Positions 1 through 41,431 of a stretch of 41,431 bases of DNA are shown one piece after another (position 1 is the first letter of the stretch; every line of letters starts with the position of its first letter). Origin of the DNA: a virus (taxonomy: Duplodnaviria; Caudoviricetes); the IMG/VR virus record IMGVR_UViG_3300033067_000158, positions 1-41,431 of that record; one strand, 5' to 3'. The notes below the pieces were generated by a model. It was given only the letters and a program-made list of their open reading frames with translations. It was not told where the DNA came from and made no database searches. The position numbers and the translations under genes were made by a program.

Positions 1-132
1 ATCTTCACTCTTCAGGTAATGCATGACCTTCAATGGATGCAAGATATAAGGTGTACCACCCTTATCGAATTGCCCATGATGAGCGTTGGTTGCAATCAGT
101 AGGGCTTTGTCGAGCATTTCACCGCGTTTCAT
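1..132 (-). CDS. HD-domain protein, small alarmone ((p)ppGpp) hydrolase-like; N-terminal part only, runs off window
   Basis: Hand translation MKRGEMLDKALLIATNAHHGQFDKGGTPYILHPLKVMHYLKSED; AHxGQxxKxGxPYIxHP is the N-terminal RelA/SpoT HD motif; GGAG SD upstream. Confidence 0.8.
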   Translation of the reverse strand, partial: MKRGEMLDKALLIATNAHHGQFDKGGTPYILHPLKVMHYLKSED

Positions 133-142
133 ATATTACTCC

Positions 143-532
143 TTAGTTCTTGTACAATGTTACACGTTCTGGATATGTCTTACCTGTCTGAGCTTGTAAG
201 ATGACTTGCTGACCATTGACACTATACACAATGTACATGTAATGACGATCAACATACGACTTACCTGACTTCTCTTTGTAACCTTCTGGTTGAAAGCCTA
301 CCAACTCACCAACGACTTGTTCATTCTTGAATGTCTTAGGTGTTTGATCAGTCCAATGGAATGATACACCATAAGCAATAGCAACCACGATCACAACAAA
401 GAAGAAGTTGACGAAGAACTCTTCAGCATCGTTCATCAATACGATTGCCAACCACATGAAACATCCCATGCAGATAATGAAGAGGCCGGCATGATCAACT
501 GGGATATCAGCGAGAGGTTGGAATGTGTACAT
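143..532 (-). CDS. hypothetical membrane protein
   Basis: 129 aa ORF, two hydrophobic segments, downstream of promoter at 566-593. Confidence 0.7.
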   Translation of the reverse strand: MYTFQPLADIPVDHAGLFIICMGCFMWLAIVLMNDAEEFFVNFFFVVIVVAIAYGVSFHWTDQTPKTFKNEQVVGELVGFQPEGYKEKSGKSYVDRHYMYIVYSVNGQQVILQAQTGKTYPERVTLYKN

Positions 533-565
533 TTTGTTTAGTCCGTTATTTGATTTGATGGAATA

Positions 566-593
566 ATTATACCATACGTGCGGGCAATGTACA
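566..593 (-). promoter_or_regulatory. phage early-type promoter
   Basis: TGTACA-16nt-TATAAT with extended TGG. Confidence 0.7.
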
Positions 594-735
594 CAACTTT
601 GTGTAATAGTATACTAAACTTAGCTGTATACTTTTGGTTACAGTAAAAACAAAGCTAGAATGAACCCAAGACCGGGCGATCCAGTGAATACTAATGCTAG
701 GACGATGATCCATGCTAGGAAATGTGTATCACTCA

Positions 736-1008
736 TCATTCACTTTTAAACATCGATTGAATAGCAAAGCCACAGTTGGTTGCTCCACCATAGACGCCTT
801 CATAAAGTGTTTTACCAGAGTCAGTTAGGAATTCACTTTCCTTTTGTACCAATGCGTCTTGACGAATGTTCTCACATGCTTGCAAGCATTCCTGAACAAT
901 CAACTCTGTGAACTTCTCAACAAACACTTGTTGCCACTCAGAGCCTTCCAACAAAGGATTGACTTGCGCAGCTGCTTGAAACTGCAGTTCTTTAATTCGT
1001 CCATTCAT
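736..1008 (-). CDS. hypothetical protein (MNxRIxEL...FxELIVxEC family)
   Basis: ORF track; paralogous to the next ORF. Confidence 0.7.
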   Translation of the reverse strand: MNGRIKELQFQAAAQVNPLLEGSEWQQVFVEKFTELIVQECLQACENIRQDALVQKESEFLTDSGKTLYEGVYGGATNCGFAIQSMFKSE

Positions 1009-1190
1009 TCTTCAACTCCGAAATGTTTTTTAATCTCTGCGGACACATCTAATGATTTCATATCATCAGCAATACAAGCACATTCTCGCACAATCAACTC
1101 AGCGAATCTTTCCAACACTTTGTCTTGACCGTATGTCATATAATCTGGATATCCAGCATTCGCGCCAAGTTCTCGAATTCGTTCGTTCAT
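1005..1190 (-). CDS. hypothetical protein (MNERIREL...FAELIVREC family)
   Basis: ATGA overlaps on both sides; start moved to the ATG at 1190. Confidence 0.7.
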   Translation of the reverse strand: MNERIRELGANAGYPDYMTYGQDKVLERFAELIVRECACIADDMKSLDVSAEIKKHFGVEE

Positions 1191-1477
1191 AATGGTCTCT
1201 CTGGTCTTCCTGTGCACTGTTCGCATGTTGGATCACTGCATTTGCTTTCTGTCCACTCATTGGTTACCCTATTGTAATACGCATCCCATTCATCAGAATA
1301 CGCGAGTGTCTCATCATAGCCAATAAGCAATGCAATACGTGTTGCTGCTAGGTCAAGGAGATCTGCCAATCGATCAGGCTTACCTTCCTGCACAGACTTA
1401 CGTGTTGCGATCTGTCTACGAGTCTTTGCTCTACCACGTAGATCATCTACTAATTCTTCATTAGTCATTCTGTACAC
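1187..1477 (-). CDS. hypothetical protein with C-terminal Cys cluster
   Basis: 96 aa; C-terminal CSDPTCEQC. Confidence 0.65.
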   Translation of the reverse strand: MYRMTNEELVDDLRGRAKTRRQIATRKSVQEGKPDRLADLLDLAATRIALLIGYDETLAYSDEWDAYYNRVTNEWTESKCSDPTCEQCTGRPERPL

Positions 1478-1478
1478 C

Positions 1479-1679
1479 TTAGATAGTCCAAATTAATAAG
1501 AGGAATGTTGCTGCTACACCAAAGACAAACAGAATGAATGTTGATGCTAGCAATACCACAAACCAGTTAGGCATTAATGCTGATGAGCTTTTCCATACGA
1601 TCTCAGCAGCCATGCAACACATACAGAGGATGACAAGAAGTGTGAGTGTAAGCTTAAATGATATTGCTAGAGATGTCAT
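1479..1679 (-). CDS. small membrane protein
   Basis: 66 aa, two hydrophobic helices. Confidence 0.55.
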   Translation of the reverse strand: MTSLAISFKLTLTLLVILCMCCMAAEIVWKSSSALMPNWFVVLLASTFILFVFGVAATFLLLIWTI

Positions 1680-1821
1680 TCTTTGTCCTTCTTCTTTGTA
1701 TTACTCACCATCATGAAACATGCAGTCAATAGGAATACCCACATCGACCAACCGCGTTGATCTACGAGATACGCTGCACCTACAACAAGGATGAGGTTAT
1801 AAATGATGATGAGAATACTTG

Positions 1822-2082
1822 TCATAGTTTGCCTGTTAATTTACTGATCAACAATGATTGCTCATTGATACGCACTTTCATTGAATGCAGAGTTTCTTGT
1901 TCTTTCTTCCACTTTTGATAGTCATCATATCGTCGTTGAAGATTAGGCAAATCTGTCAATACTGTTTTATAACTTTTCAACTCAGCACGTGCTTTATCAC
2001 GTTGGTCTTTAACTTTGTTCAACTTCTTTGTCAATCGACCGAGTTCAACTGCATGTTTATCTGGTCTAACTACATCATTCAT
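1822..2082 (-). CDS. coiled-coil hypothetical protein
   Basis: Start taken at MNDVVRP, ATGA overlap with upstream gene. Confidence 0.6.
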   Translation of the reverse strand: MNDVVRPDKHAVELGRLTKKLNKVKDQRDKARAELKSYKTVLTDLPNLQRRYDDYQKWKKEQETLHSMKVRINEQSLLISKLTGKL

Positions 2083-2294
2083 AATTCTGTCTCCACTACT
2101 TGAAAGATCTTCCAATCACGATCGGGTCTTTTGCCAATCACATAATTCTTAAACTTCTGAGCATCTTTAACGGTGTCAAATTGTACCTCACTGAAGTAAG
2201 CATAACAACCAATAGCACCATTCCCATCAGGCCAGTAATGTGCTACAACATAGTTGGCCTTCTGTTCTTTAATAGACTTCTTTAATAATGTCAT
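2079..2294 (-). CDS. hypothetical protein
   Basis: ORF track, co-oriented packing. Confidence 0.6.
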   Translation of the reverse strand: MTLLKKSIKEQKANYVVAHYWPDGNGAIGCYAYFSEVQFDTVKDAQKFKNYVIGKRPDRDWKIFQVVETEL

Positions 2295-2442
2295 ATTCTT
2301 CCTTAGGATACTTCTCTTGAAACTCTTCAGTCTTCACATACTCATTATATGACTTAGCATCAAAGAATACTTTCTTGAATACACTCATATGATTACGTTT
2401 AGGACACACTGTGAGATATACTGATTTTGCTTTACCTGCCAT
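2269..2442 (-). CDS. small hypothetical protein (57 aa, not in ORF track)
   Basis: Hand translation MAGKAKSVYLTVCPKRNHMSVFKKVFFDAKSYNEYVKTEEFQEKYPKEEYDIIKEVY; GAGG SD. Confidence 0.65.
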   Translation of the reverse strand: MAGKAKSVYLTVCPKRNHMSVFKKVFFDAKSYNEYVKTEEFQEKYPKEEYDIIKEVY

Positions 2443-2444
2443 GA

Positions 2445-2915
2445 TTATTCCTCTTTGTATTGTTTGAACTTGATTTTGAAACAGGTCTTCTCTTTGAACT
2501 TACGATAAGTCAGAGCAAGGAATGTTGGTGGACGGTCTTCTTTATGTTTACCATACATCACTTTACGCCATGCTGTACCAGCCGCAGGGATAGCTTTCTC
2601 ATGTGTGAACCATGCAAGCACTAACAAACCAAACAAGAGTGTGACGATAGTATACAACATGAATGCTGCTTTACCCCATTCGGTAAACACTGCATCATAT
2701 GCATAGATCATATAGATCTCATACAACATATTAGCTGTAATAGCAGCAAAGCCTAAACACAATGCGGCTGTAAAGCAAAAGAGCAATGAACCCCAAAAGA
2801 CTGCTCGGATGTATGAACATAGGTCATTGTCATCACGCCACTCACGAACACGTCGTGTACCAAAGTTCGCCAACCAAAAGTGCCAGGACTTAGTGTCCAA
2901 TTCAAATTCCATCAT
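2445..2915 (-). CDS. hypothetical membrane protein
   Basis: 156 aa, two TM segments. Confidence 0.65.
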   Translation of the reverse strand: MMEFELDTKSWHFWLANFGTRRVREWRDDNDLCSYIRAVFWGSLLFCFTAALCLGFAAITANMLYEIYMIYAYDAVFTEWGKAAFMLYTIVTLLFGLLVLAWFTHEKAIPAAGTAWRKVMYGKHKEDRPPTFLALTYRKFKEKTCFKIKFKQYKEE

Positions 2916-3063
2916 ACTTCTTTATCCCTGTTTAAATACTTTTGAATCTTACGTTTGAAATGACCACTCAATAGTTCAGAGTCAATAATAGCAAACGTTA
3001 CACCCCAAATCAAAATGATCATTGGCAATCCAGCCAACATCAACAAATACTCATTCAATCCCA

Positions 3064-3300
3064 TTAATATGCCTCCGCATAAGCAGTCCACTTGCCTGTT
3101 GAAAGCTGTGATGCAATCCAGCCAACACGACGATTACCACAATCACAACGACGAGATTCACCATCCCAACCTGAGCAGAATGTACCATCATCATAGTCGT
3201 TACAAGTCATTCCGTAGAAGTAATCAACACCACCATCTTTGATAGCCTGTGCTTGAACTGCTTCAATTGCTTGTTCCTCAGTATCGTAACCATCAATCAT
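3064..3300 (-). CDS. hypothetical Cys-rich protein
   Basis: CSGWDGESRRCDCGNRRV motif; downstream of promoter 3327-3355. Confidence 0.7.
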   Translation of the reverse strand: MIDGYDTEEQAIEAVQAQAIKDGGVDYFYGMTCNDYDDGTFCSGWDGESRRCDCGNRRVGWIASQLSTGKWTAYAEAY

Positions 3301-3326
3301 GTTTTATCCTATCATCACAGAGTTCT

Positions 3327-3355
3327 ATTATACCACACCACAATCCCGCTGTACA
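3327..3355 (-). promoter_or_regulatory. phage early-type promoter
   Basis: TGTACA gcggg...gtgg TATAAT, 17 nt spacer. Confidence 0.75.
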
Positions 3356-3358
3356 GGG

Positions 3359-3598
3359 TTATGCGTAACAACCGCGTGTTTCTTCAGCACCTGGAATTTC
3401 TTCACAACTACATTCCCACATAGAGAATGATTCATAATAACCAGTGAAGTAGTATGCCTTCATCTCTGTCTTACAGAATGGGCACACTGGCATTACGATT
3501 TCTTTTTCTTCCACAATATTCTCCTTAGTCCAATAACCACACAGTGTTTTCACCTTCACGAACTTCCATGTTTTCCAAGTCGGAAACATATTCGCCAC
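3359..3598 (-). CDS. zinc-ribbon hypothetical protein
   Basis: CPFC...CSC; start uncertain. Confidence 0.5.
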   Translation of the reverse strand: MANMFPTWKTWKFVKVKTLCGYWTKENIVEEKEIVMPVCPFCKTEMKAYYFTGYYESFSMWECSCEEIPGAEETRGCYA

Positions 3599-3673
3599 CG
3601 TTTTGTTCCATCATCACAACCTTGTCACCATCGTAACCTTCTAACAATTCTATCAACTCACGTACTGTCATTT

Positions 3674-4000
3674 TTATTCCTTAGTAAATCCATAACCACC
3701 TCGGCATGATTCATCATATGCTTGGATGATGGTGTAGACTTTTGTTTTGTTGGACGCCTTCCAAGCTTCATATGCAAATGAATGAACCTTAGCCATACAA
3801 TCAGATTCAAACAAAATGTTGTCTTCATCAACAAAACTCCAGTGATTGTCTGGGTCAGTAAGCTCAAACACTTGGTACCAACTCTTAGGATACTTACGAC
3901 CACAGAAGTATGCAAAGTCAAACTCTCGAGCCTGTGCTGGCGTTAGAGGTACAGTGACATACTCTGGTTGTTTGATTTCTTGCTGTGTGAACATTATCAC
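3674..4000 (-). CDS. hypothetical protein
   Basis: 108 aa, AAGGAG SD. Confidence 0.65.
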   Translation of the reverse strand: MIMFTQQEIKQPEYVTVPLTPAQAREFDFAYFCGRKYPKSWYQVFELTDPDNHWSFVDEDNILFESDCMAKVHSFAYEAWKASNKTKVYTIIQAYDESCRGGYGFTKE

Positions 4001-4003
4001 TCC

Positions 4004-4210
4004 TTAGACAAAATCAAATGCAAACTCAGTTGGTGTCTTACTCACGATTACACCACCACCACTGAAACGCTCATTCAAAGCAGTTTCGATTTTAGCAGCT
4101 TGGCGAGGTGTGATTTCAGGTACAAACAAGGTGCCATAGCAAAATGTTGCTGTATCGTCTTGACCAATTACTTTACCGACTATCTCGAGAACCACTTTTT
4201 CGAATGACAT
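4004..4210 (-). CDS. hypothetical protein
   Basis: Start at MSFEK with AAGGA SD, after promoter 4244-4271. Confidence 0.65.
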   Translation of the reverse strand: MSFEKVVLEIVGKVIGQDDTATFCYGTLFVPEITPRQAAKIETALNERFSGGGVIVSKTPTEFAFDFV

Positions 4211-4243
4211 ATTTTGTATTCCTTTGTTTGTTTTGTTAGATTG

Positions 4244-4271
4244 ATTATACAACATGTCGAGATTTTGTACA
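4244..4271 (-). promoter_or_regulatory. phage early-type promoter
   Basis: TGTACA-16nt-TATAAT. Confidence 0.65.
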
Positions 4272-4318
4272 CTGTTATTTTAATAGTTGACTAAAACCAG
4301 CTGTATACTTTAGGTAAC

Positions 4319-4341
4319 AAAAAGGGCTCCTAATGGAGCCC
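4319..4341 (-). terminator. intrinsic terminator
   Basis: GGGCTCC-atta-GGAGCCC followed by a T run on minus strand. Confidence 0.75.
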
Positions 4342-4363
4342 GTGTAAACTGAATAGTTTTGTT

Positions 4364-4507
4364 TTAAGATTCTTGTGGTGTATTGTAATAGTCATACACC
4401 TTGACGTAATAAGCAAAGCGTAATGGCTCATGCTCTATGTCAGGTAATGTTTTACCAAAATATTCTTCCATCGCTTCATACTTAGCAATTGCTTCTTCAT
4501 CTGTCAT
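4364..4507 (-). CDS. small hypothetical protein (47 aa, not in ORF track)
   Basis: Hand translation MTDEEAIAKYEAMEEYFGKTLPDIEHEPLRFAYYVKVYDYYNTPQES; ATGA overlap. Confidence 0.6.
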   Translation of the reverse strand: MTDEEAIAKYEAMEEYFGKTLPDIEHEPLRFAYYVKVYDYYNTPQES

Positions 4508-4842
4508 AAGTGTACTCCATCATCTTCATCTGGTTCACCGTATGGTACCACATACCAATCATCTTCTTGTAGAACATACTCACCACGCTTTGCCTTCTCA
4601 TCATTCTCTAGTTGTTGCTCACGTTTCTTATTCATGAGCTTCATGTTAGCGATACCTTCAGGTGTTTGCATGTACTCATGTTTGTTTTGACTTAACTTCT
4701 GTCTAGTCTCATCAGTAACTTCACGCCCTTTGTTTGAACACGCAGTTGAGCAATACACTCCACGACCTTTGTGAATGATACCACATGTCGGGCATTGTTT
4801 TGGTTTATAACGTCCTGGTTTAATCTTTTGCATATACAACAA
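4504..4842 (-). CDS. Zn-finger + NUMOD3-like DNA-binding protein, no nuclease domain seen
   Basis: CPTC...YCSTAC then KGREVTDETRQKLS; ATG start probably ~4833. Confidence 0.55.
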   Translation of the reverse strand: MLYMQKIKPGRYKPKQCPTCGIIHKGRGVYCSTACSNKGREVTDETRQKLSQNKHEYMQTPEGIANMKLMNKKREQQLENDEKAKRGEYVLQEDDWYVVPYGEPDEDDGVHL

Positions 4843-4862
4843 AGGGGACCGAAGTCCCCTTG
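4841..4862 (-). terminator. terminator after gene 32 with cUUCGg loop
   Basis: AAGGGGAC-TTCG-GTCCCCTT TG on minus strand. Confidence 0.75.
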
Positions 4863-4865
4863 TAA

Positions 4866-5753
4866 TTAAGCTTCGTTAGCTAGTTTGCTAAAGTAACTCA
4901 ATGTGTCATCGTCATCACCTGCATCCATAGGAGCATGTTGAGTACGACCAACGCTTGGTGCTGAAACGCTTTCATCCAACTTAATAGACTCAGCAGTTGT
5001 ACGTGGAGCAGAAGCACCAAGTACACGTTCCAACTTAGCTTTCAACTCATCGTATGTCTTGTACTTTGATGGATCAGTGAAGTCCTTCAATGTATAGACC
5101 TTTGAGTAGATATCTTCAAGTTCAGCATCATCACCATTTGCAACAGCACTTGGCTTATCGAACTCAGACTTATCGTAGTTACGATAGCCTTCAACGTTAC
5201 GAATCTTCAACTTAAAGTTAGCACCTTCCCATAAGTCGAATGGGTTAACAGGTTGCTCATCTTGGAATTGAGGTTGCATAACATCCATCATCTTGTCAAA
5301 GATCTTCTTACCGAATTGGAAGAGGAATACTTTACCTTCGTTTTCTGGATGTGCTGGATCGCTTACCACAAGAACGTTTGCAACATAGTGAAGACGACGC
5401 TTCTGCTTACGTGCAATTTCCTTATCGCTATCCAATCCTGAGTTCCACAACTTAGTGTTGACTTCACCAACTGGGTCAGGTTGACCAATAGAGGTCAATG
5501 ACTTTTCGATGTACCAACCGCCTGGGCCTTGGAAGCCGTGATCCCAGTAACGAGTCCATGGCATGTCTTCACCGCTTGGAGCTGGCAAGAAACGAAGTAC
5601 AGCGAAGCCGTTACCAGCTTTGTCTACTTCTGGTTTCCAGAATCGGTTATCTTCGTAGGATTGAGTTTGACCTGCGCCGCCAACTTTATCAGCTGCTGCG
5701 ACGAGTTTATTGATAGCGCTTGCGCGACTTGCTTTGAGATTTGCTAATGACAT
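4866..5753 (-). CDS. gp32: T4-like single-stranded DNA-binding protein
   Basis: DNRFWKP..DKAGNGFAVLRFLPAP, FGKKIFDK, GANFKLKIRNVEGYRNYDKSEF, acidic tail LSYFSKLA. Confidence 0.97.
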   Translation of the reverse strand: MSLANLKASRASAINKLVAAADKVGGAGQTQSYEDNRFWKPEVDKAGNGFAVLRFLPAPSGEDMPWTRYWDHGFQGPGGWYIEKSLTSIGQPDPVGEVNTKLWNSGLDSDKEIARKQKRRLHYVANVLVVSDPAHPENEGKVFLFQFGKKIFDKMMDVMQPQFQDEQPVNPFDLWEGANFKLKIRNVEGYRNYDKSEFDKPSAVANGDDAELEDIYSKVYTLKDFTDPSKYKTYDELKAKLERVLGASAPRTTAESIKLDESVSAPSVGRTQHAPMDAGDDDDTLSYFSKLANEA

Positions 5754-5809
5754 TGTATTTTCCTTTTATTAATGTACAATTTTAAACAGAGTATGGAGTA
5801 ACTATTATA

Positions 5810-6421
5810 TCATGTTACGTTAGATTGTAAACAATCTTTTAACGCTTCCTTGACTTTTTCGTTATTCACCGTGATGAAGGGATCATACTTTAAGATCTTC
5901 TTAGAAAGTTCAGGCCACAAAATTGGGTCTTTAATTTCTTTGTTGAACTTGGGCATGAACCCTAAGTAGCGATTGAGAACTACAAACGTTTCAAGAGGGA
6001 TTTCATCTTCTAATAGTTTTTTGACTAAGATAGGATGTTGTCCATCATCAATAACGAATAAACTTTTGAAGTCATTATCGCTTACTAATTTATATATATC
6101 GTTCTTAAACCTATAAGTGAAAGATTCCATTAACGCTTTGTATTCTTTATACGTATCGTCAGCAGTTTCTTCATGTAGATCACCAATCCACTTCGTACCA
6201 TGATGAGCAAAGTTGCATGCAAAGAATGTTTTTAGTTCATTCAATCCATGCTTCTTTGCTATCTTGGCAAAGAAGTACTTATCACGTCGAGCAAAGAAAG
6301 ACTTAGGTGTTACGCTAGTCTTCCCATTATATTTGAAGTAGTCGTACGATCCTTCGAAGTGTAACTTACACGCGTTGTAAATTTTATACGCTTCAAAGGG
6401 TTCATTCGAATTGTAACTCAT
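5810..6421 (-). CDS. gp59: T4-like helicase loader
   Basis: AYKIYNACKLHF..YDYFKYNGK, RRDKYFF; T4 order 33-59-32. Confidence 0.92.
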   Translation of the reverse strand: MSYNSNEPFEAYKIYNACKLHFEGSYDYFKYNGKTSVTPKSFFARRDKYFFAKIAKKHGLNELKTFFACNFAHHGTKWIGDLHEETADDTYKEYKALMESFTYRFKNDIYKLVSDNDFKSLFVIDDGQHPILVKKLLEDEIPLETFVVLNRYLGFMPKFNKEIKDPILWPELSKKILKYDPFITVNNEKVKEALKDCLQSNVT

Positions 6422-6638
6422 TCTTTTTCTTCAAATAACCAAGATTCATCCCTTCAGCTTCAAGCTTTGCTTTGATGGGATTACTCAATAATTTAGCAAT
6501 GTCCTCTGGATCAATCATACGTTCCTTGCAAATATCAATGATAGCATCAAGGTATGTAGATCGATCTGCCTTCATTCGCTTTTCAACGAGTTCAGAGAAC
6601 GTCTTCTTTGTGTATAGACCTTCTGGTTGTTCACTCAT
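6402..6638 (-). CDS. gp33: T4-like late transcription coactivator
   Basis: FSELVE..YLDAI..C..IDPEDIAKLLSNPIKAKLEAEGMNLGYL; position. Confidence 0.9.
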   Translation of the reverse strand: MSEQPEGLYTKKTFSELVEKRMKADRSTYLDAIIDICKERMIDPEDIAKLLSNPIKAKLEAEGMNLGYLKKKNELQFE

Positions 6639-7111
6639 GTTTTGTCTTTATAATATATGTGCGTGCCAATGGAAGTTACCTTCTTTAGTTTGTGCCAGCC
6701 AGGATTCACATAGTTTGCATGATAATACGTTGCGCCTTGTGTGACGTCAACACCTTTTTGATAATACATCTCTAACGCTGACTTAACAGCAGTGAGTGAT
6801 TCATTCCAAACTTCTTGATCGACGCCTCGACCCATTAACTTCTTATCACAATACCAAGAGAATTGACATGTAGTCTTGGTGCTACTCTTGGTGCGTGATT
6901 GATAGACCACTTCGCATGCTTCCTTAGGGAATGCTGGGTCTTTCATACGATTTAATACTACATGAGTGACTGCAATCTGTGACATTTGACTATCACCTTT
7001 TGCTTCGTAGTATGCGTTGCGTGTTAAACAATATACGTCTTGGTCGTTAAGTGGAATCGGATTTACAAAAGCCGATATCCATGTTGCGATTGAGAGTAAT
7101 ATTTCGTTCAT
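6635..7111 (-). CDS. SleB/Hydrolase_2-type cell wall hydrolase
   Basis: CLTRNAYYEAKG, VVLNR, CQFSWYCD, GATYYHANYVNPGW, IGTHIYY. Confidence 0.9.
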   Translation of the reverse strand: MNEILLSIATWISAFVNPIPLNDQDVYCLTRNAYYEAKGDSQMSQIAVTHVVLNRMKDPAFPKEACEVVYQSRTKSSTKTTCQFSWYCDKKLMGRGVDQEVWNESLTAVKSALEMYYQKGVDVTQGATYYHANYVNPGWHKLKKVTSIGTHIYYKDKT

Positions 7112-8289
7112 CTAGTTGCCTTTAGTATGATTGTATCTTCGTTCAATCGTCCATTTGGTGCACTCGGTTTTGTAGTGAGGGCAACAAATGCCTTAGCAGC
7201 TTTCATCTTTGCAGATGACAGTACCTCGGCCAGAGTAACTTCAGGCTTACGCAGTTTGCGTGTTTCGGATGTGGATTGATCGTACTTGATGATGGTAGTA
7301 CCCTTGATTTCGAATCCAACGCCTGACTCAGCGATGTATCGGGTAAGTGCTTTGTACTTAACATTGTAAGTCCAAAGTTCTGTAGCACCAATAATCTGAG
7401 ACGGATTGATAGAAACTAATTTGTTCTCAGGTGACTCCTTCAAGTACTTTAGTTTTGAGAGTTGTTTCTCGATTGATACAGGTTTCTTTGCGCGTATCTT
7501 ACGGACAGTTTTGGTGTTTGTACCAAATCGCTGAGCGTCTGTAATGATACCCTCGAACCAGCCAACAAATTCTTTCTTACGCTTGGCAGAAAGGTGACTG
7601 TAAGCTTCCACTAGTTGTGGATCTGATTTATTTATAGCTTCTTTCATCTCGGTAAGATGACGTTGAGACCAATCAACAATGTACTTAACTGCTTGAGTTG
7701 GCAACAGTGCTGCCTTCATTGCTTCATACACGTCGATCTTTGGAGATTCACCAAGGATCCATTGGTCAAGCATGTCTTCAAGATCACCAAGAACAGTTTC
7801 CTGTGCTTTGAATTTGATACGATCTTGTACAGTTACAACAGGCGCTTTGTTTGCATCATCTTCAGCTTCTCTATGAGCTACCAAACGCTTAGCACCTTTG
7901 AGCAACATATCTTCAACGTTGTTCTTTATCCATGTATACTCTTTATCGCGGAGAACAAGACCGCGGCCCCGCATACGTAGTAGAGCTCCGGATTGCAAGA
8001 GACAACTCCAATCAGGCGCAGCGTTAAGTAATTCAATTTTGTCTTTATCGAATCCAAGTTCATCTTTAGCATACTTAATCAAATCCTTCTTAAAGTTCTT
8101 GCCAGTGTAATAGTAATTATAAAAGTTGAAGGCACGCATCAATGCAATCGTACGAGCTTGCTCATCTTTGAACTCAACACCATGATGGATAGGTTCTTCA
8201 CCTGTGTAGTTGCTATCAGCATGAGCTGGATTTGCAATACGCTTACGTGGTGGTTTATATGCTTTGCCGTCGATCTTAATTGTTGCCAT
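7108..8289 (-). CDS. hypothetical protein (393 aa)
   Basis: Long ORF with own promoter 8314-8342 and AAGGA SD. Confidence 0.85.
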   Translation of the reverse strand: MATIKIDGKAYKPPRKRIANPAHADSNYTGEEPIHHGVEFKDEQARTIALMRAFNFYNYYYTGKNFKKDLIKYAKDELGFDKDKIELLNAAPDWSCLLQSGALLRMRGRGLVLRDKEYTWIKNNVEDMLLKGAKRLVAHREAEDDANKAPVVTVQDRIKFKAQETVLGDLEDMLDQWILGESPKIDVYEAMKAALLPTQAVKYIVDWSQRHLTEMKEAINKSDPQLVEAYSHLSAKRKKEFVGWFEGIITDAQRFGTNTKTVRKIRAKKPVSIEKQLSKLKYLKESPENKLVSINPSQIIGATELWTYNVKYKALTRYIAESGVGFEIKGTTIIKYDQSTSETRKLRKPEVTLAEVLSSAKMKAAKAFVALTTKPSAPNGRLNEDTIILKATR

Positions 8290-8313
8290 GATTGTCCTTT
8301 AGTCTATACTACT

Positions 8314-8342
8314 ATTATACCACATTTTAAGCCCGCTGTACA
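8314..8342 (-). promoter_or_regulatory. phage early-type promoter
   Basis: TGTACA gcggg...gtgg TATAAT. Confidence 0.75.
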
Positions 8343-8581
8343 CTCTTCACAGAATCAATTTTGAATGATCGCCAACCTTGAGACTCTAAGTCCCAAACTG
8401 CGAGTACATTATCATTCTCTGCTTTAACGCGATCAGTCTTCTTTTCTTCAGTTGACTGCGGGATAAGTGTTTCATTGAGTGTACACTTCATCACTCGTTC
8501 AGAGCCATCAACCTTGATGAATGTAACGTTTGCTGTGTAAGTCTTAAGCGTAGACTTAATACCATCCTTTGTGAATGTCAT
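8327..8581 (-). CDS. small SH3/WYL_2-like protein
   Basis: VTFIKVDGSERVMKCTL...VWDLESQGWRSFKID. Confidence 0.8.
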   Translation of the reverse strand: MTFTKDGIKSTLKTYTANVTFIKVDGSERVMKCTLNETLIPQSTEEKKTDRVKAENDNVLAVWDLESQGWRSFKIDSVKSVQRA

Positions 8582-8982
8582 TTCTTTTTCCGATCTTTCT
8601 TTTCAATTTTCTCTTCAGCTTCTTTAAGACCATCTTCAATGTAACTATCAAGCTTTTGCTCAATGATAGTCAACACTTTACCTGACATGTGTTGAACCTT
8701 CTCATTCTCTGCTACCTTCTGAGCAGCATAAGCTCCAACCATTGTATATGCAGTTTTTTCAGTAGGCAATAGAATCAATACCCACGCAGATGCAATTGCA
8801 ACCCAAAATGCTTTCCATAGACGACGTTTAACACCAGCCTCACGTTCAGTACTATTTGAGTAGTCAATCCAATAGATGAAGTTGCCAATGGCTACTCCAC
8901 CACATGCTAAGATCAATGCTACAAAGAAACTACCAATGCCATGCAACAAGCTAATGACATATACTAATAATGCTAAGTCCAT
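8578..8982 (-). CDS. membrane protein
   Basis: LLVYVISLL, ILLPTEKTAYTM; 2-3 TM segments. Confidence 0.7.
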   Translation of the reverse strand: MDLALLVYVISLLHGIGSFFVALILACGGVAIGNFIYWIDYSNSTEREAGVKRRLWKAFWVAIASAWVLILLPTEKTAYTMVGAYAAQKVAENEKVQHMSGKVLTIIEQKLDSYIEDGLKEAEEKIEKKDRKKK

Positions 8983-8985
8983 ATA

Positions 8986-9561
8986 TTACCAATCAGAAGA
9001 AACCGATGAAGACGATGAGTCACTTGAAGAACTTGACCACGATGAAGATGAATCACTTGAGCTCGAACTAAAGCTTGAACTTGCTGATGCTCGACTATCG
9101 CTGTCATCGAAACCCCATGAAGAACTTGACTTTGAAGGAGTTTCTACTTTAGGAAAATCGACGGGGTCTGATCCACCACTAAAATGCGGTTGATTATTAT
9201 GATGGCGTGTTACAGCGTCCATGATCATCATATTAACCATCATATCAGTTGCAGTGTTATCATGCAATGTAACACTTTGTGTTGCTGATGGTACATATGT
9301 TGGTTTTACTTCTTCACGTTTCACAAATGTTCGTGTTGGTGGTGTGAATGTAGTTTGACTAGTAGGTGGATACTGAGCATCAATTCGTGCACGACGTTCT
9401 TGTCGTTCCTTACGAATACGTTCATTCTGCTCCTCAATAAGTTGCAGTTGTCGCTTGTGAGCTTCAACTGCTTTCTTATGAGATTTCAACAGATATAAAA
9501 CAAATCCAATAGTGCCAATAATTGCAAGTGCACCAATAATGAGGGCCATCATGTCATCCAT
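8986..9561 (-). CDS. membrane-anchored protein with Ser-rich C-terminal tail
   Basis: N-terminal TM, coiled coil, poly-Ser/Asp tail ending SSDW. Confidence 0.75.
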   Translation of the reverse strand: MDDMMALIIGALAIIGTIGFVLYLLKSHKKAVEAHKRQLQLIEEQNERIRKERQERRARIDAQYPPTSQTTFTPPTRTFVKREEVKPTYVPSATQSVTLHDNTATDMMVNMMIMDAVTRHHNNQPHFSGGSDPVDFPKVETPSKSSSSWGFDDSDSRASASSSFSSSSSDSSSSWSSSSSDSSSSSVSSDW

Positions 9562-10379
9562 TATTGTTTACCCACGTTAAGTACTGGAGATGGGCCACCA
9601 AGAACCAATGTACCACCCTTGAAGTTGGCAATACCTTGAGCTTGAATCTTAGCAGCTTCAGAGTAGTTCATACGAGCCTGAGCATCCATGTATTGAATAG
9701 CACCAGCATTAGCATTCAAAGCTGCAATACGTTCTGCTTCTTTCTTAGCAGTTTGCACTTCAACTTCCTTTTGCTTGTATGCATTCTTAGCACGAACTAA
9801 TTCATTAGCTGATGCAACGATTGAATCTGCTGGGATTACACTACGAACCAAAACTTGGCTAACAGTGATCATACCATCAAGTTTTTCTTCCTTGAGAGTT
9901 TCAATCAATACAGTGCGGATGTCAGTTTCCATCACTGTTCGATTGTCTGCCATAGCAAGAGCTTCATGTTTACGAGCAGCTTTGTATGAAGCATTACGAG
10001 CAGCATTGAAGATGTAGTTATACATCAAGTATGTGTCGCCATCATGATAGGCGTGGAACGATTTGTTCTTAGTGTTATACAAATCAGACACTGAAGCTTG
10101 ATTGATGTTGTAGATAACAGTCAAGTCAAAGTCTTTCATTGTAGAGTTGTCTGATGCAAGAGGATTCAAGTCATCAATCTTAACAGCAACATCTTTAATT
10201 GGAAAGGTCAACACTTCACCAACGAATGTTTGGTTGAAAGAACCTGGCAGTAATTCATTGCCACTAACCTGTTTATCAAAACCACGACGAAGACCAACTT
10301 CACCTGTTTCAATACGAGTACATGCTGGCAAGACTGCGATAGCGGCAACTACTGCCAAGAGTTTCATAGATGTTTTCAT
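9561..10379 (-). CDS. SPFH/band 7 (prohibitin-like) lipoprotein
   Basis: LPAC lipobox, RIETGEVG, C-terminal AKKEAERIA coiled coil; start at ATG 10379 or 10367. Confidence 0.85.
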   Translation of the reverse strand: MKTSMKLLAVVAAIAVLPACTRIETGEVGLRRGFDKQVSGNELLPGSFNQTFVGEVLTFPIKDVAVKIDDLNPLASDNSTMKDFDLTVIYNINQASVSDLYNTKNKSFHAYHDGDTYLMYNYIFNAARNASYKAARKHEALAMADNRTVMETDIRTVLIETLKEEKLDGMITVSQVLVRSVIPADSIVASANELVRAKNAYKQKEVEVQTAKKEAERIAALNANAGAIQYMDAQARMNYSEAAKIQAQGIANFKGGTLVLGGPSPVLNVGKQ

Positions 10380-10387
10380 GATGTCTT

Positions 10388-10564
10388 TCAAAATAAAATA
10401 ACGAGTGTTGATAGAATTGCAATTGCAATAGTTGCGGTAAAGAAACCGTAGGTTGCTACCTTAACAGTAGACCACCGTTCATTGTTTGGAAGATGACGCC
10501 ACATTCCAATTAGACCTGTGACGACACCCCAAAGTAATAGGAATGTAATGATTGCTTTAACCAT
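10388..10564 (-). CDS. small 2-TM protein upstream of SPFH gene (58 aa, not in ORF track)
   Basis: Hand translation MVKAIITFLLLWGVVTGLIGMWRHLPNNERWSTVKVATYGFFTATIAIAILSTLVILF. Confidence 0.65.
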   Translation of the reverse strand: MVKAIITFLLLWGVVTGLIGMWRHLPNNERWSTVKVATYGFFTATIAIAILSTLVILF

Positions 10565-11010
10565 CAATATTCCATTGAGTTACGGAATTCGCCGAGACCG
10601 AATTCGCCACGAAGGCTCATGACATCGTCAAATTCAACAGAGTTGTCATATGCACCAGTCAAATCAGATTTAGCTTTGACCTTTTTCTTAGGTGCCATGC
10701 CTGAAGCCCAACGCTGTGAGTTTTCAGATGGGCCAGCAAGTTTTTGCTTGAGTGTTTTGTTTTCTTTGACTTTGACTGCTTTAGGAGTTGGTGCAACATA
10801 TGATGCCAACTTGTAAACGCCACGACCTTTACGATTCTTTTCTTGGAGCAACCACATTGGGTATTCTTCAGTACCCAACACACGCATAGTTGCAACGATT
10901 TGCTTACGATTCAAGAGACCATCAGTCTTGATCTCAGGGTAAGTTGAGAAGAGTTTGTCTTCGAAAGATTGAACGAATTCAGCAGAGAAAGATTTTGCAA
11001 TACGAGCCAT
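10564..11010 (-). CDS. hypothetical basic protein
   Basis: YPMWL...RKGRGVYKL; GGAG SD; promoter 11047-11075. Confidence 0.75.
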   Translation of the reverse strand: MARIAKSFSAEFVQSFEDKLFSTYPEIKTDGLLNRKQIVATMRVLGTEEYPMWLLQEKNRKGRGVYKLASYVAPTPKAVKVKENKTLKQKLAGPSENSQRWASGMAPKKKVKAKSDLTGAYDNSVEFDDVMSLRGEFGLGEFRNSMEY

Positions 11011-11046
11011 TTGTTACTCCATAATAAAGTTTGTTTGCATGATAGA

Positions 11047-11075
11047 ATTATACCACAGTTTTAGCCCGTTGTACA
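11047..11075 (-). promoter_or_regulatory. phage early-type promoter
   Basis: TGTACA acggg...gtgg TATAAT. Confidence 0.75.
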
Positions 11076-11088
11076 GGGCTTTTTGCAA

Positions 11089-11256
11089 TTATTTTGCAAA
11101 AGATTTCATAGCGCTCAGGCCTGAGAACATCAAACCAAGACCTGCGATGGCCATAGGCATCAAAGCAAAAAGTTGACCATCAGTTGCGTTGTCCATACCG
11201 CCAACAGCACCGAAAACGATTAAGAAACCGATAACCATACGAATAGAACCTTGCAT
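11089..11256 (-). CDS. small membrane protein
   Basis: Start MQGSIR with AAGGA SD; two TM segments. Confidence 0.7.
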   Translation of the reverse strand: MQGSIRMVIGFLIVFGAVGGMDNATDGQLFALMPMAIAGLGLMFSGLSAMKSFAK

Positions 11257-11286
11257 TTTGTATCCTTTGTTTGATTTGATAGAATA

Positions 11287-11315
11287 ATTATACCACCGTT
11301 TGCGGGTCTTGTACA
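11287..11315 (-). promoter_or_regulatory. phage early-type promoter
   Basis: TGTACA-17nt-TATAAT. Confidence 0.7.
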
Positions 11316-11326
11316 GGGTTTTGTGC

Positions 11327-11367
11327 AAAAAAAAATGCCGACTGTATCATTTTAGACACAGTCGGCA
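11327..11367 (-). terminator. intrinsic terminator
   Basis: TGCCGACTGT...ACAGTCGGCA then T9 on minus strand. Confidence 0.75.
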
Positions 11368-11390
11368 AAGTAGTACTAAAGGTTACAGTT

Positions 11391-11654
11391 TTAAGATGTT
11401 ACAATTTTATCAAGATGAGCTCTAAAAGCCTTCACTTTTGCAGTACGATCAGGCCAATGAATGTAGGCTTTTTCTGGATTTGCTTCAAGGTTCTTAAGAA
11501 GTGGTTCCACTGCTGAACGTAATTGTTTAATCTTTGCTTGGAGTTTCTCGACTTCTCCAGCGCTTGCTTCAACTTGAGCTGTTACAACTTGTACAGCATC
11601 AAGTTCATCCTCAGTCATGGCGGTAAAGCCAAAATCAAATACGTCGTCACTCAT
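11391..11654 (-). CDS. hypothetical protein
   Basis: FDFGFT...LLKNLEANPEKAYIHWPDR. Confidence 0.75.
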   Translation of the reverse strand: MSDDVFDFGFTAMTEDELDAVQVVTAQVEASAGEVEKLQAKIKQLRSAVEPLLKNLEANPEKAYIHWPDRTAKVKAFRAHLDKIVTS

Positions 11655-12160
11655 AGTAAGTCCTTAAGTAGTGTGCCATCCTTAGTGTTGTGCACAATGA
11701 TGTTTAAATTTTTATACGATTGCCATCTTTCTCGCCAATGTACAAACAAATCGAATTGAGCTCTATTGCGTGGAATAAGCTCATCACTACGAGTTTCTTG
11801 AGTGTCTTCCCAAATAGAATCAAATCCCCAAAGATGCATTTCAGTATAGTCATGATCTAAACACCAATCAACTGCAATATGACCAGAACTTTGGTACTTT
11901 TCAAGTTGTTCAATCGTATGAATAATATCGAACTCACGAATTAAGTCTTGTTCTACCAATGTTGGCATCGCGTATCTTGATGTAATAATACGATTGTTTG
12001 GAATGAGACTCCTATTGCCTTTGTAAATCAAGAATGGTTTACAATCTACAATTACGCTTAAATCTACTGGAACTCGTTGAAAATTGCATCCAACTGTGTA
12101 TTCTCCATCAGATTCGAACAAGTCTATTGACGGGCCATTGCCCAAAATATGTGCTTTCAT
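11651..12160 (-). CDS. GNGPS-motif protein (GT29/MptE-like fold)
   Basis: HILGNGPS, VGCN, SSGHIA, LWGFD motifs; late promoter directly upstream. Confidence 0.55.
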   Translation of the reverse strand: MKAHILGNGPSIDLFESDGEYTVGCNFQRVPVDLSVIVDCKPFLIYKGNRSLIPNNRIITSRYAMPTLVEQDLIREFDIIHTIEQLEKYQSSGHIAVDWCLDHDYTEMHLWGFDSIWEDTQETRSDELIPRNRAQFDLFVHWRERWQSYKNLNIIVHNTKDGTLLKDLL

Positions 12161-12165
12161 AAGCT

Positions 12166-12179
12166 TTATTTATAAATAA
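12166..12179. promoter_or_regulatory. palindromic bidirectional T4-type late promoter
   Basis: TTATTTATAAATAA gives TATAAATA on both strands between divergent genes. Confidence 0.8.
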
Positions 12180-12327
12180 CAGGTGAGTGAGTAGTTACAC
12201 TCAATAAGGTACCAAATGGACAAAAAGTCTTCACTTTTTGCTATGACTACATATCCGGCAATTGCCGTTGAATCGAATACAAATTTAAAATTATACAATG
12301 TAAATTCTATCACTGGAGTGAGGTGAT

Positions 12328-13110
12328 ATGGATCCGCTTACGCTTTTTATGTTGGCCAACTCAGCAGTTGCTGCGGTTAAGCAAGGCTGTAAACTATACA
12401 AAGACATCAAAGGTGCTGCAGGTGAAGTTAAAGATGTACTCAAAGACCTTGATGATCAGTTTAAGAAACTACATCCACCTGAAAAACCTGCTACAATAGA
12501 GCAGAAGAACCAGTTCATTCAAGAGAAGAACAAGGTTATTGAAATGAACAAGAAAGCCAATGAAGGTGCTCATGATGGCATCTATCGTGAAATTGGCGAT
12601 CACCTTGGTACTTACTACGATAACTTCTATAAGTGTATGGCTGTCTTTGATGAAGAAGAACGCCGTGCTGAAAACGAAGTCTACACTGGTGATGCTTCAT
12701 TAGGCAAACGTGCATTACAGCGTGTCTTAATGCGTAAACAACTTGAGCAAATGTCAGTTGATCTTCGTGAGTTAATGGTGTACCAATCACCACCTGAACT
12801 TGGTGCGCTATACACTGAAGTAGAAGCAATGATGAAACATATGGGTGAAACCCAACGTGTTCTTATTGCTAGGCAAATGAAAGATCAAGATCGTGAACAA
12901 AAGAGAAGAAAACAAAGATTAGAAAGACTACGCACTGAGATTGCAATTGGTGTTGGTGGTTTAATCTTTGCAGCAGCAATTGGCTTATCATTTGTTTATG
13001 TGATTCATGATAGAATAGAAAAGTATCCTCATCTTGGTGATGAGGTAATACCAAAGACAGCAGAACAACGAAGATTAGAATCATCGCCAAAAGTTTGGAC
13101 AGGCCGATAA
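12328..13110 (+). CDS. coiled-coil protein with C-terminal TM segment
   Basis: 260 aa, GAGGTG SD; main plus-strand gene of the window. Confidence 0.85.
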   Translation: MDPLTLFMLANSAVAAVKQGCKLYKDIKGAAGEVKDVLKDLDDQFKKLHPPEKPATIEQKNQFIQEKNKVIEMNKKANEGAHDGIYREIGDHLGTYYDNFYKCMAVFDEEERRAENEVYTGDASLGKRALQRVLMRKQLEQMSVDLRELMVYQSPPELGALYTEVEAMMKHMGETQRVLIARQMKDQDREQKRRKQRLERLRTEIAIGVGGLIFAAAIGLSFVYVIHDRIEKYPHLGDEVIPKTAEQRRLESSPKVWTGR

Positions 13111-13250
13111 TGAGACAAAAATTAAGACAACTGATGCAATATGGCATTGGCATGGCAACAATAGTTGTTATGTGTTTAAGTGGCATAGCGTTAATGCTAA
13201 TAGTTGGAATAGGAATACTAATAACTAAAGCAGCATTATTCATTAAATAA
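13110..13250 (+). CDS. small membrane protein (46 aa, not in ORF track)
   Basis: TAATG coupling; MRQKLRQLMQYGIGMATIVVMCLSGIALMLIVGIGILITKAALFIK. Confidence 0.55.
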   Translation: MRQKLRQLMQYGIGMATIVVMCLSGIALMLIVGIGILITKAALFIK

Positions 13251-13274
13251 AAAAAGGGACCTTACGGTCCCTTT
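13249..13274. terminator. terminator between convergent genes
   Basis: AAAAAAAGGGACC-ttac-GGTCCCTTT. Confidence 0.75.
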
Positions 13275-13289
13275 CCAGTTTCTGAAGGA

Positions 13290-13484
13290 TTACTTCTTTG
13301 CTGGTTGTTCGACTTCAAGTTTCTTATGAACTTTCATCATCTTACATTCACGTTGAGGTGTACCATCTTTGTTAGTAACTACCTTACCATCTTTACCAAT
13401 CTTATCTACACAAACCTTTTGTGGTTCATTTGCACAAGCACTAAAAGCAAATGTGCATGCAATAATTGCTAATAACTTTTTCAT
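13290..13484 (-). CDS. small exported/lipoprotein of lysis cluster
   Basis: Signal peptide MKKLLAIIACTFAFSAC. Confidence 0.65.
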   Translation of the reverse strand: MKKLLAIIACTFAFSACANEPQKVCVDKIGKDGKVVTNKDGTPQRECKMMKVHKKLEVEQPAKK

Positions 13485-13485
13485 G

Positions 13486-13704
13486 TTAATCTTTCTTTGC
13501 AAATTTTTCTGAAACAGTAAAACCTAATCCTGCTACGACGATATACATCATAGATTCGAATAGAGTTGCTGTTGCTTTATAGCCGAAGAATTGATCGGCT
13601 ATATAAGAAACACACACCACAATAAATGCAGCGAGTGTTACTACTCTCTTGCTACTAACAGAGCCATTGACTCCATCAGATAGCATACTATTTAACCAGT
13701 TCAT
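13486..13704 (-). CDS. putative holin
   Basis: 72 aa, SSKRV motif, 2 TM, charged C-terminus, in endolysin operon. Confidence 0.55.
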   Translation of the reverse strand: MNWLNSMLSDGVNGSVSSKRVVTLAAFIVVCVSYIADQFFGYKATATLFESMMYIVVAGLGFTVSEKFAKKD

Positions 13705-14165
13705 AGTTCTTCTTGTGGTGGTTGTACTGGCATTGGTTTACCAGTTGAACTCATCACAACACCAGGTGTAAATGATTGAGCGACTGGAACATTACCATAT
13801 GATTGTTGTACATACACTGGTGCTTGCACAGGAGGTGGAGCAGTCATCATCTTCTTTGTAGCTTCGAAGTTTGATTCAGCATTCTTTTGTGCTTGCAACA
13901 TTGCGTCTTTATCTTCTTTAGAAGTACCAGCTAACATGATACCTGATAATGTACCAGTCAAGAATGTAGCAATAGGTACAATCAACTCAAAGAACTTTTG
14001 GTCAATAGGACTAATTGCGTTCAAAGGTTGTGTAACAAAGATTAGTGAATATAATACCACGAACACAATGCCAAACAAAGTCAATGATAAACAAATACCA
14101 ATGAAGAACTTTAGACGAGCCATCAACTGTTCGTCTGTATAAATGAATGTCTCTTTATTTTCCAC
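13701..14165 (-). CDS. 2-TM membrane protein (lysis cluster)
   Basis: Likely GTG start; PIATFLTGTLSGIMLAG; Pro-rich tail. Confidence 0.65.
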   Translation of the reverse strand: MENKETFIYTDEQLMARLKFFIGICLSLTLFGIVFVVLYSLIFVTQPLNAISPIDQKFFELIVPIATFLTGTLSGIMLAGTSKEDKDAMLQAQKNAESNFEATKKMMTAPPPVQAPVYVQQSYGNVPVAQSFTPGVVMSSTGKPMPVQPPQEEL

Positions 14166-14448
14166 AGTTCGCTCCTTGTGTAACTGGTGTTGGAGCCATT
14201 GCTGGCACTTGAGTAATGTTTGCTTTAACTTCATCTTTTGGAGGTCCTATTCTTGGGTCACGTTGGCCTTTAAAGATGTGTTCTGGACAAGTACGATTCA
14301 CATCACATATAGGCATTTTACAAAAATCTTTGTCCCAGTTTGCTGGGTCTTGGCATGGGTAACGATATCTATCTCCGCTACACATTGCCAATGTCAAAGG
14401 CAATAATAACAATACGAATAAAAACTTTACTAGCTTTTTATCTCCCAT
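14155..14448 (-). CDS. Cys/Pro-rich exported protein, possible spanin component
   Basis: Signal peptide, RYRYPCQDPANW..C..PIC..C. Confidence 0.6.
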   Translation of the reverse strand: MGDKKLVKFLFVLLLLPLTLAMCSGDRYRYPCQDPANWDKDFCKMPICDVNRTCPEHIFKGQRDPRIGPPKDEVKANITQVPAMAPTPVTQGANCGK

Positions 14449-14451
14449 TGT

Positions 14452-15075
14452 TTATACTCCTAAAACATGTAGCGCATGTTCATAGTGTTTTACACGATCT
14501 TCTAAACCAATAGTACCACCATTGATACGTTTAGTTAACGTTAAGATGTCGCCTTTATCAGCCCACTGATTTAGGTTATTTGTTTCCCAGAACCAACATG
14601 CGGATTGTGCAGCACCTTCAAATGTTTGCAAATATTCAGAAGCTTCTTCAACAGTGATACCAATTGATGCAGCAAACCATGTATAGTTTTGCTTACCAGT
14701 CAATTGAATCAAGCCTCGGCCGCAGTAACGGAATCCGTCACCTGATGCTTCATCCCCATTACCCATGCGAGAAGCATAAACCTTATTTGCAATCGCTTCT
14801 TGCTTATTAGGCAATGCAGCAAATTGATTTGCGATCTCATCTGTTGGGAAATACTTTGGAAAAATCTTACGTAGTGTTGGTGCCTTATAATTCAAGTTCT
14901 CTTTAAGAGTTAAAAATCCACCAGATTCATGCGAACATTGTGCAATGAATGCAGCAATTCGTTGTGGTGTATTAATTTCATATTCTGGTAAAAGCTGTGC
15001 AAGTGCACGATGCCAGTGATCTACATACGGATTTTTTGGAAGTAGTTGTTTTAATTGTTGTAGTGATAGTTCCAT
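14452..15075 (-). CDS. glycoside hydrolase family 19 endolysin
   Basis: RIAAFIAQCSHESGGF..ENLNY, GRGLIQLTGKQNY, SACWFW, TKRINGG. Confidence 0.93.
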   Translation of the reverse strand: MELSLQQLKQLLPKNPYVDHWHRALAQLLPEYEINTPQRIAAFIAQCSHESGGFLTLKENLNYKAPTLRKIFPKYFPTDEIANQFAALPNKQEAIANKVYASRMGNGDEASGDGFRYCGRGLIQLTGKQNYTWFAASIGITVEEASEYLQTFEGAAQSACWFWETNNLNQWADKGDILTLTKRINGGTIGLEDRVKHYEHALHVLGV

Positions 15076-15113
15076 TTTCACCTTCCGTTGAAAATATTGC
15101 AGGATTGCAATTC

Positions 15114-15121
15114 TATTTATA
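15114..15121 (-). promoter_or_regulatory. T4-type late promoter
   Basis: TATAAATA upstream of endolysin. Confidence 0.75.
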
Positions 15122-15144
15122 GGAACTAACCCTCAAGAACGAGC

Positions 15145-15167
15145 AAAGGACCTTAACGGTCCTTTTG
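15145..15167 (-). terminator. intrinsic terminator
   Basis: AAAGGACC-ttaac-GGTCCTTT hairpin. Confidence 0.6.
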
Positions 15168-15186
15168 CACTTTAACAATTGTATTG

Positions 15187-15363
15187 TTAGGATGTAACTT
15201 CTTCTGTTAGGAAGCCACAAAGCTTCTTAGCTTCTGAGATGATCTTTGACTGAGTTGGAAACTTCTTGTCTTCAGCTTTATCTTCAAAGTATTGTGAGAT
15301 CAAACGTTGATGAGCTTCTTGGTATGCTTGCAACTTCAATTCAGGTGTTAATTTAGTAGTCAT
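15187..15363 (-). CDS. small hypothetical protein (58 aa, not in ORF track)
   Basis: MTTKLTPELKLQAYQEAHQRL...FPTQSKIISEAKKLCGFL; AAGGA SD. Confidence 0.65.
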   Translation of the reverse strand: MTTKLTPELKLQAYQEAHQRLISQYFEDKAEDKKFPTQSKIISEAKKLCGFLTEEVTS

Positions 15364-15379
15364 AATATTCCTTGTTAGT

Positions 15380-15678
15380 TAAGTGTTGGTGCTTCTGTTA
15401 CGAGGTGCACCAACGAAACCCTAGCAGCGTTTAGGCTGCAATGCGGAAACTTTCGTCATTTGCATTTACTTTATTTGCTTGATTAACGGTCATCGCCTAC
15501 CGTGTTGCCGTCTCTAATATCTACCGCTGTCGAAACCATGGCATCCCCATCAAAAGTATATTGTTACTATGTCCATCTTTGGGTTCAGGTGATAAGGCTG
15601 AACAGGGAGTTCAATATACTTTTGGTGGAGATGGCGGGAGTCGAACCCGCGTCCAGCAGTCCTTCTCTTTGAAGGAAT
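15380..15678 (-). ncRNA. ssrA: two-piece (circularly permuted) tmRNA, tag ANDESFRIAA
   Basis: Acceptor piece with T arm and CATCTCC-ACCA end (15623) precedes coding piece starting GGGGATG (15548); G3:U70; tag frame 15463-15431. Confidence 0.93.
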
Positions 15679-16262
15679 TACAACAATTCTTTTAGACTAT
15701 CATTTGAAATATCAATCACCAATGAAACACGCTCACTAGTAATATTTACAACTTCATGAATAGCCGAATTCTGAAATGAATACCACTTTGATTTTTCTAA
15801 AATGTATTCACGTTTGTTAGTTAAGTTAGTTGGCAAATATGCAATGATGTCATCAGGTGTTGATGGTCCATCGTAAAAATTTGTCTTTGGTCCAGTCTCA
15901 CTCATCAAATAATATAATGTTGCTTTTCTCATATAATCAATATGAGGAGGAATGACTTCAGATCTAGCCAGTTGTACCTTAACACAATTATATGAATCTT
16001 CAATTGTTAAATTGAGTTCAGTTAAAATTTGATCTACAATTTCTTTAGGTAGTTTGAAAGTTTCATTTGCACCAAGAACTTTATCGGAATAAAAAGTCTG
16101 ATAACGTGAAATTATTTCTTCAAATTCTGGTTTACCAAATGAAACACCAGGACCTTCACCAAATCCACGTAAAGCTTTTTGCTTTTCAACATATACTTTA
16201 ATCTTATCTTCTAATTCTAGTGATAATGATGGATAGTCTAATTGTGTTGCGTCTTTAATCAT
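15678..16262 (-). CDS. 2OG-Fe(II) oxygenase-like protein
   Basis: PPHID (HxD), distal AIHEV, RVSL. Confidence 0.65.
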   Translation of the reverse strand: MIKDATQLDYPSLSLELEDKIKVYVEKQKALRGFGEGPGVSFGKPEFEEIISRYQTFYSDKVLGANETFKLPKEIVDQILTELNLTIEDSYNCVKVQLARSEVIPPHIDYMRKATLYYLMSETGPKTNFYDGPSTPDDIIAYLPTNLTNKREYILEKSKWYSFQNSAIHEVVNITSERVSLVIDISNDSLKELL

Positions 16263-16267
16263 TGTCT

Positions 16268-16540
16268 TTAACCTATACTTACTTTAGTAGAACCACCAGC
16301 AACTGCGTCATTACATGTTGCAATGTCACCAACTAAAACAATTGGAACTCCACCTACAGTAACTTTAGATTGTGTAGTGGCTTGAACAGTAGCTGCTGCG
16401 TGTGTACCATTTCCATGAGGTGCTACATTACAACCTTTTAATGCTACTTCTTTACCACCAACTTTTACTTTACATGGCACAGCGTTAGATGTTAATAATC
16501 CACCCGCTGTGCTTACTCCGATAATTGCTATTGCTGTCAT
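16268..16540 (-). CDS. PAAR-repeat spike tip protein (T4 gp5.4-like)
   Basis: VKVGGKEVA, VAPH..H, KVTVGGVPIVLVGD..C..GSTKV; late promoter upstream. Confidence 0.85.
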   Translation of the reverse strand: MTAIAIIGVSTAGGLLTSNAVPCKVKVGGKEVALKGCNVAPHGNGTHAAATVQATTQSKVTVGGVPIVLVGDIATCNDAVAGGSTKVSIG

Positions 16541-16545
16541 AGCAA

Positions 16546-16553
16546 TATTTATA
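16546..16553 (-). promoter_or_regulatory. T4-type late promoter
   Basis: TATAAATA 5 nt before the PAAR ATG. Confidence 0.7.
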
Positions 16554-16555
16554 CA

Positions 16556-16831
16556 TTACTTCTTAGAAGTATTTTCAGCTTTAGGAGCAACTGGATCTTT
16601 AAATTGACCAGACAATGACATTGCAGTAATTAACATTCTACAATCAGTTGATGAAGTATCTTCCAATGCACATTTAGCAAACATTGGATTTTGACCTTTT
16701 TCAATTGATGCGGACACTGCTTCTTTCACCCATTGCTTATGTAAAATGTTACCAGTAATTAGACCACCAAACAATCCTGTCACTGCAATGATAGCAACGA
16801 TAAAAATGCCGGTGATTTGATTACTGTTCAT
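16556..16831 (-). CDS. membrane-anchored hypothetical protein
   Basis: N-terminal TM. Confidence 0.65.
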   Translation of the reverse strand: MNSNQITGIFIVAIIAVTGLFGGLITGNILHKQWVKEAVSASIEKGQNPMFAKCALEDTSSTDCRMLITAMSLSGQFKDPVAPKAENTSKK

Positions 16832-17006
16832 TCTTCTTGTCCTTAGACTTTGCGCGCTTATTGTCTAAGTCTGCTTTTTCTGCAGATGCTTGTGCATCAA
16901 TCAACGCTCGTTTTAGGACACCACGAGCATCTTTGTCTAATCCACTCAATGCAACCAATGTTTTGTTGCGCTTGCTAAGTTTGAAGTCTTTAGTTGTCTT
17001 AATCAT
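16821..17006 (-). CDS. small basic hypothetical protein
   Basis: AAGGA SD, 61 aa. Confidence 0.65.
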   Translation of the reverse strand: MIKTTKDFKLSKRNKTLVALSGLDKDARGVLKRALIDAQASAEKADLDNKRAKSKDKKNEQ

Positions 17007-17007
17007 A

Positions 17008-17328
17008 TCAATCCTTTAAATATTTACGAAGTTCATCTTGTGGCACATTAAAAAGTTTACCCGGAAATTTATCTGCCATTGATTTCTCGAGTTCATCAAA
17101 GTTATTAGCTTGACCTAGGAATTCATTTGTATCGCTGTTGTACAAATATAGCACACCATTTTCTTCTTCAATTCGTGAAGGGATAACCTTCTCTCTGAAT
17201 TTCTCAAGACGTTCTGTAATGCCACGTTCAAGTTTATTGATTTCAATTTTGTCTTTAATGTCTCGCACAAAACCAGATAACCAATAACCCATCATAAAAC
17301 AAATAACACCAACGATAATTAGTTCCAT
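17008..17328 (-). CDS. membrane-anchored hypothetical protein
   Basis: N-terminal TM; LYLYNSDTNEFLGQ. Confidence 0.7.
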   Translation of the reverse strand: MELIIVGVICFMMGYWLSGFVRDIKDKIEINKLERGITERLEKFREKVIPSRIEEENGVLYLYNSDTNEFLGQANNFDELEKSMADKFPGKLFNVPQDELRKYLKD

Positions 17329-17330
17329 AG

Positions 17331-17522
17331 TTACTTACTCGTAAAGCTAATGCCATCACCTCGAATGATGGACATGATAATCAATGCTGCAACCCATGTA
17401 TCAAATGTAGTTGGAATAGCTAAACCAAATAACATATTGACTGACCAAATTGCTGCAATTGGTCCCAAGATAATCATTGCAATCCCAAAGATGATTGCAA
17501 ACAATGCTAAACCGTTTTTCAT
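17331..17522 (-). CDS. small membrane protein
   Basis: Start at MKNGL; IWSVNMLFGLAIP. Confidence 0.65.
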   Translation of the reverse strand: MKNGLALFAIIFGIAMIILGPIAAIWSVNMLFGLAIPTTFDTWVAALIIMSIIRGDGISFTSK

Positions 17523-17523
17523 A

Positions 17524-18222
17524 TTAATCCCATAAAGTTTGAAAATACTTACCAAATAAACGTAGTCCATTATCAATTCGTTCTTGATGTTTCTTACGTC
17601 CTTCCCAGTCACACTCACCTTTTACCTTCCAACGAACAGGTATAACTGTTTTACCTTCGTCTTCAGGATACTTGTCAAAATCAATCTCTGGATGTGTTAT
17701 CCAATACTGATTTTCCCAATCATCACTATTAAGTTGCTCAAACGCCCAGATCATTTCATTCAGTGCCCATTCATATCGAGTATGAACATCGCATTTAATT
17801 TTCTGAGTATCATTCTCATCTGTATAAAATTCGAATGTTTGTTGAGCATCATAATCTTCAGTAGAATGTGCTCTCATTTCTGGTGGCACATCTTCCAAAT
17901 CGATAAACCCAGAACCTTGCTTATGTTCTTTAAGACTTTTAAGCAATGGAAGAATGATAGGTGTTAGTGTAGCATCACAAGACCAGTGATCGTAATAGTC
18001 AATCTTTACTTTGACTTTACGCTTCTTAAAGGTTTCAATCCAAGTACAGAAACCCATTACCCAAGTGCTTGCTAACCATGTGCCAAACTTATCGTGTAAA
18101 CGATAGTCCCAACGATTCTCAAGCTTATCATCAAATGGATACTTCTCAACCCAGAAGAAAATCTTGTCAGCAATTTGATATGGGCCTACCCAACTAGTGT
18201 AGGGACCAATGTCGACTTTCAT
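17524..18222 (-). CDS. hypothetical protein
   Basis: 232 aa; LNEMIWAFE, GLRLFGKYFQTLWD. Confidence 0.85.
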   Translation of the reverse strand: MKVDIGPYTSWVGPYQIADKIFFWVEKYPFDDKLENRWDYRLHDKFGTWLASTWVMGFCTWIETFKKRKVKVKIDYYDHWSCDATLTPIILPLLKSLKEHKQGSGFIDLEDVPPEMRAHSTEDYDAQQTFEFYTDENDTQKIKCDVHTRYEWALNEMIWAFEQLNSDDWENQYWITHPEIDFDKYPEDEGKTVIPVRWKVKGECDWEGRKKHQERIDNGLRLFGKYFQTLWD

Positions 18223-18506
18223 TTCGGCAAATCCTTTTCATATGTGACAAAAGCATTTAACTTTTGTTCATCATTCCATGTTTTAACATAGTCATTATCT
18301 TCATTACAAAGTTTAATCACTTCATCTTTTGACATTACACGATGAGACAAGATAGTTTCACCAAGATAGAGTTGAGAGAACTCCTTAGCTTCCATCATAG
18401 TCACTGTGTCCAATGCATATTCAGGATGATCAATAGGAGCCTCTACAACATATCGCATACGGTATGAAGCTACACATTCAACCAATACTAACTTTGTTCT
18501 ACTCAT
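18219..18506 (-). CDS. hypothetical protein
   Basis: ATGA overlaps; start MSRTK. Confidence 0.75.
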   Translation of the reverse strand: MSRTKLVLVECVASYRMRYVVEAPIDHPEYALDTVTMMEAKEFSQLYLGETILSHRVMSKDEVIKLCNEDNDYVKTWNDEQKLNAFVTYEKDLPK

Positions 18507-19450
18507 ACTTCCACCACTTTCAATTGCCATGTTTTTGCACGAGGTTCATAGTTAATGTAGCCACGTGGGTTACATACCACTCGTGTTTCACCAACCATGT
18601 AGTCATAATCTTCATGAGTATGACCGTGAGTCCACAACTTGATGTTTGGCTTATCAGCAATCAATTCAGTCAAATCTGAATGGTAACCACCATTCATCAA
18701 TTGATCATGCTGATAACGAGGATGGCATGATTGATGTGAAGGAGTGTGATGTGTACATACAACATACTTCTTTGGATCTTCACCAAGGAATGCAGTTACA
18801 ACTTGCAAGTATTCGATGAACTTTTTGAATTCAACGACTGCATCTTCTGGACAAAACATTGAAGGTGTCTCAGTGAACTTGTAACCATCTTCGATATGGT
18901 AACCATTTGCATCTTGCAAATACTTCTTAGCTTGTGGGTCTTTACCAAAGTCTGGATTTTCTTTGTATAGTGGAACTTTACGAGTCACCATACGGTTGCT
19001 ATTAGACACACAACGGAAGTCATTCATCATTTGCTTGATGTGAAACAATGTAAGTGGATCTTCATTATTCATGTTAGTCCACATAGTACCACCAATGAAG
19101 GTGATGTCATCAATCACTTTAACTTCACGATCGAGAACATAAATGTTTTCATGATGAGCAAGTTGTGATTTGATATGTAATGCGGTGTACTTAAAGTCAA
19201 AGTTGTAGTGTTCATGATTACCAAGAACATACACTACATGCTTAAAGCTTTTACTGACTTGTTTGAAGAAGTCTTGATAGCGTTGTGATGTAGTATGTGA
19301 ACGAGTATCACCATACATTGAAGCTTCATAGCTTAAATCTTTTGCTGTACAGATGTCACCGCTTAAAACAAGTACATCTACATCACCTGGATTTTCGATC
19401 ACCAATGGACCAAATTCCAAATGAACGTCTGATGCAATACCGATTTTCAT
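18503..19450 (-). CDS. calcineurin-like metallophosphoesterase
   Basis: SDVHLE, LSGDI, GNHEHY, THH, HGHTH, NPRGY. Confidence 0.92.
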   Translation of the reverse strand: MKIGIASDVHLEFGPLVIENPGDVDVLVLSGDICTAKDLSYEASMYGDTRSHTTSQRYQDFFKQVSKSFKHVVYVLGNHEHYNFDFKYTALHIKSQLAHHENIYVLDREVKVIDDITFIGGTMWTNMNNEDPLTLFHIKQMMNDFRCVSNSNRMVTRKVPLYKENPDFGKDPQAKKYLQDANGYHIEDGYKFTETPSMFCPEDAVVEFKKFIEYLQVVTAFLGEDPKKYVVCTHHTPSHQSCHPRYQHDQLMNGGYHSDLTELIADKPNIKLWTHGHTHEDYDYMVGETRVVCNPRGYINYEPRAKTWQLKVVEV

Positions 19451-19476
19451 AATATTTTCCTTGATTAGATAGATCT

Positions 19477-19505
19477 ATTATAACACAGATTTAACCCGTT
19501 GTACA
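19477..19505 (-). promoter_or_regulatory. phage early-type promoter
   Basis: TGTACA acggg...TATAAT. Confidence 0.75.
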
Positions 19506-19513
19506 TAGTGACT

Positions 19514-19535
19514 AAAAAGGACCCGAAGGTCCTTT
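19514..19535 (-). terminator. terminator with UUCG loop
   Basis: AAAGGACC-TTCG-GGTCCTTTT on minus strand. Confidence 0.8.
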
Positions 19536-19536
19536 G

Positions 19537-20094
19537 TTAGTTTAGTACTCGTGAGTGCTTGGGCACACCGGTTTTTAAGTATTCCATTTGATCTGCTAGA
19601 ATCCCGCGATTCAACAGAATCATATGTTCGTAATGGTTAGGAGCGTATGGTACATACAGCAACTCTAGGCCAGCTTCTTTCAAAGTCTTGTCGCTCTTTA
19701 CAGAGTTACACTTCTTGCAAGAAGTTACAACGTTCATCCAAACATTCTGACCGCCACGTGACACAGGAGTGATATGATCACGGGAAAGGTTGTTAGCAGT
19801 AAAATGATTGCCACAGTACGCACAGACATGTCGATCTCTACCAAATAGGGTTTTGTTAGTCAAAACAACATTACCTAATTTCGCTGGATTGAACCCTTCA
19901 CCACCACGAATGGCAATGATAGATGGCGTTTCAAGAATAGATTCAGATCCATCCTTTTGCACACCACCTCTAAAGGTTGCTATCGTATCTCCAAGCGACC
20001 ATGCTACCTGATTTTTAGCTTGATAGAGTATCGCTTGTTCGAACGATAGCCATTGACGAGGAATTCCACCTACATCTAATGCTAATACATTCAT
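19537..20094 (-). CDS. HNH endonuclease (McrA-like)
   Basis: RDRHVCAYCG, DHITPVSRGG, NVVTSCKKCN. Confidence 0.9.
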   Translation of the reverse strand: MNVLALDVGGIPRQWLSFEQAILYQAKNQVAWSLGDTIATFRGGVQKDGSESILETPSIIAIRGGEGFNPAKLGNVVLTNKTLFGRDRHVCAYCGNHFTANNLSRDHITPVSRGGQNVWMNVVTSCKKCNSVKSDKTLKEAGLELLYVPYAPNHYEHMILLNRGILADQMEYLKTGVPKHSRVLN

Positions 20095-20123
20095 GTTATA
20101 CTCCGCTGTTGTTAATCTATATA

Positions 20124-20197
20124 TGGTGCTCTCAGTAGGTAACGCTCCTACTTCTCATCTATACCAAAGATGTGTACTGCTTCTATACTATGAGAGC
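20124..20197 (-). tRNA. tRNA-Thr(GGU), T loop AGCGUUA
   Basis: Cloverleaf, loop TTGGTAT, ACCA end. Confidence 0.85.
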
Positions 20198-20202
20198 ATT
20201 AT

Positions 20203-20278
20203 TGAATTCCACAGATGGACTCGAACCATCATCTCCATGCGCGCAAAGTCGGTGATCTACCCTTGATCTATGCAGAAA
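20203..20278 (-). pseudogene. degenerate tRNA-like element (possible UGC loop)
   Basis: Good D and T arms, broken anticodon stem, no CCA. Confidence 0.55.
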
Positions 20279-20280
20279 AC

Positions 20281-20354
20281 TGGTACCTCTTGACGGTAAC
20301 GCTCCGCCGTATCCCACTTGTAAGGAGGGTGTTCTACTTTTAAACTAAAGAGGC
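20281..20354 (-). tRNA. tRNA-Val(UAC), T loop AGCGUUA
   Basis: Loop CTTACAA, ACCA end. Confidence 0.8.
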
Positions 20355-20361
20355 ATAATCT

Positions 20362-20436
20362 TGGGGTGACTAACGGGTAACGATCCCGTGCTACAACTTT
20401 CACAGAGTTGGGTGCTTCCATTACACCATAGCCACC
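20362..20436 (-). tRNA. tRNA-His(GUG), T loop AUCGUUA
   Basis: G-1:C73, loop CTGTGAA. Confidence 0.88.
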
Positions 20437-20441
20437 ATAAT

Positions 20442-20547
20442 CATATAGCAACATACTGCCAATTATTTTAGACAATACTCAAGTCTAAACTATTTTTATC
20501 TGAAACGACTCGGAGTACGACTCCCAAGCTCAATATGTTGGTATATG
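20442..20547 (-). ncRNA. stem-closed small RNA cassette
   Basis: CATATACCAACATATTG / CAGTATGTTGCTATATG terminal stem, two inner hairpins. Confidence 0.55.
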
Positions 20548-20549
20548 CA

Positions 20550-20627
20550 AACTCATTGTAGACAGGATTCGAACCTGCATTAGACTCTTTAGCTGAGCCT
20601 TTTCTTACCATTAGAAGACTACGAGTT
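20550..20627 (-). ncRNA. tRNA-like element with AG-CUA-AA loop
   Basis: D arm, GGCTC/GAGTC anticodon stem, GCAGG-TTCGAAT-CCTGT T arm; bulged acceptor, no CCA. Confidence 0.6.
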
Positions 20628-20676
20628 CTTCGGAGTCATGACTTCCGAATATGGGCAGGTTAATTACTCCTGATTA

Positions 20677-20765
20677 CCATATAGAAACACACTAGCGCAT
20701 TGCCAAATTATGCTACTTCATTAGGGCTAGAATCGAACTAGCATTCTAATGTGTTTTTATATGGT
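20677..20765 (-). ncRNA. stem-closed cassette holding permuted tRNA elbow (T arm before D arm)
   Basis: CCATATAAAAACACATTAG / CTAGTGTGTTTCTATATGG; inside GCTAG-TTCGATT-CTAGC then TA-GCAT-AATTTGGCA-ATGC. Confidence 0.65.
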
Positions 20766-20837
20766 AGGGGCACAGAGAATCGAACTCTGATTACCTGGTT
20801 AAAAGCCAGATACTTTAGACCGTTAAGTTATACCCCC
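20762..20837 (-). tRNA. tRNA-Lys(UUU)
   Basis: Cloverleaf, loop CTTTTAA, ACCA. Confidence 0.9.
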
Positions 20838-20958
20838 GTTGATTTTCAGCTTTACGCATAGCCTTATTAGACTTACGATGCGATCCAGCTTTACGGAATA
20901 GGGCAGCTGCTACAAACTGATTGCGTTCGCGAACAACTGCCATCTGTTTTCGTTTCAT
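20815..20958 (-). CDS. small basic protein (47 aa) whose stop codon lies inside tRNA-Lys
   Basis: Hand translation MKRKQMAVVRERNQFVAAALFRKAGSHRKSNKAMRKAENQRGYNLTV; ATGA coupled to upstream ORF. Confidence 0.7.
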   Translation of the reverse strand: MKRKQMAVVRERNQFVAAALFRKAGSHRKSNKAMRKAENQRGYNLTV

Positions 20959-21185
20959 GATCTTTCTCTTTTTACTCTGCCAATACGGCTTGATTTATTC
21001 CAATCGTATGCGATACCATCTGGGCATTTGCCATCAGACACAGTATCAACACCGAATTTACCTACAACTTCAAAGTCACTACCCCTGATAGTTACAAAAT
21101 ACCCATAACCTTTAGCAAAGACCATAGCCTCATCTAAAGTTCGTGCTGAATATAATTCTTTGTTGTCTTCTAATACTTTATACAT
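20955..21185 (-). CDS. hypothetical protein
   Basis: 76 aa; EVVGKFGVDTV..GKCPDG..YDW. Confidence 0.7.
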   Translation of the reverse strand: MYKVLEDNKELYSARTLDEAMVFAKGYGYFVTIRGSDFEVVGKFGVDTVSDGKCPDGIAYDWNKSSRIGRVKRERS

Positions 21186-21213
21186 TCTTTAGAAATTCAC
21201 AGCAATTTAAATT

Positions 21214-21289
21214 TGGAGCGGGTAGCCAGTAACGATCTGGTCTACTCAAGTTTGGAAGACTCGTGTGTATCCATAAACACCTTACCCGC
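21214..21289 (-). tRNA. tRNA-Gly(UCC), T loop AUCGUUA
   Basis: GCGGGTA/TACCCGC, loop CTTCCAA, TCCA. Confidence 0.88.
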
Positions 21290-21358
21290 ATGGCCCCGTT
21301 TTTTTGTCATTTTAACTCAGGTGAACGGGAGTTCCTGAGATTAGTTGCAACCGAACTT

Positions 21359-21432
21359 TGGCATCCCGGCAGGGACTCGAACCCCGACCAACAATTTTGG
21401 AGATTGTCATGCTGCCATTACACTACCGAGAT
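21359..21432 (-). tRNA. tRNA-Trp(CCA)
   Basis: Loop CTCCAAA, GCCA. Confidence 0.9.
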
Positions 21433-21440
21433 ATATTAAG

Positions 21441-21697
21441 AGAGAAGGAATCAATTCCATTAAGCGGAAAGTCGCTGGGCAACCTGCAAGATGCAAATCA
21501 CAATAAGCAGGTCACAAAGTTTATACGTCCTAGGAGCAATAAGCAATCGACTTTCGTCTTTGGGTTATTCCTAAGAGCAACTACTATGAGTTGACCGGTT
21601 GTGCACGTTTGGGTTTTCAAGACCAAAAGTAGAATTGTTAATTCAGCTGTTGAGGCTAAATTGCGGCTTTCTCAATAACTTCCTATCATCCTTCTCA
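21441..21697 (-). ncRNA. ~255 nt multi-hairpin RNA downstream of coiled-coil gene
   Basis: GAGAAGGA/TCCTTCTC closing stem, about 7 internal hairpins, no minus-strand ORF in track. Confidence 0.5.
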
Positions 21698-21703
21698 AAA
21701 CTT

Positions 21704-22285
21704 TTACAAGATACCTTCGTCTTTCAGAAGTTCTACTTCACCTGTACTTAAGGTGATGTTTGTACCAACATTCAATGCTAGTAACTTATCCTGATGCGCT
21801 TGTTTTTCGCGCTTTAATTCTTTCATTTTAGCTTTTGCAATTGCAATCTCTGTTTCTGAGATTACGCTTGTCTCAACTGTATTGTAACGCTCGCCATAAA
21901 TCATTGAGCGATTATCAACAGTTGTATTAGCTTTCATCTTTTCGATGCGAGCTTGAATTTCAGTCAATGGCTTTGCTTCAGTAGCATTTGCCACAGTACC
22001 AACAATAGTCAACAGAGCATCAACTCGTTGAACTTCAGCCAATACATCAGAGATACCAACTTGAGCATTAGCTTTACCAACCAATGATCGGATATTGAAC
22101 AACACTGTGTTCAATGCTTCCTTACGCTTAATAGCATTAAGGAAATTGTCTTGTGCAAGTTGCAAACCTGCTGGGATGTCAGCAGTGTACTCAGTCACTG
22201 CAACAGTGGTTTCTAACTTAACTGCTGAGATTGCCTTACGGATTTCAGCTTGGATTGCGTTTGCTTTACGTAGATTTACTTGCAT
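21704..22285 (-). CDS. alpha-helical coiled-coil protein (DIP1984-like architecture, tentative)
   Basis: MQVNLRKANAIQAEI, ..GKANAQVG.., QDKLLALNVGTNITL; AAGGA SD. Confidence 0.8.
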   Translation of the reverse strand: MQVNLRKANAIQAEIRKAISAVKLETTVAVTEYTADIPAGLQLAQDNFLNAIKRKEALNTVLFNIRSLVGKANAQVGISDVLAEVQRVDALLTIVGTVANATEAKPLTEIQARIEKMKANTTVDNRSMIYGERYNTVETSVISETEIAIAKAKMKELKREKQAHQDKLLALNVGTNITLSTGEVELLKDEGIL

Positions 22286-22307
22286 TTCATATTTCCTTTA
22301 TATAGAC

Positions 22308-22336
22308 ATTATATCACAGTTTTAACTCGCTGGTGA
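22308..22336 (-). promoter_or_regulatory. promoter whose -35 overlaps the tRNA 3' end
   Basis: TCACCA gcgag...gtga TATAAT. Confidence 0.5.
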
Positions 22337-22405
22337 ACCAACTTGGAATTGAACCAAGACTCGGTGCATTATGAGTACACTGCTTTACCATTAAGCTATT
22401 GGTCC
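22331..22405 (-). tRNA. tRNA(CAU), probably Ile2
   Basis: Loop CTCATAA, ACCA; identity inferred because Met and fMet types occur elsewhere. Confidence 0.8.
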
Positions 22406-22406
22406 T

Positions 22407-22488
22407 TACATATTGAAGTACACTAGCTGCATTCCTTAGGAATCTCTATTGAAAGGGATCAACCCTCACCAATGCACTTTAATATGTA
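22407..22488 (-). ncRNA. stem-closed small RNA cassette
   Basis: TACATATTAAAGTGCATTGG / CTAGTGTACTTCAATATGTA. Confidence 0.6.
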
Positions 22489-23370
22489 GAGGGCTGAGAT
22501 TACACCCTCTGTGTTGAAGCTTCTAGCATTACCATACACCTTGCGAGCATATGTTCTCTAGACATCCACTAAATCCCTTGCGGTAATTTAGTACTTCAAC
22601 AGTATCGCCGTTTTGAAAGTCAGGCACTAGACTTGTCGTTGAATACTACTCTACACAACTCTTTACATTTACCTTGCGGGCAATTCACAGTCGCTAAACC
22701 ATTACGAAATTCATTGTACAAACTAACTTCACCTTGCGAGCTTAGTTAGACTCAATTGACTTTAACATCTTGAGTGTTAGATACCTTTCGCATTCAACCG
22801 GAGCAGTCTTTGCATTTTTGTTAAAGATAGGATTTGAACCTATAGCTTTCTGTTTAAAAGACAGACGATCTACCATTGATCTACTTTGAACCTACTATGA
22901 TGTGCTGCTCCTGTTGTTTCATACTCTTTTGGAATACAAAATACAACACACCATGTACCTTTTGCCTTGCGAGCTACTCAGTCGTATTTCACGATCGATG
23001 TCGGGGTCTCGGCTTTCGCGTACCCGCCATTAACCATTAATACTGCATCATACCCCTTAGCTGCAAAACTTCGGAATATAACACTACACTTTCTCATACC
23101 AATTGACAAGTTGGTTAGTTGTGAGCCACAGCACCACCTGTTAGTCTCTATCCACTTAGGTTCCTCTCGTCTTTCAACTCAAGCCTTTAAGCGAACATTC
23201 TTTCCACAACACTTGCTTCATTGTTATCTCCACCAGTCTTATTAGTGAAGAGACCCTCACGAGTCTGAGCATGCTTGTATAGGTGGACTATTACTAGCGC
23301 TGGTATGTAGGCATTCCAGCTTTGGGCATATCGCTATGCTTATCCTTTATCGATACTATACTACCGATTA
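22486..23370 (-). ncRNA. large structured ncRNA, GOLLD-like
   Basis: ~880 nt with no minus-strand ORF in track, own promoter, at least 5 C-GCAA-G capped hairpins, 3' hairpin AGAGGG-TGTAATCTCAG-CCCTCT, tRNA-array context. Confidence 0.7.
22820..22891 (-). tRNA. tRNA-Lys(UUU)-like domain embedded in the large ncRNA
   Basis: GATC-AATGGTA-GATC, TCTGT-CTTTTAA-ACAGA, ATAGG-TTCAAAT-CCTAT; bulged acceptor, no CCA. Confidence 0.7.
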
Positions 23371-23377
23371 TACTTCT

Positions 23378-23406
23378 ATTATAACACAACGAATGCTCGT
23401 TGTACA
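23378..23406 (-). promoter_or_regulatory. promoter of the large ncRNA
   Basis: TGTACA acgag...TATAAT. Confidence 0.75.
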
Positions 23407-23414
23407 CAATTATT

Positions 23415-23489
23415 TGGTGCGCCGTGATGGAATCGAACCACCATCTCTAAGTTCGTAGCCTAGGATATTCTCCATTATACTAACAGCGC
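23415..23489 (-). tRNA. tRNA-Arg(ACG)
   Basis: Loop CTACGAA, ACCA. Confidence 0.9.
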
Positions 23490-23542
23490 ATGGTGAGCTC
23501 AAGGACTTATGTCTACGTTAGTAGACGCCTTGTGCCCATAAG

Positions 23543-23618
23543 TGGTGCCGCCATCTGGTTACGCTCCAGACTCTATGGATTTTCAGTCCATCGCTTTCAC
23601 TAGATTAGCTTTAGCGGC
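23543..23618 (-). tRNA. tRNA-Phe(GAA), T loop AGCGUAA
   Basis: Loop CTGAAAA, ACCA. Confidence 0.85.
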
Positions 23619-23626
23619 ATAAAATT

Positions 23627-23710
23627 TGGTGGGCAAAGAGAGACTCGAACTCTCAATCCTTTCGGCGCTGGCTTCTAAGACCAGAGTGTATACCATTCCA
23701 CCACTTGCCC
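23627..23710 (-). tRNA. tRNA-Leu(UAG)
   Basis: Loop CTTAGAA, variable arm, ACCA. Confidence 0.9.
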
Positions 23711-23826
23711 AAATTAACATACTACTTATCTCATTATACTCCGCATGTTAGGGAGAGGCTTCTTACAATAGGCATCTAATGCTCGGCTTTCGCGGAACTC
23801 ATTAAACGTTATTCCTATCGTATTAT

Positions 23827-23902
23827 TGGTGCGGGCTACAGGGTTCGAACCTGCGACCTGTTCGTTGGCAACGAACTGCTCTACCAGCTGAGCTAAGCAC
23901 GC
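23827..23902 (-). tRNA. tRNA-Gly(GCC)
   Basis: Loop TTGCCAA; discriminator A rather than the usual U. Confidence 0.85.
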
Positions 23903-23903
23903 A

Positions 23904-24089
23904 TTATTCTTTTTCTTCCATTCGAGCTTTTGTTTCTGCAGCAAGACGTGCAAAGTACTCAGATTTCTCTTTTTCTTTTTTCTTACGTTCTTCAGAATGA
24001 TTAAAGATACGATCAACACCTTCAGCAAATGCTTGTGTACTTGCTTTAGTTTGTATTGAATCACCTGTAATATCGTTCTTAGCTACCAT
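23904..24089 (-). CDS. small hypothetical protein in tRNA array
   Basis: MVAKNDITGDSIQTK..DRIF; GGAG SD. Confidence 0.7.
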   Translation of the reverse strand: MVAKNDITGDSIQTKASTQAFAEGVDRIFNHSEERKKKEKEKSEYFARLAAETKARMEEKE

Positions 24090-24107
24090 CAAAACTCCAC
24101 AATGAAT

Positions 24108-24184
24108 TGGTCTCGGTACAAGGATTCGAACCTTGGACCCCCTCGTCCCAAACGAGGTGCGCTACCGGACTGCGCTACACCGAG
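24108..24184 (-). tRNA. tRNA-Pro(UGG)
   Basis: Loop TTTGGGA, ACCA. Confidence 0.92.
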
Positions 24185-24190
24185 ATTGAT

Positions 24191-24266
24191 TGGTGCCCCA
24201 GTCCGGAATCGAACCGACTTCTCCTGCTTACAAGACAGGACCTCATCCATTAAAGGTTTCAGGGGC
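24191..24266 (-). tRNA. tRNA-Thr(UGU)
   Basis: Loop CTTGTAA, ACCA; one acceptor mismatch. Confidence 0.8.
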
Positions 24267-24279
24267 ATAAATTATATAT

Positions 24280-24354
24280 TGGTGGTGATAGTTGGACTTG
24301 AACCAACAACCTATTCCGTATGAAGGAAGTGCACTGCCATTGTGCTATATCACC
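24280..24354 (-). tRNA. tRNA-Met(CAU)
   Basis: Loop TTCATAC, ACCA. Confidence 0.85.
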
Positions 24355-24359
24355 ATTGA

Positions 24360-24488
24360 CCATTTTAGAATCACACTCAATACATTCGTTAATGCTGGCA
24401 CAAAAACTTTTCGCTCCCTGCCAGGGGAACCGATAATCTAACCGCACACCTTGGCGGCAAACTACCGTTGAGAATGATTTTAAAATGG
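24360..24488 (-). ncRNA. stem-closed cassette with potential pseudoknot
   Basis: CCATTTTAAAATCATTCTCAA / TTGAGTGTGATTCTAAAATGG; loop CTGGCA complementary to downstream TGCCAG. Confidence 0.6.
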
Positions 24489-24571
24489 TGGATGTGACTT
24501 GAGTCGAACAAGTAGTGCCATAAGGCGGCGGATTTACAGTCCACTGGGGTTACCAATTTTCCTACACATCC
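24486..24571 (-). tRNA. tRNA-Tyr(GUA)
   Basis: Loop CTGTAAA, variable arm, ACCA. Confidence 0.88.
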
Positions 24572-24585
24572 ATTTTAAAATTTAA

Positions 24586-24796
24586 TTTGTAAGTTGTTTC
24601 ACCACGTTATTGAAACCATTCACCCATCAGTTATGTGCACAGGGAGGTCGGTACGTTACTTGAGATTCATCCAGTTGATACGCCATCGTGTATACTGATC
24701 TTCCGATCAGTCGGGGATCGAACCCGCTACCTTCTACTAACTCGGTCCTTCGAAGAAACCTTATTAGCGTGACTTCACTTGCTAACACTTACAAAA
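24586..24796 (-). ncRNA. ~210 nt structured RNA of unknown family
   Basis: TTTGTAAGT/ACTTACAAA closing stem, UUCG hairpin, T-loop-like GGG-TTCGATC-CCC, ACTGATC-GGAA-GATCAGT. Confidence 0.6.
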
Positions 24797-24798
24797 CT

Positions 24799-24892
24799 TG
24801 GCGGAAAGCAGAGGAGTCGAACCCCATCCGATTTTAGTCAGAACCTGGTTTTCAAGGCCAGTCGCAGGACCATCCCCGCTGCATTACTTTCC
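24799..24892 (-). tRNA. tRNA-Ser(UGA) with enlarged D arm
   Basis: Loop CTTGAAA, long variable arm, GCCA. Confidence 0.8.
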
Positions 24893-24899
24893 ATTATAG

Positions 24900-25049
24900 G
24901 TTTTTGAGAGACCAACTATCTTTCTTAAGGACTCATTGGCTTGTCTCGATTGAAGGAGTTTATCAACCTTGTGTTGCTACTGGCGTGTCAGTCTCAAGAA
25001 TCAGGGACCTAGCGCACAAGGGACTCAACTTCATCGTCTATCTCAAAAT
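24900..25049 (-). ncRNA. ~150 nt structured RNA of unknown family
   Basis: TTTTGAGA/TCTCAAAA closing stem; long inner rod GAAG..GAGT..CCTTGTG / CACAAGG..ACTC..CTTC. Confidence 0.5.
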
Positions 25050-25050
25050 C

Positions 25051-25125
25051 TGGTGCATCGTCTTGGACTCGAACCAAGTTCACTCTGCTTAAGAGGCAGG
25101 GCTTCACCATCAAAGTTTACAATGC
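25051..25125 (-). tRNA. tRNA-Lys(CUU)
   Basis: Loop CTCTTAA, ACCA. Confidence 0.85.
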
Positions 25126-25211
25126 ATAAATTAGTGTAAGTTCCTACTACCACCCATCGTTACTTACAACCGTTGAGTTACCATGCATCAAAACAAGGTA
25201 ACTATTTGCTC

Positions 25212-25289
25212 TGGCTCCGTACCTAGGGATCGAACCTAGCTCATTCTTGATTAACAGTCAAGCGCATACACCATGCTTGCTCGTACGGA
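25212..25289 (-). tRNA. tRNA-Asn(GUU)
   Basis: TCC start, loop CTGTTAA, GCCA. Confidence 0.88.
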
Positions 25290-25299
25290 ATAAAAAGAT

Positions 25300-25381
25300 T
25301 TGTAGTCGAGGACTCGAACCTCTCAAGTTGCGATCTTGACCGGATTAACCAGCTCCCGTTCCTGTCGGGTTTTACTACAAA
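25300..25381 (-). ncRNA. type II tRNA-like RNA with 5-nt anticodon loop
   Basis: TTGTAGT/ACTACAA, CCCG/CGGG, GCTGG-TTAAT-CCGGT, variable arm, GAGG-TTCGAGT-CCTC; no CCA. Confidence 0.55.
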
Positions 25382-25383
25382 AT

Positions 25384-25457
25384 TGGATGCGGGTGACAGA
25401 TTCGAACTGCCGATGCTCCGAGCTTATGAGACTGGAGTGGTGACCACCCTACCCGCT
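25384..25457 (-). tRNA. initiator-like tRNA-Met(CAU) with short D arm
   Basis: 1:72 mismatch, GCGGG acceptor, loop CTCATAA, TCCA. Confidence 0.7.
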
Positions 25458-25463
25458 ATAAAT

Positions 25464-25538
25464 TGGTACTGAGTACGGGAATCGAACCCGTCTTTGCGAC
25501 TTGAAAGGCCACCGTCCTAACCGATAGACGAACCCAGT
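25464..25538 (-). tRNA. tRNA-Glu(UUC)
   Basis: Loop CTTTCAA, ACCA. Confidence 0.9.
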
Positions 25539-25543
25539 ATGTT

Positions 25544-25618
25544 TGGCGACTCTGCGGGGAATCGAACCCCGATATCCAGCTAGACAGGCCGGTATAATAA
25601 CCACTATATGACAGAGCC
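25544..25618 (-). tRNA. tRNA-Asp(GUC)
   Basis: Loop CTGTCTA (U37), GCCA. Confidence 0.88.
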
Positions 25619-25742
25619 ATTAATTGAATCCTCTACACTATATGCCTACATTCAACACGCTTTACTGCAGGCTTACGGTTTATTGTGTAGGTTACATAAC
25701 GTATGATCAAACCTCTGAGCTTGCAGAGAATTCAATTAATGG
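25617..25742 (-). ncRNA. stem-closed small RNA cassette
   Basis: CCATTAATTGAATTCTCTGCA / TGTAGAGGATTCAATTAATGG 21-bp stem. Confidence 0.6.
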
Positions 25743-25813
25743 TACTTCCACAAGGTAACGCTCCTTGGTCTATCGATTATCAGTCGATTGCTCTACTATT
25801 AAGCTATGGAAGT
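25740..25813 (-). tRNA. tRNA-Ile(GAU), T loop AGCGUUA
   Basis: Loop CTGATAA, ACCA. Confidence 0.85.
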
Positions 25814-25817
25814 ATAT

Positions 25818-25892
25818 TGGTACTCGATAAGAGAATTGAACTCTTCTTGCCTGGTTGAAAACCAGATGTCCTGACCACTAGACGAATCGAGT
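25818..25892 (-). tRNA. tRNA-Glu(UUC), second copy
   Basis: Loop TTTTCAA, ACCA. Confidence 0.88.
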
Positions 25893-26029
25893 ATAAGTGT
25901 ATGAAAGCCCCATGATATATCCCAACGCTATTCATACATGATCGTTCTTAAAAACAATCCCCTATGTTTAGAACCTTATGCTTCCGACTTTACGTAAAGA
26001 CTTAGAAAGGATTTTTAGATTATGGATTT

Positions 26030-26058
26030 ATTATACCACATAATTTAATCGTTGTAAA
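26030..26058 (-). promoter_or_regulatory. promoter, T4-early-like GTTTACA -35
   Basis: TTTACA-17nt-TATAAT. Confidence 0.75.
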
Positions 26059-26088
26059 CAACTATTTTGCTTTTCTTACAAAATTTAT

Positions 26089-26174
26089 TGGTGCGAGTGG
26101 AGGGACTTGAACCCTCAATCCCTTACGGGCGACAGATTTTAAGTCTGTAGTGTATACCATTCCACCACACTCGC
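26089..26174 (-). tRNA. tRNA-Leu(UAA)
   Basis: Loop CTTAAAA, variable arm, ACCA. Confidence 0.92.
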
Positions 26175-26184
26175 ATTAATTATC

Positions 26185-26221
26185 TTACTTCTATTATACC
26201 ACAAGTTTGACTCGTTGTACA
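26185..26221 (-). repeat. 37-bp promoter copy identical to 27051-27087
   Basis: TTACTTCTATTATACCACAAGTTTGACTCGTTGTACA at both sites. Confidence 0.85.
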
Positions 26222-26231
26222 ACAGTTTTTA

Positions 26232-26309
26232 TGGAATCTGGAGTGAGATTTGAACTCACGGTTTTACGGATTTGCAATCCGTTGCAATGGGCCGCTCTGC
26301 CATCCAGAC
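26232..26309 (-). tRNA. tRNA-Cys(GCA)
   Basis: Loop TTGCAAA, TCCA. Confidence 0.88.
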
Positions 26310-26313
26310 ATAT

Positions 26314-26365
26314 TGTATCATATATGATTCATTAAGCAGGTTAGTGTATCATATATGATTCATTA
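26314..26365. repeat. two direct 21-bp repeats with palindromic core
   Basis: TGTATCATATATGATTCATTA at 26314 and 26345. Confidence 0.85.
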
Positions 26366-26368
26366 TTT

Positions 26369-26442
26369 TGGTCACCGCGGGCAGAGTCGAACTGCCGCTT
26401 CCTGTATCCAAGACAGGGATGCTACCGTAACATCTCGCGGAG
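26369..26442 (-). tRNA. tRNA-Pro(UGG), second divergent copy
   Basis: Loop CTTGGAT (A37), ACCA. Confidence 0.8.
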
Positions 26443-26451
26443 ATTAAATTT

Positions 26452-26526
26452 TGGTGGACCGTAAGAGACTCGAACTCTTATTCCCGACGTGCAAGGCCAG
26501 TGTAATTCCCCCTATACTAACAGCCC
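26452..26526 (-). tRNA. tRNA-Ala(UGC)
   Basis: G3:U70, loop CTTGCAC, ACCA. Confidence 0.9.
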
Positions 26527-26534
26527 AAAATTTT

Positions 26535-26624
26535 TGGTGGTGAGTGTGGGATTCGAACCCACGTGCCGTTTCCAACACACTCCTTAGCAGGGAGGTACGA
26601 TTAACCAGACTCTGTCAACTCACC
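26535..26624 (-). tRNA. tRNA-Ser(GCU)
   Basis: Loop CTGCTAA, variable arm, ACCA. Confidence 0.88.
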
Positions 26625-26709
26625 ATATTAGAGAACACTAACGTCTATCGTCATGCTCGGAATAAATTCCTGTCAGCTTCGTGATGCGTACTAATGTACT
26701 CTAATATAG
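26623..26709 (-). ncRNA. stem-closed small RNA cassette
   Basis: CTATATTAGAGTACATTAG / TTAGTGTTCTCTAATATGG. Confidence 0.6.
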
Positions 26710-26711
26710 TC

Positions 26712-26776
26712 ACCATATTGAAGTACACTAAACATTCCCGCCCCTATACGACATGAATAATGTACTTCAATATGGT
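26712..26776 (-). ncRNA. stem-closed small RNA cassette
   Basis: ACCATATTGAAGTACATTA / TAGTGTACTTCAATATGGT. Confidence 0.6.
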
Positions 26777-26862
26777 GGAAGCTGTGGGATTCGAACCCAC
26801 GGACCCCGTTAAGGATCGCTAGTTTTCAAGACTAGTGCGTTAAACCGCTCTGCCAAGCTTCC
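26773..26862 (-). tRNA. tRNA-Ser(UGA)
   Basis: Loop CTTGAAA, variable arm, ACCA. Confidence 0.92.
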
Positions 26863-26874
26863 AAATTGCTATGA

Positions 26875-26890
26875 ATTTTTAAAGAACGTT
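26875..26890 (-). promoter_or_regulatory. boxA-like Nus antitermination site
   Basis: CGTTCTTTAAAAA ~20 nt downstream of the promoter at 26913-26941. Confidence 0.55.
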
Positions 26891-26912
26891 TGGATTTTTA
26901 ATCCATGTAGTT

Positions 26913-26941
26913 ATTATACCACACTTTAAGCCCGTAGATAC
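26913..26941 (-). promoter_or_regulatory. promoter variant (cggg spacer, extended -10)
   Basis: cgggcttaaagtgtgg TATAAT, weak -35. Confidence 0.6.
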
Positions 26942-26961
26942 GAAAACTTAAAAATAAATTT

Positions 26962-27038
26962 TGGCGGGGGTAACTGGATTCGAACCAGTGATGACGATTT
27001 CAAAGACCGTTGCCTTAGGCCAACTAGGCGATACCCCT
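26962..27038 (-). tRNA. tRNA-Gln(UUG)
   Basis: Loop CTTTGAA, 1:72 mismatch, GCCA. Confidence 0.9.
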
Positions 27039-27058
27039 ACAATTTGTTTGTTACTTCT

Positions 27059-27087
27059 ATTATACCACAAGTTTGACTCGTTGTACA
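27059..27087 (-). promoter_or_regulatory. phage early-type promoter at head of tRNA array
   Basis: TGTACA acgag...gtgg TATAAT. Confidence 0.75.
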
Positions 27088-27152
27088 CTAGTAGTTGACT
27101 AATTTAGTAAACTTCCTTAGAAGCTTTGCTTACCGAATCAGCGTATGGATAA

Positions 27153-27181
27153 ATTATACCATAGTTTGATCCCGTTGTAAA
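27153..27181 (-). promoter_or_regulatory. promoter, GTTTACA -35
   Basis: TTTACA acggg...tgg TATAAT. Confidence 0.75.
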
Positions 27182-27237
27182 CAGGTAGTTGACTAAATTA
27201 GTAAACTATAGAAACTGAATACTTTAGTTCTATAACG

Positions 27238-27267
27238 AAAAAACCCTGACTTTTTAGGGTCAGGGTT
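27238..27267 (-). terminator. intrinsic terminator (candidate attenuator)
   Basis: AACCCTGAC-cctaaaaa-GTCAGGGTT TTTT. Confidence 0.85.
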
Positions 27268-27292
27268 CTTGAAGTTTGTTTAGTGAGATGCT

Positions 27293-27433
27293 TTAAGCGT
27301 ATCCACTACCTTCTTGTAACCCTGAACTTTTACCGCAATCATTAATATTGTGCGCATAAAATCCTGCCCATGATGATTCACTTTGACGTGTCATCGGCGT
27401 AACTTTAACGAGCTGTAAGGATAATTTTTTCAT
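27293..27433 (-). CDS. 46-aa leader peptide containing all 20 amino acids (not in ORF track)
   Basis: MKKLSLQLVKVTPMTRQSESSWAGFYAHNINDCGKSSGLQEGSGYA; carries TCAGGGTT complementary to the terminator 5' arm. Confidence 0.75.
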   Translation of the reverse strand: MKKLSLQLVKVTPMTRQSESSWAGFYAHNINDCGKSSGLQEGSGYA

Positions 27434-27487
27434 ATAGTTTATATATACGTTTAGTGTTCTCTATGTGAACTTTTTTTAAAATATTTT

Positions 27488-27619
27488 TTAATCCATTAAG
27501 ATGTAGTCTTCTTTACATACACCGCAATCTGGACACAAATAATCATCTGGCATTGCATTGAATTCTTCCTCAGTCAATGTGTGGCCACAAACAATACAAA
27601 CATAAACACGATCTGACAT
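27488..27619 (-). CDS. rubredoxin (43 aa, not in ORF track)
   Basis: YVCIVCGH...PDDYLCPDCGVCKEDY; TAATG coupled to rubrerythrin. Confidence 0.9.
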   Translation of the reverse strand: MSDRVYVCIVCGHTLTEEEFNAMPDDYLCPDCGVCKEDYILMD

Positions 27620-28068
27620 TACATTGCCTCCCAAACTTGTTGATACGCTTCAGCATGTCGCTTCTCAACTTTTGCTAATGCCGCAAATCGTTTCTCTGCT
27701 AGTGCTAACACCTTTTTAAACTCTTCAGCGTGATACTCAGATTCAGCAATCTGATGTGCTGCTTCTCGTTCTGCTTCTTGGTTACCCTCAGCAATCGCTT
27801 CAGCTTTCATCTTAGGATACATTTGGGTGTACTCGTGAGTCTCGCCTTCAATAGCCATTTCAATTGCATGCTTGGTTGATGGTTTACCGATCAACAATTC
27901 TAAGTGACCCCATGCATGTAATAATTCTTGATCTGCGGTATGTTCAAAGTGTTTTGCAACATCTTCAAAACCTTCAGCACGAGCTAGCTTTGCAAAGTAG
28001 CGATACTTGACATGAGCCATAGACTCACCTGCTAAAGCAGCTTCAAGATTTTTGATTGTTACTGACAT
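27619..28068 (-). CDS. rubrerythrin (ferritin-like di-iron)
   Basis: NLEAALAGESMA..Y.YFA, ELLHA, GETHEYTQMYP, EYH, VEKRHAEAY. Confidence 0.92.
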   Translation of the reverse strand: MSVTIKNLEAALAGESMAHVKYRYFAKLARAEGFEDVAKHFEHTADQELLHAWGHLELLIGKPSTKHAIEMAIEGETHEYTQMYPKMKAEAIAEGNQEAEREAAHQIAESEYHAEEFKKVLALAEKRFAALAKVEKRHAEAYQQVWEAM

Positions 28069-28174
28069 AATTTCTCCATTAATAAATTTGATTCAATATT
28101 ATGTATCAATAAACTTTCTTAATAGTCACAATCTAACGTCAATCGTTTTGATCATGGCTATTAAGAAAATTGAT

Positions 28175-28250
28175 TGGCGCGGCTAGAGAGATTCGAACTC
28201 CCATCGGACGGTGTAGAAGACCGTTGCCTTATCCATTAGACCATAGCCGC
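28175..28250 (-). tRNA. tRNA-Arg(UCU)
   Basis: Loop CTTCTAC, GCCA; outside the main array. Confidence 0.9.
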
Positions 28251-28255
28251 ACAAT

Positions 28256-28552
28256 TCATTTGACTAAAAGATACCTATTAAGAAAATCTTTGGTGTCACT
28301 GACAGTTCTAAATTCTTTGTTATATTCTACACCATCGCAGCGCTTAGCAAGCAAGGTGATTGAACGCGTTGAGTCGACTAACAGGAATCCTCTTACATAC
28401 TTAGAGATGAATGGAACCTCATAACATGTATGTTCACCATCAGTAACTTTAGAGAAGTAATAGTTCTTATCAGAAGAACCCGAGAAGAAGACCCACGCAT
28501 GTAGATCTTTAGCCATCTCGCTTCTAAGTAAATATTTATCAAATTTAGACAA
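28256..28552 (-). CDS. hypothetical protein
   Basis: 98 aa, TTG start. Confidence 0.55.
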   Translation of the reverse strand: MSKFDKYLLRSEMAKDLHAWVFFSGSSDKNYYFSKVTDGEHTCYEVPFISKYVRGFLLVDSTRSITLLAKRCDGVEYNKEFRTVSDTKDFLNRYLLVK

Positions 28553-28739
28553 AACTTTTCACCACTGCAAAGATTATTAATGCTGCCATTCCATACATCA
28601 AAAGTGTGATGATTGGACGGATGAATAGAATTACCAATAAGACTACGATAAGTGTAGAGAAACCACCAAAGTCAATCAATAGTGGTGTCTCATTACTTAT
28701 GACTTCTTCAACTGTTTGTTCAATTGTTTCGATACTCAT
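28545..28739 (-). CDS. small membrane protein
   Basis: AGGAG SD, promoter 28768-28796. Confidence 0.65.
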   Translation of the reverse strand: MSIETIEQTVEEVISNETPLLIDFGGFSTLIVVLLVILFIRPIITLLMYGMAALIIFAVVKSFV

Positions 28740-28767
28740 GTACAGCTCCTGTGCAATTTATGGATCT

Positions 28768-28796
28768 ATTATACCACATGTCATGCCCGTTGTACA
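28768..28796 (-). promoter_or_regulatory. phage early-type promoter
   Basis: TGTACA acggg...gtgg TATAAT. Confidence 0.75.
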
Positions 28797-28808
28797 CCGT
28801 TATTTTGC

Positions 28809-29489
28809 TTATCGAACTGTATCAGTTAGTATTACAGCATCACCTCGTGCCAAAGCTTGCTCAACTTGTGACTTGACTTTGGCATCAGAAATGTTGTTGT
28901 GTGGTAAATCCCGAGCACGTTCACTCAATGTCTTCTCGTCATTCTTACGTTCTTGAAGCTTGATTGCATCCTTGGCTTTACGCTTTTCAATACGCTGTGA
29001 TTGCTGTACAAGTTTGTTATTGTCGGTATAGTCATACACTAAGCGAACAAAAACTCGATAACCACGACCTTCACGACGAACTTCAATTTTATCTCGTTTA
29101 AAGCCAACAATCAATGTACTATCAACAATGCCTTTAGTTACACGCTTAGTGTTACGTTCAACATCATCAATGTCAGTGCCATTACCTTCTTCAGCAATCA
29201 TAGTTTCAGTTTCCATTTTGATATGGTTTTGAACCTGTGATGCAAGTTGTGCCTTAGCTGCTAACATTGCTTTATCAATTGCAAACTGATAATCTGCTGA
29301 GTATTCTGTTGCAGTAGAAAAGATATGTGAACCATCATTTGCCAAATGCATAGTGAACCATTCAGGCGCCATAGTCAAATCGACTTTGTCTGAACCTTGT
29401 ACCCAGTCTGCTTTCTTCTCAACTAGAGAAGTGCTACTACAACCCACTAATGATGTTGCAACTACTACCAATGCTAAAAGCTTTTTCAT
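28809..29489 (-). CDS. lipoprotein (LPP20-like)
   Basis: LVGC lipobox, PEWF, AIDKAMLAAKAQLA. Confidence 0.75.
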   Translation of the reverse strand: MKKLLALVVVATSLVGCSSTSLVEKKADWVQGSDKVDLTMAPEWFTMHLANDGSHIFSTATEYSADYQFAIDKAMLAAKAQLASQVQNHIKMETETMIAEEGNGTDIDDVERNTKRVTKGIVDSTLIVGFKRDKIEVRREGRGYRVFVRLVYDYTDNNKLVQQSQRIEKRKAKDAIKLQERKNDEKTLSERARDLPHNNISDAKVKSQVEQALARGDAVILTDTVR

Positions 29490-29498
29490 AATATAATC

Positions 29499-30203
29499 CT
29501 ATTGTTCAATAAGGAGGTTACGACGAATGATTCGTCTATCAAGTATTGGAAGGCCCATCAGTTTAGTGTTGAACTCATCCACGTTATATTTACGCAAGAA
29601 CTTTAAGTCTTTTTGCGTAAACACAAACACCATTGTCTCGTCAAACTTACTTGCACGAGCTATCAATTTATAATCTTTTGGAGGGATAGTTACTACATCA
29701 TCTACACGTTGTGTCCAGATCATGTTAACAAGTTTACCCTCAATGTGAAACACATACACTTGTGCAGGTTCACTTGTTTTGAATGTCCATCGAACTTCAT
29801 CTCCACTTTTATATAAGAATCGTCCATCAATGAATGCATCGATCTTTGGTTGTTTGTTAGTTACTTCAACATCTACTTCAACACTGCAAACTTTTCTATC
29901 AGCAATAGACTTAACTACGCGTTCACTAGACTTTAAACGTTTGATGTACGAATCACTAAGTGAATGAACAGTAGAATCAATTGAACATTTGACTTCACCT
30001 GAAGTCTCTTGGCATTGACTTTGTTCATTCACTGTAATAGTTTCACCAAGGACACTACGAATAGCATCGATCTTAGCGTATGATTCGGCTTTAGCACAAG
30101 CATAATTCTCGCTTACGTCTGGGCCAAAGTGGTACTGACCTGAGCCAGTAGCCGCTAAGGCGCCATTAGTTATAGCCGCGAGTATTATGATCGTCTTTTT
30201 CAT
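29499..30203 (-). CDS. exported protein
   Basis: Signal peptide, paired Cys; in operon with the lipoprotein. Confidence 0.75.
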   Translation of the reverse strand: MKKTIIILAAITNGALAATGSGQYHFGPDVSENYACAKAESYAKIDAIRSVLGETITVNEQSQCQETSGEVKCSIDSTVHSLSDSYIKRLKSSERVVKSIADRKVCSVEVDVEVTNKQPKIDAFIDGRFLYKSGDEVRWTFKTSEPAQVYVFHIEGKLVNMIWTQRVDDVVTIPPKDYKLIARASKFDETMVFVFTQKDLKFLRKYNVDEFNTKLMGLPILDRRIIRRNLLIEQ

Positions 30204-30295
30204 CTACAAAGATTTCCGCTGTTGTAGATATTATATCACAGATTGATGCCCGCGGGAACCGTTCTGTGATAAAAAGTACGATTTCTTCTACGCTA

Positions 30296-30946
30296 TTACT
30301 TCTTAGGTGCCACTGGCTTTTTTCGAGCTGCTGGCTTTGCGGGTTTAGCTGCTGGAGCTTTACGAGGTACTTTTGCATCGTTCTTTACTTGCTTTTCAAA
30401 TTTATCTTGGCGAAGTTTTAAACGTTGAAGAACTTGTTCGCCATCCATCCAAATGTCTCTGTTATCTAACACAGAAGCAACTTCATCATCTGTCAAAAAG
30501 TCTTTGTAAATGCGGCTTAACAAATGTTGAGACCATTTACGTTCATGCATAAGTTGGTCAATCATTTCACCACCTTTACCAACAGTGCCACCTGAATAAT
30601 TGTGGAACATGAAGACACTGTGCTCACTCACTTCAAAACTATCAGCACAAAGGAATACCATTGTTGCAGCCGACATACATGCACCTTCAACAGAACAAAT
30701 AACATGTGCTGGTGAATCTGCGATTGCACGAAGGAATTGAATAGCCGTGAATAGATCACCACCATAAGAATTAATGTGGATTTGAATGATATCATTCTCA
30801 CCAGCATTACGCATAATTTCAAACCAAGAGATGTACTCGTTTGGTTCTCCAATAGTACCACTCAAATAAAACGTATGCAATGATGCAACAGGTTTATTAA
30901 TGAATGCTTTAATATGATTAGTTGTTGGTTGTAGAGGTTGGCTCAT
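30296..30946 (-). CDS. ClpP-like serine protease
   Basis: IHINSYGGD, GACMSAATM (Ser), FMFHN (His), DIWM; start taken at MSQPL. Confidence 0.88.
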   Translation of the reverse strand: MSQPLQPTTNHIKAFINKPVASLHTFYLSGTIGEPNEYISWFEIMRNAGENDIIQIHINSYGGDLFTAIQFLRAIADSPAHVICSVEGACMSAATMVFLCADSFEVSEHSVFMFHNYSGGTVGKGGEMIDQLMHERKWSQHLLSRIYKDFLTDDEVASVLDNRDIWMDGEQVLQRLKLRQDKFEKQVKNDAKVPRKAPAAKPAKPAARKKPVAPKK

Positions 30947-31649
30947 AACGAATTCCTTTTTCTCTTTCGTATAATCGGATTTTCTTGACGAGGTCACCTG
31001 CGTGATTATCTCGGTGTTCTTTGAATACAAGTGGTGGACCATTTTCTACTGCCATGATAGTTACAAGGTTGACAATAGGAAGTTTAGTTCGTTCTTCAAA
31101 CATAATAGCATATGCTGCTTCTTGTTCAAAGTAGTCTTTAATATCTTCTGCGGTCTTTACACGTGATGATGTTTTAAAATCAATGATTGATAGTACACCA
31201 TCAAACTCTGCGATACAATCTACTCGACCAGCTAAGTGAAGGAAGTCTGAGTAAAGTGGAACTTCTTGAAGATAGACTTTACCAATGCGTTCATCAAGGA
31301 TTGGTTTGATGCTATTAAACATCATCTTGACATGTGGCATCGTTTTTGGCGTAAAGTAATCTACCTCGTTGTCTATATATCGTTCACAAATACTATGAAG
31401 TGCAGTGCCTCGATTAGAAGCATGTCTACCAACGCGATTTGCCTCTTCTTCACCAACAGCTTTACGCCATTCCATAAGCTTATGCTTACCAAAATGGCCT
31501 AAGACTGTCGTGATTGATGGGTACTGTACACCTGATGGAGTAGCGTATAATCTACCCTTATCAGTTGTTTCTGCAATTAGATCTTCATAACCAAGATCAC
31601 AACCAAGATGCTCAAAGGTCTTCCGTGTCGTAACGTTTGTACTTAGCAC
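30918..31649 (-). CDS. PD-(D/E)XK exonuclease (Cas4-like, T4-like phages)
   Basis: YPSITTVL, RGTALH, AGRVDCI, IIDFKTS, QEAAY. Confidence 0.88.
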   Translation of the reverse strand: MLSTNVTTRKTFEHLGCDLGYEDLIAETTDKGRLYATPSGVQYPSITTVLGHFGKHKLMEWRKAVGEEEANRVGRHASNRGTALHSICERYIDNEVDYFTPKTMPHVKMMFNSIKPILDERIGKVYLQEVPLYSDFLHLAGRVDCIAEFDGVLSIIDFKTSSRVKTAEDIKDYFEQEAAYAIMFEERTKLPIVNLVTIMAVENGPPLVFKEHRDNHAGDLVKKIRLYEREKGIRYEPTSTTNN

Positions 31650-31763
31650 TCTTATCCTTTTTCATTGGTTTCTTTTTACTAACAAATTCATATTCTTCAC
31701 TGCGATACTTTTTCTTATATCGCGCTTTATTCGAATACTGTTCATCACGCTCACGATATTGCA

Positions 31764-32492
31764 TTATGAGATCTTCAATGTTTCCTTAGTAACGATATAG
31801 TCGCGAACAAAGTCTGAACGTACAATATCTGCCCATGTAAACTCTACTGATGTAAATGAGTTCATTGAGTTTACAATCTTTAAGAAGTTCAACACACCTT
31901 CTTTATCTGACTTCTTATCAAAGTCTGATTGGTAATAGTCACCACACATAATGAAACGTGCACGAGCACCAACACGAGTAATCACAGTATCTAATTCACG
32001 GAATACACAGTTCTGCATTTCATCAAGGATAATAACACAGTTGTTAAGTGTAGTACCACGGATGAATGATGTTGTTAAGAACTCAATTTGACCATTATCT
32101 TGTAAGCGTTGGAATGCTTGTTTATCATTGAACAGTTCATTACAAATTTCAATGTAAGGCAACATATACACTTCTTTCTTTTCCATCTCATCACCTGGCA
32201 AGAAACCAATGTCTCGAGTTGGAACGATTGAACGTACAATCACAACTTTCTTATAAGGACCTTTACCTTCAAGTACTTCACGCAATGCCAAGTACATAGC
32301 GACAAAGGTTTTACCTGTACCAGCTGAACCCGATAAAATCAAGTTCTTATCTTTATGATAGCCATGGAAAGCTTTTGATTGGTTATCTGTGAGTGGATCT
32401 ACTCGTTGTAGATGTTCAATCTTTAAACGTGGAAGTTTTGCAACTTCAACTTTAGGTGCTTCTGTTGAAGCGACTTTAGCTTTTGGTGCCAT
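31764..32492 (-). CDS. phoH: PhoH-like ATPase
   Basis: GSAGTGKT, IGFLPG, FIRGTT, LDEMQN, GDYYQSD, DIVRS. Confidence 0.95.
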   Translation of the reverse strand: MAPKAKVASTEAPKVEVAKLPRLKIEHLQRVDPLTDNQSKAFHGYHKDKNLILSGSAGTGKTFVAMYLALREVLEGKGPYKKVVIVRSIVPTRDIGFLPGDEMEKKEVYMLPYIEICNELFNDKQAFQRLQDNGQIEFLTTSFIRGTTLNNCVIILDEMQNCVFRELDTVITRVGARARFIMCGDYYQSDFDKKSDKEGVLNFLKIVNSMNSFTSVEFTWADIVRSDFVRDYIVTKETLKIS

Positions 32493-32740
32493 TACACTTT
32501 AATCGTATTGCTACGACCAGATCCTTTTTTGATTTGTTTCATTCGGTTATTAAACTCTGTGCCAGCACGTCGAGTAGTAGTCTTATAGTCAGAAATTAGA
32601 CCAGCTGTTTCCATTGTGCGATAGATTTCACCTTCACACTCTGGACACGGTTGAGCTACTGGCTCGTCTCTTTCCGACATTTTTAGAATCTTTTCGAAAT
32701 AGTGCTCGCACTTCTTGCACTTGTAACTGTACGTAGGCAT
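32492..32740 (-). CDS. FmdB-family zinc ribbon protein
   Basis: MPTYSYKCKKC...CPEC; AGGAG SD. Confidence 0.85.
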   Translation of the reverse strand: MPTYSYKCKKCEHYFEKILKMSERDEPVAQPCPECEGEIYRTMETAGLISDYKTTTRRAGTEFNNRMKQIKKGSGRSNTIKV

Positions 32741-33302
32741 CTTTCTCCTTAACACCTTTAATGAACCATTCAGGTGGTTCACGGTTAGTCCATTTAGCCA
32801 TATCGGCTTTTTTATCTATATAGTACTTACGATAAGACCCGACAACATCACCAGGAATCTTACATTCATCAGGCATTGCTGGTGTAGGATCTAACAATGT
32901 GCGAGTGCGGTGATCGTCAACAAAGTTTGGTGGTGTAGCCAATACTTCACGAAGTTTAGTATCAGTGAGGTGCACCTTACCATAGCGATAAGTATACTCG
33001 TCACATGTTGCTACAAAGAGGGCGTAAAGTCGTTTGTAATTGTGATAGTTGTCACGGGCCCAAACAGCGGAAGGATGATTGGCGTGAGTACAAGAATACA
33101 ACACACTATCCCGATGATCAGGAAGTTGCCATACTTTCTTTTTTCGACCAGAGTCAGAAAGTACGGTAGACTGAGTCCCGTCAAGAATACGATGAGCAGT
33201 TGAAAGTAGTTGAGCATATTCGAGAATCATTTTAACAACGTGCTTATCAAGGTGTGATTTAGCACATTCAACAGGATCAGGGTGTAGCCAAAAGATATTC
33301 AT
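32634..33302 (-). CDS. denV: pyrimidine dimer DNA glycosylase family protein
   Basis: MNIF, DKHVVKMILEYAQLLSTAH, HPSAVW, EYTYRYGKVH, AMPD, YRKYY. Confidence 0.85.
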   Translation of the reverse strand: MNIFWLHPDPVECAKSHLDKHVVKMILEYAQLLSTAHRILDGTQSTVLSDSGRKKKVWQLPDHRDSVLYSCTHANHPSAVWARDNYHNYKRLYALFVATCDEYTYRYGKVHLTDTKLREVLATPPNFVDDHRTRTLLDPTPAMPDECKIPGDVVGSYRKYYIDKKADMAKWTNREPPEWFIKGVKEKDAYVQLQVQEVRALFRKDSKNVGKRRASSSTVSRV

Positions 33303-33811
33303 AGTCGGTCGTTAGAGTATTCGTCGAGGAACCAACGGAGTTTGTCAACCGTTGAGCGATAGTCAGAATCTAGGTGTTGGAATGCAATTCCACCAGCTTC
33401 AACAAATGGTTTAGTGCAACCAATGTGATCATCAATTAAGATTGATGTTGATGTAGCATACTTAGACTTTTCAAGTTTATTTGAAACAAAGTTTGGCTTC
33501 CATGTAAAACCATGTGCATTCAACCAAAGAGTTTTTTGTCTTGCGACTTCAGGGTTGATAGTCTTATCAGACGTACCACATGATGTAAGCATTTCAATGT
33601 CAACCACAAAGTCTTGTTCGATTTTACGAATTTCTTCAAGGAAGTCTTGAGCATTAGGCATCCATTCAAGTGTCTCAAAGATTTTACCTTCAAGAATTGC
33701 ATGATGAAATAGTTTACGATCCCATGTATAACCAGGATTGTAAACACGAAATGCCTTTTCGAAGTTCGTAAAGACACCATCCATGTCGAGGTATAATTTA
33801 ATTTTTTCCAT
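33299..33811 (-). CDS. HAD-family 5'(3')-deoxyribonucleotidase-like
   Basis: LDMDGVF, ILIDD; apparently leaderless from promoter 33818-33847. Confidence 0.85.
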   Translation of the reverse strand: MEKIKLYLDMDGVFTNFEKAFRVYNPGYTWDRKLFHHAILEGKIFETLEWMPNAQDFLEEIRKIEQDFVVDIEMLTSCGTSDKTINPEVARQKTLWLNAHGFTWKPNFVSNKLEKSKYATSTSILIDDHIGCTKPFVEAGGIAFQHLDSDYRSTVDKLRWFLDEYSNDRL

Positions 33812-33817
33812 AGATCT

Positions 33818-33847
33818 ATTATATCACAGAAATAACCCCGCTGTACA
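33818..33847 (-). promoter_or_regulatory. phage early-type promoter
   Basis: TGTACA gcgggg...TATAAT, ATG 6 nt later. Confidence 0.7.
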
Positions 33848-33850
33848 GGC

Positions 33851-34009
33851 TTATTGCACAACATGGTAGGTTTGAAAAGGTGTAACAGTAGAAGCATATT
33901 CTTCAAACAGCATATCCTCACACATCACAATTTCATCAAGAGTGACATGTTCAACACCTATTTGACCCGCTAACACTGCTTGCATAATCAGCATACGGTC
34001 TTCATTCAT
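33851..34009 (-). CDS. small hypothetical protein
   Basis: Start MNEDRML. Confidence 0.55.
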   Translation of the reverse strand: MNEDRMLIMQAVLAGQIGVEHVTLDEIVMCEDMLFEEYASTVTPFQTYHVVQ

Positions 34010-34262
34010 TGTGTAATTTATCTTGTTCTGCTCGACGTTCTTGGATTGTCTTCTCACCAAACGCTTTGCGAGGGTTCATACACATAACACAATTAGAATC
34101 ACCACAAGTCATCAAGGATGTTTTATGATACTTGTGCGGATTCTTTAGAGCATGCTCGTGGTTATACTCTTTAGCAAGTCTCATCTTGCTTTCGAGTTTA
34201 GTTTCCTTTTGATGGATACGTTCACTATGCTTTAACTTCTCATCTTCATGTGTATTTGGCAT
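34002..34262 (-). CDS. small Zn-binding hypothetical protein
   Basis: CGDSNCVMCMNPRK..TIQE. Confidence 0.7.
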   Translation of the reverse strand: MPNTHEDEKLKHSERIHQKETKLESKMRLAKEYNHEHALKNPHKYHKTSLMTCGDSNCVMCMNPRKAFGEKTIQERRAEQDKLHNE

Positions 34263-34455
34263 TTCGTAGATCCCTACAAGCTTTTCTAATTTCATTTGGA
34301 ATTTCAGGATTAAATTCAGCAACACTACAATCAATCCTAATCATCTTTGGTTCTTTCTTTGACAGGTTATATGTAATAGAACATAATGCTATCAAAGAAA
34401 GAATTATCATTCCCATTCCGAGTTTGATATTAGTGTCACGTCTGGAAGTGTCCAT
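34246..34455 (-). CDS. small membrane-anchored protein
   Basis: TM plus DCSVAEFNP..KACR. Confidence 0.6.
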   Translation of the reverse strand: MDTSRRDTNIKLGMGMIILSLIALCSITYNLSKKEPKMIRIDCSVAEFNPEIPNEIRKACRDLRNAKYT

Positions 34456-35003
34456 CCTCTATCCTTAAATTTATCGAGGCGTTTAACAGAAACTTCATTT
34501 GAACCATTTACTACCAATTGGCGTTGCATGATTGACATGAATTCAGGCTTAGAAATAAACAATTGAGATTCACCAATATCGTAATATGGTTTACAATGAA
34601 TGAAGTCAAATGCTTTTTGTTGTTCTTCAAAAATAGACAATGTAATAAATTGCAAGTCATTAAACAGTGTGGTTGCATTAGCAGTTACTAACTTACCAGC
34701 AAGCAAAGTAGTTGAATACTTTGAATCGTTATCTTTAATAACGTTTTGGTTATGCTTCATTGCCATGAACTTTGTAAACTTATCCATGCCTTCATAAGTC
34801 TTGAAGTACAAATCAAAATCATTAGGGGTTTCACGTCTAATGCAAGATGAAATTGCACCACCAGAAAGAACACACTCTTCCATAATAATTCTATGCAAAT
34901 CAGCTCTGATGAGTGGATCCATAAACTTTTCAGTTAAAGCACGTTGAATTTTAACCTTAGCACTTTTAATGTGCTCAATTTCATCTGTAGTAAATGTATT
35001 CAT
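34407..35003 (-). CDS. Pol-beta-superfamily nucleotidyltransferase-like protein
   Basis: LSGGAISS, PNDFDLYF (DxD), FDFIHC, RLDKFKDRGW. Confidence 0.7.
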   Translation of the reverse strand: MNTFTTDEIEHIKSAKVKIQRALTEKFMDPLIRADLHRIIMEECVLSGGAISSCIRRETPNDFDLYFKTYEGMDKFTKFMAMKHNQNVIKDNDSKYSTTLLAGKLVTANATTLFNDLQFITLSIFEEQQKAFDFIHCKPYYDIGESQLFISKPEFMSIMQRQLVVNGSNEVSVKRLDKFKDRGWTLPDVTLISNSEWE

Positions 35004-35260
35004 TAAATCAAATCCGGTAAAATCGTACCATTCTTATCAATCTTACACCGTGGTACTTCGTGCCAATATGCCTTTACATTGCCTGCACCATATTCATCAT
35101 GCTCCCAAACTTGAACTTGAAGACTAACTCTTTCGATCTTTCCAGTATCATCAACATATTCTGCAACACGAAATTCATATGATAATGGTTTAACAAAAGG
35201 TGCAGTTTGTGGGGCTGGGCTTTGTACAGGTAAACTTATGTATTTTTGTGTTAGTTGCAT
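35003..35260 (-). CDS. hypothetical protein
   Basis: TAATG coupling. Confidence 0.6.
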   Translation of the reverse strand: MQLTQKYISLPVQSPAPQTAPFVKPLSYEFRVAEYVDDTGKIERVSLQVQVWEHDEYGAGNVKAYWHEVPRCKIDKNGTILPDLI

Positions 35261-35541
35261 TACAACCACATCCTACTTAATGCGATTCCATCAATGATGG
35301 CCAATAAAATGTAATTAGCCAACATCCCAAAGGAACGGCGACTATAAGCACACCCAGCGTATATAGCAGTACTACATACCCAAGGGATGTAAAGAAGTTT
35401 GAGAGGTGGATTTGGAACGGTGAGTGCCATAGTGAGAGCACAACCAATGCTAAGAATCCAAGCAAGGACCTCAAGACAAAAACGAAGTTTATGACTTTTG
35501 TAATCATCACCAATCCAATTAACTACCTTCTCTTTTATCAT
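35260..35541 (-). CDS. 3-TM membrane protein
   Basis: Hydrophobic 93 aa. Confidence 0.7.
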   Translation of the reverse strand: MIKEKVVNWIGDDYKSHKLRFCLEVLAWILSIGCALTMALTVPNPPLKLLYIPWVCSTAIYAGCAYSRRSFGMLANYILLAIIDGIALSRMWL

Positions 35542-36647
35542 AGAGCATCCCAGTGGAAGAACTTCTCAACAACCTTAGTCAACACCAACTTGCTATCACC
35601 TTGGATGAATGTATAGACACCATCCTTAGGTAACACTTGAGTCAAATCACCTGAACTAAAGAACACTGTAGTCCATTGATCATCTTCATCGTCACCAAGA
35701 AGAATATCAACTTCGCTTTCCTTAGTGTTCTTCTTAGGTGGATTTGGATTGAAGTCAAAGCGGATACGATCCGCTGTCATTGGGTTACCTTCCCAAGTCT
35801 TAGGGATGTGACCTGTTGTAATGTGGTTACCTTTATAAGTAAACAACACGGTGAACTTAACATCACTTGAGAATTCAGGTTTAGCGTTCAACATGCGCAT
35901 TGCATTTTGTGGAGCTTCGTCGTAACGATTCATTTCCTCAATGACTGCTTTCAACATATCAAAGTTGAATTGATCAAACAACATTGCAATGTCGCAGATC
36001 TTTGGAATATGTGTCTTGAGTTCTTGCTTCAAACTATCTTCACAATATTCACGAATGAACTCAGTACCCAAGCCTTTGAAGTCCAACATGTAGAAGATAC
36101 GACCTGGACGGTTACGCATGTGAGTATCAATGCGATACTTATCATTACATGTCAAGATGAACAATTTCTTAGTAGGGAATACACCATCCAACAAAGTCAA
36201 GATGTTTTCTTGTGTATCACGATCGTACACTTTCTCAAACTCATCAAACAAGATAACGCATGGTTGATCAATGTCTTGAATCAGTTTGTTGAAGTCATCA
36301 CCAACCCAAGGTTGATTGATAACGATTGTTGGAATGCTCCACTTATGAGCTGCATCAATAGACAATGTCTTGGCAAGCAATGATTTGCCTGAACCTTTTT
36401 CGCCATTCAATAGGACACCAGTGCTGTTATCACGAGACAAGAAGGTTGACATGATACGATCGCTATTGCGTTGAGTATCACCATACAACTTAGGAATCTG
36501 TTTAAAGCCTTCAATCATTTCCAAGTAGAAGTTCTTGAAAGCATCCTGCTTGACAATGTAATTACCCACAGGCAAGTGAGCATGCATGTCCAAAGCATTG
36601 TTATCAGCTACGCGAAAAGTGTTACCATTACGAAAAAAGTGTGACAT
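35538..36647 (-). CDS. AAA+ ATPase
   Basis: GEKGSGKS, ILFDEFEK, LTLLDG, NRPGRI. Confidence 0.92.
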   Translation of the reverse strand: MSHFFRNGNTFRVADNNALDMHAHLPVGNYIVKQDAFKNFYLEMIEGFKQIPKLYGDTQRNSDRIMSTFLSRDNSTGVLLNGEKGSGKSLLAKTLSIDAAHKWSIPTIVINQPWVGDDFNKLIQDIDQPCVILFDEFEKVYDRDTQENILTLLDGVFPTKKLFILTCNDKYRIDTHMRNRPGRIFYMLDFKGLGTEFIREYCEDSLKQELKTHIPKICDIAMLFDQFNFDMLKAVIEEMNRYDEAPQNAMRMLNAKPEFSSDVKFTVLFTYKGNHITTGHIPKTWEGNPMTADRIRFDFNPNPPKKNTKESEVDILLGDDEDDQWTTVFFSSGDLTQVLPKDGVYTFIQGDSKLVLTKVVEKFFHWDAL

Positions 36648-36684
36648 TGTATTTCCAAAATTAAAGCATTGTTTCTATACTACT

Positions 36685-36713
36685 ATTATAACACAAAATA
36701 GGCCCGTATTTCA
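36685..36713 (-). promoter_or_regulatory. promoter variant
   Basis: acgggcctattttgtgt TATAAT; spacer nearly identical to 39218-39246. Confidence 0.55.
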
Positions 36714-36726
36714 GGGCCTATTAAGT

Positions 36727-38166
36727 TTATTTGCGAGCGTTTGCTCGTACCTCGTCAAAGGTGTATTCTTTGCTTAGGTTACCATTCCAATAGACAGGAA
36801 CCAAAGCTTCTGTCCATCCACCGATACCTTTGTCTGACCAACCGGTTGGAGCAGTTACACCAGAGGCAAATTCACCACCAGAGTTAGTCCACAACTTGAC
36901 ACGACCAGCTTTAGACTTTTTACCACTATCAGTGATAGGATCTTTCTGTACATCAAACCAAGTTTCTACGTATCGTGTACCTTGATCACCATCTACAACA
37001 AGTTTAGTAGTACTCATTGCTGAACACTTCATTGCGAATCGTTGTGTATCACGGTCCACAATTTGAAGCAGAGCGCCGCCCATACCAAATGCAATGTTAT
37101 CAGCACTCCATCCCATTGCCATGAAGGCTCCGAGAATGCTACGAACAGTAAGTTCATTAATACCGTCACCTTGAATAAGACGAACATTGTTGAGTACTCG
37201 GAAACCTTTAGCGTTTGTAGTGTATCCAAACTTCTCTCCTAAGATTTGCACGAGTTTGACGTTAACTTCCACAGGATCACCAGAGTCGGGACGGATAACC
37301 ACTGTTGCACCAGAGGCGATAACCTCGTCCTTGAGTTCTTCACCCCAGAGTTTGCTTGCTGCGTTGAAGATGTCATATGAGTCGCTCACTACTGCCAAGA
37401 TAGAACCTTCACGGCCGAACTGCTTAAGCATATTACGGTATGCTTCTACTTCCTTCTCACGACCCCAACTGGTGACTGTGCTGTGCTCCATTGCAGGAAT
37501 TGAGAATCCTGCAACACCAGCGTTATAGTACTCAGAAGCGAAAAGCAAGCCAGAAATAGTATCAGTGCCCATAAAGTTGACCAAGTGGGCTGCGCCACCA
37601 ATTGCGGCAGACTCAAGAGAGCTAACACCACGAGCACCAAAGTCGTGTAACTTAAAATCGATACCAGCAGGGTCACCAGTCTTCTCCAAATAATCAGCAA
37701 TCACTTTCTTAATAGTCCATGATTGAGTTGCTACGGTTGTAGGATACCATACAGCTCGAAGCAATGCAGTCTCCAAATATGTTGTCAACCAGAAACACTT
37801 AGGGTCAGTGTTCTCAACAGTTACCAACACGTTGCTTACAGGAACCACCGTACCTTCTGGGACTGCTCGGATGACCAGAGGCAAGAAACCTTGGTGTGCA
37901 TCGAGGATGTATTGCCAACCTTCGCGGTTGAATGGTTCACCGTGGGTTTCAAGGATTGATGCTGCAACGTCAATGTCTCGTTGTGTGATAGGCTCCAATA
38001 AGTATTCTTTGATGAACGCTTGGAGACCGAAGAAGAGAGTTTGATCATACTTACCACCACGAGATTCAATATAAGAATAGACACCAGTAGTGCCGACTGG
38101 GTATTGTTTAAACATGCTAACTTTGTAGCTGTCGGTGTTCAACAAGAGGTTTTTAGCGAGTTTCAT
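36727..38166 (-). CDS. nadV: nicotinamide phosphoribosyltransferase
   Basis: TDSYK, LHDFGARG, SIPAMEHS, VVSDSYD, IRPDSGDP, IQGDG, FGMGGALLQ, KDPITD.GKKS. Confidence 0.95.
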   Translation of the reverse strand: MKLAKNLLLNTDSYKVSMFKQYPVGTTGVYSYIESRGGKYDQTLFFGLQAFIKEYLLEPITQRDIDVAASILETHGEPFNREGWQYILDAHQGFLPLVIRAVPEGTVVPVSNVLVTVENTDPKCFWLTTYLETALLRAVWYPTTVATQSWTIKKVIADYLEKTGDPAGIDFKLHDFGARGVSSLESAAIGGAAHLVNFMGTDTISGLLFASEYYNAGVAGFSIPAMEHSTVTSWGREKEVEAYRNMLKQFGREGSILAVVSDSYDIFNAASKLWGEELKDEVIASGATVVIRPDSGDPVEVNVKLVQILGEKFGYTTNAKGFRVLNNVRLIQGDGINELTVRSILGAFMAMGWSADNIAFGMGGALLQIVDRDTQRFAMKCSAMSTTKLVVDGDQGTRYVETWFDVQKDPITDSGKKSKAGRVKLWTNSGGEFASGVTAPTGWSDKGIGGWTEALVPVYWNGNLSKEYTFDEVRANARK

Positions 38167-38176
38167 AGTAAGCTCC

Positions 38177-39166
38177 TTACTTTAAAGTTACGAATGCAGG
38201 CATTGGCATAACACCTGTGATTTTTGAGATGATAGCTTTGTGATCGTCATATAGATCATAGCTATTCAATGCGTCGGTGAGTGGAACCCATTTGCATTCG
38301 GCTGCATCATCTGCGCCATTTGCTCGTGGTAGACTTCCATCTGGGTCAGGATTGACACGCATGTAGACCGCCAGAGTATTTCGTGGAATACCAAATGATC
38401 GACTAGGATCATCAAACAATTCTGTCTTTACGATAGAACCACGAAGAACTTTTTCAGGAACTCGAACATTAGTTTCTTCCATCAATTCACGGATAGCACA
38501 ATCAAGGAATGTTTCACGTTGATTGCGGAACCCGCCAGGAAGTGCCCATGTACCCATTCCTGGTGCAAACTTACGTTTGATCAAGAGGATGTGACCTTGA
38601 CATTCAAGGATAGCATCACCACAGTTGAAGTTCAATGTTTCAGGGAATGGGTAATTCTTAAACAATTCTTTTTCTTTGTTATAGAATACTCGATCCGCAC
38701 GAACAGTCATTGGCATATCTGAACAATCGTCTTCAAACATCTTAGCACGAATTGCTGTAGCATTGATGTTGTATTGTGATTCAATGTTCTTGAACTTCCA
38801 ATCAGGGAACCACTTGAGATAGTTGTTACCTTCTTTCATGTGTCCAAACAATGTTGGAACTTCATCAGTGAAGTGTTCAATGCTTGCTCGTACATCAGAC
38901 ATCCACTGAGTATCACTATATTGATAATCGTTCAAAGGAACAATCTCATAATTGAAGATACGTTGAGCATGCAACTTAGCCATCAACATAGCTTTACGCT
39001 CTTGGAACGTCCATGGATTCTTAATACTGCGACATTGATTTGCTGATCCCACAAAGATGTAGAGCTGAGCTACTTGGGATGCTGCGATTCCTAACGCATG
39101 TACATGTCCTTGGTGGACTGGTTGGAATCGACCGATGAAGATACCGGCTTTGATTTTCTCTGACAT
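38177..39166 (-). CDS. bifunctional NMN adenylyltransferase / Nudix hydrolase (NadM-Nudix, NatV-like)
   Basis: IGRFQPVHQGH, NPWT..ER, ALPGGF...RELMEET, ADDA. Confidence 0.93.
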   Translation of the reverse strand: MSEKIKAGIFIGRFQPVHQGHVHALGIAASQVAQLYIFVGSANQCRSIKNPWTFQERKAMLMAKLHAQRIFNYEIVPLNDYQYSDTQWMSDVRASIEHFTDEVPTLFGHMKEGNNYLKWFPDWKFKNIESQYNINATAIRAKMFEDDCSDMPMTVRADRVFYNKEKELFKNYPFPETLNFNCGDAILECQGHILLIKRKFAPGMGTWALPGGFRNQRETFLDCAIRELMEETNVRVPEKVLRGSIVKTELFDDPSRSFGIPRNTLAVYMRVNPDPDGSLPRANGADDAAECKWVPLTDALNSYDLYDDHKAIISKITGVMPMPAFVTLK

Positions 39167-39217
39167 TCTAAACTCCTTAGTTAGTCTTGATATATTCTAT
39201 ATATCATGCTTAGATTT

Positions 39218-39246
39218 ATTATACCACAAAATAGGCCCGCTGTACA
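39218..39246 (-). promoter_or_regulatory. promoter of the NAD salvage operon
   Basis: TGTACA gcggg...gtgg TATAAT. Confidence 0.75.
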
Positions 39247-39251
39247 GGGCT

Positions 39252-39770
39252 TTATGCATATTTTTTCAATAAATTTTCAACCTCCTCGTCTGTAGATTCT
39301 CCAAGATCTTTCTCATTCATATACTCAACGTAGTCGCCAAACTTTGCAAGCTTTCTACCCGCTGCGTCATTATCACATACACAAACAACCTTCCTGTTTA
39401 AACAGGTAAGCCAATTACGAAGGTCAAGTGTAGGATTATTGGACAATACAGCAAGCGCAGAGAAGCCCTTGGATGTCAATCTGGCAGCATCAAAGACACC
39501 TTCTGTAACGAACACTACATTAGGAGAAAGATGAAGTGACTCAACACCCCAAACAGAAAGTGTAGGTTGCTTCTTATAAGTGAAGTACTTACCTTCCTTA
39601 GGATTGTTGTTAGGCTTCTTTTCACCTAGTGGTCTATATTGCTGGTAACCTACAAGTTGACCTGACAAATTGTAGAGGTAGAATGTAGCAACGCCTTCAA
39701 CTTCATCAAGCATAGGCCTGTGAAGTTGAAGGTCGAGATGACGTGATTTGAGGTGTTCTACTAAATTCAT
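39252..39770 (-). CDS. stand-alone Toprim-domain (primase-like) protein
   Basis: VTEGVFDA, CDNDAAG; start at ATG 39770, 6 nt after TATAAT. Confidence 0.85.
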   Translation of the reverse strand: MNLVEHLKSRHLDLQLHRPMLDEVEGVATFYLYNLSGQLVGYQQYRPLGEKKPNNNPKEGKYFTYKKQPTLSVWGVESLHLSPNVVFVTEGVFDAARLTSKGFSALAVLSNNPTLDLRNWLTCLNRKVVCVCDNDAAGRKLAKFGDYVEYMNEKDLGESTDEEVENLLKKYA

Positions 39771-39776
39771 GATTAT

Positions 39777-39805
39777 ATTATACCACAAATTTAGTAGCTT
39801 GTACA
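39777..39805 (-). promoter_or_regulatory. phage early-type promoter
   Basis: TGTACA-17nt-TATAAT. Confidence 0.7.
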
Positions 39806-39826
39806 TATAGTACAAAAGGTTACAGT

Positions 39827-40342
39827 TTAATCGTGACTAAAGTCGTCCACATCAAAGCCTGTACGAGTGGCAATCACTTTAACGTGGTCACCAAACATTG
39901 CTAACATGACATCTTCCATTTCACTTGAACAGATTGCATCACTAAACAATTTGCATGATTCAGGATCGACGCCACCTTTAGACATAATCAACTCGCGCAT
40001 TTCTTTGTAATATTCTCTATCAGTGCTCAACACATGAGCGACATTCTCAGTTGCCCAGACGCCTTCGGTGTCGCCATCATAGTCTCCCCAACTAATATTG
40101 TCAAGTTCATCAATTGGAGCATTAGTGAATGTACAATCATTCACGCTAAATTCACATGTCTCACCATCATTAAAGTAAGGTGTATATTGTGTCCATACAA
40201 CACCAGTGATTCCTGGATTCTTCTCAAAGAATTCCTTAGTGATGCTCTTAAACAATTCTTGAGCACGTTCTTGGAATTGACGACGCAATTCTTCTTGGTC
40301 TTTGATCAGTTTGTTAAATTCAGTTTGCAGTGCGCTATCCAT
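39827..40342 (-). CDS. hypothetical protein
   Basis: WTQYTPYFNDGETCEF...FGDHVKV. Confidence 0.8.
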   Translation of the reverse strand: MDSALQTEFNKLIKDQEELRRQFQERAQELFKSITKEFFEKNPGITGVVWTQYTPYFNDGETCEFSVNDCTFTNAPIDELDNISWGDYDGDTEGVWATENVAHVLSTDREYYKEMRELIMSKGGVDPESCKLFSDAICSSEMEDVMLAMFGDHVKVIATRTGFDVDDFSHD

Positions 40343-40343
40343 A

Positions 40344-40718
40344 TTAGTCTTTCAGAGTTGCAATACGATTCAGGTTCAATGTAGTTACACGAGTGTAAGG
40401 TTCTTCCTTAACAGTAGTTTCCTTTTGTAACAATTCGTAATAGTTAGCGCGGTTACCCATCATGTTACGTTCACGTTCACCACTGTAATGGAACTTTGCA
40501 CCAGTGTCATTCCAATAACGAACATATTTTTTCTCTTGTACTTCTACTTTAGCACGGTGTTTGTAGTAACCTTTGCCTTCAACATAACCAATATACTTAC
40601 CTTTAGTGCAATACGTATTGCCCCATCCAGTTGTAACTACCATGACGGTGTCACCAACTTGAACTTCGTTACCTAATGCACCTTTGATAGGTGCTTGAAT
40701 GATAGTCGCTTTAGTCAT
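40344..40718 (-). CDS. hypothetical protein
   Basis: LGNEVQVGDTV, 124 aa. Confidence 0.7.
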   Translation of the reverse strand: MTKATIIQAPIKGALGNEVQVGDTVMVVTTGWGNTYCTKGKYIGYVEGKGYYKHRAKVEVQEKKYVRYWNDTGAKFHYSGERERNMMGNRANYYELLQKETTVKEEPYTRVTTLNLNRIATLKD

Positions 40719-40721
40719 AAT

Positions 40722-41084
40722 TTAATCTTCCAACTTAATATGTTTACGGGTCACTTGGTTGCTTTTCATGGTTCCACTCATCCAAGGCTGAATGGTCATG
40801 TTGTTGAGGTATTGCTCCATTGTTGGAAGAAAACCTAAATCCTGTAAGATGTGATCTTCTGCTACGTCTCGTGGAGAATACTCTTTCCCGTCTGAGTTGA
40901 TGCGTGTACGACCAAAAGTTCTTTCGACGACGAAACACCCAAACGCAGAGTGCAGAATTGCCCGGTGCCGTACGTCAGCCACGGCTGCTTTAGAACTGTC
41001 GATGAAGTCGTCGATGTCGGCGTAGTCTTCAGGTTTTCCACCGTATTTTTTGGCATGGATTCTTGCATGTAGATATGGTTTCAT
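40722..41084 (-). CDS. His-rich hypothetical protein (DUF6915-like)
   Basis: MKPYLHA..KKYGG..DY..IDSSK..DVRHRAILHS.FG..EDHILQDLG. Confidence 0.7.
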   Translation of the reverse strand: MKPYLHARIHAKKYGGKPEDYADIDDFIDSSKAAVADVRHRAILHSAFGCFVVERTFGRTRINSDGKEYSPRDVAEDHILQDLGFLPTMEQYLNNMTIQPWMSGTMKSNQVTRKHIKLED

Positions 41085-41431
41085 AGGTCAGAGATGTCGT
41101 ATTCAAAACGTGCAGCCATACGCTTCAGTGTTTCTTCTGGAACGCTATGAATGTTACCAAAGGACGCTTGACACAGAATGACTTGTGGTCGAATACCAAA
41201 TTCTTTTGCAATATCGAAGTAAGGTTGCAATTCCTTTTTAGTAGTGAATGTGTTAGACACTACAGGAGAGAAACCTCGATTCATCAAATTGCGAGTTTCA
41301 TCTTGACACCATTGATGTGCTTCACCTAACTTAGATGCATCAAACTTGTATTCGCCATCCTTCATCCAGAATTGATCTGTTTCAATATGCCAATACCAAC
41401 CAATCAAGTTCTTTGCAATGGTAGACTTACC
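41081..41431 (-). CDS. P-loop kinase (AAA_33-like); 5' end outside window
   Basis: Frame continues to window edge as GKSTIAKNLI; AHQWCQ, VVSNTF, NIHSVP. Confidence 0.85.
   Translation of the reverse strand, partial: GKSTIAKNLIGWYWHIETDQFWMKDGEYKFDASKLGEAHQWCQDETRNLMNRGFSPVVSNTFTTKKELQPYFDIAKEFGIRPQVILCQASFGNIHSVPEETLKRMAARFEYDISDL

Follow-up and report, generated by a model that had tools for sequence, protein, structure and literature searches.

Attenuators in general depend on the order in which their RNA folds. Those of amino-acid operons include trpL, hisL, pheL and thrL, as well as pheM, which precedes pheST. Their plan, as set out in the available text of one study, consists of a leader ORF, a competing antiterminator and intrinsic terminator, and a short distance between the stop codon and the terminator (PMC1183508), and the phage locus described here follows it. 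The trp, his, phe and thr attenuators depend on codon runs for one to three amino acids and precede biosynthetic or synthetase genes, whereas the phage leader has no such runs, represents almost every amino acid by one or two codons and would gate non-coding genes, those of a tRNA array. It is also relevant that modelling in the available part of the same study found the sensitivity of an attenuator to drop when its regulatory codons are few (PMC1183508).

In M. smegmatis, the whiB7 uORF contains 19 amino acids, and a single Trp codon confers the response to Trp (PMC10274678, available text). Similarly to the phage leader, and as far as the available text of that report extends, this uORF combines a near-complete amino-acid content with a variable sequence, stalling favours its antiterminator and a single codon suffices; it differs in that whiB7 controls a transcription factor and that the uORF is alanine-enriched across species (PMC10274678). 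In the phage, by contrast, the leader drives a tRNA array, amino-acid coverage is conserved and codon content follows the array. Alanine accounts for 3 of the 46 residues of the leader studied here, and tRNA genes, and no whiB7, lie downstream. The best reading of this analogy is that the phage leader would work like the mycobacterial whiB7 attenuator without being a member of the whiB7 family.

Studies of PARIS and of retrons are also said to deal with phage tRNAs as counter-defence. Phage tRNAs have been proposed to offset the loss of the host's tRNAs during infection, which gives the leader and its array their likely purpose, namely the replacement of depleted host tRNAs; the available main text of that report describes no attenuator, leader, promoter or sensing of tRNA loss (PMC10264068). 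The trn operon of Anabaena PCC 7120 is likewise a long tRNA array induced by translational stress, with the difference that it lies on a bacterial megaplasmid and is controlled by the DNA-binding repressor TrcR, the available text of the two reports describing no leader peptide (PMC8421152, PMC10272220). A search of the full-text literature, from which most subscription papers and bioRxiv supplements fell outside, returned no description of a leader-peptide attenuator on tRNA genes. Compared with known attenuators, the new aspects are the input, which is nearly all codons, and the output, which is tRNA genes.

Leader, terminator and tRNA array in the window

The window, the whole stretch of 41,431 nts that was analysed, is a 41-kb virus record (Duplodnaviria; Caudoviricetes) that encodes a T4-type gp32, the best cultured matches of which are in cyano- and pelagiphages (54-57% identity). 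The sequencing runs containing it are mostly freshwater or riverine. A permuted tmRNA of betaproteobacterial type was identified with Rfam (15379-15729, minus strand; tag ANDESFRIAA), and its type suggests, rather than demonstrates, a betaproteobacterial host. An NAD salvage pair, made of a NAMPT-like gene and a NadM-NUDIX-like gene, was also observed (36727-39166, minus strand). The features of the array head and of the array are the following:

28175..28250, minus strand: tRNA-Arg(UCU), not part of the array and placed upstream of the leader (ARAGORN)
27488..28068, minus strand: rubrerythrin and rubredoxin genes, directly upstream of the leader, giving context and an unbiased anchor for fetching relatives
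27440..27447, minus strand: candidate promoter TATATATA, 6 nts before the ATG, agreeing at 7 of 8 positions with the T4 late consensus TATAAATA
27293..27433, minus strand: leader ORF, 46 codons, no SD, all 20 amino acids in codons 8-33
27335..27433, minus strand: predicted sensing zone, codons 1-33, where a stalled A site would leave the antiterminator free (mask model)
27310..27325, minus strand: antiterminator 5′ strand, TCAGGGTT (27325-27318) then GAAG (27313-27310), codons 37-42
27259..27274, minus strand: shared strand, CTTC (27274-27271) then AACCCTGAC, the 3′ side of the antiterminator and the 5′ arm of the terminator
27238..27267, minus strand: intrinsic terminator with a 9-bp stem and a loop of 8 nts, then a T run
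27153..27181, minus strand: bypass promoter 1, strong sigma70-type, past the terminator, TTTACA-17-TATAAT with TG, 11/12
27059..27087, minus strand: bypass promoter 2, TGTACA-17-TATAAT with TG, 10/12
20124..27038, minus strand: tRNA array of about 31 genes that together serve all 20 amino acids, containing GOLLD RNA and internal promoters
22491..22954, minus strand: GOLLD RNA, inside the array

A preliminary description of this DNA had claimed a 46-codon minus-strand ORF in which codons 8-33 hold all 20 amino acids and in which W, C, H, F, P, R, I and D each occur once, and a recount agrees on coordinates, residues and single copies. These 26 codons are the shortest stretch of the leader with all 20 amino acids, the last new one falling at codon 33. 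The chance check that it had proposed was run on the phage's own genes, where all 20 amino acids were found in 0 of 7074 windows of 26 residues (from 40 ORFs on the minus strand, each 100 aa or longer) and in 37 of 6274 windows of 46 residues. Simulated 46-mers hold all 20 kinds in 2.4% of cases and pack them into 26 residues in 0.012-0.020%. The leader ORF has no match in Pfam, and a protein search with its peptide returned one 90% cluster of 6 near-identical members and no distant homologues. The exact protein is present on 16 contigs and annotated as a gene in several sources, the differences of the 51-aa variants in its cluster preserve the frame, and the single leader change in DNA runs is synonymous (position 27335, in the Cys codon). 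Contigs assembled from RNA runs, which do not show strand, ends or level, overlap the leader region (27228-27403 and 27377-27574), while a metagenome scan returned 0 close relatives.

TCAGGGTT had been described as a copy of the 3′ arm of the terminator, able to pair with the 5′ arm and extended by GAAG/CTTC, and all of these elements are found at the places given for them. The terminator 5′ arm begins at 27267, 25 nts past the leader stop, and the 3′ arm (27250-27242) is followed by TTTT. Folding gives −16.9 kcal/mol for the terminator (z −5.4) and −20.5 kcal/mol for the antiterminator hairpin (z −2.2); the antiterminator is the base of this long hairpin, whose tip carries the leader stop codon. 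Positions 27225-27490 match no Rfam family, including T-box, at the gathering threshold.

The array had been said to cover all 20 amino acids, which is true once two tRNAs from Rfam are added to the 29 tRNAs for 18 amino acids that ARAGORN calls over 20124-27038; the anticodons of the added genes were read as Phe(GAA) (23546-23618) and Val(UAC) (20284-20354). It is equally true that the leader has no AGA/AGG codon and that tRNA-Arg(UCU) stands outside the array. Several peculiarities of the array were observed alongside. A long tRNA-like sequence at about 24799-24892 (minus strand), not called by ARAGORN or, at the gathering threshold, by Rfam, has by eye a selenocysteine-tRNA-like body and a Ser(UGA) anticodon, and the tRNA at 20206-20277 (minus strand) has a 4-base anticodon call (tgcg) and an enlarged anticodon loop. 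Long inverted repeats, also noted by eye, surround short inserts between tRNA genes (26641-26748, 20690-20760 and 22440-22500, minus strand; examples lie around 26760-26710 and 26707-26625) and are possibly processing stems for small RNAs.

The T4 late consensus sits at −13 to −6 according to the available text of PMC1524935, and this position would place +1 within 1 nt of the ATG in the window, making the transcript leaderless. Exact copies of TATAAATA occur at four places on the minus strand of the window. Before the leader, a TTCACA..TATATA promoter without an SD had been proposed; in L031, which encodes an identical leader peptide, TTCACA is absent and the 19 nts before the ATG, including TATATATA, are kept, so that the −35 part of the proposal is not supported. 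The window leader indeed has no SD, nor any sigma70 promoter at 9/12 or better before it. As for the three promoters claimed downstream of the terminator, two are strong, and the element ending at 26913, located after tRNA-Gln, is an extended −10 only and was not called by the promoter scan. In the window, promoters thus bypass the terminator, and since they are strong the element cannot be the sole gate of the array. Hypothetically, a late leaderless leader transcript could be combined here with early bypass promoters, which would resolve the bypass paradox. Within the array, a 37-nt promoter cassette occurs in two exact copies (27087-27051 and 26221-26185, minus strand), and related TGTACA/TTTACA..TATAAT promoters are also seen at 27181, 26058, 23406 and 28796.

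Array heads of related phages

Relatives were fetched via the neighbouring rubrerythrin (80 loci), via the tail of the leader peptide (22 loci) and by RNA pattern alone (at least 119, at least 121 and at least 120 stretches). For the array-head count, 39 non-redundant heads were retained from 91, and the ORF was selected from its position and start signals without regard to content; the rule chose the wrong ORF for the window and for L031, and this miss was left in the count. An ORF precedes the terminator in 32 of the 39 heads, so that the arrangement of a short ORF upstream of an intrinsic terminator is present in the window and in most of the heads compared. At least 19 amino-acid kinds are found in 22 of these 32 ORFs (2.1 or 1.5 expected) and all 20 kinds in 12 (0.3 or 0.4 expected). 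Among the matches listed for unique viral loci picked by RNA pattern, a leader with 19-20 kinds was found at 54 of 64 array loci versus 1 of 50 loci that are free of tRNAs over at least 2.5 kb.

At 55% identity, the leader peptides group into 35 families that have no sequence in common; in the counts by family given here, related families are taken as units, uncorrected for their tree. There is exactly one W in 32 of 36 leaders and exactly one H in 30 of 36, and within one family Cys is retained in 20 of 21 members yet shifts between columns. The pN/pS of the leaders is 0.44 (32 disjoint pairs). Single-copy residues change at a rate of 5.6% versus 13.7% for repeated ones, a low rate that may come in part from W and C being conserved in any protein. 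Multiples of three make up 20 of 39 leader indels, a count that is uninformative because open frames were preselected. Judged from these sequences, the conserved trait of the leaders is amino-acid coverage and not protein sequence. This corresponds to what had been proposed for relatives, since near-complete coverage persists as the peptide diverges and the unit is conserved at array heads.

The covariation of antiterminator and terminator that had been looked for in relatives was found across families, and the pairing is cognate-specific. The antiterminator duplex averages −19.4 kcal/mol with a leader's own arm versus −14.8 with a swapped arm in 15 leaders that were not structure-selected, and −19.5 versus −15.0 kcal/mol in 21 structure-selected leaders (0/20000 permutations in each set); before this comparison, two classes of ORF were removed by hand, the 3′ ends of an upstream gene and one chance ORF. 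At positions left free by the search, the antiterminator forms Watson-Crick pairs in 30 (16.3 expected), 26 (12.4) and 20 (9.9) of 35 families, and pairing is below chance at two of the five free positions, on the distal side. In the terminator stem, one free position is Watson-Crick paired in 35 of 35 families, and all four types of pair occur there. The gap from stop to terminator is 23-37 nts in 36 leaders, 12-45 being allowed by the rule. A mutually exclusive antiterminator overlapping the 3′ part of the ORF is maintained by this covariation, and the comparison of relatives indicates that the leader element before the tRNA array is a real, conserved cis-element.

A sigma70-like promoter lies upstream in 27 of 35 families. 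Promoters 6-10 nts from the ATG were counted in 19 of 35, a count that is partly circular, as starts of this kind are preferred by the rule used. A promoter of at least 10/12 stands between terminator and first tRNA in 14 of 35 families including the window (1.9 expected) and is absent from the other 21, and internal promoters occur in 22 of 25 longer arrays. The arrangement of these promoters makes it likely that the element acts as a front gate in some phages, where it appears as such, and as a booster in others. In one clade (L007, L016, L020, L032 and L070), the terminator is followed, ahead of the first tRNA, by a conserved ORF of 50-58 aa and by a conserved non-coding stretch that appears structured.

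Outside this group, a blastn search for cultured carriers returned tRNA matches only, the rubrerythrin gave 7 weak matches, and no such leader was found at the array heads of S-CREM1, S-PM2, S-CRM01, S-CBWM1 and KVP40 (5 of 5 examined, 9 regions). In bacterial genomes, 121 loci carry the same RNA pattern, none with a downstream tRNA or a short all-20 leader. Among 301 genomes of one class, centred on an alphaproteobacterial MAG, 23 of 25 pattern matches were examined and no leader was found, the other 2, from the unpublished G288, being excluded. At two loci, L240 (identical to L344; 1389-1582) and L356, a bacterial rtcB, encoding an RNA ligase, was observed downstream of a promoter, a leader and a terminator; these leaders have 44-63 codons, 17-18 amino acids and an antiterminator-like GAGGGTTT. 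A cellular origin at rtcB was considered and is not the rule, since 65 rtcB loci hold 2 clear leaders and 1 doubtful one, with 17-18 kinds.

Modelled switch and codon content

Folding of the nascent RNA of the window under a ribosome mask, as suggested in the preliminary description, gives a switch point at codon 33/34, which coincides with the last new amino acid. In this model, the terminator 5′ arm is held at 0.94-0.99 with the A site at codons 2-33, at 0.51 at codon 34, at 0.13-0.31 at codons 35-40 and at 0.51-0.60 at codons 41-44, and it is able to pair again at codons 45-47. Hence the claim that a ribosome at the stop codon masks the antiterminator is not literally right; such a ribosome lies about 30 nts past TCAGGGTT, and folding predicts that it breaks the upper stem instead. 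With the ribosome at the stop, the arm falls below 0.2 in only 11 of 36 leaders in the nascent-RNA model, and at equilibrium the terminator wins (1.0 in the window, above 0.5 in 35 of 36 leaders). With a mid-leader ribosome, the terminator is still favoured at full-length equilibrium in 20 of 36 leaders, and antitermination must therefore depend on the order of folding, that is, be kinetic. In the nascent-RNA model without any ribosome, the arm exceeds 0.5 in 34 of 36 leaders.

The proposal that the leader senses all 20 amino acids holds only in approximation. Across leaders, the sensing zones contain 630 amino-acid kinds versus 608 for shuffled order (p=0.0006), and the usual number within the geometric zone is 17-19, all 20 being reached in only 4 of 36 leaders; in this analysis the antiterminator core was miscalled for L006, L009 and L020. 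D, E and V often fall past the zone.

The absence of AGA/AGG from a leader with tRNA-Arg(UCU) outside the array, pointed out for the window, extends across families. The sensing zone has AGA/AGG in 14 of 20 leaders if tRNA-Arg(UCU) belongs to the array, in 0 of 9 if the gene lies upstream and in 1 of 3 for which this tRNA was not seen; by family majority, the counts are 9 of 12 inside versus 0 of 7 upstream (p=0.003). AGR use in the phages' own genes is similar in the two groups (0.32 in inside-array and 0.26 in upstream families), and one leader family shows both states (L380, L392). When the presence of a tRNA was tested in 24 full arrays, 1 of 10 tests was significant, that of AUA against tRNA-Ile(UAU) (11/13 versus 3/11, p=0.011 uncorrected), and Arg(UCU) gave p=0.155.

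Codon choice is also biased in frame. Asp, Asn, His, Tyr and Phe codons end in U in 167 of 189 cases (115 expected), compared with about 50% in other frames, GAG/CAG account for 57 of 94 (27 expected), and leader codons are rarer than those of the phages' own genes in 31 of 32 cases. U-ending four-fold codons are scarce (55 of 433, versus 22-27% in other frames), which is partly compositional. GNN and UNN anticodons predominate in the arrays, and the favoured codons are the ones that these read by wobble; their use may raise the sensitivity of the leader. Variant leaders, L104/L134, L208, L211 and L444 (before tRNA-Asn), were observed as well, which have the same terminator design and only 14-15 amino acids. 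They are rich in Asn, Thr, Ile and Met, with 65-73% ANN codons versus 34% in pan leaders, and the arrays behind them begin with tRNAs for Asn, Ile, Arg(UCU) and Thr; these variants possibly sense t6A-dependent decoding or amino acids of the aspartate family.

Proposed mechanism, rival explanations and significance

Leader, antiterminator and terminator probably form a ribosome-coupled attenuator in which a stall at a sampled codon would lead to read-through into the tRNA genes. The transcript from which the ORF is translated would be leaderless. With the A site at codons 2-33, a ribosome is predicted to leave the antiterminator free, one at codons 34-44 would mostly block it, and one at the stop would open the upper stem so that the terminator wins. 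Read-through would add to the output of the downstream sigma70 promoters, in the window possibly late in infection, and the new tRNAs would relieve the stall and close a feedback loop. Because there is one codon per amino acid, and few regulatory codons entail a low sensitivity, the strongest response would be expected to deep tRNA loss, be it by cleavage, by loss of modification or by severe uncharging, or to a general slowing, and not to mild starvation. Anticodon nucleases, the example given in the preliminary description, could be a trigger. Of the attenuator as first proposed, the unit, its coverage, the covariation and the AGA/AGG link are thus retained, whereas masking at the stop, an all-20 zone and the role of sole gate are not. 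More tentatively, the leader could be an isoacceptor-level checklist matched to the array, which probes decoding in the host with the hardest wobble codon for every tRNA that the phage supplies and drops a codon together with its departed tRNA; it would provide protein-free feedback that senses any defence that destroys tRNAs and responds with replacements, in this phage maybe late and from a T4-late-type promoter.

An attenuator could also gauge general ribosome speed or initiation, as affected by antibiotics, host shut-off or ribosome scarcity, the variety of codons averaging speed with no array-matched checklist. The preference for rare and wobble codons, the non-significance of most per-tRNA presence tests and the antitermination predicted for an untranslated leader (arm above 0.5 in 34 of 36) would fit this explanation, as would the response of whiB7 to many translation insults (PMC10274678, available text). 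It is nevertheless rather unlikely, given that AGA/AGG follows the position of tRNA-Arg(UCU), that Asn/Thr/Ile-rich variant leaders stand before arrays whose first tRNAs are those for Asn, Ile, Arg(UCU) and Thr, and that a single W (32/36) and a single H (30/36) are unneeded for averaging. Control of the antiterminator by a phage protein, by binding of uncharged tRNA or by RNA polymerase modification, with translation secondary, is very improbable. Although folding predicts that naked nascent RNA already forms the antiterminator and T4-type phages switch promoter classes (PMC1524935, available text), the composition and codon signals are in frame, and no Rfam family, T-box included, is matched at the gathering threshold.

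Departing further from attenuation, the ORF might be the gene of a small functional protein, with an ordinary terminator behind it, the array relying on its own promoters and the complementarity being incidental. A pN/pS of 0.44, the annotation of the protein as a gene in several sources and the strong downstream promoters are in keeping with this explanation; the families nonetheless keep 19-20 residue kinds with no sequence in common, pairing is cognate-specific, the element is tied to tRNA arrays, and there is no Pfam match and one 90% homologue cluster only, which makes it highly doubtful. That the leader is a chance ORF in an intergenic region is hardly credible: any simulated 46-mer holds all 20 residues in 2.4% of cases, but the comparative counts refute it (54/64 versus 1/50 among the matches listed, and 22 observed versus about 2 expected).

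The ribosome-coupled attenuator touches on an old open question, why phages carry full tRNA sets and whether these are deployed on demand. A sensor at the array head makes the current view, a compensation for depleted host tRNAs, testable with a 200-nt reporter, and the codons of each leader would predict which tRNAs the phage monitors. If true, this would be an attenuator whose product is the molecule sensed, and it would provide a compact, portable reporter for tRNA cleavage or modification loss.
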